From positions 15,634 to 79,633 of the forward strand of contig JBEULP010000062.1 of NCBI GenBank assembly GCA_041287245.1: 64,000 bases of DNA. The letters are read 5' to 3'. Both the position numbers and the translations under genes were made by a program. Shown here piece by piece: positions 1-64,000 of the stretch. A model generated the notes under the pieces. It ran no database searches, had not been told where the DNA came from, and saw nothing but the letters and a program-made list of their open reading frames with translations. This DNA comes from Infirmifilum sp. (GTDB taxonomy: Archaea > Thermoproteota > Thermoprotei > Thermofilales > Thermofilaceae). Positions within the stretch are counted from its first letter, which is position 1. Every line of letters begins with the position of its first letter.

Positions 1-506
1 TGTCCATTATCGAGAGGATAGTCGCCCGTCACGGTGGTTCGCGGGTCGGCGAGGAGTACGTGGAGAAGTGGCTGAGGACCAGGTTCGACGTTATCAGCGA
101 GCTCAAGAAGCTGGTTGTCCCCCTGAACCTGTGGTTCGACACCATCGAGACTGCTGCGACGTGGAGCAGGCTTCCAGCTGTATACTTCGAGTTTAAAAGG
201 CGTGTCAAGGACGTGGACGGGGTATACGCTGTTCTCGCTCATGCCTCGCACTTCTACACGACGGGGGCGTGCATCTACTTCACTCTAACATACGAGGCAA
301 GCGAGGAAGTATACTGGCGGATGTGGAGGGAGGCAATGAAGACTCTACTTGAAACGGGTGCTACGATCAGCCACCACCACGGCGTCGGCCTTCTACGGCG
401 TGAGTGGGTCTCGGAGGAGATAGGCAACGCTCTCGAATACTTCAGGAGGGTAAAGAAGGCATGGGATCCTCAGGGCTTGAGCAACCCCGGTAAGTGGCTC
501 GGGTGA
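1..506 (+). CDS. FAD-linked oxidase, C-terminal part (GlcD/alkyl-DHAP synthase-like); 5'-truncated by window edge
   Basis: Frame is open from base 3; HASHFY...CIYF, ISHHHGVG and WDPQGLSNPGK motifs of FAD-oxidase_C. Confidence 0.85.
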   Translation, partial: SIIERIVARHGGSRVGEEYVEKWLRTRFDVISELKKLVVPLNLWFDTIETAATWSRLPAVYFEFKRRVKDVDGVYAVLAHASHFYTTGACIYFTLTYEASEEVYWRMWREAMKTLLETGATISHHHGVGLLRREWVSEEIGNALEYFRRVKKAWDPQGLSNPGKWLG

Positions 507-512
507 ACAGGC

Positions 513-1286
513 TTGGTCAGCCTAACTGTCCTAAGAGCCATCAAGCTTACACCCAGCCTCGTTGCACGTTTCGCCTTGCTCCCGGTTAGGAAGGTTAGGA
601 ACCCCTGTCTCTACTGCCCGGGGATTTGCCTAGCCTCTTGCCCTACTTTCCTCGAGAGCGGGAGCATGCTGTTAAGCCCCCTAGGCTATTCTCGCAACCC
701 AGTCTTGGGTTTAGAGAAGTGTGCAAAGTGTTGGCGCTGCGTCCAGGAATGCCCCTTAGAGTTCCCGCTACCTGAGACATACACGCGCAGCTCCACCCGC
801 GTCTACATGAAAACAGTCAAGGAGGGGAGTCCACTCCTAGTAGCTGTCGAAGGGCTAGATGTCGAGTACGCGGAGCAGCTTGCCGAAAAGCTAAAAGCAG
901 GCGTAGCCGTCGTAAGCGGCTTAGAGGCCAGGTACATTGGAGGACAGCGCCTAGAACCTAAATCCGCGAAAAAAGTCTCCAACTTCCTTGCAGGCCGCGA
1001 TGCTTACGCTCTCTCTCCGGAAGCCTCGCATGCTCTGGGGATTGAATTTCTCCCAGAAGTCCTCCCAAGGCTTGGCTTTAAGGTTAAATACGAAGGTCCC
1101 GTCCACATCCCCTGCCTCCTTAGAAGGAGGGAGCAAAGCATTCTTGATTCTCTAGCGTCCGCTGGGGCAAGGATTACTTCTGTAGACCGGGACAGTTGCT
1201 TGAAGGTCAAGCCTCGAGGCGGCGTGCTATATCTTTGTCCCCGTGCCCGCTTCCTAGGCGTTAAAAACCTTTACGACATCCTCTAG
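513..1286 (+). CDS. 4Fe-4S dicluster protein (GlcF-like Fe-S partner of upstream oxidase)
   Basis: CLYCPGICLASCP and CAKCWRCVQECP motifs; HIPC and further Cys in C-terminal part; 6 bp from upstream gene. Confidence 0.7.
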   Translation: MVSLTVLRAIKLTPSLVARFALLPVRKVRNPCLYCPGICLASCPTFLESGSMLLSPLGYSRNPVLGLEKCAKCWRCVQECPLEFPLPETYTRSSTRVYMKTVKEGSPLLVAVEGLDVEYAEQLAEKLKAGVAVVSGLEARYIGGQRLEPKSAKKVSNFLAGRDAYALSPEASHALGIEFLPEVLPRLGFKVKYEGPVHIPCLLRRREQSILDSLASAGARITSVDRDSCLKVKPRGGVLYLCPRARFLGVKNLYDIL

Positions 1287-1535
1287 AGCCACACTTTTTT
1301 ACCAATGTATATTTTTGTATTTTATTCTGAGAGTTTTATGTTTTGGGAGAAGTTTCTATGCAGAATCTCTCGAGGATGGTAGCGGCTGTATTGGATCGAA
1401 CGTCCAAGGAGAGGGGTTCAACTGTTACGTGGGCCTTAGAGGTGGGAGCCTCTTAGAAGATTATCAACCCCTATCATCAGTTTAGATGAGGGGCTAAACC
1501 TTTTTACTACCCCCTTTTCCTTTTCGTTTGAGAGT

Positions 1536-4370
1536 GTGTCTGTGGCTGCTGAACAGCCTGTTACCGCGCTTCGGGGCGTGTTGCATGAGAGGCTTGTGGA
1601 CCTGCTTGAGAGGGAGGGGTATCGTAGCCTAAACTATATTCAGCTCGAGGCTTTGAGGCGCAAGAACTCTCAACACCTGTTAATAATAGCTCCTACGGGC
1701 TCTGGGAAGACGGAGGCAGCTGTCCTCCCCATTCTTGACAGCCTCCTCCGGGAGGGGGGGAAACCAATATATGCTCTCTACGTCACGCCTCTCAGGGCTC
1801 TTAACAGGGACATAAACCTTAGGCTCCGTAGGTTTTTCACCTCTCTGGGCTTCGCGGCTGAGATAAGGCACGGTGATACGCCCCAGGCACAGCGTAGGAG
1901 AATAGCTGAAAACCCACCCCACTTTTTGATAACCACGCCTGAGACTCTCCAGTTCATACTCGTAGACAAACGGTATAGGGAGAGCCTCGGTAATCTCCGC
2001 TGGCTCGTCGTCGACGAGCTTCACGAGCTGATAGACGATAAGAGGGGGGTTCAGCTAAGCCTCGCCCTGGAGCGGCTCCGCTTACTCTCAAGGGGGCTTC
2101 GAGTCATAGCCCTGTCTGCTACGCTGCGCGACCCCCTGGAGGCCCTCGGATTTATAAGCGGCGGCAGGGGAGGAACTGTTATCGAGTGGTCTCAGAGGAA
2201 AAACTACAAAATCATGCTTGCCGACCTTCCAGAAGCACGTGAGGGTGAGCCAGGTGGCCTCGCCCCCGAGCTCTATGAGAGGATAAAGCTTCTCGTTGAT
2301 GAGGTCTCGAAAGGAGGTGTGATAATCTTCACTAATACACGTGACACTGCAGAGCTTGTAGGGCGTATATTGTCCCACGAGTTTAATCTGGACGTCAGGG
2401 TTCACCACGGGAGCCTTTCACGGGAGGAGCGAGAGGAGGCTGAGTCGCTCTTCAAGGAGGGTAAGGTTAAAGCCATCGTAGCAACTTCTAGCCTGGAGCT
2501 GGGGATAGACATCGGCTATGCGAGGCTCGTAGTACAGTTCGGTTCTCCGCGGCAGGCTATAAAGCTCGTACAGCGCATAGGCCGCTCCAGGCACAGGCTC
2601 AGCGAGACCTCCGAGGGGATACTAGTTCCCCTTGGGTTAGAGGACGCCTTAGAGTCAGTGGTTCTCGGGAGGAGGGCTGTTAACGGGGACCTTGAACAAC
2701 TCGACTTGTACACAGCCCCCCTCGACGTCCTTGCCCACCAGGTCGCGGGGCTCCTTATGGAGTACCGCGAGCTCCCCTTGGAGACGCTTTACAGTGTGGT
2801 TACTAGGGCACAACCCTACCACAACCTGACCTACGGGGCTCTCTTGGACCTCCTACGCTTCATGGACTCCATAGGGACTGCCCGACTCCTAGGGGACAAG
2901 GTCAGGGTGGGCAGGCGTACCATCAGCTACTATTACAACGCTGCCTCCATGATACCTGACAACCCCTCCTTCGAAGTGGAGGACATGGCTTCGAGGAGGA
3001 AGATAGGGCACCTAGACTACTCCTTCGCCTCCATCATAGATAGGGGCAAGGTGATCATCCTGGGGGGCAGGGCCTGGACAATAGAGGAGATAGACATAGA
3101 GAGGAACAAGGTCTACGTGACTGAATTCACAAGGGAGCTTGGAGAGCCCCCCGTATGGACAGGCCAGACGCTCCCAGTCGAGTACCGCGTGGCCCGGGAG
3201 GTCGGCGCTTTTTACAGGAGGCTCGACAGCCTCTTAAAGAAGGGTAGGGAGCACGAGCTCTTCTCGCTTTACGCTCTACCCCGTGTAGCCTCCCTCCGGC
3301 TAAAGGAACTCGTTGAGAAGCAGCGGGCTTTCGGCTTCATGCCCTCAGAAGCGGATCTCGTGGTTGAGGTTGCCAGGAAGAACGGGAAGACCCTCGCGGT
3401 CTACCACACATTCCTAGGGACGAAGGGTAACAACCTGCTGGCACTACTCCTAGCCTTCTCGATAAGGGGGTTCTACGGCGTAACTGTAAGGTACTACTCG
3501 GATCCCTACCGGATATTCCTCTACGCAGACAGCGAGCTCCAGCCTGATAAGCTTCGCGATGCAATCTTGAAGGGCGTCCCATGGGCCCTCGAGAGGCTTG
3601 ATGAGGCGGTACGTGACAGTAACGCTTACATGCTCGAGCTTCTCCAGGTTGCGGTACGCCTTGGCGTGCTGGAGAAGGGTAAGGGTAGAGTCGAGTCGGG
3701 CTACCTTTCAACGCTAAAGAGGAAGCTTAGAGGCACTCCGGTAGACCGAGAAGCAATAAGCTCCTGTCTTGTTGAGCACTTCAACCTAAGGGCTGTTGAA
3801 AGCCTGCTTGAGTCCCTAGCCTCTGGCCGGAAGAAGATCCATTTATACACGGTTCCCGATCTAAGCCCAATCGCGCAGCTGATCTTCGAGAAGCCCTTTG
3901 TGAGAACCGGGGTGTTGTCCTCTGGCCTCCCAGTCTCAGCAGTCTTCAACGCGGTGCTAAACCGCCTCGAGAACAGCAGGGTCTTACTCTACTGTATCCA
4001 CTGCGACGAATGGTACGCCGAGCTTCGCGTACGCGAGGCGAAGGACATACGTGCATGCCCCAGGTGTGGCTCGAAGGCTCTAGCCGTGCTCAGACCCTAC
4101 GAGGCGGACAGCTTGAAGGTGATAAAGAAATGGAAAAAGGGTGTTAAGCTGTCCCCAGAGGAGGCGAGGTTCGTGGAGAAGGCGAGACAGACAGCCTCCC
4201 TTTACATGTCATATGGGTATCCCGCGATTCTGGCGCTCGCAGGCCATGGTATAGGACCCTCAACCGCCAAGAGCCTCCTATCGAAGAGCAGGGATACGGA
4301 GACGCTTGTGAAGAACATCCTACTAGCTGAGGCAAACTACACGAGGACTAGAAAATACTGGGAGGAATGA
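1536..4370 (+). CDS. lhr: Lhr-family DEAD/DEAH helicase with C-terminal Cys-rich motif
   Basis: APTGSGKT, TPLRALNRD, DELH, LSAT, VHHGSLS, TSSLELGIDIG, QRIGRS; CIHC...CPRC near C-terminus. Confidence 0.92.
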   Translation: MSVAAEQPVTALRGVLHERLVDLLEREGYRSLNYIQLEALRRKNSQHLLIIAPTGSGKTEAAVLPILDSLLREGGKPIYALYVTPLRALNRDINLRLRRFFTSLGFAAEIRHGDTPQAQRRRIAENPPHFLITTPETLQFILVDKRYRESLGNLRWLVVDELHELIDDKRGVQLSLALERLRLLSRGLRVIALSATLRDPLEALGFISGGRGGTVIEWSQRKNYKIMLADLPEAREGEPGGLAPELYERIKLLVDEVSKGGVIIFTNTRDTAELVGRILSHEFNLDVRVHHGSLSREEREEAESLFKEGKVKAIVATSSLELGIDIGYARLVVQFGSPRQAIKLVQRIGRSRHRLSETSEGILVPLGLEDALESVVLGRRAVNGDLEQLDLYTAPLDVLAHQVAGLLMEYRELPLETLYSVVTRAQPYHNLTYGALLDLLRFMDSIGTARLLGDKVRVGRRTISYYYNAASMIPDNPSFEVEDMASRRKIGHLDYSFASIIDRGKVIILGGRAWTIEEIDIERNKVYVTEFTRELGEPPVWTGQTLPVEYRVAREVGAFYRRLDSLLKKGREHELFSLYALPRVASLRLKELVEKQRAFGFMPSEADLVVEVARKNGKTLAVYHTFLGTKGNNLLALLLAFSIRGFYGVTVRYYSDPYRIFLYADSELQPDKLRDAILKGVPWALERLDEAVRDSNAYMLELLQVAVRLGVLEKGKGRVESGYLSTLKRKLRGTPVDREAISSCLVEHFNLRAVESLLESLASGRKKIHLYTVPDLSPIAQLIFEKPFVRTGVLSSGLPVSAVFNAVLNRLENSRVLLYCIHCDEWYAELRVREAKDIRACPRCGSKALAVLRPYEADSLKVIKKWKKGVKLSPEEARFVEKARQTASLYMSYGYPAILALAGHGIGPSTAKSLLSKSRDTETLVKNILLAEANYTRTRKYWEE

Positions 4371-4458
4371 TAACTCGGGGTTTTTTGCTTCATCCGCTTG
4401 GAATCATGCTGGTCTTAGAAGGGCAGAAAAGGTAGTTCTTATAGAGGTTCAGCCGTTT

Positions 4459-5487
4459 TTATAACTTCTTCTCTACCGTTACTGGTCTACCCTCCCGCAC
4501 ACTCCGCCAGCACGCCTCGGCAATCTCGACTACACGTAGCCCGTCTATTCCCGTTACCGGTGGCGTCTCGTCCCTCAGAACCGAGTTTATGAAAGCTTGA
4601 TCCTCGCGCACGTAGGCGTCGTAAAACCTAGACCAGAACCACTGCACCCCCCGGTAGGTAAGCCCACCCTTCGTCCCCAGGGCGAAGTTCGGATCTGTCT
4701 GGCTGCCAACGTAGATGGTGCCGTCAGTCCCCAGAACCTCCGTCCTCAGGTCATACCCGAACACGCTCTTCCTACTCCCATGGAGAACCCCGTAAGCCCC
4801 GCTCTCAAACTCGAAGTTGACGTTTACGAGGTCGAGGTCGCCCTTAGCTTTAATCTCCTCGTAGAGCACCGCAGAGCCCGAGACGTATACCCTGGATACA
4901 TCGCTTCCAAGGAGGAATCGTGCCATGTCGAAATCGTGGCTGAGCATGTCCAGGAAAATACCCCCGCTGAGCCTGGGGTCCTGAGCCCACCCGGGAGGAG
5001 CGCCCGGGTCCCTAGCTATGTTGATGAACGCGACGGGTCTTCCTATAGAGCCCTCTGCTATGCGCTTCTTAGCCTCCATGTAGGAGTCGTCGAAACGCCT
5101 CATGTAGCCCACCATCAGCTTAAGCCCCTGTCTCTCAGCCTTCCTCACTACCTCCAATGCCTCCTCAACCGTCACGGTTATAGGCTTCTCGGTGAAAACG
5201 TGCTTACCCGCCTCCAACGCCTTGATTATCATCTCACGATGCAGATGTGTAGGCGTGGTCACGAATACGGCGTCCACCTCGGGGTCCTTCAAAACCGCGT
5301 CGTAGTCCGTGTAGGACTTGACCTTGAACTTCTCCCCCGTCGACCTTGCCAAGCTCTCCACGACGTCTACAACCGCTACCAGCCGGGCCTGCTCAACCCT
5401 GTATGAGAGGATCTCAGCGTGAACAATGCCGATTCGTCCCAGCCCTGCTACGGCTACACCTAGAGGCTTCAAGCAACCACCGTTCAA
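4459..5487 (-). CDS. Gfo/Idh/MocA oxidoreductase (inositol 2-dehydrogenase-like)
   Basis: GLGRIG, GKHVFTEKP, GYMRRFD, DMLSHDFD. Confidence 0.85.
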   Translation of the reverse strand: MNGGCLKPLGVAVAGLGRIGIVHAEILSYRVEQARLVAVVDVVESLARSTGEKFKVKSYTDYDAVLKDPEVDAVFVTTPTHLHREMIIKALEAGKHVFTEKPITVTVEEALEVVRKAERQGLKLMVGYMRRFDDSYMEAKKRIAEGSIGRPVAFINIARDPGAPPGWAQDPRLSGGIFLDMLSHDFDMARFLLGSDVSRVYVSGSAVLYEEIKAKGDLDLVNVNFEFESGAYGVLHGSRKSVFGYDLRTEVLGTDGTIYVGSQTDPNFALGTKGGLTYRGVQWFWSRFYDAYVREDQAFINSVLRDETPPVTGIDGLRVVEIAEACWRSVREGRPVTVEKKL

Positions 5488-5528
5488 GAAGAGTCTAAAA
5501 CTTCTGTTAAAACTTTTTAGAAAAAGTT

Positions 5529-6011
5529 TTATATTAACCCCTCGAGAGCCTGAAGAGCCTCCTCCATCCAGTTCTCAATCTCGACAACCCTCCCGCACCC
5601 AGAAAGCTTTACACGGGGCCTGACGCCCCAGTTCATTTCGACCAGCAGCCCGTACAGCGCCGCCTGAACGACCTCGAACCTCCGGAACCCTCCATAACTT
5701 TTCAGCTCAACAACCTCCCGGGGGAGACCCTCGACGAACAATACCTGGTCTGCCACCCCGTAGAGCCAGCCGAACCGAAACCTCCAGGCGAGTGGTAGAG
5801 GTGTTGATGCTATCTTCTCGCTCAGTACGAGGCTTAAGTCCCCCCAGAAACGCTCGTGCAGGTAGCGCCCCTCCGCGGCGCCTCTGCCCCTGCCTCTCCG
5901 GTACCTTCCAGCTACCTGGGTTACCGTATATTTCCTCTCATGGGAAGCTAACGCGCGCTCGAAGCGTTGTAGGGATTGGGATAGGAGCGAGTTGACTATG
6001 CTACTTCGCAT
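5529..6011 (-). CDS. PD-(D/E)xK nuclease, RecB/Cas4-like, without Fe-S cysteines
   Basis: GRYLH, GVAD, VVELKS, QAALY motifs; likely ATG at 6011 overlapping the upstream stop. Confidence 0.7.
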   Translation of the reverse strand: MRSSIVNSLLSQSLQRFERALASHERKYTVTQVAGRYRRGRGRGAAEGRYLHERFWGDLSLVLSEKIASTPLPLAWRFRFGWLYGVADQVLFVEGLPREVVELKSYGGFRRFEVVQAALYGLLVEMNWGVRPRVKLSGCGRVVEIENWMEEALQALEGLI

Positions 6012-6957
6012 CGTGTAGACCGTCATCCTCTATTCTGAACTCCGCACTAACCCCCTTGGCGAGCCGGGGGCTGTCGAGAACCTCTACGAGGAAGCTATCC
6101 CCGGTCTTCTTCATTAGGAAGCGGTGTGTACTCGCGTGCGCTATGATGTTCCCACCCGCGGGCAGCTTAACCGCGACACCCCACGCGCTGGGAACGCTAA
6201 CAACCTGGTTCGTGATGACAGCTACAAGGCTGTAGAGCCTGGAGAGCCTCTTAATCCAGTCGAGCATATAGTTGATCCGCTGCTGCCTCATCGCTAGCCT
6301 CTCCCGCCCGCGGAACTGAGCCCTGTAGAGAGCTATAACCGAATCTATGACTACAAGCCTCGCATCATTCTTCAGGTACTTCGACAATTCCCTCACCACA
6401 AATTCTTCAAGCTCGTCGACGCTGAGCGGCCGTACAACATATATGTTCGCCAGGGGGTCTTCAACTCCAAACCTCTTAGCTATAGCCTCAACCCTCTCAG
6501 GGCTAAACGTCCCCTCAGTGTCCACGTAGACTGCAGAGCCCCCCAGCCCGCCGTGCGATGGGGACAGCTGAACCGTGACTGCCAGCTGGTGGCAGAGCTG
6601 TGTCTTACCACTCCCAAACTCACCGGCAAACTCGTAGATATCGTAGGCAGTCAACCCGCCCCCGAGGAGGGAGTCTATGGAGCTAACCCCGGTTGTAAGC
6701 GAATCGCGCTGCCTAAGCATCGAGGCATACTCCTTCCCGCTTATAGCCTTAGCCTCCCAGCCTATAATCCTCCTAGCAGTCCTTACAATCCTGAAGGCTC
6801 TCTCGAAGTCGATTCCAGCCATCTCCTCCAGCTCCTCAGGATTGAAGAGCACGAGGTCTTCCAGTGTTTCAATGCCCGCTGCCTTCAGCCTGGCCACCGT
6901 AACCTTGCCGATCCCCTCCTCATGCAAGAGCTCGTCAACGCTGTGCACCGGCATCAC
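6001..6957 (-). CDS. RadA/Rad51-family recombinase paralog
   Basis: N-terminal HhH (GIGKVT), GEFGSGKTQLCHQL, VDTEGTF, VIDS, RGRERLAMRQQ, TNQV, GGNIIAHASTHR, DSP. Confidence 0.9.
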   Translation of the reverse strand: MMPVHSVDELLHEEGIGKVTVARLKAAGIETLEDLVLFNPEELEEMAGIDFERAFRIVRTARRIIGWEAKAISGKEYASMLRQRDSLTTGVSSIDSLLGGGLTAYDIYEFAGEFGSGKTQLCHQLAVTVQLSPSHGGLGGSAVYVDTEGTFSPERVEAIAKRFGVEDPLANIYVVRPLSVDELEEFVVRELSKYLKNDARLVVIDSVIALYRAQFRGRERLAMRQQRINYMLDWIKRLSRLYSLVAVITNQVVSVPSAWGVAVKLPAGGNIIAHASTHRFLMKKTGDSFLVEVLDSPRLAKGVSAEFRIEDDGLHDAK

Positions 6958-7495
6958 CGCAGAAAACCTCGTCGTCTACAAGACACTTCCCATCCGCTGT
7001 GCAGACAATCCTCCTCGTAAACCTACCTATCTCTTCGAGCCACCTATCCCCGGAAACAACTACAGGCACCTTGTAAGTAGCTGCTATACGCCTAAGGATG
7101 TCCAGCGCGTAGACAATACCACTGTTCGCGTCCCTTGTAAAACGTTGGTCTAGGTCTTCGACGATCACGGGCTTTCTCTCCACGTCGAGCTTCCGGGGAA
7201 GATCGAACAAAAGATACTCGAGGAACTCCCCGTCGAGGACTGCTGGGACATAAAAACTCCTCGGGATTTCAAGGTCTATCCCGCTTACGAGGATAACCCC
7301 GTGGGGTAAAATAACCCTGCTGGAGCAGACCTCGACCTGAGTTGTAAGGGGTTGAAACAGTACCGTGGTTTCTAGGCTGATCCTCGAAGCCTCATCTGCT
7401 AGCTCTCCAAATATCGCTCGGAGCTCCTCATCCCTGAAAACCTTAAGATGGGCTCTCGAGAAGCCCTCCCTTCCTATAACTATCAACGAGCTCAT
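6935..7495 (-). CDS. hypothetical protein, possible degenerate RecA-fold
   Basis: Overlaps both neighbours; VIVEDLD and ILRRIAATYKVPVVVS resemble RecA Walker B and the following helix-strand; no GxxxxGKT. Confidence 0.6.
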   Translation of the reverse strand: MSSLIVIGREGFSRAHLKVFRDEELRAIFGELADEASRISLETTVLFQPLTTQVEVCSSRVILPHGVILVSGIDLEIPRSFYVPAVLDGEFLEYLLFDLPRKLDVERKPVIVEDLDQRFTRDANSGIVYALDILRRIAATYKVPVVVSGDRWLEEIGRFTRRIVCTADGKCLVDDEVFCGDAGAQR

Positions 7496-7863
7496 AGGCC
7501 CAGCCTCTCCCTCCCCCTCCTGGCTATCACTTGTAGCCAGGGGTTGTCTGCTATAAATGAGGGTGTGCCCGCGTCCTCTACCGGAGGGCTCTCATGAGTT
7601 GTCTCCTCACTCTCCTCCTCCCTGGGTACTACGATGCCGACTAGCTCTCTGAGCTCCCGAAGCCTACGGTACAGGTTAATTCCTTTCTCCGAGAGAGAGA
7701 CGAGGTGTATTCTTCCTTTTTTCCTCGTTCTAATCAAGGAGTATTTTTCTAAAAGCTCTACCGCCTCCTTTGCCTTTTTCACGTTCTTAGATAATTCCAC
7801 AAGGGTTTTTTCTCCCTCTCCAATCTTCCAGACCCAGAAGATTATACGTTCAAACTCGTCCAC
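7492..7863 (-). CDS. winged helix-turn-helix protein
   Basis: AVELLEKYSLIRTRKKGRIHLVSLSEKG wHTH pattern; acidic linker and C-terminal DNPWLQVI peptide. Confidence 0.7.
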   Translation of the reverse strand: MDEFERIIFWVWKIGEGEKTLVELSKNVKKAKEAVELLEKYSLIRTRKKGRIHLVSLSEKGINLYRRLRELRELVGIVVPREEESEETTHESPPVEDAGTPSFIADNPWLQVIARRGRERLGL

Positions 7864-7887
7864 AAGGATTATTGGATTGTTTATGTA

Positions 7888-7950
7888 TAAATATGTTATT
7901 ATTGAGTATAATCTTGTTATTGTTAGTAGCCGGCGAAAATAACATTATAA
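7888..7950. promoter_or_regulatory. Divergent promoter region with TAAnnwTGTTA-like sites
   Basis: TAAATATGTTA (7888-7898) and TAATCTTGTTA (7909-7919) are 21 bp apart; minus-strand TTTATA lies about 25 bp before the GTG at 7863. Confidence 0.45.
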
Positions 7951-7972
7951 CGACCCCCCTCTTTAACCCGTT

Positions 7973-8752
7973 ATGTCTACAGAGCTCAAGAAAAAGATAT
8001 TCTGCCCCCAATGCCAAGACTACGTAAAACCAAGGGTCGTTAGAAGCTTCACCCTCTCAGGAGAAGTGATAATAGAGTATTATTGCCCGAAGCACGGCTT
8101 CATCACCTCTGAGAGGAAGACACTACCCCTCCCCCAGAGGAACATAACCCCAGGCGGGCTCTACATAGTTTTTGAGGGCATTGATGGAAGCGGGAAGACA
8201 ACCCAGGCGGTAATGCTCTACGAGTACCTTTCGAGGAAAAACTACGAGGTAGTATTAGTCAGGGAGCCCTGGGTGAAGGCGATAAAGGACTTCCTGTATA
8301 AACACGACCTAGACCCCGACGCCGAAGCGTACCTGTTCGCAGCCGACCGGATAATCCTTCAAAAGGAAGTGGTGCTTCCTGCACTCGAAGCTGGAAAGAT
8401 AGTTATTTCAGACCGCTCGGTATTCGCGAGCCTAGCGTATCAGGCCGCCCGGGGCCTACCGGAGGAGTTTATCATGGCTATTAACCGCTCCATACGCCTA
8501 CCCGACATTGTGATCCTACTTGACCTCAACCCGGATGAGGCTGTGAAGCGGCTTAAAAACAGGGGTGAGACCACGAGGTTCGAGGATCCCGAGTTTATGG
8601 TGAAGGTTCGAGACAAGTATTTGAGCCTCGCCCAGAACTACAACTCCCTATTCGTGGTAGTCGACGCTTCAAAGCCGATCCGAGAGGTTCACCGGGATAT
8701 CATCGCAAAGCTAAAGGAAAGGCTGGGCCACAGGTCCATCAACCTGGACTAG
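7973..8752 (+). CDS. tmk: thymidylate kinase with N-terminal Zn-ribbon extension
   Basis: FEGIDGSGKTTQ, REP, LFAADR, SDR..SLAYQ; N-terminal CPQC...CPKH. Confidence 0.9.
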   Translation: MSTELKKKIFCPQCQDYVKPRVVRSFTLSGEVIIEYYCPKHGFITSERKTLPLPQRNITPGGLYIVFEGIDGSGKTTQAVMLYEYLSRKNYEVVLVREPWVKAIKDFLYKHDLDPDAEAYLFAADRIILQKEVVLPALEAGKIVISDRSVFASLAYQAARGLPEEFIMAINRSIRLPDIVILLDLNPDEAVKRLKNRGETTRFEDPEFMVKVRDKYLSLAQNYNSLFVVVDASKPIREVHRDIIAKLKERLGHRSINLD

Positions 8753-8781
8753 CGATAGAAAACAATTTAACTTCTTGGCGG

Positions 8782-9372
8782 GTGATTTTCCCGGTGGTCA
8801 TGTTGCGCCGAGGCTCTGTCACCTCAGTGCTCTTGCTGGTACTTCTCCTTGTAGGACTGGCCTTCATAGCTGGATACTACTTCGGCATCCGCGGACAGGC
8901 ACCTTCACTCGGGACGCAACCCGTCGCTACGGGGGTGAGCATTAAGATAATTAACGATAGGGACTACTACCCCGTGCTGATGAGCCTACTGTCCAACGCG
9001 AACAAATCCATCTATATAGCAATGTTCGAGTTCAAGAGCGATACGGACGAGATCTCCCAAATCGTCGAAACCCTTATTTCAAAGGCGAGGAAGGGCGTCG
9101 ACGTTAAAGTAGTGTTGGAAAACTCTATAGACTCCAACGAGCTTACCTACAGGAGACTCCTAGACAACGGTGTGGCAGTCAGGTTTGACACGAGGTCTAG
9201 GACAACCCATGCAAAACTTATAATTGTAGACGGCAGGTACGTGATAGTGGGCTCCCACAATTTTAGCTATATGGCGATGATGCGGAACCATGAGGCTAGC
9301 GTCCTTATAGACAGCCCCGAAATAGCTAGCGCAGAGACACAATACTTCATGCAGATATGGGGTGGAAACTAG
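8782..9372 (+). CDS. membrane-anchored phospholipase D-like protein (single HKD)
   Basis: N-terminal TM segment; HAKLIIVD...GSHNFS...NHE. Confidence 0.85.
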   Translation: MIFPVVMLRRGSVTSVLLLVLLLVGLAFIAGYYFGIRGQAPSLGTQPVATGVSIKIINDRDYYPVLMSLLSNANKSIYIAMFEFKSDTDEISQIVETLISKARKGVDVKVVLENSIDSNELTYRRLLDNGVAVRFDTRSRTTHAKLIIVDGRYVIVGSHNFSYMAMMRNHEASVLIDSPEIASAETQYFMQIWGGN

Positions 9373-9662
9373 TGGAAAAGGACAGTATAGTCGGTCTAAT
9401 TCTAGTAATCTTCGCACTAACCGTAGGCTCCGCGTATATCTACCTCCTCTTCTTCGCTGGGGAGGCTCTAAGCCTTCTAATCTTGAAGATCACCGCTCTC
9501 CTCACGGTGGGATCATTCCTATTTGTTATACTTGTTATAGGCTTTTCACTCCTTATTTCACCGCCAACGGTGAAGATAGAGGAGATGGAGAGAAAATTAG
9601 CTGAGGAGCTAAGGAAACTTAAGGAGAAAGGCTACCCCTTCCCCTGGGCGGAGCAAGCATAA
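9357..9662 (+). CDS. small two-TM protein with C-terminal coiled coil (paralog of 63126-63410)
   Basis: Two hydrophobic segments then SPPTVKIEEMERKLAEELRKL; start may be GTG 9372. Confidence 0.7.
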   Translation: MGWKLVEKDSIVGLILVIFALTVGSAYIYLLFFAGEALSLLILKITALLTVGSFLFVILVIGFSLLISPPTVKIEEMERKLAEELRKLKEKGYPFPWAEQA

Positions 9663-9783
9663 ACCTGCCGGCGTCTTTCAAGGCCTCAAGTGAAACTCCG
9701 ATTCTAACCTGAAGGAAGCGGGAAAAAGACCCCTGGATAAAAGTATTTCTGCGTTTATAGTTTAAAGAATTCAGGGGTTACTG

Positions 9784-11166
9784 TTGAAGCTGGGTAAAAT
9801 TCCTCTGAGGAGACTTAAGGAGATCTTAGAGAAAGCAGGAGTTACGGTCACTCTCGACTCAAATCCTCTTGACCAAGATACGGTTGTATCCACAAACCCC
9901 GCGATCGGCGTCCCCCTAAGGGCCCTTGGCTTCTTCGCTTTTCACTACACTGCGACAAACATCGCTGTCTCTCACGCTAGACCTGTTTATGCCACTCTAT
10001 CAATACTCGCCCCTCCTGACACTGGTGATGAAGAGCTCGAAGCTATACTCAAGTCTTTCCTGAGAGAGTGTGAGAAATACGGGGTTCGCCTGGTAGGGGG
10101 TCACACTGCGCGATATGAAGGCATAGAGTACCCCCTTGCTGTCTCCACAATACTGGGTAAGAAGACACGCGAGAGGGAAAAACCCTCCCCCGGCGACATC
10201 ATCTATCTAGTCGGCAGGGTTGGCGCTGAGACTGCATGGCTACTGGGGAAAGAGGTGCCCCTAGAGGAGCTGTCTCCTCTAGATGAAGCCCTCCGTCTCC
10301 AAACGGTAACAAGCGTCAAGTTGATGCACGACGTATCGGAGGGAGGTATCCTGGGAGCCCTTTTAGAGGTCTCTCACCAGTACCACGTTAAGATCAAAGT
10401 TACGGCTCGAAGTATAGAAACTTATCCTGGGTTTCCAGAGGGCTACGAGCCTCTAGCCTCACCCACATACGGCGCCCTCATCGTCTTCACCTCTCCCGCA
10501 GAGCCGCTCGAGGGCTACTGTGATGAAAGGGGCGTCACGTGCACACGGCTAGGTTTAGTGGAAGCCCCCGGGGTCGGGGTCGAGTATAAGGCGCAGCTCC
10601 TAACCGAGACGCCTGAGACGCCCCTAGTGGAGCTATACAACCCCTACACGCCTGGGAGCTGGGAGCCGGCGCAGGTTCTCCTGGCCGCCAAGAAGTTCGT
10701 CAGCATACCGGGGGTTGAGAGGATAATCCCAGAGGTTGGGACGAACATAGCTTATTCAAAGTTTAAACCCGAGAGACCTGAGGACGTGGCTGCTATAGAA
10801 GGCAGAATAGTGAGGACCTCGCGTGGGGCGCGGATCTGCGGCTTTCCAGCTTACGGGGCGTCTCGGCACCTGGCTCGAGTCATAATTGAGGCGTCGAAGC
10901 ACGACGAGAACCTCAGGTCAGCTATAAACTTGAAGCCCGAGCCCAGGCTTATTGAAAGGCTTAGACTTCTAGGTGTAGACGTCCGTGAGATAAAGGATTT
11001 TTCCTCGTTTTGCCCTGTCAGCGAGGCCCTGGCCAGGGGCTCCAGGGGGCAAGCGTTCTACTACCGTGACCTTCCCAACCTAGAGCCTTCACTGGTTGTG
11101 CTGGCTGAAAACCCGCATGTCCTCGTTGAGACCGTCAGGAAGGCCCTAGCCGAGGACCTTCATTAA
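9784..11166 (+). CDS. PurM/ThiL-like ATP-binding domain fused to ThiN (thiamine-phosphate synthase) domain
   Basis: LVGGHT and MHDVSEGG (AIR synthase-related); IPEVGTNIAY, GRIV, YGASRHLAR, RSAINLK (ThiN). Confidence 0.75.
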   Translation: MKLGKIPLRRLKEILEKAGVTVTLDSNPLDQDTVVSTNPAIGVPLRALGFFAFHYTATNIAVSHARPVYATLSILAPPDTGDEELEAILKSFLRECEKYGVRLVGGHTARYEGIEYPLAVSTILGKKTREREKPSPGDIIYLVGRVGAETAWLLGKEVPLEELSPLDEALRLQTVTSVKLMHDVSEGGILGALLEVSHQYHVKIKVTARSIETYPGFPEGYEPLASPTYGALIVFTSPAEPLEGYCDERGVTCTRLGLVEAPGVGVEYKAQLLTETPETPLVELYNPYTPGSWEPAQVLLAAKKFVSIPGVERIIPEVGTNIAYSKFKPERPEDVAAIEGRIVRTSRGARICGFPAYGASRHLARVIIEASKHDENLRSAINLKPEPRLIERLRLLGVDVREIKDFSSFCPVSEALARGSRGQAFYYRDLPNLEPSLVVLAENPHVLVETVRKALAEDLH

Positions 11167-11210
11167 CGCTGAGGGAAAACCTAAATATTAGCCCTTACCG
11201 TTCAAGCTTG

Positions 11211-11264
11211 ATGATGACTTCGCTTGCCCCCCGGCGATCGGTGAGCCGGATTGCCGCGGACTGA
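11211..11264 (+). ncRNA. box C/D guide sRNA candidate
   Basis: ATGATGA (11211-11217) to CTGA (11261-11264), 54 nt, intergenic, TATA-like sequence about 25 bp upstream; internal D'/C' boxes degenerate. Confidence 0.6.
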
Positions 11265-11311
11265 AACCCTATGGGAAAACGTTATATTACTGCTGTTTTC
11301 TTTAAAGGTTA

Positions 11312-12034
11312 ATGGCGAAGCTACTATTCCAGTATGACAGCTACATCAAAGAGTTTGAGGCTACGGTGACGCGCGTATCAGGCGAGAAGGTATTCCTTGA
11401 CCAGACAGCCTTCCACCCGGGACCAAGCGGTGGCCTAGACACTGATACCGGCTGGCTTATCCTGCCCGACGGGCAACGCGTTGAGGTCGTTAAAGCCGTA
11501 GAGGAAGGTGGCGATATAGCCCACGTGTTGTCCTCGCAAGCCAACATACCCCAAGGCGCCAGGGTAAGGGGCTTAATCAACTGGGATAGGAGGTACAGGA
11601 TGATGAGGCTGCACACAGCCAGCCACGTCTTGGCATCCGTCCTCTACAAAAAGTATGGTGCTCTCGTAACAGGGGGTCACATAGAACCTGAGGGTGCGCG
11701 CGACGACTTCGACCTGCCTGGAGCCGTAGACTGGAAAGCGGCCTTAGCCGAGGCTATAAGAGAGTCAAACGAGATCATTAGGAGGTGCGTAGAGGTCAAG
11801 GTGTACTGGCTCAGGCGCGAAGAGGCTTTGAAAATACCGGGCATCGTTAAGCTTGCCGGAAGGTTACCTCCCGAGGTGGAGGAGATAAGGATAGTTGAGA
11901 TCCCGGATGTAGACATACAGGCGGACGGCGGGCCACACGTTAAAAACACGTGCGAGATCGGGGAGATACTCCTAGTGAAGACCGAAAGCAAGGGGGCTAA
12001 ACGGAAGAGAGTTTATTATACTCTAAATCCCTAG
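11312..12034 (+). CDS. alaXM: AlaX-M trans-editing protein
   Basis: YDSYIKEFEA, LDQTAFHP, MRLHTASH, QADGGPHV. Confidence 0.88.
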   Translation: MAKLLFQYDSYIKEFEATVTRVSGEKVFLDQTAFHPGPSGGLDTDTGWLILPDGQRVEVVKAVEEGGDIAHVLSSQANIPQGARVRGLINWDRRYRMMRLHTASHVLASVLYKKYGALVTGGHIEPEGARDDFDLPGAVDWKAALAEAIRESNEIIRRCVEVKVYWLRREEALKIPGIVKLAGRLPPEVEEIRIVEIPDVDIQADGGPHVKNTCEIGEILLVKTESKGAKRKRVYYTLNP

Positions 12035-12041
12035 CACTTCT

Positions 12042-12146
12042 AGTATAACATTGTTATACTTTATATTAACAATGTTATATTTTTCAAAAATAATGTTTTG
12101 CTACAACATACTAAGGTTATATTCAAATATAACATAGTTATTACAA
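12042..12146. repeat. five 21-bp-period degenerate palindromic repeats
   Basis: agtataacattgttatacttt / atattaacaatgttatatttt / tcaaaaataatgttttgctac / aacatactaaggttatattca / aatataacatagttattacaa. Confidence 0.75.
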
Positions 12147-12183
12147 AAATCTTCGTTAGTATGGTTTTTATAGCCGGAAGTAG

Positions 12184-12870
12184 TTGGAAAATGTGTCCAG
12201 CGAGATAGCCCACCTATTCTCGAGGCACGCCGGCGAATACGATTCCTGGTACGAAACCCCTTCCGGCAGGGTTGTGCTTGAAGCCGAGGCTCGGCTCTTA
12301 GACAAGGTGCTTCCACTTGGAATAGGCTTAGACTTGGGCGCGGGGACAGGCGTTTTCGCCGAAAGGCTCTCCCGTACCAGGGAAATTGTGTGTCTCGACC
12401 CGTCCCCCGGGATGCTAGAGCGGGCTCGAGGAAGATGCCTGCACATGGTTCTAGGTGTAGCCGAGTTCCCACCATTTCGACAAGGCTCCCTTGACTTCAT
12501 ATACATGGTTACCGTCTTAGAGTTCCTCCAAGAACCTCTCCAGGCCCTAAGCGCGGCCAAACAGCTACTAAAGCCCACGGCTGTCCTCGCGATACTCTCA
12601 GTCGAGAAGAATAGCAGTTGGGGTAGGCTATACCAGGAGTTAGCTGCCGAGAATAAGGATCCCATCCTAGCAGCCGGGAGATTCTACTCGGAGGGTGAGG
12701 TTGAAGGGCTCCTCGGCAGAGCGGGTTACCACGTATACGCTAGGGGCGCCACCCTCGACTACGAGCCGTTAACGGTCCCGGATAAGCCGCCGAAGATCTA
12801 CGTAAATGAGCGCTGCCCTTCATGTGGCGTTTTCCTCCTCCTTGCCGCTCCCCCTCCTAGGCAACCCTAA
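12184..12870 (+). CDS. class I SAM-dependent methyltransferase
   Basis: YDSWY, LDLGAGTG, LDPSPGML, PPFRQGSLD. Confidence 0.85.
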   Translation: MENVSSEIAHLFSRHAGEYDSWYETPSGRVVLEAEARLLDKVLPLGIGLDLGAGTGVFAERLSRTREIVCLDPSPGMLERARGRCLHMVLGVAEFPPFRQGSLDFIYMVTVLEFLQEPLQALSAAKQLLKPTAVLAILSVEKNSSWGRLYQELAAENKDPILAAGRFYSEGEVEGLLGRAGYHVYARGATLDYEPLTVPDKPPKIYVNERCPSCGVFLLLAAPPPRQP

Positions 12871-14067
12871 CACTCTACCTAGACCTCCTTGCAGTGCGAT
12901 TCTCAGGAAAAACCGCGGCCATTTAAAGACGCCTTTGGAGAGGAACTCCCACGTCACGTCGCCAGCGGAGACGCGCTCAAGTACCTCGATGGGCGTCATC
13001 TCAAGCATTACCGCTCTCTCCTCTGGTGAGGCGTTCTCCAGTGCGTTAAGTATAGCCATCTGTATTCGAATGTTCAAAAACAAATTGTACTTGGCTAGGG
13101 TTTCCCGGAACCCCCCCTCCCCCTTTATCTCCCTGTAGGCTGCTATGGCAGTGATTAGAGACGGCCTGATCCCCTCCCCCGTCAAGGGCATTACAGCCCC
13201 GGCGGCCTCGCCTATCCTGTAGTAGCTACGATGTCTATATAGTCTCAGCCCCCCAGATGCTATCCAGCTACCCTTAGTCGGAGTGTTTACCTCTACTCCA
13301 GTGGTTCTGACGAGTCTTTTAAACAGCCCTGCTACAAGCGCGCGGTCTTTGCCGCCCACCCCAACCTTGACATGTGAGCCCCACATGGGGAATATCCAGC
13401 CGTATCCGACTAGCTCTGGGAAGAAGAAAAGATGCACTTCATCTCTAGGAGCATTCTTCATCCTCCCTTCGACCTGCAAAGCCAGAGCCTTGGGTCCGGG
13501 GTATGCCACGTGTCCCCGCGCGTCTACGACAAGTAAATAATTGTCGAGGCTTGCGGGGTCAGCCCACCTTCTCGTGACTTCTATGCCGCTAAGAAGCTCT
13601 GTAAGGAAGATTTCCTTGTCGATAATGTACCCGTAGTGTCTAGCGTGGCTCTCGAAGATCAGCTTGTCGCCGATGTAGACCTTATAGCCTTTGACTTTGA
13701 CGAGTATCGCGTCTTCCGGGAGCCTAAGTACGCTATCTATGGTGTAGGGCACTCCCCACCCGCAAGGTTTTAAAGCCAGTCTATAGCTCCCCTCGAAAAC
13801 GTCAATCTTATAACCGCTATCGCTCAGGAGGCGGGCAAGGTAAGCCCCGGATGGCCCTGCCCCAATTATTGCTATTTTTTCCTTTGTGCCCTTACTAGGT
13901 AAAAGGATTACTCCTTTAGCTCCTACGATTCGTGCTCGCGAAATTTTTACGCCGCTACGCGAGGAGCCCATCTCCATAGGCCTGGCTTTAACGCCATCTG
14001 GTGAGCGAACACGGTCTTTTGACCCCGCTTCCTGGCTCATGCGCATCACTTCATCTGACTTCCTCAC
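12820..14067 (-). CDS. FAD-dependent oxidoreductase, geranylgeranyl reductase family (true start probably downstream)
   Basis: IIGAGPSG, KPCG, GYGWIFP, IGEAAG..MPLTGEGI. Confidence 0.8.
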   Translation of the reverse strand: MRKSDEVMRMSQEAGSKDRVRSPDGVKARPMEMGSSRSGVKISRARIVGAKGVILLPSKGTKEKIAIIGAGPSGAYLARLLSDSGYKIDVFEGSYRLALKPCGWGVPYTIDSVLRLPEDAILVKVKGYKVYIGDKLIFESHARHYGYIIDKEIFLTELLSGIEVTRRWADPASLDNYLLVVDARGHVAYPGPKALALQVEGRMKNAPRDEVHLFFFPELVGYGWIFPMWGSHVKVGVGGKDRALVAGLFKRLVRTTGVEVNTPTKGSWIASGGLRLYRHRSYYRIGEAAGAVMPLTGEGIRPSLITAIAAYREIKGEGGFRETLAKYNLFLNIRIQMAILNALENASPEERAVMLEMTPIEVLERVSAGDVTWEFLSKGVFKWPRFFLRIALQGGLGRVLGLPRRGSGKEEENAT

Positions 14068-14088
14068 CTGCGCGCGCCGGCAGCAGTC

Positions 14089-14388
14089 CTAGCCAAGCTT
14101 TCTCAGCGTCTCCTCGAACTCCTCTATGGTAAGCTTGCTGAACTGTAGTATTACTTGCACCTTGTCGGGTTTCACGACGCTAACAATAGCATCCTTGTAA
14201 ACCCCTTTAACAAGAGGCCCGAACCGAGCTGTTACCTTGCCCTCACTCTCCAGGAGAGACACAACCTTGTCGATGCACTCCTCGCGCACCTTGAAGACGT
14301 AGGTCTTCGAGGAGGAGCACACGAGGCTACGGGATACAACACACATATAATAGACGCACATCGAACAGCTATTTAAGCTTGAAGCCAA
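14089..14388 (-). CDS. hypothetical protein
   Basis: Protein-like composition; start uncertain. Confidence 0.55.
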   Translation of the reverse strand: MASSLNSCSMCVYYMCVVSRSLVCSSSKTYVFKVREECIDKVVSLLESEGKVTARFGPLVKGVYKDAIVSVVKPDKVQVILQFSKLTIEEFEETLRKLG

Positions 14389-14464
14389 AACGATCGACCA
14401 GCGACGCTCCCGCCTAGGCTTTGCCTGGAAATCCCCGGGGCGTGAACTAGGCAGGCCCCAGGGC

Positions 14465-14727
14465 TATCGACCGAAAGCCTCGCCGTTTACAGTAGGGGTA
14501 GTGGAAACGTTCGACTGTGTGTTCTCCGGTACGTTGTTTGGAGCGCTTAGAGCGGGCTGGGTGAAGCCTAGAAGCGCCGTAGAGGCCGTGGCCCGGCGAC
14601 CCGCGTACAACCCCCGCGCCGAGCAGGGCAGGGGGCAATACGCCCGAGGCCGGACGCAAGGCTGAACTCAGTTAAGGCTGCGCATGTAGCCCTTAACCCC
14701 GGCTCATCGGGACGGAGAGGAAGTCAG
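14465..14727 (+). mobile_element. degenerate non-autonomous IS200/IS605 remnant
   Basis: Left-end-like AAAGCCTCGCC (14474-14484) and right-end-like GAGAGGAAGTCAG ending at 14727; no credible ORF between. Confidence 0.5.
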
Positions 14728-14751
14728 CAGGTTGGGATGGTTGAGCTTCCT

Positions 14752-14796
14752 CTGACTCCCCCCCCCGCCCTAAAGGGGCGAGGCTTGCCTCGTTTT
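14752..14796 (-). mobile_element. 45-bp single-hairpin IS200/IS605 mini-element
   Basis: Minus strand reads TGAC|AAAACGAGGCAAGCCTCGCCCCTTTAGGGCG...GAGTCAG; near-identical to 36368-36411. Confidence 0.8.
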
Positions 14797-14797
14797 G

Positions 14798-15864
14798 TCA
14801 GGAGAGGTGTAGACGAGCCTTTTTATTCATCTGCATCCAGTAGAAGTTAAAGAGGGGGTTGAGGCTGCGTGATTTTTCCACAATCTTAGCCCACGTCCTG
14901 TCAAGCCTGAGCCCCTCTTTAAAAGCACGCTCCGTCAGGGCGTAGAGGGCTTCGCGTGAAGCGGTTCCGGCAAGGTATTCTCTCCGGAGCTTTATCGCCT
15001 CTCTGACGAGCTGCTCCTCAACCTCTTTAATCTCGCCAAAAATTTGGGCTGCGTATCTCGGATAGGAAGCTAGAAGCTTCCTATGCAGTTCCTCATGGAT
15101 CCACCAGAAAGCCTGTGGGTCATAGCTGTCAGTAGGGCTTGGGCCGAGGTCGGGGAGGCCTGACTCGATGAACACCGGCTTATACAGTGATATGCACGGG
15201 CTAGACGTGCCCGTGGCGAATATTATGGGGGTTTTCTCGTAGAGGAACGCTATGACGGAGCCTGCTGTCTGGCTGGGCCTAGTAAGCCCTCCGGCGTGCA
15301 TGCATATATCTCTCATCGAGCCTCTCGCTGGGGAGTAGCCCTCGTCCCCGGCGTGGCTACGCATTAGTGAGCTTATCTTCTCGAAGTCCAACCGGCCCGC
15401 GTTTTTCTCGAGGAAGCTCTGTGTAAACCTTTGCCTCTCCACGCCTTTGGCTATCCTGGTATAAAGGAAGTCTGAGAAGTGGCCTGAGAAGTCGAGCTCT
15501 TCTTTCTCGAGGTGTTTCTTCTCGAGATACTCAAGCAGGCTCCTGCTAACCTTATCCCAACGGCTATGTATGGTTAAGGCGTTTGAAATACTTCTTACAC
15601 TCTTCACCTTCTCCGCAACCCAGTAGGGGCCAGCCGTCTCGAGAACCCAGGCCTCGTTCGGGTCTGCTATGATAAAGGAGTTGTGGTAGTAGAGCTTACC
15701 TGATCTGCTGCAATTCCCTCCCTGTCCGTACTCCTCCAGGAGCCCCGTGACAACGCTTAGTGCCTCCGCAGCACTCCTAGACCTCTCCAAGCCTAGGCGC
15801 ACGAGATCCATCCCTGTTAAGCCTGTTTTCCGGTAGGGCAGCTTCGTAAAAACCGCCTCGTTAA
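14798..15864 (-). pseudogene. C69 family dipeptidase (secernin-like), 3' part, interrupted by IS
   Basis: NEAVFTK...GMDLVRLGLER, YGQGG, YHNSFIIADPNEAWVLETAG, ICMHAG; continues the frame of 17216-17468. Confidence 0.9.
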
Positions 15865-17215
15865 CATAAGCTGAAAGCCTCGCCCCTTTAGGGCGGGGGT
15901 GAGTAGAAACTCTTATAAACCTCTCTTGGTTTGTTGTCTCCGGGGGGCATAGAGTTCTACGAGGGCATAAAGAGGAGAGGTAGGGGTGTTCTTTGTGGGC
16001 GATGAGGGTTTCCTAACCCTGACTGTCGGGGTGAGGGTTAGCCCCGAGCCCGAGGTGGTAGAACTCTTGAAGAGGTATAGGTCTGCCCTGTGGCACTCCA
16101 TAAGGGCTATACACGGCCACGTGGTGAGGAGCAACTTGAAGAGGGCGCCATCCCTCTCAACCACGCACAGGCTTCTCTACAACGACCTCAGGGAGGGGTT
16201 CGGCCTCCCGTCGAGAATCGCAATTGATTGTTACAGGGAGGCCCTGGCAATCTACAAGTCTTGGCTTAACAATAGGGACAGAGGCAGACTGCCAACTCCG
16301 AGAAAACTAAGGATGTGGCTTACGCACGGGCAAGGGTATAGAATTAGAGACGGCTTCATCGAGATCATCGGTGGTATCAGGCTCAAAATCGTTGGTTGGG
16401 ATAGGAGATATGATTCTTACGAGAATAGAGAGGCTAGGCTTGTGTTCAGAGGAGGCAAAATGTTTCTAATGGTGGTGAAGAGGATCCCGAAGCCCGAGAA
16501 GATAAAGTCCTCAGGAGTTCTCGCGGTCGACGTGAACGAGAAGAAGATCGTGTTCGGAAATAGCGGGGCCTCCAAGTCTATTGATACGCCTGTGGGGAAG
16601 GCCCTCCACTACAAAAGGCTCGCTGAGGAGTTGCAGAGAAAGTACTCGAACGGCAAGTACAGGCCCTGGCTGGCGAGGAGGGGGATTCGCGAGAGAATAA
16701 AGAGTTTCGATAGAAAGGCTAGAAACGCCGTCGAGGACTGGGCTAGGAAGACGGCCCTAGAGATCGTGAGAGAGGCCGAGAGGCACTCCTACGCGGTCGC
16801 GAGGGAGGGCTTGAACGGACTGGTGGAGTCCTTGAGGAAGCTGCCGAAGGATCATAGGGTGAAGCTGATGATACTGTCGTACAAAAGGCTGGGATACTGG
16901 ATCGACTGGCAGGCCTCGAAGCACGGCGTGCCCGTCGTAGTCGTGGATCCGAGGAACACCTCATCGACATGCCCAAGGTGCGGGTCGAAACTGAGAGGAA
17001 GCGGCTACAGGAGGCTGAGATGCCCGAGATGCGGGTTTGAGGCGGACAGAGATTTCATAGCGCTGCTGAACATCGAGAAAAAAGCCCTACAAGAAATGGG
17101 AGGAGCTCTGACCCCCTCGACTGCCCCGCAGATGAAAGATGTAAACCCGAATAGATGCCGGGGAACCTCCCCGCCCCGAAGGAACCCTCGCCCTTCAGGG
17201 CGGGGAGGAGGTCAG
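15865..17215 (+). mobile_element. IS200/IS605-family tnpB-only element (IS1341-like), 1351 bp
   Basis: Left hairpin AAAG-CCTCGCCCCTTTAGGGCGGGG; right hairpin GAAC-CCTCGCCCTTCAGGGCGGGG followed by AGGAGGTCAG; removal restores the C69 reading frame; no tnpA, no TSD. Confidence 0.92.
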
Positions 17216-17239
17216 CGATTGCGACGCCGTACTCGTTAA
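15986..17239 (+). CDS. tnpB: RNA-guided endonuclease TnpB
   Basis: RuvC-I LAVDVN, RuvC-II VAREGL, TSSTCPRCG...CPRCG Zn finger, RuvC-III ADRD..A.LNI. Confidence 0.93.
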   Translation: MFFVGDEGFLTLTVGVRVSPEPEVVELLKRYRSALWHSIRAIHGHVVRSNLKRAPSLSTTHRLLYNDLREGFGLPSRIAIDCYREALAIYKSWLNNRDRGRLPTPRKLRMWLTHGQGYRIRDGFIEIIGGIRLKIVGWDRRYDSYENREARLVFRGGKMFLMVVKRIPKPEKIKSSGVLAVDVNEKKIVFGNSGASKSIDTPVGKALHYKRLAEELQRKYSNGKYRPWLARRGIRERIKSFDRKARNAVEDWARKTALEIVREAERHSYAVAREGLNGLVESLRKLPKDHRVKLMILSYKRLGYWIDWQASKHGVPVVVVDPRNTSSTCPRCGSKLRGSGYRRLRCPRCGFEADRDFIALLNIEKKALQEMGGALTPSTAPQMKDVNPNRCRGTSPPRRNPRPSGRGGGQRLRRRTR

Positions 17240-17468
17240 CACCCATCTCCGCCCCCCACATCCACCAGGGGCGGGATAGAAACACCGCATAGGTCTCTTC
17301 TACCTGGGGGACGCGTATGTAAGTGCAGGATACGTATTCCTCCGAGTGGCGCCGCCGGGGCACCACCTCCAGAACTTGGGCCTCGTTTGGTTCTCGGTCG
17401 CTGTTCTTGGCAAAGATAGAAACCTTCTCGGACGTGTACTCTTTCAAGGCGATGATAGTGTCACACAC
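17216..17468 (-). pseudogene. C69 family dipeptidase, 5' part
   Basis: GTG start then CDT (Ntn nucleophile), FAKNSDREPNEAQ, WMWGAEMGVNEYGVAI. Confidence 0.9.
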
Positions 17469-17499
17469 AGGTGCTGATACAACCACCGGAAATTTATAC

Positions 17500-18219
17500 C
17501 TACCTGGTACAAGCCGGGATCTCGTAGTTGAGCCCTGCAGCCTCCTTTACCTCCAAGGGCACGCTGCCCTCCCCCCTCCAAAGGATTTTACCATCTACAA
17601 GTACGTATAACCGGCTCGCCATCCTTTCAGCTAGGTTGCTATCCTGAGTCGCCACGAGAACCCCCTTACCCTGCGATTTCAGCGTGCAGACAAGGCCTAG
17701 GAGTGCGGCCAGGGACTTCGAGTCGAGGTTCGCCGTGGGCTCGTCGAGGAGTAGATACTGGGGGTCGTAGACGAGAACAGACGCTAGAGCTACCCGCCGC
17801 TTCTCCCCGAAGCTTAAAGCGTAGACAGGCCGCTTTAGCAGGTGGTTGATGCTGAGCAGGGTGGCTACTTCCTCCAAACGTTCACGCTTCTCGCCTTCCC
17901 CCAGGTCAAGCTGGTTAAGCGTGAAGAGCAGCTCGTCCTCGACGGTGGGGTTGAACAGCTGATCGTCAGGGTCCTGAAAAACCACCCCTATCCTTCTCCT
18001 GGCCCAGGGCAGTTGACTCTGTAGCTCCACGCCGTCCAAAAACACCCTGCCACGCTGGGGCTTCAAGAGCCCGGCCAGCGCGAGTATTAAGGTTGACTTC
18101 CCGCTACCGTTTGGCCCTAGCAGCACCGCAATCTCTCCAGGCCTCACCTCGAAATCTACACCTTTTAAAACCTCGCCAGTACCGGGCAGTGATACCCACA
18201 GGTCCACGCATGAAAGCAT
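17500..18219 (-). CDS. cbiO: ECF Co/Ni transporter ATPase
   Basis: GPNGSGKST, FQDPDDQLF, LSFGEKRRV, LDEPT. Confidence 0.88.
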   Translation of the reverse strand: MLSCVDLWVSLPGTGEVLKGVDFEVRPGEIAVLLGPNGSGKSTLILALAGLLKPQRGRVFLDGVELQSQLPWARRRIGVVFQDPDDQLFNPTVEDELLFTLNQLDLGEGEKRERLEEVATLLSINHLLKRPVYALSFGEKRRVALASVLVYDPQYLLLDEPTANLDSKSLAALLGLVCTLKSQGKGVLVATQDSNLAERMASRLYVLVDGKILWRGEGSVPLEVKEAAGLNYEIPACTR

Positions 18220-18222
18220 AGC

Positions 18223-18957
18223 CTACACCAGGCAGAGAGCAGCTATAAGGATTGTCACCGCTGCAAACCCAAGGTCGCTAAGCCGTATGCTCCCGAATCT
18301 AACCTCACCACGCTGGCCCCCAAATGACCTCGCGTTGAAGGCTAACCTGGAAGTGTAAGCTTTGCTGAACCCCCCTGCTATGAGATCCCCGGCGACGCTA
18401 AGGTGCATCTTCCATGCCAGCTTCCTTTCGATTTTGGTGGTGAAAATCCTAGCTTCCCGAGCCATCAGCATTCTAGCAGCTCTTAGCGCGAAAAGCGGGA
18501 TGAATCTTAAGGTGAAAGCTATTTCGTTCTCAAAGCCTCCCAGCATCTTGAGCCTCCTCAACCCTTTGAGTAGACCAAGCCACCCCATATAGCTGTAGAA
18601 GCCCGTGAACACCGAGGATGCGACCGTGACCCGAGCAATGAAAAGGGTAGGGCTCACCGCTGCCGAACTAGGGATCAGCTGTAAAATGTAGGGGATGGAT
18701 ACAACGAGGGAGAAGAACATGGCCACCAGCGTCACAACAAGCCACTCCCTCGCTTTGCCAGCCATCGCCGCGAGAACCCCTCCGAGGGCGGCCGATGCGA
18801 GCAACCCTGGAATTCGCGTAGCGAAGGAGGCTGCGACTGTTAGCGAAACCCCCACAAGCAAGAGCACTCTCTCGTCCACCCTGGCCCGCGATCCCGCAGA
18901 AACACCGTCTGTCAGGCTGGCGATAATGTAGAAAAAACGGTAGGTTTCGCTCAACAA
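18223..18957 (-). CDS. cbiQ: ECF transporter T component (CbiQ-like)
   Basis: Hydrophobic; LRFIP, AREAR and ARSF motifs; operon position; probable TTG start near 18957. Confidence 0.75.
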   Translation of the reverse strand: MLSETYRFFYIIASLTDGVSAGSRARVDERVLLLVGVSLTVAASFATRIPGLLASAALGGVLAAMAGKAREWLVVTLVAMFFSLVVSIPYILQLIPSSAAVSPTLFIARVTVASSVFTGFYSYMGWLGLLKGLRRLKMLGGFENEIAFTLRFIPLFALRAARMLMAREARIFTTKIERKLAWKMHLSVAGDLIAGGFSKAYTSRLAFNARSFGGQRGEVRFGSIRLSDLGFAAVTILIAALCLV

Positions 18958-18959
18958 AT

Positions 18960-19268
18960 CTACCTCAAAACTTTGAGGAGGAGGAATGCGAGGACAATGA
19001 CCACTGCTGCGCCGATCACACCTGAGACGATATAGCCCAGCCAATCTGGAAGCCCCGGAACCGTGTAGTCGAGGAAAGGCGTCCAGTTTATCTCCTCTGT
19101 TGTTTCCTTCAGGCCCAGAACCTGCGCAGCGATATCTAGGGGCTCATGGTACCCGACTATGCTTGCCAAGTACACGCCGAACAAGGGGCTGATAATTATT
19201 AGTAGACCTATAAGGGCGAAGGCGGTTCTATGTTTGGAAACATACTCCTTCAAGCTCATCCCGCTCAC
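18960..19268 (-). CDS. PDGLE/CbiN-like auxiliary membrane subunit
   Basis: Two TM segments, EPLD, PFLDYTVPGL; lies between cbiM and cbiQ. Confidence 0.75.
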   Translation of the reverse strand: MSGMSLKEYVSKHRTAFALIGLLIIISPLFGVYLASIVGYHEPLDIAAQVLGLKETTEEINWTPFLDYTVPGLPDWLGYIVSGVIGAAVVIVLAFLLLKVLR

Positions 19269-19879
19269 CCTTTAACAAGCCCCGGGTGTTTCGCTTTAAG
19301 GTAGGCGTACACGCCCGCGGTGATAAGGCCCTCCACAACCCCCAGCAGGGCGTGCCATCCTCCCATTACGGGAACCGTCACGGACAGGCCGTAGATGAAG
19401 CTACTGGAGAGCCCGAGCTCCAATCCGCAGACGATGCCGGCAAGGGTTATGCTGAGCCAGCCGGCTACAAAGCTTCCAAGAACCTTGTGCCTCTCGGGGA
19501 AGAGCTTGTAGATAAAATATCCTGTGAAAACGGCAACTACACCCATATTCAGTATATTAGCACCAAGCGTTGTTATCCCCCCGTCGTGAAACACGAGGGC
19601 CTGTGTTAATAGCACAAGAACCATGGACAGATATGCCAGCCAGGGCCCCATTAGAATAGAAGCCAGGGCACCGCCTACGAGGTGGAGCGATGTCCCACCA
19701 GGTATAGGCCAGTTCAGCATCTGGGCCACGAAGATTGCCGCCGCCATCACGGGGAGGAGTGTCTTAGCCTCCTCAGGGGAGCCTTTTGCCTTTTTAGCCG
19801 CATAAAAGCCGACTACGAGGGAAATTAGGTAGGTGACCGCGCAAGTTATAGGGTCTAGGTATCCGTCTGGTATGTGCAT
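19265..19879 (-). CDS. cbiM: ECF Co/Ni S component CbiM/NikM
   Basis: N-terminal MHIPDG (ATG 19879), GGTSLHLVGG, HDGGITTLGAN. Confidence 0.9.
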   Translation of the reverse strand: MHIPDGYLDPITCAVTYLISLVVGFYAAKKAKGSPEEAKTLLPVMAAAIFVAQMLNWPIPGGTSLHLVGGALASILMGPWLAYLSMVLVLLTQALVFHDGGITTLGANILNMGVVAVFTGYFIYKLFPERHKVLGSFVAGWLSITLAGIVCGLELGLSSSFIYGLSVTVPVMGGWHALLGVVEGLITAGVYAYLKAKHPGLVKG

Positions 19880-20009
19880 GCCTATCAGTATTAGATTTTC
19901 GGAAACCAAAGATAAATATTTTATTATGTTAGTACCTTATTATAATATTGTATTACGCATTCCTAAGTAATGGAAGAGCATATAAAGGCTTCAAGGAATA
20001 GCACCTTGT

Positions 20010-20906
20010 ATGAGCAGCCTTAAGCAGTGGTTTATTGCGACACGCCCATGGTCGTTCGTAATGACTGCGATGTCGATAACTGCCGCTGCAGCATACACCT
20101 TCTACCTTACTCAAGGGATAAACATTCCATTCTATGTTGCCACACTCCTAGGCGTGACACTCTTACACGCCTCCGCTAACGTCCTTAACGACTACTACGA
20201 CACGATAAGGAAGGTAGACGTTCCGGGAGCGCCTACAACCCAGTACAGGCCTCATCCAATACTGACAGGCTTTGCGACACCCGAGAAAGTCAGGAACTTC
20301 GGGCTACTCCTGCTAGCTTCAGGGCTCTTATTCGCGGGAATCCTATCAGTGTACAGAACCCTTCTAGTAATCATCTTAGCATTATCAGGCGTTTTCTTCG
20401 TTATCAGCTACTCGGGGGTGCTGGGGCTCAAATACAAGGCCCTAGGGGAGGTCGCCGTATTCCTCAGCTGGGGCCCCCTGATGTGGCTTGGAACCTTCTA
20501 CGTCCTCACCGGGCACCTGGACCCAGCCCCCGTCCTCGCAAGTACTCCCATCGGGCTCCTCGTAGCAGCTGTGCTCACCGCAAACAACCTCCGAGACATA
20601 GAGTTCGACAAGAGTCACGGGGCCGTTACTCTGGAAGTGCTTCTCGGACTCGAGAGGGGACGCCTATTCTACGCGTACTTCGAAGTCTTCCTCGCGTACG
20701 TCGTGCTCCTTATTCTTGCCATAGCCGGCGTGGTTCCGCTCCTTGCCTTGCTCGCCCTTCTCAGCCTCCCGAGGGCTATAAAGCTTGTAAGGATGTTTGA
20801 GAAGGAGATACCGGCGGATGCCGACCCTCGCACCGCTATGCTCGTGCAGGACTTCGGATTACTTTATATTGCTGGGATAATCTTAGGAGCAGTCCTTAAG
20901 ATCTAA
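20010..20906 (+). CDS. menA: UbiA-family prenyltransferase, MenA-like
   Basis: ATRPWS, NVLNDYYD, KYKALGE, ANNLRDIEFD. Confidence 0.75.
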   Translation: MSSLKQWFIATRPWSFVMTAMSITAAAAYTFYLTQGINIPFYVATLLGVTLLHASANVLNDYYDTIRKVDVPGAPTTQYRPHPILTGFATPEKVRNFGLLLLASGLLFAGILSVYRTLLVIILALSGVFFVISYSGVLGLKYKALGEVAVFLSWGPLMWLGTFYVLTGHLDPAPVLASTPIGLLVAAVLTANNLRDIEFDKSHGAVTLEVLLGLERGRLFYAYFEVFLAYVVLLILAIAGVVPLLALLALLSLPRAIKLVRMFEKEIPADADPRTAMLVQDFGLLYIAGIILGAVLKI

Positions 20907-20923
20907 AAACTCTTGTTATTCTT

Positions 20924-21778
20924 TTATTTTAAAAGTAGAGCCAGGAAGACTATAGCCATAAACATGTTTACGACCTTGAAGGCCTTGTAGGACCACTTCC
21001 TATAGGAAGTATCTTTTAATCCTCTTATAAGGAAGTATACTGCTATGATCAGAGGTAAAGCCGAGAACGCAAGACCCCAGATGCTTAGTAGTCCTGTCAC
21101 AAACATCCCAGCAAGTATCGAGAATATTATGAGGGAAGCTGCCAGCGAGCCCAAAACTCCAGCCTTTTCCCCCTTAATGGCAGGCAACATGGGGACATTA
21201 GCCCTCCTGTAATCATCCACATAGTAAGTGGCTAGCGTCCAGATGTGAAGATTACTCCAGACCGCAACGAGCAGTAATAGTAGAACGCCCTGTACATCTA
21301 CGCTCCCGGTAGCTCCAGCCCAGCCTCCAAGAGCCGGCATCCCTCCTGCAAAGCCCCCGAAAACCGTGCTCCACGGGCTTCTTCGCTTAAGCAGATACGT
21401 GTAAAGAATAATGTCTATGAGGAATCCGAGCAGGCCAGCGGAGAAGACCCAGAGGTTAACTGAAAGGGCAAGTACCAGTCCACCAACCGTCGCGAGAAGA
21501 CTCAGAAGAGACCCTTCGAGCTTGTTGAGTTTTCCAGAGGGTATGGGTCTCCGGGAGGTTCTAAACATCAAAGCGTCTATGTCGGCGTCGAGAACCATGT
21601 TAATGCCTGTCGTCCCCATAATTGTCAAGAGCATGGACATGCTAGTTAGAGCTAGCTTGGGTAAGTCTGGTCTTAGGTTAGAGCCGGCTATGAAGGCAAA
21701 AACCCCGGTCCACAGTAGCAATAGGCTCTGCTTCAGCTTAAAGAAGTCAACCAGTATCTCCTTAAAGTTCGCCTTCAT
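20924..21778 (-). CDS. cyoE: protoheme IX prenyltransferase (heme O synthase)
   Basis: DADIDALMFRTSRRPIPSG, YTYLLKRR, GGMPALGGW, DDYRRANVPMLP. Confidence 0.88.
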   Translation of the reverse strand: MKANFKEILVDFFKLKQSLLLLWTGVFAFIAGSNLRPDLPKLALTSMSMLLTIMGTTGINMVLDADIDALMFRTSRRPIPSGKLNKLEGSLLSLLATVGGLVLALSVNLWVFSAGLLGFLIDIILYTYLLKRRSPWSTVFGGFAGGMPALGGWAGATGSVDVQGVLLLLLVAVWSNLHIWTLATYYVDDYRRANVPMLPAIKGEKAGVLGSLAASLIIFSILAGMFVTGLLSIWGLAFSALPLIIAVYFLIRGLKDTSYRKWSYKAFKVVNMFMAIVFLALLLK

Positions 21779-21832
21779 CGCTTCTCACGCTGTAAAGCGA
21801 GATAAAAACCATTATGTAAGCATAAAGACAGT

Positions 21833-22495
21833 TTAGGGCCTTACGATCGACGAGGGGACTCCCACTTTAATTATTCTATATTCTAAGGAGCAATACCCTT
21901 CGTCGCCCTTGAACACTACGAGAAGGCTTGTGGGATAGCCGTCTCCCGTCACCGCGACTTCCCCAGACCATATTCTAGGCGTCTTAAAGTTTGAGCTTAT
22001 GATACCGGTAGCCTCACTGAAAACATTCTGGCATTCTACGGTACAGGTACCGTTGAAGAGGATGGTTGCTAGACTTCTCTCTTGTTTAATATAGAACTCC
22101 CTCGCCTTGCCCGCGGCCTCCAAGACCTTGCCCAGCAGCGTGTCTTGTGGCTTCCAACCCGAGCCACTTATAATCCATCCCCCCTCCACGTTAACCATTG
22201 AAAGGGATTTGTTTGAGTAGAAAAGGTATATTCTCGGCGCTGCCCCTCGAGGAACAACTGTTATAATGGTCGACAGCTCGTTGGTGACTATACTCACGTT
22301 GCCTGCGATTAGGGCATACCCGTCGCTACAGTTTATCTTCTCCATGAAACTCCATCCAGGCGAGTTTAAAACTTTCTCACGCGCATCTGCTAACAGGCTT
22401 TGAGGGGTTCTTCTCGTCAGGCTCGCTCCAAGGAGTATAATGGCTATTACGAGTAGTATTGGGACTGCGATGAGAAGCACATGTTTACGCTCCAT
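21833..22495 (-). CDS. hypothetical membrane-anchored exported protein
   Basis: N-terminal TM segment then beta-rich domain. Confidence 0.65.
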   Translation of the reverse strand: MERKHVLLIAVPILLVIAIILLGASLTRRTPQSLLADAREKVLNSPGWSFMEKINCSDGYALIAGNVSIVTNELSTIITVVPRGAAPRIYLFYSNKSLSMVNVEGGWIISGSGWKPQDTLLGKVLEAAGKAREFYIKQERSLATILFNGTCTVECQNVFSEATGIISSNFKTPRIWSGEVAVTGDGYPTSLLVVFKGDEGYCSLEYRIIKVGVPSSIVRP

Positions 22496-22545
22496 GTGGC
22501 TATACGCCGTTTAAACCATAAATAAAATTTAAGCTTAAGTATCTG

Positions 22546-23826
22546 TTGAAGAGTAGGCTGACTATGTTGCGTAAAGCAAGGGATACTGTCTCCTCCCTGC
22601 GAAAACTGCCTAAAAACATTAAAGTTTTAGCTGTAGGGTGGCTATTTTGGAGCCCTGTCCAGGCGATGGCAGGGCCATACCTACAGCTCTACGTAAGTAG
22701 GTTAGGTGCTACCCCGGAGGAATTATCGCTTGTGCAGTCAATACAACAATACGCAAACGCCGCTGCTAGGGTTATAGGAGGCTATATCTCCGACAGGCAC
22801 GGTAGGAAGAAGATAATATGGATCGGGACGCTGCTCGTATCACTCGCATACCTGATAATGGTTTTCGCTTCTGATTGGAGAACCTATGCATTGGCTTCCG
22901 GGCTTAACAGTTTATTCCTATTCTACCAGCCCGCGCTCGAGGGAATACAGGCCGACTCTGTGGCGCTGGAGGCCAGGGGGAGAATATACTCTTTCGTCAG
23001 CTTTATGAGCGGGCTAGCCTCCTCCGTCGCACCTCTCGGCGGCGCTACCGTTGTAAACGCACTCGGGCTTATAGAAGGTGTGAGGCTGAGCTTCCTCTTA
23101 AGCGCTGTTATAGGTTTTTTCATAGCTTGGATACGGATGAAATACATGGAAGAGACGCTCACACCTGACGAAAACGGGGAAGGTTTTGTTGAGGCTTACA
23201 AGAAGACGCTCGTTATATTGAAAGGAAGTATAGCCGTTTTAATGATGGTGGATATCGCCACTAATTTTATCGGTGGGATTGCATTCCTAGGCGGCTATTA
23301 CCAGTACTACTATCTTGGAGTCGATAAAACCGGGCTGGGGGTGCTAGCCACGATAGGAGGCGTTATAAGCCTCATCCTAACTTTGCCTGCAGGCTACATA
23401 GCTGATAAAAAGGGCAGAGGTTTCTCGATATTCTGGGGCTTCACCCTGGGCACGGTGAGCCTCTTATTATTCGTCCTCACCCCACCCCGCTCATACATAA
23501 CCTTCCCACTCCTAGTAGCTTCAACCGTTTTCGGCTCAATCGGCGGGCCTCTCTACGGAATCGCCTACTCGACGCTTCGTGCAGATCTAGTCCCTAAGGA
23601 GCAGCGAGGAAGGGTCTACGCCGTCCTCGGAATACCTCCGACAATAGCTTGGAGCGTGGGGGCGGGCCTGGGAGGGTGGATGTATAGTAGCCTGGGCCCA
23701 CAGGCACCATTCACGGCAAGCCTACTGTTAAGGCTACTTTTGACCCCGCTCTTACTTTACTTCTTCTGGACAATAACAAAGCAGGTTGACGCGAAGCTCA
23801 GAGATAACGAAGCGAAGGCTCAATAA
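22546..23826 (+). CDS. MFS transporter
   Basis: GYISDRHGRK and GYIADKKGR loops; about 12 TM segments. Confidence 0.88.
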   Translation: MKSRLTMLRKARDTVSSLRKLPKNIKVLAVGWLFWSPVQAMAGPYLQLYVSRLGATPEELSLVQSIQQYANAAARVIGGYISDRHGRKKIIWIGTLLVSLAYLIMVFASDWRTYALASGLNSLFLFYQPALEGIQADSVALEARGRIYSFVSFMSGLASSVAPLGGATVVNALGLIEGVRLSFLLSAVIGFFIAWIRMKYMEETLTPDENGEGFVEAYKKTLVILKGSIAVLMMVDIATNFIGGIAFLGGYYQYYYLGVDKTGLGVLATIGGVISLILTLPAGYIADKKGRGFSIFWGFTLGTVSLLLFVLTPPRSYITFPLLVASTVFGSIGGPLYGIAYSTLRADLVPKEQRGRVYAVLGIPPTIAWSVGAGLGGWMYSSLGPQAPFTASLLLRLLLTPLLLYFFWTITKQVDAKLRDNEAKAQ

Positions 23827-24595
23827 CAGGGGGGGTCCGGCGTTTATGTTCACTAGCCGCATGCATCTCCAGTATACGCTTAACAACACCCTCACTTACT
23901 CCAGTCAACTTGCTGACCTCTGCCGGCTCAGCCTTCACGTCGAAGAGCCAGTATAACACCTCGTCTATAACCTCGTAAGATAGCCCCAGCTCCTTCTCAG
24001 CCTCATGTCCGGGCCAGAGCCTAGGGCTGCTGGGCTTTAAAGCTATTCTCTCAGGCAATCCTAGGTGCAGGGCTAGCTGGCGTACATAAGTTTTGTAAAG
24101 TCCCCCTATAGGCAAGAGGTCCACGCCGCCGTCCCCGTATTTTGTAAAGTAGCCTATGAGCAGCTCGCTCCTGTCGCCGGAACCCACGACTAGGCTCCCA
24201 TATTTATAGGCTCGTTGATGGAGGATGGACATCCTTACCCTTGCAGCTAGGTTCCCCCTCTCTATGGCGGACATAGAGCCTAATGCCCTGTCGAAACAGC
24301 TCAGGATGGGCTCGATCTCTATAAGCTCTACGTTCTCATGGGGAATGCCAGCCTTGTCCACCACCGTCCATGCGTCCTCTACGTCCTCCTTGGGGGTTGA
24401 CGCGCTTGGGAGGATAAGGGCATGTACGTTTCTGCTCCCTAGAGCCTCAGCTGCTAAAAGTGTTGTGACGGCACTGTCGACGCCGCCGCTCACGCCTATG
24501 ACTCCGCCTCTCTTGCCGGCTTCCTCAAAGACATATTTCCTAAGCCTACTGGTGATCGACCTTCTCGCTAGCTCAAGGTCTATCTTCGGCAACAT
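23798..24595 (-). CDS. nadE: NH3-dependent NAD+ synthetase
   Basis: GVSGGVDS, GNLAARVRM, GYFTKYGDG, KPSSPRLW, SEHKR; likely ATG 24595. Confidence 0.93.
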   Translation of the reverse strand: MLPKIDLELARRSITSRLRKYVFEEAGKRGGVIGVSGGVDSAVTTLLAAEALGSRNVHALILPSASTPKEDVEDAWTVVDKAGIPHENVELIEIEPILSCFDRALGSMSAIERGNLAARVRMSILHQRAYKYGSLVVGSGDRSELLIGYFTKYGDGGVDLLPIGGLYKTYVRQLALHLGLPERIALKPSSPRLWPGHEAEKELGLSYEVIDEVLYWLFDVKAEPAEVSKLTGVSEGVVKRILEMHAASEHKRRTPPVIEPSLRYL

Positions 24596-24637
24596 GTGCT
24601 TCGAAAACCCTTTTAATCTACTCAATATTAAAGCCTA

Positions 24638-24925
24638 TTGGGATCCATGCTTGTAAATAAATCAAAGCTCCTCTCGTTTACCAACCGTAGTGGACTCTAC
24701 GTCGTCAAGGAGAGTGGAGATAGGCTAACCCTCACGTTTTCTTCGGTTGTATTGGAGGAGGTGCTGGGGGAGTATTCCGAGATAACAATTTCGGGGCGGG
24801 TCCTCGGGGAAAACGTGGACATAGATAAGGTAGTAGTGCGGCGGGCTGGTACGAGCGAAGAGGTCGATCCAAGGGTCATTGAAGGATGGCTCAGATACAT
24901 AGAGCAGACAGAAAAAACATACTAA
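24638..24925 (+). CDS. hypothetical protein
   Basis: Fills gap between nadE and apgM; protein-like composition. Confidence 0.6.
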   Translation: MGSMLVNKSKLLSFTNRSGLYVVKESGDRLTLTFSSVVLEEVLGEYSEITISGRVLGENVDIDKVVVRRAGTSEEVDPRVIEGWLRYIEQTEKTY

Positions 24926-24976
24926 CATTGCTTAAAACGTATTAGATATAACTTCCCCCAACTTATTTATCCCCGT

Positions 24977-26248
24977 ATGAAGCTGATATATCTTGTTCTC
25001 GACGGTGTGGCAGACAAGCCAGGTGACGGGAGGACATCTCTCGAAGCGGCGAACCACCCCTCGCTCGACCACATTGCTAGGAGGTCTAAAGCTGGACTTA
25101 TGTATACTATCGGTAGAGGTGTAGCCCCTGAGAGTGACGCCGCAGTAATATCCATCCTAGGATACAACCCTCACGACGAGTACACTGGGAGAGGCCCCTT
25201 AGAAGCTGTAGGAGCGGGTCTCTTCCTTCGGGAGGGATACGAGGTTGCCTTCAGGGCAAACTTCGCCACCATCGACCCCGAGTCCCGTAGGATTTTAGAC
25301 AGGAGGTGTGGGCGCAACCTGACAAGCGAGGAGGCACATGAGCTTGCCAAAGCACTGGACGGCATGAGCCTTGGAGCTTACGACGGGTATGCTAGGGTAG
25401 TCGCTACTATAGGGCACAGGGCAGTCGTGATAATTGGGAGTAAAACAAACAGGCTGAGCGACGCGGTTGACAACACAGACCCGGCCTACTCCAAGGAGGG
25501 CTACGTCTCTGTGGCAAAGCCCACGTTCGAGCCCTACATTCCAGGCGCGAGGCCGCTGGAAGACACCGAGGAGGCTAGGCGTACAGCAGAACTTGTAGAC
25601 AGGTTTACAAGTCTCTCAATCTCTATCCTCGAAAACCACCCTGTAAACAAGAAGCGGAGAGAGGAGGGTAAGCTACCCGCAAACGCCATCCTTTTACGGG
25701 ACTCGGGAGGCAGGCTTCCCAGGCTCAAGCCGATAAGGGAGAAGTTCGGGTTGAGTTTTGGAGCTGTAGCAGAAATGCCTGTGGAGATAGGCATAGCTAG
25801 GGTTCTAAAGATGGATGTGGAGCCTGTTCCCCCGCCTACAAACGACAAGAGGGGCGACTATAAGGTGAGACTAGAGGCGACGCTGAGGCTGCTCGAGCGG
25901 AGCGACGCTGTTTACGTGCACCTGAAGGGGCCCGACGAGCCTGGACACGACGGGAACTTCAAGGCTAAGGTTGAGAGCATCGAGATGATAGACGAGTACT
26001 ACGTTAAGCCTCTAATAGAGGCGATTAAGGACAGAGACGTGGCCGTCCTGGTAACAGCTGACCATGCCACGCCATATACCCGGAAGTCCCACACGGATGA
26101 CCCCGTACCCATAATCCTCTACCACCCGAGCCTACCCCCCGACAATATAACGAGGTTTACCGAGAAGGAGTGTGCAAAAGGGTCTCTTGGAGTGTTCGAA
26201 CATGGTTGGCTGATGCTTCCAGAGATCCTGAAACTGTTGAGGAAATAG
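24977..26248 (+). CDS. apgM: cofactor-independent phosphoglycerate mutase, archaeal type
   Basis: LDGVAD, APESD, GRGPLEA, FRANFAT, KGPDEPGHDG, TADHATP, HTDDPVP. Confidence 0.9.
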   Translation: MKLIYLVLDGVADKPGDGRTSLEAANHPSLDHIARRSKAGLMYTIGRGVAPESDAAVISILGYNPHDEYTGRGPLEAVGAGLFLREGYEVAFRANFATIDPESRRILDRRCGRNLTSEEAHELAKALDGMSLGAYDGYARVVATIGHRAVVIIGSKTNRLSDAVDNTDPAYSKEGYVSVAKPTFEPYIPGARPLEDTEEARRTAELVDRFTSLSISILENHPVNKKRREEGKLPANAILLRDSGGRLPRLKPIREKFGLSFGAVAEMPVEIGIARVLKMDVEPVPPPTNDKRGDYKVRLEATLRLLERSDAVYVHLKGPDEPGHDGNFKAKVESIEMIDEYYVKPLIEAIKDRDVAVLVTADHATPYTRKSHTDDPVPIILYHPSLPPDNITRFTEKECAKGSLGVFEHGWLMLPEILKLLRK

Positions 26249-26848
26249 CTAAAAGGGGATATTTACACTTCCTAGGCGCTTAATCACGAGGTACGTGTAG
26301 GGGAGCGAGCCTGCCAGGATAAATAAGGCCCCCGCAAGCTCCAAGATAGCTACGCTGGGCCACCCAACAGTGTAATGGATGAGCACACCAAGCGGGATGG
26401 CCGAGACTCCGAGGAAAAGTATAACCGAGCCCTCCAATACCTTTTTCTGGAGCAGGAGGCTCAGCCCCATGAAGGACATTCCCAGGTAGCTTTGAACGTA
26501 AAACCATGTTGAGACGAACGTGTGAGGTCTCGTCCCGCTGGGATAGACTCCTATGAGGATGAGAAATATTCCGGCTGTGAACAAAAGCCCCGTCGAGAAC
26601 GCCTCAAGCCTAGACTTGCTAGAAGCGAGGGCGGCTAGAGAGTACAAGGTGAAGAGCAGTCCTGAAGCTATCAGGGTATAGTTGAAAATCCAGGGGTTGT
26701 TAGCCCCGCTTCCGCCGAGGTCGCTGAACGCATTCCTGTACAAGCTCCACCACGGGTTGTGCTGAGCGGCTATTATAACTCCTATGGCGAAGACGGCGAA
26801 GGAGAGCGGTCCCGCAAGTATCAAATACCTACTCATTCTCTGCTTCAT
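26249..26848 (-). CDS. DUF998-like membrane protein
   Basis: NPWW...NAFSDLG, PWIFN, GVYP...PH. Confidence 0.75.
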   Translation of the reverse strand: MKQRMSRYLILAGPLSFAVFAIGVIIAAQHNPWWSLYRNAFSDLGGSGANNPWIFNYTLIASGLLFTLYSLAALASSKSRLEAFSTGLLFTAGIFLILIGVYPSGTRPHTFVSTWFYVQSYLGMSFMGLSLLLQKKVLEGSVILFLGVSAIPLGVLIHYTVGWPSVAILELAGALFILAGSLPYTYLVIKRLGSVNIPF

Positions 26849-26918
26849 AGTTATGATTAGATGCTGTTTAGCAAGTTAAACTTTACCTTGATAAACATAG
26901 CCCCCTTGAACGTTACTG

Positions 26919-27653
26919 ATGAAAACACTACCCAGGTCTCTGGCAACCTCACTGGTAGCGATAAACGCAACGCTCTACGCTGTGATAGGATACCTCACTT
27001 ATTTGGGAGTCTTTACTCCAGTCATAGGCACTGTAAGGTTCTGGCCAAGCGTGTTCGTACCAGCTGTCTTCTCCATAGCATTCTCACCCCTAATAGGAGG
27101 GCTCGGGGCGGCAATAGGGATATTCATAAGCGACATGCTCGTGCACGGAAACCCGTTGCTCAGCCTCTCGGTTGGCGTCCCTGCAAATTTCCTAGGTTTC
27201 TACGCGGTCGGCTTAACATATAAGCACGTAAGGAACACTAGGAGCGCACTCCTCTTAACACTTGTCGAGGTCGCGGCAACCAGCCTAGCCCTATACCTTG
27301 CCTATCAACACGCTCTCGTGGACCAGAACTTCTACTTCGCCGCGTCGATAGCCATTGTCTCAACACTAGGTCTCACGCTAGCCTTCATAGCCATATATAA
27401 GGGGGAGGCTTCAAGAATAATCTTCGCAGGCTCGACTGGACTCATACTTGGATCTGCGGTAATAGGCATAGGGGTCTGGCTTTATAGCCAGAGCTTCACA
27501 TTACCCTCAGGAGCCAAGGCCCTACCAGCCTGGGCCTCTCTCGTATGGTTCCTCTGGACATACCTTACAGAAGTACCATTCATAGCCCTCCTAGCTCCGC
27601 CCACAATCGCCCTCCTCAGGCGAACAGGACTCTCAAGAGAGGAGGAGAGATGA
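26919..27653 (+). CDS. ECF transporter S component (QueT/PanT-like)
   Basis: AINATLYA, VRFWP, GAAIGIFISD; multiple TM segments. Confidence 0.7.
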   Translation: MKTLPRSLATSLVAINATLYAVIGYLTYLGVFTPVIGTVRFWPSVFVPAVFSIAFSPLIGGLGAAIGIFISDMLVHGNPLLSLSVGVPANFLGFYAVGLTYKHVRNTRSALLLTLVEVAATSLALYLAYQHALVDQNFYFAASIAIVSTLGLTLAFIAIYKGEASRIIFAGSTGLILGSAVIGIGVWLYSQSFTLPSGAKALPAWASLVWFLWTYLTEVPFIALLAPPTIALLRRTGLSREEER

Positions 27654-28549
27654 ACTGCGCTAAAGCATGGAGCCCCGCCGGGCTATCAGCTATATTCGAG
27701 GCGCATCCAGTAGAGGGAGACCCTCTGCGGTCTGGAGCCCGAGGGGCCGGAGTAGCGCTAGAGAAGGGCGTAACGGCGGAGGTCTGCCTTAATAGCGGGG
27801 GAGAATACAAGAGCTATCTTAACGGTGTCAGAGGAGAACATGAAGTCGCTCTAAAGGCGGCTAGAGAAGTCGCGAGAATAGCAGGGTACAACGGCGGCCT
27901 ATCAATAAGACAGGAAGTCGAGGTTCCGATTGGCGGAGGCCTCGGCACAAGTGGCGCAAGCGCCTTGGCAGTCGCCCTAGCCACGGCAAGCCTACTAGGC
28001 TTAAAGCTGAGCTACACCGCTATAGCCAGGATAGCCCATAAGGTAGACGTCGAGGCAGGCACAGGATTAGGCACGGTATCCGGCCTCGCAGTTGGGGGCG
28101 CGTGTATAGTCCTCGAACCCGGGGCTCCTGGCTTAGACAAAGTGGATAGAATACCCGCGCCCCAGGACGCACTAGTAGTTGTAGGCTTCTTTGCACCTAT
28201 AAAGAAATCCACCCTCCTGCGACACACAAGTCTCCAAAGGATAAACACTATAGGTAGAAGACTCATCGAGGAACTGGCCCGAGAACCTACCCTGGAAAAC
28301 CTCCAGAATGTTTCAAAACAGTTTTCCCTTGAAACACAACTAGCTACAGAAAACGTGCAAAAAGCCTATAAACAACTCCTCGAATACGGGTTCCCACATG
28401 CGGGGCAGGCAATGGTGGGGGACACGGTCTTCACAATAGTCCCGGAAGAGAAGGCTGGTAAGGCTGAAGAGATTCTTAAAAGACTAGGCGCCACGACACT
28501 AACCTCCAAGATCTCCTGGAAGCCGGCTGTACTTCTCTCAGCCGAATAA
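27650..28549 (+). CDS. GHMP kinase, pantoate kinase family
   Basis: ATG 27650 overlaps upstream TGA; GARGAG, PIGGGLGTSGA, AHKVDV..GTGLGTV, PGAPG, QAMVG. Confidence 0.8.
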   Translation: MNCAKAWSPAGLSAIFEAHPVEGDPLRSGARGAGVALEKGVTAEVCLNSGGEYKSYLNGVRGEHEVALKAAREVARIAGYNGGLSIRQEVEVPIGGGLGTSGASALAVALATASLLGLKLSYTAIARIAHKVDVEAGTGLGTVSGLAVGGACIVLEPGAPGLDKVDRIPAPQDALVVVGFFAPIKKSTLLRHTSLQRINTIGRRLIEELAREPTLENLQNVSKQFSLETQLATENVQKAYKQLLEYGFPHAGQAMVGDTVFTIVPEEKAGKAEEILKRLGATTLTSKISWKPAVLLSAE

Positions 28550-28606
28550 CCCCTGGGAATAACCCTTCACCTTGCTTTCCCCTATGAGACCAGGCAACAA
28601 GATGAC

Positions 28607-28946
28607 AAAACGAAGCAAGCCTCGCCCCTTTATGGGGGTTTCTAAGCCCCGGATACGGTGGGTTCCGTGGGGCCTCGTGCGGGGAAACTCGTCTAAGTGG
28701 TATGGTCAAGCCTCGGCTGTGCCCCCCGCACGCGCACGCATATCCCCGAGTCCCAGAGAAGCGGGGTCCTCTCCCACCAAGGGATAGGGGTAAAGGGCTT
28801 AAGGCCAAGCCCGCGGTCCACCGCTAGACGAGCCGGGGGTGGCGTAAGCCACCAGCAATGAGGCAATGAAAGTGAAGACGGCAAACCACAAACCAATGAC
28901 CCCCCCAAAGGGAACACCCGCCCCTTCAGGCCGGGGAGGAGGTCAG
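28607..28946 (+). mobile_element. 340-bp internally deleted IS200/IS605 element retaining the 3' (omegaRNA) region
   Basis: TGAC|AAAACGAAGCAAGCCTCGCCCC left end; ACCACAAACCAATGA...CCGCCCCTTCAGGCCGGGGAGGAGGTCAG right end. Confidence 0.8.
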
Positions 28947-28997
28947 ACGTGGGGGAATGGATTTATTGAGGGTTTACAGGTTTTGTAGGGGGTTGCA

Positions 28998-29279
28998 GTG
29001 GCTGGTAAGGTGCGTGCACACATCTATGTCTCAGGCCTAGTACAAGGTGTTTTCTTCCGCGCCTCTATGCAGGAGGTAGCACGGGACCTAGGTGTCACAG
29101 GGTGGGTTCGCAACTTGCCAGATGGTAGGGTTGAGGCGGTGTTGGAGGGGGAGGAGGAGAGCGTAAAGAAGGTTATAGAGTGGGCTCGTAGGGGTCCTCC
29201 TCTGGCTAGGGTTGAGGAGGTTAAGGTCGTCTGGGAGGAGTACAAAGGCGAGTTCAACGACTTCTACATTAGGAGGTGA
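28998..29279 (+). CDS. acyP: acylphosphatase
   Basis: [23 protein letters not shown]. Confidence 0.95.
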
Positions 29280-30484
29280 GGCGATTGAGGCAGCTTCACA
29301 GCGTATCGATGGTTCTCGGGGAGGCTCTGAAGTATCTTAAGCCGCCCGGAGAGCTAGAGGTACCTGTCGACTCCGCCCTCGGCATGTACTCTGCTGAAAC
29401 ACTTTTTTCTTCCTTCAAGCTGCCACCTGCTCCGAAGAGCGTCGTCGACGGCTTTGCCGTCAGAGCTGTCGACGTTGAGGCTGCTTCACAGAACTCCCCA
29501 GTGGCTCTGAAGCTTCGAGCGGAGGTCTTAAGGCCTCTCGGCAGGCCGGGGTTTTCGCTAAGCGCTGGGGAAGCTGTGAGGGTTGAAACCGGCTCGTTGC
29601 TGCCCGAGGGCGCTGATGCTGTTGTCCCTGTCGAGGATACCTTCGTAGAGAACGGCAAGGTCTTTGTCCTTAAACGCCTAGCGGCCTACGAGAATGTCTC
29701 CCTACCCGGGGAAGAGTACGATGAGGGGCTTACCATTGTAAGGAGGGGAGAGAGGTTGAAGCCTCAGAGTATAGCCGCCTTGATTTTGGAGGGTAGAGAG
29801 AGACTGAGAGTATTCGACACCTCTGCGAGAATCCTCAACATAGGTGATGAGATAGTTGGGGGGACTTTCTTCCGTCCTTTCACACATTTGTTCGTCAAGG
29901 CGTGGCTTGAAGAACACGGGTTCCGCGTAAATGAGGTCTCGCTCGCCCCTGACGATCCGGACAAGGTTTACTCGTGGATCGAGAGGGGTGGGGCCTACCT
30001 GCACGTTTTGCTCGGCGGGACCTCGATGGGCGGCCACGACTTAACTGTGAAGGCTGTTGAGCGCCTCGGTGCTGAGTATCTCGTCCACGGGTTTGCGGTG
30101 CAGCCCGGGAAGACGGCTTGCCTGGCAGTGTGGAACGGCGCGCCGGTTCTAGCTATGAGCGGGCTACCTGTGGCAGCAATGTCAACTCTTGAAATAGTTC
30201 TGAAGCCCCTGCTTACCCGCTTAGGGCTAGAGCTACCAGAATATCCGAAGGTTAGAGCCGTGCTGACAAGACGTGTCTCCGTGAAGATGGGTGTTACGGG
30301 CTTCGCGCGTGTCAGGGTTTACAGGTGCGAGGCGGGGTTCTGCGCTGAGCCCGTTATGCTCGGAGGCTCAGGGTCTCTGACTAGCCTTCTAAGGGGGAAT
30401 GGCTTCGTGATCGTCCCCGAGGGTGTTGAAGGCTACGAGGCGGGTGAGACGGTTGAGGTTCATCTTATAAGAGGTGTAGAGTAG
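29276..30484 (+). CDS. moeA: molybdopterin molybdotransferase MoeA
   Basis: [38 protein letters not shown]. Confidence 0.88.
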
Positions 30485-32439
30485 TGGGGGAGAGGAAGAT
30501 ATACAGGAGCCTCGTGAGAGTGGATGAAGTACTAAGGATTCTCGAGTCTTACAGGCCACTAGAGCCATTGGGCGAGGAGGAGGTTAGCCTAACTGAGGCA
30601 TTAGGCCGCGTCCTAAGCAGGCACGTTTTCTCGCCTATAGACTACCCTCCGTACACCAGGGCCCTCGTCGACGGTTACGCGGTTATAAGCCAGGATCTCG
30701 TAGGAGTTTACGAGGATAGGCCCCGCACGCTTCGCCTCGTAGGTAAGGTCTCCACAGGGGAGACGAGACTACTGAGGATAGGGCCCGGGGAGACGGTTGA
30801 GGTATCGACGGGCGCTGTTCTCCCATACCCGGCTGACGCGGTGGCATACATCGAGTATACGCAGGCAATCGGGGACAGCGTCACCTTCTACAGGAGCGTT
30901 TCGCGGGGAGATAACATCGACATGGCGGGTTCGGACATAGCGAGGGGTGAGATCGTTGCGTGGAAAGGCGATATTGTAACACCATTGGTCGTTTCAGCGC
31001 TGGCGGCTACAGGGGTGAGTAAGGTATGGGTCTACAAGCGTGCCAATGTGGGTATTATACCCACTGGGAACGAGATCCGCAGCCCCGGTGAAAGGCTGGA
31101 GTACGGCCAGTTATACGACTCGAACTCCTACATGGTTTACAGCCTATTGAAGCTTCTCGGCGCTAGGCCAAGAGTATATGAGAGGGTTCCTGACGATCTG
31201 GCAGCTATAGAAGAGACTCTGCACAGGGCACTTAGCGAGAACGACGTGGTGGTGACTATAGGGGGCACGAGTGCCGGCCTTGAAGACTATACGTTCCGAG
31301 CAATGTCGAAGCTGAGCCCCGGGATAATCGTCCACGGCGTGCGCGAAAAGCCCGGGAGACCCCTTGTCGTCGCTCTCCACGGCGAAAAGATAATCTTCGG
31401 GCTCCCAGGCTTTCCAATGTCATGTCTACTAGCGGCGAACCTATACCTCTTACCCGTCGTAGCCAGGCTGCAAGGCCTTAAGCTGGACACGACGTCTACC
31501 TTCAAGGCTGAGATAACACTCCCCATCAAGAACGAGCCGGGGATAAGGTATTTCGTCCCAGCGGTCTTGAAGCAGGAGGGGGGAGTCTACAAGGCGTTCC
31601 CGCTTCCTGGGCACAGCGGGAGAGTGTCGTCGATGGTACTGTTCGACGGCTTCATCGTGGTTAAGGAAGAGGATGAGTATCTGCCTCAGGGGTCCAAGGT
31701 AGAGGTCATGCCCAACCCCTTTTCAAAGCCTTACGAGGTGAATATTATTGGGAGTCACGACCCGCTTCTACAGGAGATCGTCGGGGGGCTGCCCCAAGGC
31801 GTTGTTAGGATGGTGAACGTGGGGAGCACCGCTGGGCTCCAGGCTGTGAAGAGCGGAGTGGGAGACATAGCCGGGACGCATCTGCTGGACCCTGCAACCG
31901 GAGAGTACAACTTGCCGTATCTAAAACAGTATGGGATAACAGGGGCTGTGTTGGTGCGTGGGTACCTACGTGAGCAGGGCTTCGTGTTTAGACACGAGAT
32001 AGGCAGCGTAGAGTCCCTTCTAGAAGTCGTGTCAAGGGGGTTGAGCTTTGTTAACAGAAACCCCGGGAGCGGTACTAGGGTTCTAATCGACAAGATGCTA
32101 GAAGAAGAGTCTAGACGGAGTGGGGTCGATCTTGAAGAGATCAAAAAGAACCTCAAGGGCTACACTTTTGAGGTTAAGACACACGAGGCTGTCGCATACC
32201 TAGTCTCACAGGGGGTTGCAGATGTAGGCGTAGCGCTAAGGTTCGTAGCTGAGAAGTACGGCCTAGCCTTCAAGAGCCTTACATGGGAAAGGTATGACCT
32301 CCTTGTCAACGCTAAATCGCTCTCAAACCCCAGGGTTCGCAGCATAATAGAGAGGGTTAAAAACCTGACCCGAGAAGACCTCGAGGCCTACGCGGGTTAC
32401 AAGGTCGATGGCGAGACAGGGAAAGAGATAACGTTTTAG
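30484..32439 (+). CDS. moeA: MoeA fused to periplasmic-binding (PBP) domain
   Basis: ALVDGYAV, TGNE, GGTSAG, KPGRP, GLPGFP; C-terminal GSHD, AGTHLLD, VNRNPGSGTR. Confidence 0.9.
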   Translation: MGERKIYRSLVRVDEVLRILESYRPLEPLGEEEVSLTEALGRVLSRHVFSPIDYPPYTRALVDGYAVISQDLVGVYEDRPRTLRLVGKVSTGETRLLRIGPGETVEVSTGAVLPYPADAVAYIEYTQAIGDSVTFYRSVSRGDNIDMAGSDIARGEIVAWKGDIVTPLVVSALAATGVSKVWVYKRANVGIIPTGNEIRSPGERLEYGQLYDSNSYMVYSLLKLLGARPRVYERVPDDLAAIEETLHRALSENDVVVTIGGTSAGLEDYTFRAMSKLSPGIIVHGVREKPGRPLVVALHGEKIIFGLPGFPMSCLLAANLYLLPVVARLQGLKLDTTSTFKAEITLPIKNEPGIRYFVPAVLKQEGGVYKAFPLPGHSGRVSSMVLFDGFIVVKEEDEYLPQGSKVEVMPNPFSKPYEVNIIGSHDPLLQEIVGGLPQGVVRMVNVGSTAGLQAVKSGVGDIAGTHLLDPATGEYNLPYLKQYGITGAVLVRGYLREQGFVFRHEIGSVESLLEVVSRGLSFVNRNPGSGTRVLIDKMLEEESRRSGVDLEEIKKNLKGYTFEVKTHEAVAYLVSQGVADVGVALRFVAEKYGLAFKSLTWERYDLLVNAKSLSNPRVRSIIERVKNLTREDLEAYAGYKVDGETGKEITF

Positions 32440-32463
32440 AGCGCCTAGTAAGCCGCTCGAAGG

Positions 32464-33237
32464 CTAAACTGAAACTTTCTCTAAAACAGCGCTGCGCGTA
32501 AGCCCGGAGAGAAGCTCGTAGTACCGTGAGGCAAAATCTCCGTCAACCTTCCACTCGCCGACAACCCTGCCCAAGAAGAGAATAGCCGCCCTCTTTGCCA
32601 CCCTCTGCGCCTGGGCCGGGTCGTGCGTAACGATAACTATGCTCATCTCCCTCGACAGCTCCCGTATCACCTCTTCAATCTTCGCCGCGTTCACCGGATC
32701 CAGGTTCGCCGTAGGTTCATCCATAAGGAGGATTCGCGGCCGGAGCGCTAGAGCCCTCGCAATACACAGCCTCTGCTGCTGCCCCCCGCTCAGCGTGGAC
32801 GCCGGCTCCCGCAGGCGATCCTTAACCTCTTCCCATAGGGAAGCCTTCTCTAAAGCCCATCTCACGGTGTTTTCTAGCGCCCTACCCTTAGAGATGCCGT
32901 GCAGCCTAGGACCTATAGCTACGTTGTCAAAAATGCTTAAGTGCGGGAAGGGGTTAGGGATTTGGAACACCATCCCCACGATCTGCGAGAGTTGCTCGGG
33001 GCTTGCAGAATTGCTGTAGACATTCTGGCCGTATACCTCAACCACACCCTGCACCCTGCCGCCTCTCAGTGTTACAAGCCGGTTTATGGTTCTGAGAAGC
33101 GTGGACTTCCCGCAACCCGAAGGTCCCATGACCGCATAGACTTCTTTCTCGGGTATCCTCAGGTTTACGTTGAACAATACCTGTTTCTCGCCGAACCAGA
33201 CGTTCACATTCTCCATGCGTATTGCTAGCCGGCTCAT
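32464..33237 (-). CDS. pstB: phosphate ABC transporter ATPase
   Basis: GPSGCGKST, FQIPNPFP, LSGGQQQRLCIARAL. Confidence 0.88.
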   Translation of the reverse strand: MSRLAIRMENVNVWFGEKQVLFNVNLRIPEKEVYAVMGPSGCGKSTLLRTINRLVTLRGGRVQGVVEVYGQNVYSNSASPEQLSQIVGMVFQIPNPFPHLSIFDNVAIGPRLHGISKGRALENTVRWALEKASLWEEVKDRLREPASTLSGGQQQRLCIARALALRPRILLMDEPTANLDPVNAAKIEEVIRELSREMSIVIVTHDPAQAQRVAKRAAILFLGRVVGEWKVDGDFASRYYELLSGLTRSAVLEKVSV

Positions 33238-34079
33238 GCGAACTTCACCTCCCCTACAAGGGCTCGTGTGGCTGTGGAGAGTAAAACCGAGGATATGAAG
33301 AGGATGGTGCTCGCAGCCCAGGCCAGGAGTCTAAGGTTCTCGAACGGGGTTTGCGCGAACCTGTATATTACCAGGGAGAGTGTGTTCGACGGGCCTGTAA
33401 GTCCGTAAAACCCGTATAATGCAAAGCCTGCAGTTAAGAGAACAGGCGCCGTCTCGCCTAGAGCCTTCATCAGTCCCAGGAGAATTCCCGCTGCTATACC
33501 TGTCCTGCCCATGGGTACAAGCACAAGCCAGACGGTCTTCCACCTCGGAGCTCCTAGAGAGTATGCAGCCTCACGGTAGGCTTCCGGTATGGAACGTATC
33601 GACTCTCTCACCTGAGTGGTAATGAAGGGCAAAATCGCGATAGCAAGGGCGATGGATCCAGCTATGAGTGAGTAACCGCCCAATGGGAGACACACCACTG
33701 TGAACACGAAGAGCCCTATGAGGACTGTTGGAATTTCAGAGAGCATCTGAACCATATTGGATGTAAAGCTGGCGAGCCTACCGGAGCGCTCCTCACCCAA
33801 GTATACACCCACCGCCAGGCTTACAGGCGTCGCCAGAGCCACAGCCAAGACTACCATTACAGTGGTATTCAGCAATATTGGCCCCAAGCCTCCGACCTCT
33901 CCCTCCGGGGGGCCTGGGGCTTGAACCAGAAGACCAGCCCCGCTGCTGATAAACGCCGGCAAGCTTTTGACTATTGAGGAGAGGGCGACGTGGAGTATAA
34001 ACCCTGCGAAGAGGAGTGTAGAAACCGTGGTGAAGGCCATGAAGAGCCTGTCAAGGAGTACCCATCTAGAGCCCAACAC
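33234..34079 (-). CDS. pstA: phosphate ABC permease
   Basis: IPTVLIGLF, REAAYSLGA, ALGETAP. Confidence 0.88.
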   Translation of the reverse strand: MLGSRWVLLDRLFMAFTTVSTLLFAGFILHVALSSIVKSLPAFISSGAGLLVQAPGPPEGEVGGLGPILLNTTVMVVLAVALATPVSLAVGVYLGEERSGRLASFTSNMVQMLSEIPTVLIGLFVFTVVCLPLGGYSLIAGSIALAIAILPFITTQVRESIRSIPEAYREAAYSLGAPRWKTVWLVLVPMGRTGIAAGILLGLMKALGETAPVLLTAGFALYGFYGLTGPSNTLSLVIYRFAQTPFENLRLLAWAASTILFISSVLLSTATRALVGEVKFA

Positions 34080-34953
34080 TGGTCACCTTTCTAACCCTTT
34101 CCACGAGCCTAAGCCCTAGTAGGATGAAGAGGGTGTTAATCACGAGCATTACGAAGGCGGCAGCATAGAGGGCGCTGAACATGTATCTGTAAAGCGCGGC
34201 CTCTGAGATATAGTTCACAATAACGCTTGAAACGGTGACCCCTGGCTCGAACGGGGAGATGGCGAGATTGAAGGAATTACCCACGACCATCGAGACTGCT
34301 GTCGTTTCCCCTATACATTTGCCGAATGCCAGGAGTAGAGCCCCCAGGACTGCTCCTCCAATCATCCGAAAGTTTACCCAGAATCTGTCGAAGCCATAGG
34401 CACCTAGACTGTGGAGCGCCTCGATGTAGGTAAAGGGTATGGCGCGGTAAGCCTCCCCAACTATTAAGGTGATGTAGGGTAGATTCATCAATGCCAGGAC
34501 GATCCCAGCCGACATGATTGACTGACCTGTGGGCGACGCTCCAGGGAGGTTTAGGAGAGCGGACACCACTCTAATCATCGGAGTGATGAACTCTAACCCC
34601 CACAGACCGTAGAGCACTGTGGGGATGGATGCTGAATAAAACGTCAGGCTTTGTAGGAAATCTCGCACCTGCTGTGGAGCATACTCATAGGTAAAGGCCA
34701 CGATTCCTATAGAAAGCGGAAAAGCTATCAGGATGGCTATGCCAGAGGTGTATAATGTCCCCCATAGTGCAGGAAGAACCCCATAGTATTCCTCTGTTGC
34801 CGACCACCTGGTCGAAAGCAAAAAGGAGGCTCCTTCACGTGTCAAAACAGGTATTGAGAAATAGACCATGACCGCGAAAAGTCCCACTAGTAGGGCGATA
34901 GTCAATCCTACAAAGGGAAGCGTTGTCAGTGTTAAAGTATCACTTCCTCTCAT
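34066..34953 (-). CDS. pstC: phosphate ABC permease
   Basis: GTLYTS, IPTVLYGLWG, GETTAVSMVVGN. Confidence 0.88.
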   Translation of the reverse strand: MRGSDTLTLTTLPFVGLTIALLVGLFAVMVYFSIPVLTREGASFLLSTRWSATEEYYGVLPALWGTLYTSGIAILIAFPLSIGIVAFTYEYAPQQVRDFLQSLTFYSASIPTVLYGLWGLEFITPMIRVVSALLNLPGASPTGQSIMSAGIVLALMNLPYITLIVGEAYRAIPFTYIEALHSLGAYGFDRFWVNFRMIGGAVLGALLLAFGKCIGETTAVSMVVGNSFNLAISPFEPGVTVSSVIVNYISEAALYRYMFSALYAAAFVMLVINTLFILLGLRLVERVRKVTSVGL

Positions 34954-35070
34954 TTTCTTCAGCCTATATAAATATATAGCTTCTTATAAAACTTTCGTTC
35001 TAATATGTAGTATGTCTACAATAAATATAGAAAAAATAATAATTCATTTAAAAATATATTCGTAAAAAAC

Positions 35071-36207
35071 TTATTTCCTCCCTAAAAGCTCATTTGCAAC
35101 TTTGAGACCTGCGTCCACAAAGGGCCCTGAAATGGGAGCATAACCCTCGATAATGTTCCCCGGCTTCTGTCCCTCGGTGAAGACCCACTTTAGGAACAAG
35201 CCTAACGCCAATGCTTTTTCCCTTGGATACTTGTCAGGGGCTTTTACGATAACATAAGTAGGCGTGACAATCGGGTATGCACCGCTAGCCCTAACGTTAA
35301 GCATCTGTGATAGCAAGTCATACTTGCTTACGTCGGCTGAAGGGTCATAGGATATGGAAACCCCGCCTGCAGCTTTTGAAACAGACTCAGGGGTGGGAGC
35401 GACGTATTCCCCAACCGCGTTTTCTAGCAATGCCACTTGCAAGCCCTTAGTGTATGCCAGCTCGACATAACCCATGGAATAGGGCGTGCTCTTAACAGCT
35501 TGAGCCACTCCCGGGTTTCCCTGCCCCCCAATACCTCTGCCTTGCGCGTCTAGAGGCCAGTTAACGGTTAATCCAGCCCCTACCTTACTCTTCCACTCGC
35601 CAGATATTTTAGAGAGAAAAGTTGTGAAAACCGCATTGGTCCCGCTTGCGTCGCTTCTGTGAACGAATATGATTTTCTGGTGCGGTAGGCTTAGGCCGGG
35701 ATTGAGAGACTTGAGCATAGGGTCGTCCCAGTATTCTATCTGACCCAAGAGGATTTTAACGAGAGCCTCCTGCGACAGTCTAAGCTGTTTGCCACCAAGC
35801 TCTGGAATGTTGTAAACGATTGCTATCCCCCCTACAAGCCACGGTAGCTGGTAAACCTTGCCGTACTTTTCTGTAGCGGCTGCCCATTTGTCAGACGCGA
35901 GGGGCACGTCGCTTCCGGCAAAGTCTACAATGCCTGAGAGAAAATCGGTCTGCCCCTTTCCGCTACCCCCTCCTGCGTACTCGATCCTTATCTTAGGGTA
36001 TGCTGCGCTAAACTTTTGAACCCAAGCGTTTATCTGTGGCTGCGGGAATGTTGCGCCGCTCCCGCTCAAAAGGGCTGAGACTTCCTGGATGTTTGGCTGG
36101 TTTTGAAGGTATATCACGCCTGCAGCTATGAGAACCAGTGCTAGAACTGCAGCATTAACAATTATCTCGCTTTTTGTAAACTTGAGCTGCATTTGGATCG
36201 GTTTCAT
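35071..36207 (-). CDS. pstS: phosphate-binding protein
   Basis: GSGATFP, GSGKG, DFAGSD, HRSDASGT, GYVE. Confidence 0.92.
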   Translation of the reverse strand: MKPIQMQLKFTKSEIIVNAAVLALVLIAAGVIYLQNQPNIQEVSALLSGSGATFPQPQINAWVQKFSAAYPKIRIEYAGGGSGKGQTDFLSGIVDFAGSDVPLASDKWAAATEKYGKVYQLPWLVGGIAIVYNIPELGGKQLRLSQEALVKILLGQIEYWDDPMLKSLNPGLSLPHQKIIFVHRSDASGTNAVFTTFLSKISGEWKSKVGAGLTVNWPLDAQGRGIGGQGNPGVAQAVKSTPYSMGYVELAYTKGLQVALLENAVGEYVAPTPESVSKAAGGVSISYDPSADVSKYDLLSQMLNVRASGAYPIVTPTYVIVKAPDKYPREKALALGLFLKWVFTEGQKPGNIIEGYAPISGPFVDAGLKVANELLGRK

Positions 36208-36367
36208 AACTAAATAGTTCTATATAAGTTTTTCCCCTTTCTATCTAGATTAGTTTTTTCGTATTGAAACCTATATAGAAGAAATAGAGTTTAATCAAAC
36301 GGCTCTCCTCAAGGATTGAGAACAAGAATAGTGAGAAGTCTCGGTTCGTCGCCGCGAAACTAATGAC

Positions 36368-36411
36368 AAAACGAGGCAAGCCTCGCCCTTTTAGGGCGGG
36401 GAGGAAGTCAG
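36368..36411 (+). mobile_element. 44-bp single-hairpin IS200/IS605 mini-element
   Basis: TGAC|AAAACGAGGCAAGCCTCGCCCTTTTAGGGCGGGGAGGAAGTCAG. Confidence 0.82.
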
Positions 36412-36434
36412 AGCTAAGGGAGAGGCGGCCATGC

Positions 36435-37058
36435 CTAGGATGTTCCTTGTCCTCGGCATCTTCTCTCGGCTGTCTCCACGTCCTTTTCAGTGTTCACGTT
36501 CAGGAATTCTATTTCAGGATTATCAGTCAAGCTCCGTATGTCGATATACCTTGTCCTCAATCTCTGAAGTACTGAGGCTACTCGTATATCCATCCTGTCG
36601 AGCCTTTTTAGCTCCTCGCTAAGGACAGCACGTCTGTATACTGCTATTAGAGGCTCAACATAACCGTTGGGCCATAAGGGCACCACGGCGTCGACCGCCT
36701 CGTCAAGCGCTTCCTGAAGCCTTTTTAGCGTGAGACCAGTTATAAAGGGGGTGTCCGCTGGCACAACAGTGAGTATGGTATTTTTAGAGTGAAGGGTGGC
36801 TGTGTAGAGACCTGTCAGTGGAGAATATACCTCTGCTGCGTCCCTTAGTATCACGGTTTCAACTTGAAATTTCCTGAGTAGAGGGGACACAAGCCTCTCC
36901 TGCTCTTCGGTATGTACGACCACTAGGATTTTCTGAAAAAAGGGACTTGTATTCTCAATAACTCTTGCTAAGAGGGGCTTCCCGCAGATCGGGAGCAATG
37001 GTTTATAGACGCCTTTTAGCCTTCTTGCCGCACCGCCAGCTAGTATAGCGATCTCCAA
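36435..37058 (-). CDS. mobA: molybdenum cofactor guanylyltransferase
   Basis: ILAGG..RRL..K, PLTG, ADTPF, EPLIAVY, FLNVNT..D. Confidence 0.88.
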   Translation of the reverse strand: MEIAILAGGAARRLKGVYKPLLPICGKPLLARVIENTSPFFQKILVVVHTEEQERLVSPLLRKFQVETVILRDAAEVYSPLTGLYTATLHSKNTILTVVPADTPFITGLTLKRLQEALDEAVDAVVPLWPNGYVEPLIAVYRRAVLSEELKRLDRMDIRVASVLQRLRTRYIDIRSLTDNPEIEFLNVNTEKDVETAERRCRGQGTS

Positions 37059-37126
37059 AGAATCACCCTATTTAGCATGATAAATCTCTAGGAAATATTT
37101 AAGTTATAAGCAACGTCCTATTCATC

Positions 37127-37549
37127 GTGGAGCGTTATATTGAGCGTGCAGCGGGAGCGTTAATTACACTTCTCGAGGTACTCATAGCCGTTCTTCTTGC
37201 TGTTGCGGTGATACTCTCCTTGTCCAAGCTTGGGGGCGATGCGGTAAGGCTCGCAGCTGAGGCCAGATTCGACAGGCAGAGCTTTGTAACTTTCCTCGAC
37301 GAAGCCCTCCTGATGATAGTAGCCGTAGACCTTATGCGAACCCTTGTCGGCGGCATAGTGGAGAAGAAAATCTCGGTCATTGTGGTTCTCGAGGCAGCAC
37401 TAATATTCATTATCAGGGAGATAATAACAATGGAGCTCAAAGAGGTTTCAGATATTCGACTCATACTCTATATAGTTGTCTTTACAGCACTATTCGTAGC
37501 CTGGCTTTTCTCAAAGAAGATAAACATCGGCTCTAGCGACGAAGTATAG
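37127..37549 (+). CDS. PsiE-family membrane protein
   Basis: Four TM segments; LEAALIFIIREII pattern. Confidence 0.7.
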   Translation: MERYIERAAGALITLLEVLIAVLLAVAVILSLSKLGGDAVRLAAEARFDRQSFVTFLDEALLMIVAVDLMRTLVGGIVEKKISVIVVLEAALIFIIREIITMELKEVSDIRLILYIVVFTALFVAWLFSKKINIGSSDEV

Positions 37550-37631
37550 GTCAAAGTTTTTCCCATCCCCTGGGAGCCCCATCTATCCCCCTGTGCTTCG
37601 ACTTCCAGGCTGCTCGCGTCCCAGCTGAGCA

Positions 37632-38018
37632 CTAGGGGTATAGTTCCAGGTAGCGTTGAGAGGATATGCCCTTAGCTATGCTTCGCAGCTTTTGATCATC
37701 CGTCACCAGGGTTAATCCTTTCTCGCGCGCGGCCACGAGGTAGGATGCGTCATAAGCAGTTAAATTCAGCTGGACCGCTAGCCTAAAAACCTTGACGCCA
37801 TCAACCTTGACTTTCGGGAGTGTTTCCCAAGCGGCTATAGCACCTTTCAGCAGCACGAGAGCAGCGTCATCCGGGATTCTCCTCAAAAGGCTGGCCTCCT
37901 TCCATACAGCGTTCACGATCTCGTAGAATGCCAGGTCTATCGTATAGCCGTCCAGGGATCTAGCCCTCCCCCTCTTCACTACGTTGAGGAGCGCGCTAGA
38001 GTCGAAGAGGAAGCTCAC
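37632..38018 (-). CDS. vapC: VapC PIN-domain toxin
   Basis: LFDSSA, YEIVNAVWK, LTAYDASY, LVTDD. Confidence 0.9.
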   Translation of the reverse strand: MSFLFDSSALLNVVKRGRARSLDGYTIDLAFYEIVNAVWKEASLLRRIPDDAALVLLKGAIAAWETLPKVKVDGVKVFRLAVQLNLTAYDASYLVAAREKGLTLVTDDQKLRSIAKGISSQRYLELYP

Positions 38019-38245
38019 CTAGACTCCCTGTCTTCTCTTATCAGCCTAGCTATCTCCTCGTCTCCAATTCTGCCAAGCTCCTCTAAAACTTCCTTGACCT
38101 CCTCGTCCACTCGCTCCAGTATCTTTCTCCTAACGGCGTTCTCGAGGGCTTCACGTATCACCGGCCCGGGCTTTACCCCTAACTCTCTAAGCTTCTCAGC
38201 CAGCTCTCTGGGGATCTTAGCTGACACAGTCACATACCTACTCAT
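38015..38245 (-). CDS. vapB: VapB-type antitoxin (RHH)
   Basis: VTVSAKIP, IREDRESR; 4-bp overlap with vapC. Confidence 0.85.
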   Translation of the reverse strand: MSRYVTVSAKIPRELAEKLRELGVKPGPVIREALENAVRRKILERVDEEVKEVLEELGRIGDEEIARLIREDRESR

Positions 38246-38460
38246 ATGATTACATTATTAATGACTACTTATATAAGGTTTACATGAAAGCCATACACCC
38301 CCGATGGTATGAAAAGCAGATGCGTGGCCGATTAGATGTTTGAGGGGAACGTTAAAAAGGAACCTGGAGCCTAGTGCATACTTGCCCAGCTGGAGGGGGT
38401 ATCCTATGGCTTCAAGATAACCTTTTATTTTTAGATAAATGTGATTGAAAAGGGGGTTAC

Positions 38461-39240
38461 TTGGAGCGTCTCTCTACGGGCGTGGAGGGTCTTGACGCGC
38501 TTCTAGCCGGAGGCATACCCGATGGCTTTTTTGTCGCCCTCGTAGGGATGCCCGGGACAGGCAAGACTATTGCGTGTCTCCACTTCATCAACGCCGGACT
38601 AAACGCGGGCGAGAAGGCCATCTACGTGACAACTGAAGAGAGCCGTGAGAGCATTATTAGGCAGGCCTCTCAGTTTGGCATGGGGTTCGAGAGGGCCTAC
38701 AAGGAGGGTAGGCTCGTCATAATTGACGCTCTAATGCGGGCCTCAAGCGACCAGTGGACTTTGAACCTGGTAACAGTGGAGGAGATGCTAGACAAGGTGA
38801 TAGAGGCAAAAAAGCTTCTTGGACAAAAAGCCAGGAGGCTTGTCATAGACTCAATGAGCGCCTTCTGGTTGAGGGCCCCAGTCAAAGCCAGGGAGGAAAG
38901 CTACCTTGTGAAAAGGGTTCTAGCTAAATGGAATTTCACTGTGTACGCCACCTCTCAGTATGCGATAACGACTGGAGGCGCGTTCGGCTGGGGCCTTGAG
39001 CACATAGCCGACGCGATTATCCATTTTAAGCGTAAGGTATCAGGGGGAGTTCTAACCCGTTATATAATCGTTGAAAAGATGAGGCAAACACCACATGATT
39101 TAAGGGCATGGGAGATAGCTATCGTTGACGGTAAAGGACTAACTCTTGTGCGTCCCCTGAGTCGACGGGTTGAAGACGAGGTCCTCCCTGAGAGCGTGTC
39201 CAGGAAGATTAAAAAGAGCGTAGAGGAGGAAGGCTTTTAG
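38461..39240 (+). CDS. single-domain KaiC/RAD55-like ATPase
   Basis: STGVEGLD, GMPGTGKT, VTTEE, VIDS, GLEHIAD, VEKMRQTPH. Confidence 0.88.
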   Translation: MERLSTGVEGLDALLAGGIPDGFFVALVGMPGTGKTIACLHFINAGLNAGEKAIYVTTEESRESIIRQASQFGMGFERAYKEGRLVIIDALMRASSDQWTLNLVTVEEMLDKVIEAKKLLGQKARRLVIDSMSAFWLRAPVKAREESYLVKRVLAKWNFTVYATSQYAITTGGAFGWGLEHIADAIIHFKRKVSGGVLTRYIIVEKMRQTPHDLRAWEIAIVDGKGLTLVRPLSRRVEDEVLPESVSRKIKKSVEEEGF

Positions 39241-39269
39241 GCTTCAAGGCTCGTATGTGATGCGGGAGT

Positions 39270-40241
39270 ATGAAGGTTGTGGTTACTGGGGGTGCCGGCT
39301 TCATCGGCCATAATACGGCTCTGTATCTGGCTGAGAGAGGCTACGAAGTCCTAGTGGTGGATTCGCTGGAGCGCTCGACCCGTCTCGCTCTTGAGAGACT
39401 CTCTCGAAGTGGTATCCGCGTGGTGAGGGATGACGTGAGGGATCCAGTGTTTCTCACAGGGTATCTGGAGAATGGAGACGTGGTTGTACACGCAGCGGCA
39501 TATATAAGCGTTGAGGAGTCAGTAGCGTCGCCGGAGCGCTACCTTGAAAACAACGTCCTGGGCACGCTAAACGTAGCTAGAGCATGTCTAAGGAAGGGGG
39601 CTAGCCTTGTATTCCTCAGCTCCGCATCGGTGTACGGTACGCCTTTGAAGCTTCCTATAGGCGAAGACCACCCTACAAAGCCTCTCTCACCATACGGCCT
39701 CAGCAAGCTATTCGGGGAGCTCTTGCTCGAGCTCTACGGCCGCGATGGACTAAGGTACACTATACTTCGCCTTTTCAACGTGTACGGCCCAGGTCAAACA
39801 GGCCCCTACGCGGGTGTGATATCTAGGTTTATCGAGTCCGCACTGAAAAGGGAAAAGCTCGTAGTCTTTGGAGATGGAACACAAACGAGAGACTTTGTGA
39901 ACGTGCTTGACGTTGCGCGCGCCGTCGAATTAGCGATAACGAGCCAGGTATACGGGGAGGTGTTCAACATAGGCTCAGGGCGGGCCACGTCTATTAACGA
40001 GTTAGCTAGCCTTGTCAAGAGCCTATTATGCGGCGAGTGTAGCGTCGAGTATAAACCCCCTAGGCCAGGCGACATCAAGCACAGCTATGCCGATATAAGA
40101 AAGGTTAGAGAGAAGCTGGGGTATAATCCGAGGATAACCCTCGAAGAAGGACTTAGAGAACTCGTTAAGTTCTACACTGCTGAGGGGTATGCAGTTGAGA
40201 AACTAGGAGAGTCTCAAACTGGAAATAAAACTATATCTTGA
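39270..40241 (+). CDS. NAD-dependent epimerase/dehydratase (GalE-like)
   Basis: TGGAGFIG, SSASVYG, YGLSK, FNVYGP, RDFV. Confidence 0.9.
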   Translation: MKVVVTGGAGFIGHNTALYLAERGYEVLVVDSLERSTRLALERLSRSGIRVVRDDVRDPVFLTGYLENGDVVVHAAAYISVEESVASPERYLENNVLGTLNVARACLRKGASLVFLSSASVYGTPLKLPIGEDHPTKPLSPYGLSKLFGELLLELYGRDGLRYTILRLFNVYGPGQTGPYAGVISRFIESALKREKLVVFGDGTQTRDFVNVLDVARAVELAITSQVYGEVFNIGSGRATSINELASLVKSLLCGECSVEYKPPRPGDIKHSYADIRKVREKLGYNPRITLEEGLRELVKFYTAEGYAVEKLGESQTGNKTIS

Positions 40242-40268
40242 CTCCTTGCTTAAACCTTTAGTGCTTAT

Positions 40269-41054
40269 ATGGACTGCGCAGAACCCCCTGGGAACTTATC
40301 TCTAATGCTCCGGGAAGCATGGCCCGAAATCAAGGTTTGCAGCTTTGACTACTGCCTAGAATCGTCGCAGGACATCGCCAAGAGGCTACACCGGGATCCA
40401 GGTCCCACTCTAGTTCTATGCGGAGAGATCAGAGAGGCTAGAGGGCGAGCAGGTAGGAGGTGGTTCGCCGGGAGAGGAGGCTTGTGGTTTACACTGGCCT
40501 TCAAGCATGATAGCCCTAACCAGCTTGGGGTGATAGCGCTGGGGGCGGGCGTAGCGGTAGCGAGAGCCATTTCATCATCAACGGGACTAGAAGCTAGAGT
40601 AAAGTGGCCGAACGATGTTTTGGTGAACGAGAGGAAGGTTGCCGGAATCTTGATAGAGGCTTCCCCAACTGATGGCGGGAACTACCTGTTACTGCTCGGC
40701 GTGGGTGTCAACGTGAACAATAGTTTGCCCATTGATTTGGCTGGACAGGCAGCCACCCTTAAGGATTATCTAGGAGCACCAGTTAATGAGTACTCTTTGC
40801 TGGCAAGGGTTGTTGGGGAGCTTCACAGCATGTACTCCGAGCTTAAGAGTGGTAGTGCATTTGAGATTCTACGCCTCTGGAAGTCTCTCTCAGCAACCCT
40901 TAGCCGTCCTGTAAAGGTTACCCTATCCGACGGGGTTGATGTGCAGGGAGTGGCTGTAGATGTAGACGAGAATGGAGGTCTTGTTGTGGACACAGGTGGG
41001 AAGCGCCTCGTCTTTTACTTCGGAGAGGTTATACACTTGAGGCACCGGCTATAG
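40269..41054 (+). CDS. birA: biotin-protein ligase
   Basis: ARGRAGRRW, KWPNDV, KVAGILIE, GVGVNV. Confidence 0.9.
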   Translation: MDCAEPPGNLSLMLREAWPEIKVCSFDYCLESSQDIAKRLHRDPGPTLVLCGEIREARGRAGRRWFAGRGGLWFTLAFKHDSPNQLGVIALGAGVAVARAISSSTGLEARVKWPNDVLVNERKVAGILIEASPTDGGNYLLLLGVGVNVNNSLPIDLAGQAATLKDYLGAPVNEYSLLARVVGELHSMYSELKSGSAFEILRLWKSLSATLSRPVKVTLSDGVDVQGVAVDVDENGGLVVDTGGKRLVFYFGEVIHLRHRL

Positions 41055-41135
41055 AGTCTCTCTGGGCGGAGGTTATTAAAAGGCATTATTTCATTAGTTT
41101 TTTGGAATACAGTAATTCCAGTTTTCTGTGGAAAC

Positions 41136-41597
41136 ATGACGACCCCGGAGGTTCCGTGTATGGTTCTAATGGAGCTGCTAGCTGTGCTTTCGTCGGCGTT
41201 TGCCCCCCTAAATGTTCCTAAGTCCAGCGCGTTCATACTAGCCCTACTCTACGCCATTAGGAAGCCTCTAGACACAAGCGAGATTGAGAGGATTACAGGT
41301 TATAGCAAGTCCGCTGTTTCCGCAGCTCTTAAGGTACTCGAGAGCCATAAGCTTGTCAATAGGTTTAGAAGCGGTAGAAGAAACTTGTATCTGCCATCTA
41401 CCCCTCTGCCGAGGCTCTTAGCCGAGTCACACATTCGTATGCTTAAATCTATAAATGAGAGGCTTCGAGAAATTTCTAGGCGCTCCCCTGAGGTTGGAGA
41501 GCATCTTAGCCACATCAACTCTGAGCTTATTGTAGCGATTAAGGCTCTCGAGGCTGGTCTTCATGGAATTGATAATGGAGGCATACTCAAAGAGTGA
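41136..41597 (+). CDS. HTH transcriptional regulator (GbsR/MarR-like)
   Basis: EIERITGYSKSAVSAALKVL. Confidence 0.7.
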   Translation: MTTPEVPCMVLMELLAVLSSAFAPLNVPKSSAFILALLYAIRKPLDTSEIERITGYSKSAVSAALKVLESHKLVNRFRSGRRNLYLPSTPLPRLLAESHIRMLKSINERLREISRRSPEVGEHLSHINSELIVAIKALEAGLHGIDNGGILKE

Positions 41598-41757
41598 CGT
41601 CTACAAGGCTATCAGTGAGGCGCGGAAAAACGGTGTGAAGAGAATTGTACTCCTGGTTGACGCTTCCGACCCTGCCGGAGCGCTGGAGCTCGTTAGGGAT
41701 GCTATGGCTGAGGCTACGTTCCTGACGATAGAGGTGAGGGTGAAAAAGAATGTATGA
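41563..41757 (+). CDS. small hypothetical protein
   Basis: Overlaps both neighbours in operon fashion; GGTGA SD-like sequence for the next gene at its end. Confidence 0.55.
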   Translation: MELIMEAYSKSDVYKAISEARKNGVKRIVLLVDASDPAGALELVRDAMAEATFLTIEVRVKKNV

Positions 41758-43303
41758 CGTAATCATAACAACGGATAGGACGATGATGACGAACCACCAC
41801 AGAAAGGAGTTCATAGGCTTTTTTACGACAGCCCCGCCCGTAGGCATGCCTGAACGTGTCTGGATGTGGCTTAGCGCTCCAAAACCCAAGGTTGATAGGT
41901 TGGGGAGACCCCTTGAAGCACCCTACGGTCTGAGGAAGGTTGAGGCTAAGCTCCTCGATGAGGGGTTTAAGGCTGCTATCATAGACCCAGACTCTCTCGA
42001 CAGGTACATGTCCAAGGCTAAAGTTCTCATGCTGGGGCACCACGACTACTTCGCGATGAACTCTCCAAGCGTTGAGTGGTGGGCAATCACAGGGTTGGAG
42101 CCTGTAAACAGCAGGAGCTTTAAGCGCTTGATGACCAGGAGGAGCATACGGGAGGCTAAACAGCGAGGTTTGAAGATAATAGCTGGGGGGCCAGCTGCCT
42201 GGCAGTGGCTGTGGCATACGGACGAAATGCGTAGCTTTGGGGTCGACACGGTTGTTGACGGTGAAGCGGAAAGGGTTATTGGTGACCTTGTACGGAAGGC
42301 TTTGGAGGGAGATGAGCTCCCGGCATATCTTTACGTGGGACCTGACGACGCGCCAAGCTTGGAAGAAATCCCTGAGATAAAGGGTGCGAGTATAAACGGG
42401 CTAGTCGAGGTTATGAGGGGGTGTCCCAGGCGCTGCAGGTTCTGCCCCGTGACGCTCAGGCCTGTTAGGTACTACCCCCTCGAGAAGATCGAAAAGGAGC
42501 TGCAGGTGAACGTGAAGGCGGGCATCAAATCGGGAGTTCTTCACTCAGAAGACATTCTACTCTACGGTGCGAAGGGTATCGAGCCTAACCCGGACGCCCT
42601 GTTAAAGCTTCACGTTCTCGCTAAGAGGTATTATAGGACGATAGCCTGGAGCCACGTGACCCTGGCAGGCGTCAAGTACGCGCAGGAGAAGTACAAGCTA
42701 ATAACGAGGCTGACAGACATAATATACGACGAGCACCAGGACTGGCTCGGCGTCCAGGTGGGGCTTGAGACAGGCGGTCTACACCTCGCTAGGATAATCA
42801 TGCCCGGGAAGGCTGCGCCATACCCTATTGAAAAGTGGCATGAGGTCGTTGAGGATGCTCTCTCGATAATGCATGAACACAGGATAGTCCCAGCTTTAAC
42901 TCTAATCCTCGGCGCCCCAGGAGAGACTGAGGAAGACCTAGTCCAGACTAGCGAGCTCCTAGACAAGATCAAAGATTATCGGAGCCTAATTGTACCCATG
43001 TTTTTCGTGCCAATGGGCTATTTAAAGGACAGGGAAGGCTTTTTGAGGGAACGAATTACCGAGCAACACGTAGAAGTCATGTGGCGCGCACTCCAACACT
43101 CGCTGAAATGGGGCGAGGATATAGCGTTCAAGATGTACCTCCGGTCCCCGAAGCACCTTCCGTTAAAAATACTCTTCAGAGGCTTCCTACTATATGTAAA
43201 AAAGAGGCGAGACGAAATACAGAGGATAATCGAAGAACAGGGGTATCAGGCGCTTTTGCCTTCACGCCCTGTCCCAATAGAGCCTAGTAAAATATTGGCA
43301 TAA
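41750..43303 (+). CDS. radical SAM protein with B12-binding-like N-terminal domain
   Basis: RGCPRRCRFC; APYGLRKVEA; IIAGGPAAWQ; VVDGEAE. Confidence 0.85.
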   Translation: MYDVIITTDRTMMTNHHRKEFIGFFTTAPPVGMPERVWMWLSAPKPKVDRLGRPLEAPYGLRKVEAKLLDEGFKAAIIDPDSLDRYMSKAKVLMLGHHDYFAMNSPSVEWWAITGLEPVNSRSFKRLMTRRSIREAKQRGLKIIAGGPAAWQWLWHTDEMRSFGVDTVVDGEAERVIGDLVRKALEGDELPAYLYVGPDDAPSLEEIPEIKGASINGLVEVMRGCPRRCRFCPVTLRPVRYYPLEKIEKELQVNVKAGIKSGVLHSEDILLYGAKGIEPNPDALLKLHVLAKRYYRTIAWSHVTLAGVKYAQEKYKLITRLTDIIYDEHQDWLGVQVGLETGGLHLARIIMPGKAAPYPIEKWHEVVEDALSIMHEHRIVPALTLILGAPGETEEDLVQTSELLDKIKDYRSLIVPMFFVPMGYLKDREGFLRERITEQHVEVMWRALQHSLKWGEDIAFKMYLRSPKHLPLKILFRGFLLYVKKRRDEIQRIIEEQGYQALLPSRPVPIEPSKILA

Positions 43304-43348
43304 GCCTTCCGGCATAAACGTTATAAAAAACTACAGCAGGTAAAGCTT

Positions 43349-43397
43349 GTGATGATTGACTCCAAATCTGAGTCGTGATGATTGGTGACAAATCTGA
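43349..43397 (+). ncRNA. box C/D guide sRNA
   Basis: GTGATGA-ttgactccaaat-CTGA-gtc-GTGATGA-ttggtgacaaat-CTGA: four perfect boxes with two 12-nt guides; TTATAAA about 25 bp upstream. Confidence 0.92.
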
Positions 43398-43472
43398 AAA
43401 TTCTACAGTAGAGCAGTACAACAAGAACGGAAAACAAGAATAAGAGTACCAGGAAGGGATGAATGAGAGATG

Positions 43473-43793
43473 TTAGGGGCTGATAACTATAGCTCTTCGC
43501 TCTACGAGCGCTCTCACAACTTTTTTACGTCCGCTTTCTAGGATACGCCATAAGGTTGTCTTAGACACGCCCATCCGTTCTGCAGCCTCGTCCTGTGACA
43601 AGTCCTCGAGATATACGAGGCGCATGGCTTCCAGCTCATCAGGGGTTATGATTACAGGCTCTCCCAAGAGAGGACTGCCGTCTTCGGCGAAGGGCATAAA
43701 CTTTACCCCTAGTATCTGGCTCCAGATCCGCCTAGCCTTAGGAGGTCTACCTCTGCCACAGCCTTTTCTCCAAGCCCAGGGAGGTCCATGCAT
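43473..43793 (-). CDS. DUF134 HTH protein
   Basis: GRPPKARR, DELEAMRLVYLEDLSQDEAAERMGVSKTT..RIL.SGRKKV. Confidence 0.85.
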   Translation of the reverse strand: MHGPPWAWRKGCGRGRPPKARRIWSQILGVKFMPFAEDGSPLLGEPVIITPDELEAMRLVYLEDLSQDEAAERMGVSKTTLWRILESGRKKVVRALVERRAIVISP

Positions 43794-43830
43794 ACACTAC
43801 AATCTAAGTTGTATCTAGGAGTTGAAAAAG

Positions 43831-45393
43831 TTATTCGTATTCTATAGTTGCGGGTGGCTTGTGCGTTACGTCGTACAGCACGCGGTTAACCCCTTCAACC
43901 TCGTTTACGAGGCGCTCAGCTATTCTCTCCAAGATGTCCCATGGTATCCGTGCGAAGCTAGCCGTCATGGCATCCTCGCTCTCCACTGCTCGAAGAGCTA
44001 TTACATACTCATAGCTCCTAACGTCGCCTTTTACCCCTACGGTTTTCACGGAAAAGAGAGCTGGGAAAGCCTGCCAAAGCTTTTCATATAAGCCTGCCCT
44101 CTTTAGCTCTTCCTCTACGATTCTAGTAGCTTTCCTTAGTATCCTCAGCTTCTCCTCTGTAACTTCTCCTACTATTCTGACGGCAAGCCCAGGTCCCGGG
44201 AAGGGGTGCTGCATCACTATTTCTTCAGGCAATCCTAGGCTTCTAGCTACCCTCCTGACCTCGTCCTTATAGAAGTCGGCTAGCGGCTCGACGATTTCTA
44301 GCCCCGGTATCGCCTCCATTACAACGTTGTGGTGGCTCTTTATTTTAGCTGTAGCCTTACTTGTGGCGCCGCTCTCAACCCTGTCGGGATAGATAGTTCC
44401 CTGTGCTAGGTACTTGAACCCCCCTAGCTTCTCATTAACCTTAACAGCCACCTCCCTGAAAATCTCTGCAAAAGTGCTGGCGATTATTCTCCGCTTCTCT
44501 TCAGGGTCCACTACTCCCCTTAGCCTAGAGAGAAACCTCTCACTGGCGTCAACATAGGTTACGTTCTCGAAGCCAAGGGTATTCAGCGTCTCCAGGACGC
44601 GTTGGCTCTCATTCTCGCGTAGCAGTCCTGTGTTAATGTGGACGAGGTAAATGTTTTCCTTTCCCACAGCCCTCAAAATCATAGTAGCCGCAGTTAGGGA
44701 GTCTACACCCCCGCTTACAGCCATGAGAACTTTACCCTTAAGCCTTTCGCGCAATCGACTAATGATCTCTCTCGCCTCGTCCTCCACAAACCAGTTAGGT
44801 GAGAGCCCAGCAACCCTGGATAAAAAGTTTCCAAGGATTGTTTTCCCATACTCGGTATGTCTAACCTCAGGGTGAAACTGTACCCCATAAACAGGAAGTT
44901 TCTTATGTTTGAAGGCTGCAACCTCCGAATAATCCGTAGAGGCTAGCGTCTCAAACTCTTCTGGGAGTTTTTCCACAGCGTCTCTATGGGACATCCACAC
45001 TTTTTGTCTCTCAGGCGTTCCTTCGAAAAGAGGATCTTTTTTCAAAACTCTTAGGAGGCTGAGACCATACTCCCCCTTTTCGCGCCGAGCTACATGCCCA
45101 CCGAAGACGCTGGCTATAAGCTGGTGACCATAGCAGATGCCCAGCAAGGGCAGGGGCTTATCGAGAATATACCTAATCACCTCTGCGCGCGGCTTAGGCG
45201 CGTTCTCAACATATATACTCGAGGGCCCTCCGGAAAATATAACAGCGGATGGTTTTGTTCTGAGAAATGCGTCTAACGTAGCGTCATATGGGAGGAGCTG
45301 CGAGTAAAAATTGAGTTCTCGGACCCTACGGGCTATAAGATGGGCATACTGCCCACCGAAGTCAAACACGACGACGCTCTCTCTAGACTCCAT
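43831..45393 (-). CDS. guaA: GMP synthase, fused GATase+ATPPase
   Basis: DFGGQY, GICYGHQ, QFHPEV, SGGVDS, QGTIYPD, IKSHHNV, HPFPGPGL, KPPATIEYE; ATG 45393. Confidence 0.95.
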   Translation of the reverse strand: MESRESVVVFDFGGQYAHLIARRVRELNFYSQLLPYDATLDAFLRTKPSAVIFSGGPSSIYVENAPKPRAEVIRYILDKPLPLLGICYGHQLIASVFGGHVARREKGEYGLSLLRVLKKDPLFEGTPERQKVWMSHRDAVEKLPEEFETLASTDYSEVAAFKHKKLPVYGVQFHPEVRHTEYGKTILGNFLSRVAGLSPNWFVEDEAREIISRLRERLKGKVLMAVSGGVDSLTAATMILRAVGKENIYLVHINTGLLRENESQRVLETLNTLGFENVTYVDASERFLSRLRGVVDPEEKRRIIASTFAEIFREVAVKVNEKLGGFKYLAQGTIYPDRVESGATSKATAKIKSHHNVVMEAIPGLEIVEPLADFYKDEVRRVARSLGLPEEIVMQHPFPGPGLAVRIVGEVTEEKLRILRKATRIVEEELKRAGLYEKLWQAFPALFSVKTVGVKGDVRSYEYVIALRAVESEDAMTASFARIPWDILERIAERLVNEVEGVNRVLYDVTHKPPATIEYE

Positions 45394-46477
45394 ATCTCTC
45401 AAAGGCAAGCTTTACAGCCTCTTCTTTAATCTTTTTAACATCAGAGCCGCTCAGGTTCATCCTGGGAATGTTATTCTCGTAAACTGCAATCACGCCGTCG
45501 ACGAGCACGGCTCTCGGGCGTACCTCGCCGCGAAGCACCCTCTCAAGGTCTGCGTCGAAAGCCACGATGTCGCCGCTACTCTTCATTCTTAGTATTCTGT
45601 AACCCCCTGCGGTGGCTTTTTCGAGAAGCTTTATGCCCGCACCATGAATCCTTACGGCATCAAGATAGGTCTTAGCTACTGTTCCCGTAACTAGAGGCCA
45701 GTCGCTCCCCAGGGCGTCGAAGTATTCTATGTTGTTCAAAGTGCGGTTATATAAGTAGGTGTTGGACGTCGGACAGTGGACAACTCTAATTCCAAGGCTC
45801 TTGCACTTCTCAGCTCCTACTATACAGTGCACAGCAATAATATTCTCCGAGGCGCCGCCTAAAACCTCCACAAGCGTGTCAGACTCGTCTATACCCTCGG
45901 ATAGATGAAGGGCGAAGGGTATGCGAAGCTTCAAAGAGGTCTTGTACGACGCTAGAAGGTATGAGGGGCTTGTTCTCCGCAGAGAGTGGACGAAAAACCC
46001 CATATTGAAGAAACCATCCCACCTTGACAGGTTCCTTATATACTCTGCATAAACAACCTCAGGAGAGCTCCAACCTTCTCTATCCATAACGGTAGGCAAC
46101 AAGACTACACGGGGACTCACGGGTAGAGAAAGTAACGCCTTAACGTTGCCCTCAAGGCTTCCCGTCAAAGCTACGAGAGTAGCCCCCTCCAGCAGCGAGG
46201 ACAATAGTGTAGCCCTGGCTAGTAGTGATGATAGCTCCGCGTCCCTCCGTATCCCAGCCTCGTCTACCCTCAAACGCCTGTTTTCAAGCCACTCGTACGA
46301 GTTAGCCCACCGACCGGGCTCACCAACGTCTACCACCTGGGGGTGAGCGTGAGCGTCACTGAAACCAGGTGCGACCGCCGAGGCGAAGTAAAAGTCTTCT
46401 ACTCCTTTATATGGGATCCTCACATTCCTCCTCACAACCCCGTGATCAAGAAACTCTGAAACCTCTATAACACCCAT
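45383..46477 (-). CDS. amidohydrolase (purine deaminase-like)
   Basis: PGFSDAHAH, HLSEG, AVHC, VVHCPTSN, LGSD. Confidence 0.75.
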   Translation of the reverse strand: MGVIEVSEFLDHGVVRRNVRIPYKGVEDFYFASAVAPGFSDAHAHPQVVDVGEPGRWANSYEWLENRRLRVDEAGIRRDAELSSLLARATLLSSLLEGATLVALTGSLEGNVKALLSLPVSPRVVLLPTVMDREGWSSPEVVYAEYIRNLSRWDGFFNMGFFVHSLRRTSPSYLLASYKTSLKLRIPFALHLSEGIDESDTLVEVLGGASENIIAVHCIVGAEKCKSLGIRVVHCPTSNTYLYNRTLNNIEYFDALGSDWPLVTGTVAKTYLDAVRIHGAGIKLLEKATAGGYRILRMKSSGDIVAFDADLERVLRGEVRPRAVLVDGVIAVYENNIPRMNLSGSDVKKIKEEAVKLAFERYGV

Positions 46478-47526
46478 TAGTACTTCACCTCTAAAAGCCC
46501 ACGTGGTCCGCTTTCCCTATACCCGGCCCCCAGAAGCCTTACAAAGACGCTCTTCTCCTGTAACTCCTTTATACTCCTAGCCCCAACATACCCCATTCCC
46601 TGCTTGACGCCACCTACTATCCAAGCCACCACGCTGGACGCGCTCCCACGGCACTCGACAAGCCCCTCCACCCCCTCCGGAACCCTCTTAAACTCCCCAT
46701 ACCTAGTCGACCCGCTAGCAAGAGCACCACGGCTCCCCATCCCCCTGTAGACCTTAAAACACCTACCGTTCTTGAAAACCAAGGCTCCTGGTGCCTCATC
46801 GGTGCCTGCTAATAGGTATCCAAGCATCACCGCGTCGGCGCCGGCCGCTAAGGCCTTAACCGCGTCAGCTGGCTTCTCAATCCCTCCGTCCGCTATTACG
46901 GATACACCGTGTTCCCTGGCAACGTCTGCGACGGAGGCGATAGCCGTCAGCTGGGGACACCCAACGCCAGCTACTTCACGAGTCGTACACGCGTGACCCG
47001 GTCCTACACCAACCCGCAGCGATACCGCTCCAGCCGTGATTAGATCCTCGGCTGCCTCACCTGTAACGATATTCCCAGCCATCACCATTGCACCAAGAGA
47101 TGTAAACCTTTTAGTAGCCTCCACAACATTCTTGCTGTGGCCGTGAGCCGTGTCTATAACTATCAAGGAAGCACCCGCATCCAGGAGCCTCTTAACTCTC
47201 TCGTCGTCAAACGGGCCTACGGCTACGGCGACTGGGATCTTTTCATGGGACGACTCTCTGACTATTTTCAGTGCCTCGTCGAGGGGGAGATTCCTAGGAA
47301 GAACGCCAAGCCCGCCAAGCCTGCCCAGTGTAATAACCATCTCTCTGCCCGTCACTGTATCCATGGGAGAACTAAGAACAGGTATTGAGATTGTTAGGTT
47401 AGGCGCTATATGAGCCGAGACATCAACCTCGTTTATATTCACATCAGAGTATCTTGGGAGTAGCAGTACGTCGTCGAAGCTTAGAGCTATCTCGGCTGTT
47501 CTCAGCTTATCAGCAAATTTTCCCAT
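46477..47526 (-). CDS. guaB: IMP dehydrogenase lacking CBS domains
   Basis: FDDVLLLP, SSPMDTVT, IDTAHGHS, GVGPGHACTTR, IADGGI, YRGMGS, PEGVEG. Confidence 0.88.
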   Translation of the reverse strand: MGKFADKLRTAEIALSFDDVLLLPRYSDVNINEVDVSAHIAPNLTISIPVLSSPMDTVTGREMVITLGRLGGLGVLPRNLPLDEALKIVRESSHEKIPVAVAVGPFDDERVKRLLDAGASLIVIDTAHGHSKNVVEATKRFTSLGAMVMAGNIVTGEAAEDLITAGAVSLRVGVGPGHACTTREVAGVGCPQLTAIASVADVAREHGVSVIADGGIEKPADAVKALAAGADAVMLGYLLAGTDEAPGALVFKNGRCFKVYRGMGSRGALASGSTRYGEFKRVPEGVEGLVECRGSASSVVAWIVGGVKQGMGYVGARSIKELQEKSVFVRLLGAGYRESGPRGLLEVKY

Positions 47527-47609
47527 ATAACACAGCCGTCACGCTATACTAATAAGAATATTCTTTATACAAAAACAATCTATATAAACATGTATATACT
47601 TTTTCAACT

Positions 47610-48566
47610 ATGAGTACACCGAGGAGGCTTTTCAAGCTTGGAAAAGCCAGCCTAGCAGTAACCCTCCCGAGGAAGTGGGTCGACAGGAATAACCTTAGAG
47701 AAGGCGACTCTGTCTTCGTAGAGGAATATGACAATTACCTCCTAGTCTCCCCGGCTAAGCCCCGCGAAGAGGCATTCGAAGAGACTAAAGTCTTAGAGGC
47801 GGCTCAGGGAGACGAGGACACAGTCGAAAGAATGATAATCGCGCTTTACCAGGCGGGCTACTCGTCAATTAAAGTGGTATCGAGATCTGGTAGGGTTCCC
47901 TTGTCTCTACGTGAAGCTATACGTAGAACCTTGAAGCGTCTCGTTGGACTTGAGGTTTTCGAGGAAGGTTCTGATTATATACTTCTCCAGATGCTTGCCG
48001 ACACCGCCTCCATCGAGGTGCCTAAAATACTAAACAGAATGGAGATCCTCATACTTAATAGTATAAAGGATTTGGAAGAGTTTGCCAACACGGGGGATAC
48101 TTCCTACCTTAAAGATATAATTGAGAGGGATGAGGAGATAGATAAATTCTATTTTCTCCTGAGCAGACAGATAACGCTTTCACTTCTATACTCCTGGTAT
48201 CCAAGTAAGATAGGTGTGCAGGAAAAGACTTTGCTTCTCCCCATGTTTAACTACGGGAAAACACTGGAGAGGATAGGAGATGTCATAGTTAACATAGCGA
48301 GAATAGCATACACCATTGATTTTACAGTGGAGATCGTCAACTTGATACGCTCAGCCTTTGAAAACGGTGTTAAAGCGTTTAAGACAGGAGACGAGGCTGC
48401 AAAGCTCGAAATCACAAAGACGTATAGAGAATACTTTGAAAAGATCCAGGCTTTCAGCCTGATAGACCACCTACTCGGAAACATTGTGTCACTAGTTTTA
48501 GACATGCTAGAGTCGCGGGTTGAGCTAGAAGTATTCAGCGATTTCTTCTCGAAGAAGAAACAATAA
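47610..48566 (+). CDS. AbrB-PhoU family regulator
   Basis: SLAVTLPRKWV N-terminus; RDEEIDKFY; LERIGD. Confidence 0.85.
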   Translation: MSTPRRLFKLGKASLAVTLPRKWVDRNNLREGDSVFVEEYDNYLLVSPAKPREEAFEETKVLEAAQGDEDTVERMIIALYQAGYSSIKVVSRSGRVPLSLREAIRRTLKRLVGLEVFEEGSDYILLQMLADTASIEVPKILNRMEILILNSIKDLEEFANTGDTSYLKDIIERDEEIDKFYFLLSRQITLSLLYSWYPSKIGVQEKTLLLPMFNYGKTLERIGDVIVNIARIAYTIDFTVEIVNLIRSAFENGVKAFKTGDEAAKLEITKTYREYFEKIQAFSLIDHLLGNIVSLVLDMLESRVELEVFSDFFSKKKQ

Positions 48567-48680
48567 CCTAGGGCTCCAGGATCCTACAATCAATATTACC
48601 CCCGCTACCCCACCTAAAGGTTTAAGTACGGCTCCATGTGAAGCCAATGGCACCCGCGAAGCATATATACTCTAGGAGCA

Positions 48681-48741
48681 CACCACAAACCAATGAACCC
48701 CTAAAAGGAGCCCCCGCCCCTTAGGGCGGGAAGGAGGTCAG
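48681..48741 (+). mobile_element. isolated IS200/IS605 right-end remnant
   Basis: ACCACAAACCAATGAACCCCTAAAAGGAGCCCCCGCCCCTTAGGGCGGGAAGGAGGTCAG, homologous to 28885-28946. Confidence 0.75.
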
Positions 48742-48782
48742 CTTTGGGTAAACAGGTAAAAGAGTATCCGTCGAGACGTTTT

Positions 48783-49472
48783 TCACTTGAAGTACAAGTG
48801 TATGCGCACCTTATCTAGCAGCGCCCAACGCTCAGCGACTACTATTGTCCCTCTGAGCTCTCCAGTAAGGCTTGAGGTTGAGAATATAAGTATACCGTTA
48901 CTCCTGAGTATTCGAACGGCGTCGCGAAGCATTTCTTCGAGGACTTCGAGTCCTAACCCGCCGCACGCCGATTCGCCGTAAGTCCCCCGTGGGTTTAGAG
49001 GGAAGTATGGAGGGTTACTGACAACAAAATCGAAAACATCTTTCCTTAAGCACTTTGCCTCTGGACAAACTACGGGGTGAAAAAGATGGTCCAGGCGGTT
49101 CCTATAGGCGTTCCGCGAAGCTGCGTGTATACATTTGAAGTCTATATCTGTCCCGACAATCTCCACATCGAGCTTCTTGCATAACGCGAGGGCAAGTGCA
49201 CCAGTACCTACTCCAATCTCGCAGCCCAACTTTCCCCTAACAAAGTGTACAGCGACGTCGTATGCTAAACCTGTCGAGAGGAAGATGGGTGGGAAGCAAC
49301 CCTTTGGAACTTCTACCCTTACCTCTTTGAACTCGAATTGGCTGCCAATGAAACGCGAGAAGAGGTTTAAGAGGAATAGAGATGCCAAAGCCCTTACTCT
49401 GGCTGCGAGGTTCGCCCGTCTTAGAACCTGTAGGCTTTTGCCCCGGGGATCTATATTACTCTTGCGAATCAC
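48783..49472 (-). CDS. HemK/PrmC-like methyltransferase
   Basis: EIGVGTG, GTDID, SNPPY. Confidence 0.8.
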   Translation of the reverse strand: MIRKSNIDPRGKSLQVLRRANLAARVRALASLFLLNLFSRFIGSQFEFKEVRVEVPKGCFPPIFLSTGLAYDVAVHFVRGKLGCEIGVGTGALALALCKKLDVEIVGTDIDFKCIHAASRNAYRNRLDHLFHPVVCPEAKCLRKDVFDFVVSNPPYFPLNPRGTYGESACGGLGLEVLEEMLRDAVRILRSNGILIFSTSSLTGELRGTIVVAERWALLDKVRIHLYFK

Positions 49473-49481
49473 ATGGCCGCC

Positions 49482-49904
49482 CTAGTGGGAGTCCGTTAAG
49501 TTAATTCTAAACTCATATCCATAGAGCTTGAAGCCGAGCTTCTCGTACCACTTGTGTACCTCGTCTCGTCCAAACCTGCTTGTGGCGATGATCTTATAAC
49601 AGCCTAGCTCTCTAGCGGTCTCGATCGCTTTAGTGACTAGTAGAGTACCCACTCCTTTACCCCTATCTTCCTCGTTGACATAAACGTCTTCAAGCAGAGC
49701 GTAGGGCTGGTTATGTAGGTCGTTACGAATGAGATAGATGTAACAATGTCCGAGCTCACGGCCATCCTCCTCTACAGAAATCCGTAGCCCAGAGCTGGTA
49801 ACTTGGGTTTTCTTGATCTCCACGATTCCTTCAGTGTGAAGTGCAGCTATATAAGCGTGATCGACGGCGAGGTTTATAGAGTTAGAGATAAAAAATTCAT
49901 ACAT
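49482..49904 (-). CDS. GNAT acetyltransferase (start probably GTG 49823)
   Basis: EDVYVNEEDRGKGVG, GCYKI, WYEKLGF. Confidence 0.85.
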   Translation of the reverse strand: MYEFFISNSINLAVDHAYIAALHTEGIVEIKKTQVTSSGLRISVEEDGRELGHCYIYLIRNDLHNQPYALLEDVYVNEEDRGKGVGTLLVTKAIETARELGCYKIIATSRFGRDEVHKWYEKLGFKLYGYEFRINLTDSH

Positions 49905-49988
49905 GTATTTAAATATTAAACATTTTTTTAGAGGATATCAGCGATAAGAATATTAAGGAGAAGCGTAGAGCGCATACCCGATTAACTC

Positions 49989-50405
49989 TTGGTCGAGATA
50001 GAGATAAAGGGAGAGCTCCACAAACGTGTTAAAAACGGAAGGAAAGTCTACAGAGGCTTCTTCGTGATCATAGTTGACGGGAAAGTGCAGATGAACCTGG
50101 GAATGCGTAACGCCCAGGGCAACTTCGACGGCAACAAGAAAATCAGCTTTAACAGGACTGTCAGCATTGTTGGCAAAGCAGGCCCAAGCGGGCTAGAGGG
50201 AAGTGGGCCAGACGGCGGAAAATGGTTCGTACTACATCTAGCCCCATCGGATAGTAGGAGAAAAATAGCTGTAAAGCTTCCAATATTTGAAGATGAGAGC
50301 TTAAGGCTAGAAATAACAGGTTCGTTCGATATCTCAGGGTTAGACCTATGCAGCAGCTGTGACTACACCCAGATCCTTGAACTGGAAAAGCCCCTAGAAG
50401 CTTAA
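49989..50405 (+). CDS. hypothetical protein
   Basis: 138-aa ORF with protein-like composition. Confidence 0.6.
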   Translation: MVEIEIKGELHKRVKNGRKVYRGFFVIIVDGKVQMNLGMRNAQGNFDGNKKISFNRTVSIVGKAGPSGLEGSGPDGGKWFVLHLAPSDSRRKIAVKLPIFEDESLRLEITGSFDISGLDLCSSCDYTQILELEKPLEA

Positions 50406-50834
50406 AGCCCTTATTTTAGAAGGGTTTAATGGAGCATTAACCTCTGGGATAACCTCGGAAATATGAACCTCTCTGTCTCCTACAAGAACAACATGTCTTG
50501 TAGTGCGCGGGGGGAAGAGATCCCCCTTTAATGCGCGGGATATCACCTCAGATTTATCGTAGGTGTCGCCGTTAACCCAGCTTTTCACCTGTATTCTCGG
50601 ATCATAGTAATTTACAAGTGCTACTGGGATTTGAGCTAACCCGAGCCGTTTAAATGCCTCCAGCCTGTGATGCCCGTCTAGGAGAACCAAGTTTTTCTCA
50701 TCGGCTATAACCGGTTTTCTCAAGAGGCCATCTGTGAAGAGTTCCTCTAGGAGAAGCTCGACTCTCTCTTCAATGTATTTTTCGTGTGGTTTTAGATTAG
50801 ATATGTTCACCAAGATAATTTTTATTGCAATCAT
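50394..50834 (-). CDS. ParB/Srx-fold protein (SbnI/SerK-like)
   Basis: LKPHE, KPVIAD, LDGHHR, LFPPRTTRH. Confidence 0.75.
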   Translation of the reverse strand: MIAIKIILVNISNLKPHEKYIEERVELLLEELFTDGLLRKPVIADEKNLVLLDGHHRLEAFKRLGLAQIPVALVNYYDPRIQVKSWVNGDTYDKSEVISRALKGDLFPPRTTRHVVLVGDREVHISEVIPEVNAPLNPSKIRALSF

Positions 50835-50962
50835 GCTTAAAAATATACATTAATGCAACAATAAAAACCTTTTGGCGGGAATAAAGCACGACAAAGCTCA
50901 GCACAATCAAGTGTGCCTTGCTAAAACGATATCAGCCAATTATACGGGACAACAATATGTTG

Positions 50963-51979
50963 TCACGCGATGTCATGCAGGTCTATCGTAGCCTCTAGTA
51001 TGTCGGTGGAGTAATCGGCAACTCTCCTATAACTCCCTATAATAGACCTGAGCGTGGTAAGAAGTTTTGCATCATTAATAGAATAAATGCTGGAGAGTTT
51101 TTTCTCAACCTCCTTTAACTCTTCTACTTTAATATCTAACAGATCGTTTGCCTGCTTCTTGTCTCTCTCAAGGAAAGTCCTTACACTCTCCTCGAAAAAG
51201 CCTGTTATAGTCTCTCCGTACATGAGGATGTCTTCTAGCCCCGAAAAGGACTTAGGAATTTCTACCATGTTTATGGCTATTGAGGCGGCGTGATCCCCGA
51301 TTCTCTCGATGTTTTTGAGAACCATCCCATATGAAAGGATCTCCTCGCTCCTGGAAAGCCCTATCTCCTCTAGCGTGACGTACCCCTTAAGCGCCGTGTT
51401 TAACTGGCGTAGCCCGTAGAGGTAAAGCTTGTCTACGATATCATCCCGTGCGAGAATCTCCTCTGTATTCATTTTTTCTATTTCATTTTTCCTTAGGAGA
51501 TCGATAGCGTCTCGAAGCATGCTCTTATTTGTATCCTTCATTTTTAGGATGATGCTTGAAATCGGCAGGTCTTCCACATTTACAAGAACCTGAATTGTCA
51601 TTTCACGTGAATCCTCGTGAAGCACCTCGGCTCCAATGAGCTTCCTCACAGCTATCTCTTTCAGCTTACTTCTCAATAAAGGGTCATCACGCGAGAACTT
51701 TAAGTGTATAATCTTGTACCCCACTAGGTATTTAGACATGACTTCACGTAAAACGGCCCCATGCGTGGAATCCTTCTTTACGAGAATCTCAGTCATGTTC
51801 GCGGCCTGAGATTTCTTCCCACTTGGGACAATCCTAATGCTGCCGTCGTGTTCCAGTGATAGACTAACCATACTGCCTTGTTTAATACCCATGCTAGACG
51901 CCCACTCCTTGGGTATAGAGACTATAAAAGTCGAGCCGCCCGTTACCTGGACACGCCTAACAACCTTTTGACTAGACAT
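50963..51979 (-). CDS. AbrB-PhoU family regulator
   Basis: RRVQVTGGSTFIVSIPKEW; RDDIVDKLY; IERIGDHA; RRVADY. Confidence 0.9.
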   Translation of the reverse strand: MSSQKVVRRVQVTGGSTFIVSIPKEWASSMGIKQGSMVSLSLEHDGSIRIVPSGKKSQAANMTEILVKKDSTHGAVLREVMSKYLVGYKIIHLKFSRDDPLLRSKLKEIAVRKLIGAEVLHEDSREMTIQVLVNVEDLPISSIILKMKDTNKSMLRDAIDLLRKNEIEKMNTEEILARDDIVDKLYLYGLRQLNTALKGYVTLEEIGLSRSEEILSYGMVLKNIERIGDHAASIAINMVEIPKSFSGLEDILMYGETITGFFEESVRTFLERDKKQANDLLDIKVEELKEVEKKLSSIYSINDAKLLTTLRSIIGSYRRVADYSTDILEATIDLHDIA

Positions 51980-52315
51980 TTTTATATCAAGCTATTTTTG
52001 AAAAAGATAATTATATAGTTTACTATATTTTAAGATTCTAATAAATATCTCCTAAGGAATAATATGCAAACTTTTGTACAACACGAGTAGAGCATAAGCT
52101 GTCTCAATAGAATATCCTGAAAAGAGCCCAATTCTCCTGGACATCTGTTAGGTTCAGACTTTACTTTTGAAGCAACTGGGATAGCTTTTTGTGAAAGCTC
52201 ACTTTGCTTGACTTGTTGTCTTCTTATATGTATATATCGAAAATATTCAACTTCCTAATTTATAAAATTAAGGAATAAGCTTAATAAGAAGCAAACTTTC
52301 CAGGTTTAGGTATTT

Positions 52316-52672
52316 ATGGTTGACCCGGCTACAACTTTACTTGTCGTTACGGGTCTGGGAGTACTTGCGGGCCTACTTGTGCTTTTGCTTGCCTTTTTAC
52401 TCGAGAAAGGCCCTGAGGGGAAATTCAAAGCTCAGAGGTATGAAGCGGGGAACCCCCCAAAGGGAGAGGCGAAGATGAGGCTCCCATACCAGTACTACGG
52501 ATACCTTCTCCTCTATTTAGGGGTTGAGCCACTCGTAATCCTTCTCTACCTTTTACCTTATTCAAGCCTTTCTTCAACGTTTTTGGTTGTCGGTTTGATA
52601 ATACTAATACTCACCCCCGTTATGATCTGGGGTCTCAGGCAGTCAGATAACATAAACCTATGGAGAATATAG
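52316..52672 (+). CDS. nuoA: complex I-like subunit A
   Basis: RYEAGNPP, QYYGYLLLY..VE. Confidence 0.88.
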   Translation: MVDPATTLLVVTGLGVLAGLLVLLLAFLLEKGPEGKFKAQRYEAGNPPKGEAKMRLPYQYYGYLLLYLGVEPLVILLYLLPYSSLSSTFLVVGLIILILTPVMIWGLRQSDNINLWRI

Positions 52673-53200
52673 GTGATTTCCTTGTCATGTCCCTTAGGAT
52701 TCGTGCTTGTGGGAAACCTGGAGGAATCAGCTCGAAAGGCTACTCGATGGCTGGTCGAGAAAACCCCTATACGCTCGCTTAGGGATTGGGCTATATCCTT
52801 CAGTCTCTGGCCGGTGCACTTCACAACCTCTTGTTGCGGTGCAGAGTTTGCTGCAGCGTCGGCGCCAAGGTTTGACGCTGAACGGCTAGGTTTTCTCCCC
52901 TTCAACTCTCCTAGGCAGACCAACCTCTTAGTTGTTGAGGGAACGTTGACGAAGAAGATGGGTGAGGCTGCGAAGATTGTTTATGACCAGATGCCCTGGC
53001 CCAAGTTTGTGATAGCGATGGGTGCTTGCGCTATAGACGGTGGTGTTTTCTACAACAGTTATAATATTGTGAGGCCTAAAGACATCCTCCCAGTAGAATA
53101 TTTTATTCCAGGCTGCCCCCCGAGGCCTGAGGCTGTGGCGCGCGCCATCGTCATGCTTCAAGAGAAGGTGAGGAGCGGTGAGTGGAGTAGAAGAGGCTAA
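52673..53200 (+). CDS. nuoB: complex I-like subunit B
   Basis: TSCCGAE, MGACAIDGG, PGCPPRPE. Confidence 0.92.
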   Translation: MISLSCPLGFVLVGNLEESARKATRWLVEKTPIRSLRDWAISFSLWPVHFTTSCCGAEFAAASAPRFDAERLGFLPFNSPRQTNLLVVEGTLTKKMGEAAKIVYDQMPWPKFVIAMGACAIDGGVFYNSYNIVRPKDILPVEYFIPGCPPRPEAVARAIVMLQEKVRSGEWSRRG

Positions 53201-53657
53201 AAGCATAGGGGAGAGATTCGCAGCTAAGGGATTGGAGGTCAAGGTTCTCGATAATAGGGTACGGGTTTTTGTCTCGCCGGATAGGCTCAGAGAGGTAGCG
53301 GAGGAGGCTCTGAACCTAGGCTTTGACCACTTGGCATCAATAGAGGGCATAGACTGGCCTCCGCTCAATGCGATAGAAGTCGTTTATCACGCTGAGAGCT
53401 ACAGCGAGAACTTACGCAACATTATATTGGAAGTTAGAGTCAAGCTTCCACGCGAGAATCCAGCCCTCCCAAGCCTTATAGACGTTTGGCCTAACGCTAT
53501 ACTTCTTGAGCGCGAAACATGGGAAATGCTTGGTGTTGTATTCCAGGGGAACCCTGATCTCAGGCACCTGCTTTTACCCCCTGATTGGTCGGACATCCCC
53601 CCGCTCCGGAAGGACTATAAAGTTGTAGAGGAGGGTGTTTATGTTAACCTCGAGTGA
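53178..53657 (+). CDS. nuoC: complex I-like subunit C
   Basis: ERETWEMLG, GNPDLR, PLRKDY. Confidence 0.9.
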   Translation: MSGVEEAKSIGERFAAKGLEVKVLDNRVRVFVSPDRLREVAEEALNLGFDHLASIEGIDWPPLNAIEVVYHAESYSENLRNIILEVRVKLPRENPALPSLIDVWPNAILLERETWEMLGVVFQGNPDLRHLLLPPDWSDIPPLRKDYKVVEEGVYVNLE

Positions 53658-54861
53658 GACGGGAGGAGTTATATATAGCAGGTTGATAGCAAAGGAAGGG
53701 GACGAGACAACATACGAGCTCTTCATAGGCCCCCAGCATCCATCCTCGGGGCATATGCGTTTTATCGTGCGCCTGGAGGGAGACGTTATCGTCAGCGTTG
53801 ACCCCGACATTGGTTACGTTCATAGGACCATGGAAAAACTCGCTGAGGGGCGCGAGGTTATAAAGTCTATTCCCCTGCTTGAGAGGATGACCATTATTGA
53901 TAGCCACAACGTCACGCTTGGGCTTGTGCTGGCACTCGAAAAGCTTCTCGACGTTCAACCCCCACCGCGGGCACAGTACCTTAGAACCCTTCTATCAGAG
54001 ATAACCAGGATCTCCAGCCACCTCTACGGCTTTGGTATAGCGGGAATCATGCTCAACCACTCGACAATGTTCATGTGGGCCTTCGGAGACAGGGAGGTCT
54101 GGGTACAGCTAGCGGAGGAGCTAACAGGTGCCAGGCTGACGACGACGTACAGCGTCCCTGGCGGTGTACGCCGCGACCTACCACAGGGCTTCCCGGACAA
54201 GGCGGAGAAGGCTATAAGGTATATGGAGAAGAGGTTGAAGGACTATATGGCTGTCTTCCTGGAGAACCCCCAGGTTAAGTCAAGGTATGAAGGTGTGGGG
54301 GTTCTAAGCAAGTCTGAGGCTAGTAGACTTGGAATTGTGGGGCCAAACCTCCGTGCGAGCGGGGTCAAGTATGATGCTAGAATAGCTGAGCCCTACGCTG
54401 CATACAATGAGCTGGAGTTTGAGGTTCCTACGAGGGAAGAGGGGGACTGTTACGCGAGGATGCTTGTTAGAGTCGAGGAGATCAAGCAGAGTATGAGTAT
54501 TATACGCCAGGTTCTTAAGAAGATGCCTCAGGGGCCCTTCTTCGCCGAGAAGTATACGCGCCTTCTTCCACCGCAGCTCCGGGAAGATGTTCTCAGGACT
54601 GGCCGTGTGAAGTTTCCGGGGATATTTGCCTCCCTAAAACTGCCCGAGGGTGACGCTGTTAGCAGGGTTGAGATGGGTCATGGGGAAGTATTCTATCATG
54701 TGACTGGGAACGGCACTATAAAGCCTTATAGGCTAAGGGTTGTAACGCCCTCCTTCCGGAACGTGATTCTATTCAGGTATCTCATGCCTGGCCACAGGTT
54801 TATGGACTTCCCAGCTATATATGGTAGTTTAGACTATTTCCCGCCGGAGGCGGATAGGTGA
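53635..54861 (+). CDS. nuoD: complex I-like subunit D
   Basis: GPQHP, GYVHRTMEK, GPNLRASG, GDCYAR, PYRL..TPSF; no CxxC. Confidence 0.92.
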   Translation: MFMLTSSETGGVIYSRLIAKEGDETTYELFIGPQHPSSGHMRFIVRLEGDVIVSVDPDIGYVHRTMEKLAEGREVIKSIPLLERMTIIDSHNVTLGLVLALEKLLDVQPPPRAQYLRTLLSEITRISSHLYGFGIAGIMLNHSTMFMWAFGDREVWVQLAEELTGARLTTTYSVPGGVRRDLPQGFPDKAEKAIRYMEKRLKDYMAVFLENPQVKSRYEGVGVLSKSEASRLGIVGPNLRASGVKYDARIAEPYAAYNELEFEVPTREEGDCYARMLVRVEEIKQSMSIIRQVLKKMPQGPFFAEKYTRLLPPQLREDVLRTGRVKFPGIFASLKLPEGDAVSRVEMGHGEVFYHVTGNGTIKPYRLRVVTPSFRNVILFRYLMPGHRFMDFPAIYGSLDYFPPEADR

Positions 54862-55889
54862 TTCCCATGGTGGCGGATGAATTATTAGGACGGATAATAA
54901 GGCTCCTCTTGAGTCCTCAGATATTCGCCCCAATCGTCTTCCCCGGGCTTCTTACAGCCCTTACCGTCCTCTTGATAATCATATGGGCTGAGAGGAAAAT
55001 AGCTGCCCGCGTACAAATGCGTGTAGGACCCTTAAACGTTACCCGGAGGCTCGGCGGGGTTTTACAGATGCTAGCCGATGGTACGCGCTACATGTTTCAG
55101 GAGTTTATTGTTCCTGAAACAGCTGACCGTGGGCCTTTTCTCGCGGCACCTGTACTCGCCCTAACACTGGCAATAGTTCCTTTTGCCTTCATCCCATCAG
55201 CTCCCGGCTTTACCCCTATAAAGATAGCCTACTCTCTACCAGCTGTGCTTGCTTTGATATCGGCTATCCCACTCTCAGTGATGCTAATGGGGTGGGCGTC
55301 GAACAACAAGTTCGCAATACAAGGGGCGGTTAGAGAGGCTTTCATGGGACTCGCCTATGAGCTCGTAGTTTTCCTCAGCGCGCTGGCTATGGGTATTCTA
55401 TACGGAACCTTGGACCTCGAAGAGGCTGTGGCTAGGCAATGGCTCCCCGGCGCGTTGCTGAACCCTGTGGCAGCCTTCACATTCTTCGTTGGAATGATCA
55501 TGAGCGCTGGCAAGCTGCCATTCGATATTGTTGAAGGCGAACAGGAAATCGTTGCGGGCCCATACGTCGAGTATACGGGTATCATCTTCGGCATTGGGAT
55601 GGGTCTGGCGTACCTAAAGCTGTATTCTCTCTCCCTTGTCTTCACCATATTGTTTTTGGCTGGGTGGGAGCCAGTTATTCCTGCCCTGTATTCCATCTAC
55701 CCTGGTATAGCGGGGATCTTCTTGTTCGTCAAGGCTTTCCTATTAATGCTCTTCATTGTTTTTCTAAGGGCGGTTTACGGGAGATACCGTTTAGACCAGG
55801 CTTTACGGGCAGGCTGGAGGTTTTATCTTCCTCTTTCTTTAATCGCGATTCTCTTATCAGTGGTGTTGAGGGTGATGGGTGTTGTCTAG
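54858..55889 (+). CDS. nuoH: complex I-like subunit H
   Basis: ERKIAARVQMRVGP, PFDIVEGEQEIVAG..VEY, RYRLDQ. Confidence 0.92.
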   Translation: MIPMVADELLGRIIRLLLSPQIFAPIVFPGLLTALTVLLIIIWAERKIAARVQMRVGPLNVTRRLGGVLQMLADGTRYMFQEFIVPETADRGPFLAAPVLALTLAIVPFAFIPSAPGFTPIKIAYSLPAVLALISAIPLSVMLMGWASNNKFAIQGAVREAFMGLAYELVVFLSALAMGILYGTLDLEEAVARQWLPGALLNPVAAFTFFVGMIMSAGKLPFDIVEGEQEIVAGPYVEYTGIIFGIGMGLAYLKLYSLSLVFTILFLAGWEPVIPALYSIYPGIAGIFLFVKAFLLMLFIVFLRAVYGRYRLDQALRAGWRFYLPLSLIAILLSVVLRVMGVV

Positions 55890-56358
55890 AGAGATAGAGT
55901 CTCTTAAGGGGCATGTTAAAGCCATAGCAACAGGCTTGAAGTACCTGTTTTTCCCGAACAGGATTACAGTGTACTACCCCGAGGAATATACCGAGCTGCC
56001 AGACGGGTACCGCGGCCTGATAAAGTATTACCCTGACAAATGCATCCAATGTGGGCTCTGCGCTATGATCTGCCCCGCAGGCGCCATGAAAATGTACCGC
56101 ACCAGCACCGACAAGAAGGGCAGACCTGGCGTCAACTACCAGAGGTGCATCTTCTGCGGCTTCTGCGTAGACATATGCCCCCAAAACGCTTTGGAGATGA
56201 CCAAGGTTCACGACGTGGCCTATAAAACACCGGATGAGATGATTTTGCCTCCAGACAAGTTCTCACAGGAGCCCGTTTCACCCGCCGTAGCGGCGGGGGC
56301 TAGAAAGCTTAGAACAGTATTCGACGAGGAGAGGGGGTTGAGGTATGAGCGGGTTTAG
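55879..56358 (+). CDS. nuoI: complex I-like subunit I
   Basis: CIQCGLCAMICP and CIFCGFCVDICP. Confidence 0.92.
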   Translation: MLSREIESLKGHVKAIATGLKYLFFPNRITVYYPEEYTELPDGYRGLIKYYPDKCIQCGLCAMICPAGAMKMYRTSTDKKGRPGVNYQRCIFCGFCVDICPQNALEMTKVHDVAYKTPDEMILPPDKFSQEPVSPAVAAGARKLRTVFDEERGLRYERV

Positions 56359-56845
56359 CATGTTCGAACTAGCTTTCATATTAGCGAGCCTAGCGGCTAT
56401 GGCGGCTGCTATATTTAGCGTTAAGGCTCGAGAGGACTTTTACGCTGCAATACTCCTCGGAATCACGGGGCTCTCCACTGCCGCTCTTCTCGCTCTACTA
56501 GGCTACGGCTTCATAGCAGTTTTTCACTCACTAGTATATGTGGGGGCTACAGTCATGTTCGTAATATTCGGCGTTGTACTGATAGGCCGTACATGTGGGT
56601 ATGAGGGGAAGATGGTAGCGCCGGCTCTAATAGCATCTACTCTACTAGCCGTCTCACTGCTAGCCTTGTTCTTAGAGCAGGGCTTGACGGGTTTCAGGAT
56701 TGTTAGCCTAGATTTGGGAAAGCTGCAAGAAATACTGTTCGTGGAGAATCCCATGGCCCTCCTCTTCCTAGGCTTTTCACTCGCTATTCTCATCGTAGCC
56801 GGTATAATGTTGGCGTCAGGTGGTGAAGAGGTGGTTACAGGGTGA
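56345..56845 (+). CDS. nuoJ: complex I-like subunit J
   Basis: LVYVGA; TM segments; position. Confidence 0.85.
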   Translation: MSGFSMFELAFILASLAAMAAAIFSVKAREDFYAAILLGITGLSTAALLALLGYGFIAVFHSLVYVGATVMFVIFGVVLIGRTCGYEGKMVAPALIASTLLAVSLLALFLEQGLTGFRIVSLDLGKLQEILFVENPMALLFLGFSLAILIVAGIMLASGGEEVVTG

Positions 56846-57132
56846 ATGTGGAGGCTATACTACTTGTTTCGGCTGTCTTGATTCAGGCTGGAGCTTATGG
56901 GGCCATAACGAACAGGAGTGCAATAAAGATACTAATTTCGCTTGAAGTGATGTTCAACGGTGCTCTTTTGGCTGTTCTAACCCTTGCCGCAAGCGTCCCG
57001 GAGCTAGCCTCCTCGCTCGCCTTACTCGCTATCTCACTCAGTAGCGTAGAGGTGGGTATTCTGATCTCGATTTTCGTTTTACTTTTTAGGAGAGTTAAAA
57101 CTGTAGATGTTTATGAGGTTCCTAGGGGGTGA
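56842..57132 (+). CDS. nuoK: complex I-like subunit K
   Basis: ISLEVMFN, VEVGI; three TM segments. Confidence 0.85.
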   Translation: MNVEAILLVSAVLIQAGAYGAITNRSAIKILISLEVMFNGALLAVLTLAASVPELASSLALLAISLSSVEVGILISIFVLLFRRVKTVDVYEVPRG

Positions 57133-58649
57133 TAGGTTTGAGTAGCATACCTTTATTATGGGTTAGTGTTCTGGCGCCGCTACTAGCGGCTCTCGTGATA
57201 GTTTTCCAGCGAGATAGAAGGGCAGCTGCTTTTCTAGCCTCTGGGTCTCTATTCCTGTCAGCAGCGTGCCTACTCTTCACCTACATGGTTAACGCCGCTA
57301 ATAAACCTTGGATGGACCCGGTGAGCTTCGCCATTAACGGGCTTGGCACATTCGGCATGCTTCTCGACGCGCCTTCGTTTCTCGTAGCCTTTTCCATAGC
57401 CGTTACAACTGCGCTGATATCGCTTTATAGCCTGCCATACATGGAGCACCGCTTCGAGGAGATGCTTCACGAGGGCCTCCACCCGCCAGGCTGGCGCTCC
57501 TACTACTTCTTATTCACGCTGTTCTCACTGGCTATGATAGGCACAGTACTGTCAACCAACATTATCGAGTTCTACGTCTTCCTCGAGCTCACGCTGATAC
57601 CGAGCTTCCTTCTAATAGCCTTCTACGGTTACGGGGACAGGATAAGGATAGCGATAATGTACCTGCTGTGGACCCATGTGGGGGCCCTCTTATTCCTCAT
57701 TGGAGCCCTAACTGTAGGCTTTCAAAAAGGCTTCGATTTTATACGCATAGACGGCACGTACAACATCGGCCTGGGAGAAGGAGTATCGCTAGCGATATAC
57801 GCGTTCTGGCTTATGGTAATAGGGCTATCGGTAAAACTCGCCGTGCTGGGGGTCCACATGTGGCTGCCCTACGCCCACGCCGAGGCCCCGACCCCAATCT
57901 CCGCCCTCCTAAGCCCCAACCTCATCGGTCTAGGGGGAGCCATGATGTTCAAAATCGTGTACGTCATGTTCCCCCGAACGTTCGCCGCGAACGGGCCCGT
58001 TCTAACGCTATGGGCTCTAGCAACAATAATCTACGGCGGGCTCATGGCGCTCAACCAGACAGACTTTAAGAGGTTGCTCGCCTATAGCAGTATTTCACAG
58101 ATGGGCTACCTACTACTCGGGCTTTCATCCGTGACAGTCTATGGCGTAGCAGGCACTTTCCTGCACTATATGGTTCACGCATTCGGAAAGGCCGTGCTCT
58201 TCGGAGTAGCGGGTATTATAATAGCAACCTACCATGGTCTGAGAGACATAACTAAGATGGGCGGCTTAGCCGAGAAAATGCCCTATACAGCCTCTTTAGC
58301 TTTACTCGGGTTCATGCATATTACAGGCATACCACCAACCGCTGGCATTTGGAGCGAGTACCTTATTGTTAGAGGAACCGTGGAGCGAGTATTACAACTA
58401 GGAGCGGCGTGGTACGTAGGAACAGCCATAGCACTTCTATTAGGAATCGGCCTTTCAACAGCCTATGCGTTTCTCACTATGAGGAGAATATTCTACGGTC
58501 CACTTAGGGTGGATAACGCCCACGAGGCCTTAAAACAGCTGCTCGCACCCCTCGTAATACTTGCCGCTCTAGGGGTCGTCTCATTTATCCTAGCATCCCC
58601 CTTGATCGACCCTCTTGTCTCACAGTTGTCGAAGATGATGTCTCCCTGA
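57129..58649 (+). CDS. nuoM: complex I-like subunit M
   Basis: FYVFLE, HMWLPYAHAEAP, KRLLAYSS. Confidence 0.9.
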   Translation: MIGLSSIPLLWVSVLAPLLAALVIVFQRDRRAAAFLASGSLFLSAACLLFTYMVNAANKPWMDPVSFAINGLGTFGMLLDAPSFLVAFSIAVTTALISLYSLPYMEHRFEEMLHEGLHPPGWRSYYFLFTLFSLAMIGTVLSTNIIEFYVFLELTLIPSFLLIAFYGYGDRIRIAIMYLLWTHVGALLFLIGALTVGFQKGFDFIRIDGTYNIGLGEGVSLAIYAFWLMVIGLSVKLAVLGVHMWLPYAHAEAPTPISALLSPNLIGLGGAMMFKIVYVMFPRTFAANGPVLTLWALATIIYGGLMALNQTDFKRLLAYSSISQMGYLLLGLSSVTVYGVAGTFLHYMVHAFGKAVLFGVAGIIIATYHGLRDITKMGGLAEKMPYTASLALLGFMHITGIPPTAGIWSEYLIVRGTVERVLQLGAAWYVGTAIALLLGIGLSTAYAFLTMRRIFYGPLRVDNAHEALKQLLAPLVILAALGVVSFILASPLIDPLVSQLSKMMSP

Positions 58650-58666
58650 AAGCGAGGTGAAGTTCG

Positions 58667-60745
58667 GTGCAGGAAGCCCTAATACTTGCCTGGCTCGGCC
58701 CATACCTGGCTACCGTTTCAATAATTTTTCTAAACAAGGCCTCGTGGCGCGTTAAATCGACAACAGCTATAATCGGGATCCTTACCGCTGCCCTTGCCTC
58801 CACTCTCGGACTTTTCGAGATCCTAGGGGGGCGTGAGGTTCACGTATCATACGTCTGGGTCAAGACGCTAAACGTTAACATAGGGGTATTCTTCGACGGC
58901 CTCTCAACCCTGATGGCGTTGGTTGTGTCGTGGCTAAGCTTTCTAATAGCAGTGTACAGCTACGAATACATGAAGGGAGAGGTTGGAGAGACCAGGTACT
59001 GGCTCTTCTTCACTTTCTTCGTCGGGAGCATGATGCTACTAGTGCTCTCAGACAACCTTCTCTCGATGTTCGTCGGCTGGGAGGGGACAGGCCTAGCCAG
59101 CTACGCCCTAATAGGCCACTGGTTCTCAGACGAGGAGGAAAGATGGGTGGGCGACCCAGGCAGGAAGGCCCTAGGAGTACCAATGTGGTTCGAGCCGAGC
59201 CATTCAGGGCTAAGAGCACTAGTCTTTACCAGGCTGGGCGACGTCGGCATGATATTCGGGATAGCAACCCTCCACACCCTCCTTGGGACAACTCTTCTCG
59301 CAACGGTGGCTCAAGGCTCCTGGGCAACCAGGCTTCTAACCGCCGGCGTGATGCCGGCGTTCCTTTGGCTACTCTTCCTCGGAGCAGTTGCTAAGAGCGC
59401 TCAGTTCCCCTTCCACGAGTGGCTGGTAACTGCAATGACCGGCCCTACTAGCGTCAGTGCGCTGATACATGCTGCCACTATGGTTAAAGCCGGCGTATAC
59501 TTTTTACTCAGGTTTGCCCCTATACTCGTAACTGTCCACTTTGTCCTCCAGGGCGTCGGGGCGCAGGAGATAATACCCGCCTTCCTCGAAGACCTAGCCC
59601 TCCTCGGCGCGTTCACCGCGTTCATGATGGCTACCATGGCACTGGTAAGCCGGGAGCTTAAGCTTGTGCTCGCCTTTTCAACAGCAGGCCAGCTTGGCTA
59701 TATGTTCCTCGGAGTAGCCTCAGGCACCCTAGTGCTCGGCGCTATGGGAGGTCTTGCTGCAGGCTTCTCGCACCTTATGAGCCACGCCGTCTTTAAGGCT
59801 GCACTTTTTCTAGCAGCGGGTGCCGTAATCCACGCGGTGCACAGCAGGTTCATTGACGACATGGGTGGGTTAGCCTCAGACATGAAGCTAACGGCGTTTT
59901 CCTTCCTTCTCGCCGGGCTAAGCTTGTCCGGTATCCCCCCGTTCGCAGGGTTCTGGACGAAGGATGAGATAATACACTTGACGGCTGAGGCAGGGCTAGT
60001 CTTACCCTCGATACTTGCTGTCACAACAGCCCTCCTGACGGCGATGTACACGGCACGCGTCTTCGCCCGGGTATTCACAGGCGAGCAAAAGTCGGGGCAT
60101 GGGCATCACCCTCACGAGCCTGGTATTGCGATGCTAGCCCCCTACTTTACGCTAGGGCTTCTAAGCCTGCTGATAGGCGTCGCCTGGCCGTTGTTGAGCC
60201 GGGAGGTTGATTCAATATTAGAGCATACACTGGGGGTTAGTGAGACCACCCGACTATACGAGGCAACCCCGATACCTGGAGCAACCGAGCTCACACTGTT
60301 TTTCGCTGTGGGAGGCTTCCTTGTCATACTATACCTGTATGCACTCAGAGGATGGATCCCCTATCCGAAGGTCAAGACAAACAGCATCCTCATGCGTATT
60401 CATGGTTTCCTATATGACAGGTGGTACTTGAACGCTGCATATTACAGGGTGATCGTGAACGGCACCCTCGGCATCTCAAGGCTTATTGGGAGATACGTCG
60501 ACGCTGGCCTCATAGACCGCTTGTACCATGCTGCAATACCCTCACTCTTCATGGCATTCTCTTCAGCTACCAGGACAGTGGAGAAAGCGTATGATACCCT
60601 GATCCACGAGAAACTAGTAGGACTATTCAGCCTCCTTTGGAAAGAGTTTAAGAGGATGGAGACCGGGAGAGCGCCGCACTATCTCATTTACTTCTGGATA
60701 GGGGCTTCCTTAATACTCCTCCTGATCATCCTGTGGGTGATATAG
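58667..60745 (+). CDS. nuoL: complex I-like subunit L
   Basis: GWEGTG, RLGD, KSAQFPFHEWL..AMTGPTSVSALIHAATMV, HAVFKA. Confidence 0.92.
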   Translation: MQEALILAWLGPYLATVSIIFLNKASWRVKSTTAIIGILTAALASTLGLFEILGGREVHVSYVWVKTLNVNIGVFFDGLSTLMALVVSWLSFLIAVYSYEYMKGEVGETRYWLFFTFFVGSMMLLVLSDNLLSMFVGWEGTGLASYALIGHWFSDEEERWVGDPGRKALGVPMWFEPSHSGLRALVFTRLGDVGMIFGIATLHTLLGTTLLATVAQGSWATRLLTAGVMPAFLWLLFLGAVAKSAQFPFHEWLVTAMTGPTSVSALIHAATMVKAGVYFLLRFAPILVTVHFVLQGVGAQEIIPAFLEDLALLGAFTAFMMATMALVSRELKLVLAFSTAGQLGYMFLGVASGTLVLGAMGGLAAGFSHLMSHAVFKAALFLAAGAVIHAVHSRFIDDMGGLASDMKLTAFSFLLAGLSLSGIPPFAGFWTKDEIIHLTAEAGLVLPSILAVTTALLTAMYTARVFARVFTGEQKSGHGHHPHEPGIAMLAPYFTLGLLSLLIGVAWPLLSREVDSILEHTLGVSETTRLYEATPIPGATELTLFFAVGGFLVILYLYALRGWIPYPKVKTNSILMRIHGFLYDRWYLNAAYYRVIVNGTLGISRLIGRYVDAGLIDRLYHAAIPSLFMAFSSATRTVEKAYDTLIHEKLVGLFSLLWKEFKRMETGRAPHYLIYFWIGASLILLLIILWVI

Positions 60746-62116
60746 ATGCTTGAAACAGCGTTTTATGCAAGTATCGCCGTGCTCGCGGCAAACATGTTGG
60801 TAGGGATCTACAGTGGAAAAAGTAAAAGACTATCACAAGCCTCCACCCTAGCCTCCTTGGCGATAGTACTGAGCCTCAGCATTCTCTCACTTCTTACCCC
60901 CATGGCTCTACGAGTATCTGGGGAGATCACGTCAGACCCGTTTTCACAAGCCTTGACCGTTGTTATTCTCTTAGATGTTCTCATCGCCATCTATGGCTCT
61001 TTAGAGCCAGCTATGGAATACAGATACCCCCAGGGTGTCGACGTCTTAACCTCAGCAGCCCTCCTGGGCCTCATAGGCATAGCCTGGTCCAACAGCCTTC
61101 TAATGTTCTTTTCCTCATGGATCCTCTTCTCAGCGTCAAGTTATGCACTGATAGCTATACCCCGCGACAAGTACTCTGCTTCAGGGGCATCTAAATACGC
61201 ACTTATGAGCCTGGCGGCCTCCAACCTCCTACTCCTCGCCTTAGGGCTATTAGTTATCAATACTCGATCCATGCTTATCACTCCAACCGCGGCGTTCCCG
61301 CACGTCACAGCTGTCGCTATACTGGCTCTGCTCTTAGCCTCCCTCGGGTTCAAAGTAGGCGTCTTTCCATTCCACGCCTGGCTTCCCGATACTTATGGGT
61401 ATTCCGATCCACTACCCGTCTCTATTGTAGCTCCCCTCTCAAAGACAGCGACTATTCTTGCTTTGTACAAGCTTTCCGTGATAATTGCAAAGGGAGCTGG
61501 AGGGTTCTGGCTGAGCCTCGTAGGCATAATGTCTGTGTTTACCATGACCTATGGTAATATCACAGCCCTCCTACAACAGGAGTTGCAGGCGCTCCTAGCC
61601 TATAGTAGTATCGCCCAAGCAGGATATCTCCTGGTGGGAGTTGCCTCTCTCGCACTTGCTGGCAGCTCCTACGAGTATGCCCTATACGGGCTGGCGCTCC
61701 AACTCCTCGCCTACTCCTTAGCGAAGACGGGGCTCTTCCTACTAGCCAGGGCGATCAGGAAAAACGGGGAAAAACCACCCGCACTGACAGCCCTAAGAGG
61801 GTTAGGCCGCCTTAACCCCTCCTTAGCCGCCTCCACAGCGGTTCTGACGCTCAGCCTCATGGGCATGCCCCCGCTTGCCGGCTTCTGGGGAAAGCTATTC
61901 CTATTCATAGCCCCGGTCACACAGGCCCCGTGGCTTACGGGAATAGCCCTTATTAACACAGGTATAGCTGCAGCATACTACGCGCGCCTTATCAAGGCTA
62001 TATACTTCGAAGAGGGTGAAGTGAAAGTCCTTTATGCTACGACCTCCAATGCTGTTAAGGTGCTAGCAGTTCTAACAGTTCTAGCCGGGCTTATCCCGTT
62101 CTTCCTCCACCCCTAG
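60746..62116 (+). CDS. nuoN: complex I-like subunit N
   Basis: FKVGVFPFHAWLPD, LAYSSIAQAGY, GMPPLAGFWGK. Confidence 0.9.
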   Translation: MLETAFYASIAVLAANMLVGIYSGKSKRLSQASTLASLAIVLSLSILSLLTPMALRVSGEITSDPFSQALTVVILLDVLIAIYGSLEPAMEYRYPQGVDVLTSAALLGLIGIAWSNSLLMFFSSWILFSASSYALIAIPRDKYSASGASKYALMSLAASNLLLLALGLLVINTRSMLITPTAAFPHVTAVAILALLLASLGFKVGVFPFHAWLPDTYGYSDPLPVSIVAPLSKTATILALYKLSVIIAKGAGGFWLSLVGIMSVFTMTYGNITALLQQELQALLAYSSIAQAGYLLVGVASLALAGSSYEYALYGLALQLLAYSLAKTGLFLLARAIRKNGEKPPALTALRGLGRLNPSLAASTAVLTLSLMGMPPLAGFWGKLFLFIAPVTQAPWLTGIALINTGIAAAYYARLIKAIYFEEGEVKVLYATTSNAVKVLAVLTVLAGLIPFFLHP

Positions 62117-62147
62117 AGTACGAGAAAAACTTCATGTTGTCTTTCTC

Positions 62148-62891
62148 TTAGAGATATTTTATTTTCTCCAGGTACTTATGGATATAACTCCTATTAGCCT
62201 CATCCCCGCCAGGCACGTTTGAACTCATCCACACTTCAGGCTTAACCCCCTTCTCGAGGAGCTTCTCAACCACGCGGGCCGTAATAGCCTGCAAGATAAA
62301 CGCGCAGACAATTGTCGAGACAGGGGCAACCTTCTGCGGAAAGCCTTCCAACTTTAGAACCGCATCGCCCGCTGGAACTTTGTTATCGATGACGATGTCA
62401 GCCAACTCGAATAGCTTCTTACCGAGGGGGTTTGAAGCAGGCACACTACGGCTATACTCTACACTCGTCAAGGCTATCACCTTCATCCCTCGGTCCCTCG
62501 CCTCCTTAGCCATCTCAACGGGCACCGCGTTCTTCCCAGAGTTTGACACAATAATTATGACGGAGTTGGGGTATATGGGAACAGAGTCTAGAATCGACTT
62601 CGCATACCCTGGGGTACGCTCAAGAAACGTGCTTCTAACGGCGCCTCCGAAACCCGAAATGCTTAGATCAAACAAGGGATAAACCCTAACAAGGCCTCCG
62701 GCCCTATAGAACATCTCTAAGGCCAGGATCATAGAGTGGCCTGTGCCGAAAACGTATAGAAAGCCGCCCTTGCCCAGGGAATCCGCTATCAAGTCAGCAG
62801 CTCTCTCAAGGTTCTCTTCTTGCGAGAAGAACACATTTTGAAGGAGCTCGCTTACCGCTAGATAAAATTTCTCGAGAGCTGTCTCACCCAT
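62148..62891 (-). CDS. SIS-domain sugar isomerase/binding protein
   Basis: FGTGHS, YRAGGL, SNSGKN, IDNKVPAGDA, SSNVPGGD. Confidence 0.85.
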   Translation of the reverse strand: MGETALEKFYLAVSELLQNVFFSQEENLERAADLIADSLGKGGFLYVFGTGHSMILALEMFYRAGGLVRVYPLFDLSISGFGGAVRSTFLERTPGYAKSILDSVPIYPNSVIIIVSNSGKNAVPVEMAKEARDRGMKVIALTSVEYSRSVPASNPLGKKLFELADIVIDNKVPAGDAVLKLEGFPQKVAPVSTIVCAFILQAITARVVEKLLEKGVKPEVWMSSNVPGGDEANRSYIHKYLEKIKYL

Positions 62892-63125
62892 TTCTTTTCA
62901 ACAATATCCTTATCTTGGTCACCTAATAAACATATGCTCCACTGGTGGCGAGGCTTTTAATTCACAAACTGGTTTCCAGATTTGTTCTACCCTGAAGGTA
63001 AACTTCTTGTAGACTCTCAGTAAAGGCAATCAAATTGAACAGTTAAATCACTTTCTTTAGTAACGGGTGCGGTTGGAAGGTGAAAGGCGAAAATAATAAG
63101 TAGGGCGTTAATGAATCTTTTTTGT

Positions 63126-63410
63126 ATGTCGCGAGACCAGCTTATAGGGGCAATAATAATGGTCGCATCTATCGTTGTCATCGTAGCTTACGCGTGGCTC
63201 GTCTTCTTCACCCAGTGGAGCACCCTGGTAATGCAGCTGACAATGTTTCTAGCGGTAGCCGGCGTCTTCGGGATAATGGCATGGATAGGTTATACTCTAG
63301 CTACAACCCCACCTCCAAAACCGATCGAGGAGATAGAGAAGGAAATAGAGGAGGAGCTCAAAAAACTAGAGGAGGAGCAGAAGCAACAGACGTCCCAGCA
63401 GACCCAGTAG
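63126..63410 (+). CDS. small two-TM protein with C-terminal coiled coil
   Basis: DQLIG...WIGYTLATTPPPKPIEEIEKEIEEEL; ATG 63126. Confidence 0.8.
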   Translation: MSRDQLIGAIIMVASIVVIVAYAWLVFFTQWSTLVMQLTMFLAVAGVFGIMAWIGYTLATTPPPKPIEEIEKEIEEELKKLEEEQKQQTSQQTQ

Positions 63411-63559
63411 AAAGCCTTCTTCAACCACGTATTTCTTCACCTTCTGGTTATAACCTTCTTATTGCAGCAGAATAAGCGGGGGTGGGAAGAATTAAGCATC
63501 TTCATCTTCGAGGTTACTAAGAAATACCTTTAAACCCCCTTCTCGTTTTGAACAGGCGT

Positions 63560-63835
63560 ATGGTTCGAGAGGTCAAACTGAAAGTAGTGAATAAGAGCGG
63601 CTTACACGCGAGGCCTGCCGCACTTTTTGTGCAACACGCGAAGAACTTCGCCTCTAAGATTATTATCAGGAAAGCCGGGAAATCCGCCGATTCGAAAAAT
63701 ATACTGCAACTTCTATCCCTAGGTATAGACATGGGGGACGAAATTGAACTCATTGCTGAGGGACCAGACGAGGACAAGGCTATAGCGGAGCTTGCGAGGC
63801 TAATACAAGAAGTGTTGCCGCAGCAAGACAAGTAG
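63560..63835 (+). CDS. ptsH: PTS phosphocarrier HPr
   Basis: NKSGLHARPAA, LLSLG, AEGPDE; ATG 63560. Confidence 0.93.
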   Translation: MVREVKLKVVNKSGLHARPAALFVQHAKNFASKIIIRKAGKSADSKNILQLLSLGIDMGDEIELIAEGPDEDKAIAELARLIQEVLPQQDK

Positions 63836-63893
63836 CGCTCTAAGAGGGCTTAGAATAACCCCATCGAGTACCGGGCGCTCCACCTTACAGATC

Positions 63894-64000
63894 TCACTCA
63901 TAAAAGCTTATTCCACTCTGATTAAGGATTTTCCGGGCCCACTCCACAACCTCCTCTACAGTCTGTGTCTGCATTAAGACAGCATGTTCTCTCTCACGGA
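63894..64000 (-). CDS. 3' end of a CDS running off the window
   Basis: Open minus frame ...TVEEVVEWARKILNQSGISFYE*. Confidence 0.4.
   Translation of the reverse strand, partial: REREHAVLMQTQTVEEVVEWARKILNQSGISFYE

Follow-up and report, generated by a model that had tools for sequence, protein, structure and literature searches.

Four overlapping genes on the minus strand

The window, a 64,000-nucleotide stretch of contig JBEULP010000062.1 from Infirmifilum sp., a hot-spring archaeon, contains a module of four minus-strand ORFs, each overlapping the next: by 4 nt (ATGA) at 7492 to 7495, by 23 nt at 6935 to 6957, and by 11 nt at 6001 to 6011 (Table 1). The ORF set confirmed both the coordinates and the overlaps given in a first-pass annotation of this DNA. 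For the last ORF (5529 to 6026) the ATG at 6011 is the probable start codon, since the 160 aa that result equal the length of this protein's database entry. The module is flanked by an iolG-like gene and tmk. A terminator scan made no call at the A/T inverted repeat behind the nuclease gene, and a sigma-70 promoter scan is unsuited to archaea. Literature searches turned up no description of the four-gene module.

Table 1. Genes and sequence features of the module and of the palindrome array in the window
Feature	Position	Strand	Basis or remark
P0001, 123 aa: winged helix (residues 1-78), acidic linker, C-terminal arcadin-2-type helix	7492..7863	-	Profile matches
P0002, miniature RadA paralog, 186 aa: N-terminal helical domain and reduced core	6935..7495	-	
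P0003 (RadA2), full-length RadA paralog, 318 aa	6001..6957	-	
P0004, Cas4/RecB-fold PD-(D/E)XK nuclease without Fe-S cysteine set	5529..6011	-	ORF open from 6026
Tail motif PxFxxxNPWLxV, homologous to the arcadin-2 crenactin-binding helix	7510..7575	-	Profile and alignment
Distal palindrome ATAAC-N3-GTTAT, 13 bp, 1 mismatch, 57 bp upstream of the first gene	7908..7920	.	
Second palindrome, 21 bp from the distal one, overlapping TATA box TTTATA (7891-7886)	7887..7899	.	
Five palindrome copies, exact 21-bp period, AT-rich intergenic; mismatches 0, 1, 3, 2, 0	12045..12141	.	Candidate P0001 binding array
Inverted repeat of A/T with T runs, immediately behind the nuclease stop codon; may be a terminator	5509..5530	-	Seen in sequence

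A second RadA, its miniature paralog, and a predicted nuclease

P0003 matched the Pfam families Rad51 (E 2e-62) and HHH_5 (E 2.5e-8). Walker A, Walker B, and the N-terminal HhH domain are all present, as the first-pass annotation had read them, together with the catalytic Glu. That annotation had also proposed looking for a separate canonical radA, and one was found on contig C25. The C25 protein scored 445 bits against TIGR02236 (cut-off 361), compared to 263.5 for RadA2; both exceed the cut-off of 259 of the looser general RadA model NF003301, RadA2 with 282 bits. RadA2 is not a RadB, as it has the HhH domain and scored 111 bits against TIGR02237 (cut-off 172). It is distinct from both the RadB and the aRadC paralogs. 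The Phe of the polymerisation motif FxxA is present in 20/20 canonical RadAs and in 0/51 paralogs, P0003 reading AISG at this position, and the NSDHQ segment is also replaced. All 51 paralogs retain the Walker A Lys, the catalytic Glu, the Walker B Asp, the DNA-binding residues L1 Arg and L2 His, and the C-terminal Asp. In a quick tree of archaeal sequences only, RadA2 formed a clade separate from canonical RadA (61 rows; SH-aLRT 97). Judged by its sequence, RadA2 is a non-canonical second RadA.

The AlphaFold model of P0002 (pLDDT 90.7) has a RecA/RAD51 fold. Its best Foldseek matches were RAD51, and 177 of its 186 residues aligned with full-length RAD51 (Z 12.5, rmsd 3.1). A P0002-only profile was used, an iterative search from P0002 having drifted into all RadAs; the P0002 profile matched RadA2 with a probability of 93.8, and RadA rows in the ESM Atlas (TM 0.51 to 0.52) served as leads only. 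The L1 and L2 loops are shortened, and the Walker A motif GxxxxGK[TS] occurs in none of 30 homologs. Thus, P0002 is predicted to be a degenerate, miniature RAD51 fold without an ATP-binding motif; the model, the Foldseek matches, the RAD51 alignment, and the missing Walker A all bear out the degenerate RecA fold that had been proposed for 6935 to 7495. Neither P0002 nor P0004 received a family name from Pfam or NCBIfam.

In P0004, the residues H57, D93, E107-x-K109, and Q121-xxx-Y125 are invariant in 43/43 aligned homologs, among which no cysteine is invariant; the alignment therefore upholds both the H, D, ExK, and QxxxY motifs and the missing Fe-S cysteine set of the first-pass annotation. 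P0004 scored 15 bits against TIGR00372 (cut-off 65), and no cas genes lie nearby. We predict that P0004 is a Cas4/RecB-type nuclease rather than a CRISPR-associated Cas4. It has the fold and motifs of the solo Cas4/RecB-family nucleases (SSO0001, Pcal_0546, RecE, and MGME1), but differs from them in its lack of Fe-S cysteines, its length of 160 aa, and the absence of neighbouring cas genes. Outside the order, its closest relatives are Cas4-like proteins with four cysteines. Searching PDB sequences with the P0004 profile returned nothing useful.

The winged-helix protein carries an arcadin-2-type tail

P0001 matched AF_1382 (E 2e-6), AspA (E 1e-4), and the MarR family; the AspA match, below that of AF_1382, holds at the level of the winged helix only, and winged-helix rows in the ESM Atlas were leads only. 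Among P0001 homologs the linker is variable and the tail conserved, two tails (G016 and G019) being shortened to NPW alone. A profile made from module-linked tails alone matched, at E ≤ 1e-3, the C-terminal ends of 33 ORFs among those selected downstream of crenactin; in this genome (G000) it matched only four ORFs at E < 0.01, with the motif C-terminal in all. Across 301 genomes of the phylum, the tail is found in 89/112 with crenactin versus 5/189 without it, a co-occurrence owed largely to arcadin-2 itself and to related genomes. DNA-binding proteins unrelated to P0001 but with the same tail also flank the RadA2 clade. The tail is found on three kinds of N-terminal domain: the winged helix upstream of RadA2, a C2H2 zinc finger downstream, and a third, unassigned one beside a sister RadA (L261).

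P0001 and arcadin-2 (Rkd2, NF053561) have in common a C-terminal N-x-W-h-x-h-L-x-x-R helix after a variable linker. They differ in that the body of P0001 is a winged helix rather than the arcadin-2 core, and in that P0001 lies outside the arcade cluster, which is on contig C49; a whole-protein search with NF053561 gave no match for P0001. As reported in passages of PMC5173319, an arcadin-2 peptide binds crenactin (PDB 5LY3) and depolymerises it; depolymerisation is compatible with sequestering and with tethering alike. The peptide whose binding was measured reads N-E-W and has no PxF part, and none of the 20 genomes of this peptide's family is found by the module-tail profile at E 0.01; the homology of the tail thus rests on position, alignment, and intermediates (L082). 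The P0001 tail would grip crenactin as arcadin-2 does.

Palindromes over the promoter and in dispersed arrays

Two palindromes lie upstream of the operon. In genus-g1 and -g4 promoters, the distal site (≤2 mismatches) is found at -54 to -59 in 8/9 and the proximal site (≤3 mismatches) at -33 to -38 in 9/9. The proximal palindrome is likely a repressor operator, and palindromes over the promoter lend support to the self-regulation that the first-pass annotation had suggested. The Sulfolobus-type damage box is ANTTTC; as a means of control it was dropped, the box occurring in only 5/16 upstream regions.

The palindrome recurs across the genus as dispersed arrays of four to five sites with a 21-bp period. 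Searches for palindrome pairs gave 3 to 15 matches per genome in 6/6 other genus-g1 genomes, compared to 0 to 1 for the reversed control. G010 and G019 have such pairs only at the module promoter; G026 has a different palindrome, in three copies and only upstream of its divergent winged-helix gene; and G015, G022, and G025 have the winged-helix gene and no such pairs. Arrays are confined to genus g1 among the genomes tested. They are scattered round the chromosome without clustering, at 3 to 8 places per genome, between unrelated genes in tandem, divergent, or convergent orientation, and several adjoin tRNAs, CRISPR-accessory genes, or toxin-antitoxin-like genes. Between genomes, most spacers and flanks are not conserved. 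Three arrays within G001 have 63 to 70% of their spacer letters in common, which suggests copying, and these may be MITE copies; between species MITE copies are not favoured, flank identity being 0.23 to 0.53. P0001 is the likely binder of the arrays, as far as sequence can tell, and another protein could take this role, the HTH-coil-tail protein encoded on contig C64 being one candidate.

P0001, a small predicted DNA-binding protein whose gene has palindromes upstream and whose candidate sites are repeated, recalls AspA of pNOB8 and ParR of ParMRC. AspA, according to a passage of PMC5120986, binds to a palindrome in front of its gene and spreads. This parallel in architecture is one argument for P0001 being chiefly a partition adaptor, its winged helix on centromere-like arrays and its C-terminal helix in the actin groove, with crenactin as the motor, the recombination genes being co-regulated passengers or serving segregation. 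The placement of arrays between unrelated genes, with mostly unconserved spacers and flanks, and the tail proteins encoded on an additional 31.5-kb contig that has an integrase (G004:C2) and in other mobile-looking regions argue in the same direction. Nonetheless, we consider this explanation unlikely, given the scatter of the arrays, their restriction to one genus, the neighbours of some, and the signs of copying in G001. The module also differs from the AspA and ParR systems in that the operon has no partition NTPase, crenactin is on another contig, the arrays are dispersed on the chromosome, and the downstream genes are recombination genes; where type II partition calls for one locus, the actin NTPase, site-specific adaptor, and repeated sites of G000 are on separate loci.

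Conservation of the module

We surveyed 39 RadA2 loci from 34 genomes for partners within 2.5 kb. All four genes occur together in 12/39 loci, in the Thermofilales, where the gene order is kept; conservation in relatives had been a check proposed with the first-pass annotation. RadA2 is accompanied by a tail gene in 23 loci, by the mini-paralog in 21, by the nuclease in 21, by the winged helix in 20, and by a SWIM protein, recognised by its CxC...CxH pattern and without a Pfam or NCBIfam match, in 15. No nuclease lies beside RadA2 in genus g9 (G015 and G020 to G022), G012, or G013; the winged helix and mini-paralog are often missing in family f2; and the upstream genes look broken in G012 and G017. 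In the six f10 genomes with a stand-alone RadA2, co-occurrence with the nuclease was discarded, since the matches inspected (two f10 genomes and G330) were four-cysteine solo Cas4. In G000 and the rest of the genus-g1 genomes the module is surrounded by housekeeping genes, and it is ≤7 kb from canonical radA in 6/6 complete or near-complete relatives.

These loci bear on a simpler account, that P0001 is an ordinary repressor, its tail vestigial or serving titration by crenactin, and RadA2 a stand-alone back-up recombinase, making a regulon rather than a complex. RadA2 does stand alone in f10 and in 4/39 loci, all Thermofilales; its catalytic residues are all kept, and its NF003301 score exceeds the cut-off. 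However, the FxxA Phe is lost in all paralogs, the mini-paralog is directly upstream of RadA2 in 21/21 loci where it was seen, and the tail is conserved next to a freely varying linker, and we regard this account as distinctly unlikely. An anti-virus or anti-plasmid defence system with the nuclease as effector, which the first-pass annotation had entertained, is very improbable. The pairing of a nuclease with an ATPase and the CRISPR-accessory genes near some arrays are in its favour; against it, PADLOC found no match for 3/4 proteins and one weak, partial match for RadA, one chromosomal neighbourhood is kept across the genus, and the GC of the module (0.55) is close to that of the window (0.52).

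A proposed Rad51-paralog-like unit with a candidate link to crenactin

Altogether, we put at roughly one half the probability that the operon encodes an accessory recombination unit resembling Rad51-paralog complexes, with the winged-helix subunit as a candidate array-binding, ParR/AspA-like adaptor to crenactin. Of the recombination mediator first proposed for this locus, an undescribed, mediator-like module with an active-looking and an inactive RecA fold is supported, and the defence role is not. The nuclease would trim DNA to single strands. By analogy with Rad51-paralog complexes, RadA2 and its miniature paralog would form a non-polymerising pair, joined by the SWIM protein, and this unit would cap or nucleate canonical RadA filaments. 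From the positions of the sites, a winged-helix dimer would sit on the palindromes at the TATA box of its gene and repress the operon, and would occupy the dispersed arrays cooperatively on one helix face. The tail, by homology, would insert into the hydrophobic crenactin groove in the manner of arcadin-2 and, on ParM, of ParR; PMC5173319 places ParR, in one passage, in the same groove on its actin.

Like the module, the eukaryotic complexes Rad55-Rad57, BCDX2/CX3, and Shu have an ATPase-competent next to a degenerate RAD51-fold protein, and the SWIM partner in the Shu complex (the complex being SWS1-SWSAP1 or Shu2-Shu1-Psy3-Csm2, following a passage of PMC6316741) may have a counterpart in the CxC...CxH protein beside RadA2. 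In contrast to them, the module is archaeal and operon-encoded and includes a nuclease and an actin-tagged DNA-binding protein, and its SWIM gene is outside the operon, on contig C38 in G000. A full-length RadA paralog without the polymerisation Phe, together with an ATP-less mini copy, offers a minimal model for the origin of Rad51-paralog complexes. The tail, the palindrome arrays, the loss of the Phe, the SWIM partner in relatives, and the DNA-transfer context had escaped the first-pass annotation.

A bolder and doubtful extension is a chromosomal ParMRC-like system, with crenactin as motor, P0001 as adaptor, and the 21-bp-period arrays as attachment sites; with this adaptor also at the head of the operon for an archaeal Rad51-paralog complex and nuclease, recombination sites or incoming DNA would be handed to the actin cytoskeleton. 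If true, crenactin would gain its first function related to DNA, and the actin-driven movement of DNA breaks would have a parallel in archaea. The cellular role of crenactin is called unresolved in passages of two reviews (PMC10936438 and PMC7613921); the question gains, from a thermophile, a candidate small adaptor, candidate DNA sites, and a predicted actin-binding peptide.

Four relatives (G005, in a second copy, G025, G026, and G030) have the module or its core inside a DNA-transfer cluster of ~35 kb with pilin-like genes (by eye), a VirB11-type ATPase, VirB4/CedB/CedD-like ATPases, ParA, ParB, and a Rad3-type helicase. The module may accordingly serve a DNA-transfer system, either a conjugative element or Ced/Ups-like exchange, as its recombination arm, processing and pairing incoming DNA; the chromosomal copy of this genus would then be a domesticated part of such an island. 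We hold this to be possible, if tentative; it is compatible with the accessory recombination unit and names its substrate. G000 keeps on contig C64 homologs of the cluster's helicase (57% identity), VirB11-type ATPase, and ParA, grouped with a HerA-type ATPase, besides the SWIM gene on C38. On the other hand, a search of G000 at E 1e-4 found no counterparts of the pilins, the TadC-like proteins, or the large membrane proteins of the cluster, all Ced and VirB4 matches are far below the model cut-offs, the G005 cluster is GC-rich (0.52 to 0.65 versus 0.42 to 0.50) and looks acquired, and the genus-g1 module lies among housekeeping genes near canonical radA.

A related archaeal arrangement is the operon of PolB2, an inactivated RadA, and arCOG07300 (PMC4104785), in which a severely degenerate RadA-family protein likewise occurs in a repair operon. 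The module differs in having an intact-looking RadA and a nuclease in place of the polymerase; a family-B polymerase gene is found on C38, adjoining the SWIM gene.

A conserved module around a RadA paralog

The window RadA and its three overlapping neighbors form a real, conserved module that is apparently undescribed in print; this analysis shows its anatomy and conservation, the homology of the tail, and the arrays. Full-text literature searches covering few subscription papers, with PMC10936438, PMC12722695, PMC4858521 and PMC7613921 among the articles consulted, turned up neither the operon, nor the tail outside arcadin-2, nor the arrays; supplementary arCOG tables may list the genes. Re-reading the sequence confirmed the four minus-strand ORFs and three overlaps of the first-pass annotation. 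Named homologs came from Infirmifilum and Thermofilum, which places the genome in the Thermofilaceae. Because the TATA box lies only 23 to 28 bp 5' of the first GTG of gene 1, a spacing expected of leaderless archaeal transcripts, the distance suggests that the operon transcript is leaderless.

Features of the module, its surroundings and related loci (window coordinates unless a contig or locus is named; G000 is the window's own genome)
Feature	Position	Strand	Remark
Gene 1 (P0001)	7492-7863	minus	
Gene 2 (P0002)	6935-7495	minus	
RadA2 (P0003)	6001-6957	minus	
Gene 4, nuclease (P0004)	5529-6011	minus	
TATA box	7891-7886	minus	
Five-site palindrome array	12045-12141		exact 21-bp period (pattern search)
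Third palindrome array	G000 C18:1727-1845		flanked by a convergent pair of Cas6-like and Csx1-like genes (by-eye naming)
Thymidylate kinase, N-terminal zinc ribbon	7973-8752		divergent from module, sharing the palindrome-bearing intergenic region
Lhr helicase	1536-4370		convergent with module; also near canonical radA in relatives of the same genus
ORF resembling TnpB/IS200-605 nuclease	15986-17239		by eye
Third RadA-like gene	L073:4021-5267 (G000 C96:61021-62344)		
HTH + coiled-coil protein with tail motif	L071:5904-6593 (G000 C64)		
Tail-bearing proteins	L175:2953-3351 (G004:C2)		31.5-kb extra contig with integrase
Tail-bearing protein	L072 (G000 C26:5486-6313)		mobile-looking region
HerA/CedD-like ATPase, membrane proteins, ParA/MinD, VirB11-type ATPase, Rad3-type helicase	G000 C64:6019-15574 (L290/L071)		one cluster
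Family-B polymerase gene, then SWIM-type gene	L291:4106-6613 (G000 C38)		

G000 (119 contigs, 1.81 Mb) has three RadA-like genes. The one on contig C25 scores 445 bits against TIGR02236 and is called canonical because it passes the cut-off of 361; P0003 scores 263.5 bits, below that cut-off, and the two share 42% identity. Judged by sequence, the C25 gene is the canonical RadA and the window RadA a paralog, so the separate canonical radA that the first-pass annotation had left to be looked for is present. A quick maximum-likelihood tree built from 97 archaeal rows, 10 of them partial copies, put RadA2 in a clade of 61 rows (SH-aLRT 97) separate from the canonical RadAs. Residues were counted in 20 canonical RadAs and 51 clade members, with 26 rows set aside, 10 as partial, 13 as outlying paralogs and 3 as near-duplicates. 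The Walker A Lys, catalytic Glu, Walker B Asp, second L1 Arg, L2 His and C-terminal Asp are kept in 51/51 clade members, while the FxxA Phe occurs in 0/51, versus 20/20 canonical RadAs, and the segment receiving it is likewise replaced. FxxA drives RadA/RAD51 polymerisation. By membership tests, P0003 is neither a canonical RadA nor a RadB. Among 301 genomes of the phylum, RadA2 scores of >450 bits were confined to Thermofilales and to six f10-family genomes; RadA2 is on its own in all five f10 loci read.

The third RadA-like gene of G000 lacks an N-terminal domain, and a further degenerate ORF, RecA-like by eye, overlaps it. Families f2, f4, f6 and f8 contain tandem RadA-like pairs as well (L063-L069). 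Outside the class, families f42, f52 and f34 have operons in which a RadA paralog is joined by a small degenerate partner and a SWIM-type gene (L134-L138, L210, L212, L266); the f42 and f52 paralogs group inside the RadA2 clade.

The survey covered 39 RadA2 loci in 34 of 41 genomes, several ended by contig edges, and the partner profiles were built from the same 39 loci. Within 2.5 kb of RadA2 lay a tail gene (23 loci), mini-paralog (21), nuclease (21), winged helix (20) and SWIM-type gene, a CxC...CxH partner (15). All four genes occurred together in 12/39 loci, 11 of them in the window's order; gene order is kept in relatives. In 4/39 no partner was present. Canonical radA lies 3 to 7 kb from the module in six complete or near-complete genus relatives and on a separate contig in G000.

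Predicted folds of genes 2 and 4

The folds of the module proteins are predicted. The P0002 AlphaFold model (30-row alignment) has a pLDDT of 90.7, and its best Foldseek matches are RAD51 (E 3.5e-4). When Foldseek's own matches were re-examined with VIA-align, the pairing with full-length RAD51/Dmc1 took in 177 to 182 of 186 residues and extended over the N-terminal domain, with a best Z of 12.5 at rmsd 3.1. Profile comparison with RadA2 gave a probability of 93.8, with gaps at L1 and L2, and Walker A was found in 0/30 P0002 homologs. Model, alignment and missing Walker A agree with the degenerate RecA fold first proposed for gene 2, which the model identifies as a miniature RadA. Strong matches occurred in 9/301 genomes, every one Thermofilales.

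The P0004 model (pLDDT 89.5) has SSO0001, RecE and DinG-linked nuclease domains as top structural matches. As originally described, the catalytic motifs are present (43/43 homologs) and the Fe-S cysteine set is absent, with no invariant Cys among aligned homologs; the closest relatives outside Thermofilales are four-cysteine solo Cas4s. Gene 4 is a predicted Cas4/RecB-fold nuclease and, by membership tests, not a CRISPR Cas4.

Gene 1 carries a candidate crenactin-type tag

P0001 residues 1 to 78 match the winged-helix structures AF_1382, AspA and MarR; a variable linker and PxFxxxNPWLxV follow. In G000, this tail motif occurs in exactly four ORFs, each time near the C-terminus, one being the gene directly after crenactin (E 4e-119 to PDB 4CJ7; NF053560 match). 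Because that gene has no NF053561 match, only its position and its tail identify it as arcadin-2. In G066, whose crenactin resembles the 4CJ7 chain (compared by eye), the gene after crenactin has 203 residues, scores above the arcadin-2 cut-off and ends N-E-W-V-K-I-L-R. According to Izore et al. (PMC5173319), arcadin-2 residues 187-203 bind the hydrophobic groove of crenactin, probably via Trp (complex Kd 31 nM), the peptide depolymerises crenactin filaments, and ParR occupies the same groove on ParM. P0001 is not arcadin-2 by membership tests; its tail is a candidate crenactin-type tag, and a new actin-DNA link is doubtful.

Comparison of two genome lists placed the tail in 89/112 crenactin-bearing versus 5/189 other genomes (301 of the phylum), relatives being non-independent and most matches arcadin-2 itself. 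Of the 23 crenactin genomes missed by the tail profile, 20 have an N-E-W variant and the other 3 belong to genus g81, in which the one genome read has a divergent tail; the five matches in genomes where crenactin was not found comprised two with internal stops, two partial and one strong. Near the RadA clade, the tail rides on three bodies: a winged helix upstream, a C2H2 zinc finger downstream and, next to a sister RadA (L261), a different domain.

The profile of the HTH-coil-tail protein (C64) matches 103/120 class genomes, some through the coil plus tail of other proteins. Small searches without positive control gave 0/9 in family f56 and 0/3 in family f11, and five f56/f11 genomes also showed no crenactin or tail in such searches. 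Family f9 orthologs have a P...NxW variant (10/10). Tail-bearing proteins also lie in mobile-looking regions L183 and L170, the latter in a genome without a crenactin match. In G123 (L263), a RadA paralog is separated by ~300 bp and a single short ORF from the end of the gene in the arcadin-2 position; in G318 (L264), the distance to that gene is ~12 kb.

Palindromes and dispersed arrays

Two ATAAC-N3-GTTAT palindromes lie 21 bp apart upstream of gene 1, the second over the TATA box, and equivalent sites are kept in relatives from the genus of G000 (g1) and related genus g4. The window holds 6 matches at one mismatch versus 1.2 expected (0/100 shuffles reached 6). Genome-wide, 21 is the commonest spacing in G000 (6 pairs); six other g1 genomes have 15, 5, 3, 5, 6 and 7 pairs (reversed control, 0-1). 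Promoter matches are circular because the pattern came from those promoters, whereas the dispersed arrays are not. The sole pair lies at the module promoter in G010 and G019 and elsewhere in G012; pattern search found none in G009, G015, G022, G025, G066 and G152. G026 has its own 16-bp palindrome in three copies, all of them upstream of the winged-helix gene, which is divergent there (1/5 genomes).

In the 15 loci read and G000, arrays lie between unrelated genes, whether tandem, divergent or convergent. Several arrays are near tRNAs, CRISPR-accessory or toxin-antitoxin-like genes. A plain regulon with a back-up RadA seems quite improbable to us, and we give a defence role very little credence. 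AspA, as described in PMC5120986, binds a palindrome upstream of its own gene and spreads; P0001 likewise has palindromes upstream and would work like ParR/AspA adaptors. That P0001 is a partition adaptor with the recombination genes as passengers is unlikely, and by membership tests the module is not a one-locus type II partition system.

A proposed accessory recombination unit and its transfer context

We favor, at a probability of roughly 0.5, an accessory recombination unit composed of RadA2/mini-RadA, the nuclease and a winged-helix protein binding arrays and crenactin, all interactions among which we infer. The nuclease would trim DNA, the non-polymerising RadA2/mini-RadA pair would cap or nucleate RadA filaments on the trimmed DNA, and P0001 would repress its own operon and also bind dispersed arrays and crenactin. 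Such a unit would work like Rad51-paralog and Shu complexes, as PMC6316741 presents them; by membership tests, it is not the PolB2 operon as outlined in PMC4104785.

Four genomes (G025, G026, G030 and, for its second copy, G005) have the module or its core embedded in a gene cluster that also encodes pilin-like proteins, ATPases resembling VirB11 and VirB4/CedB, ParA, ParB and, in most, a Rad3-type helicase; the transfer-type matches are all below cut-off. By analogy, these clusters recall a conjugative island or the Ups/Ced systems, which PMC11868833 describes as DNA-exchange systems. C64 of G000 keeps part of the transfer cluster and C38 holds a SWIM gene beside a family-B polymerase; the cluster's pilins and large membrane proteins were not found in G000. 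That the module is the recombination arm of DNA transfer is possible, if somewhat unlikely, and the rival readings overlap in part. The C64 cluster directly precedes the HTH-coil-tail gene and is homologous to the transfer clusters around the module in relatives.
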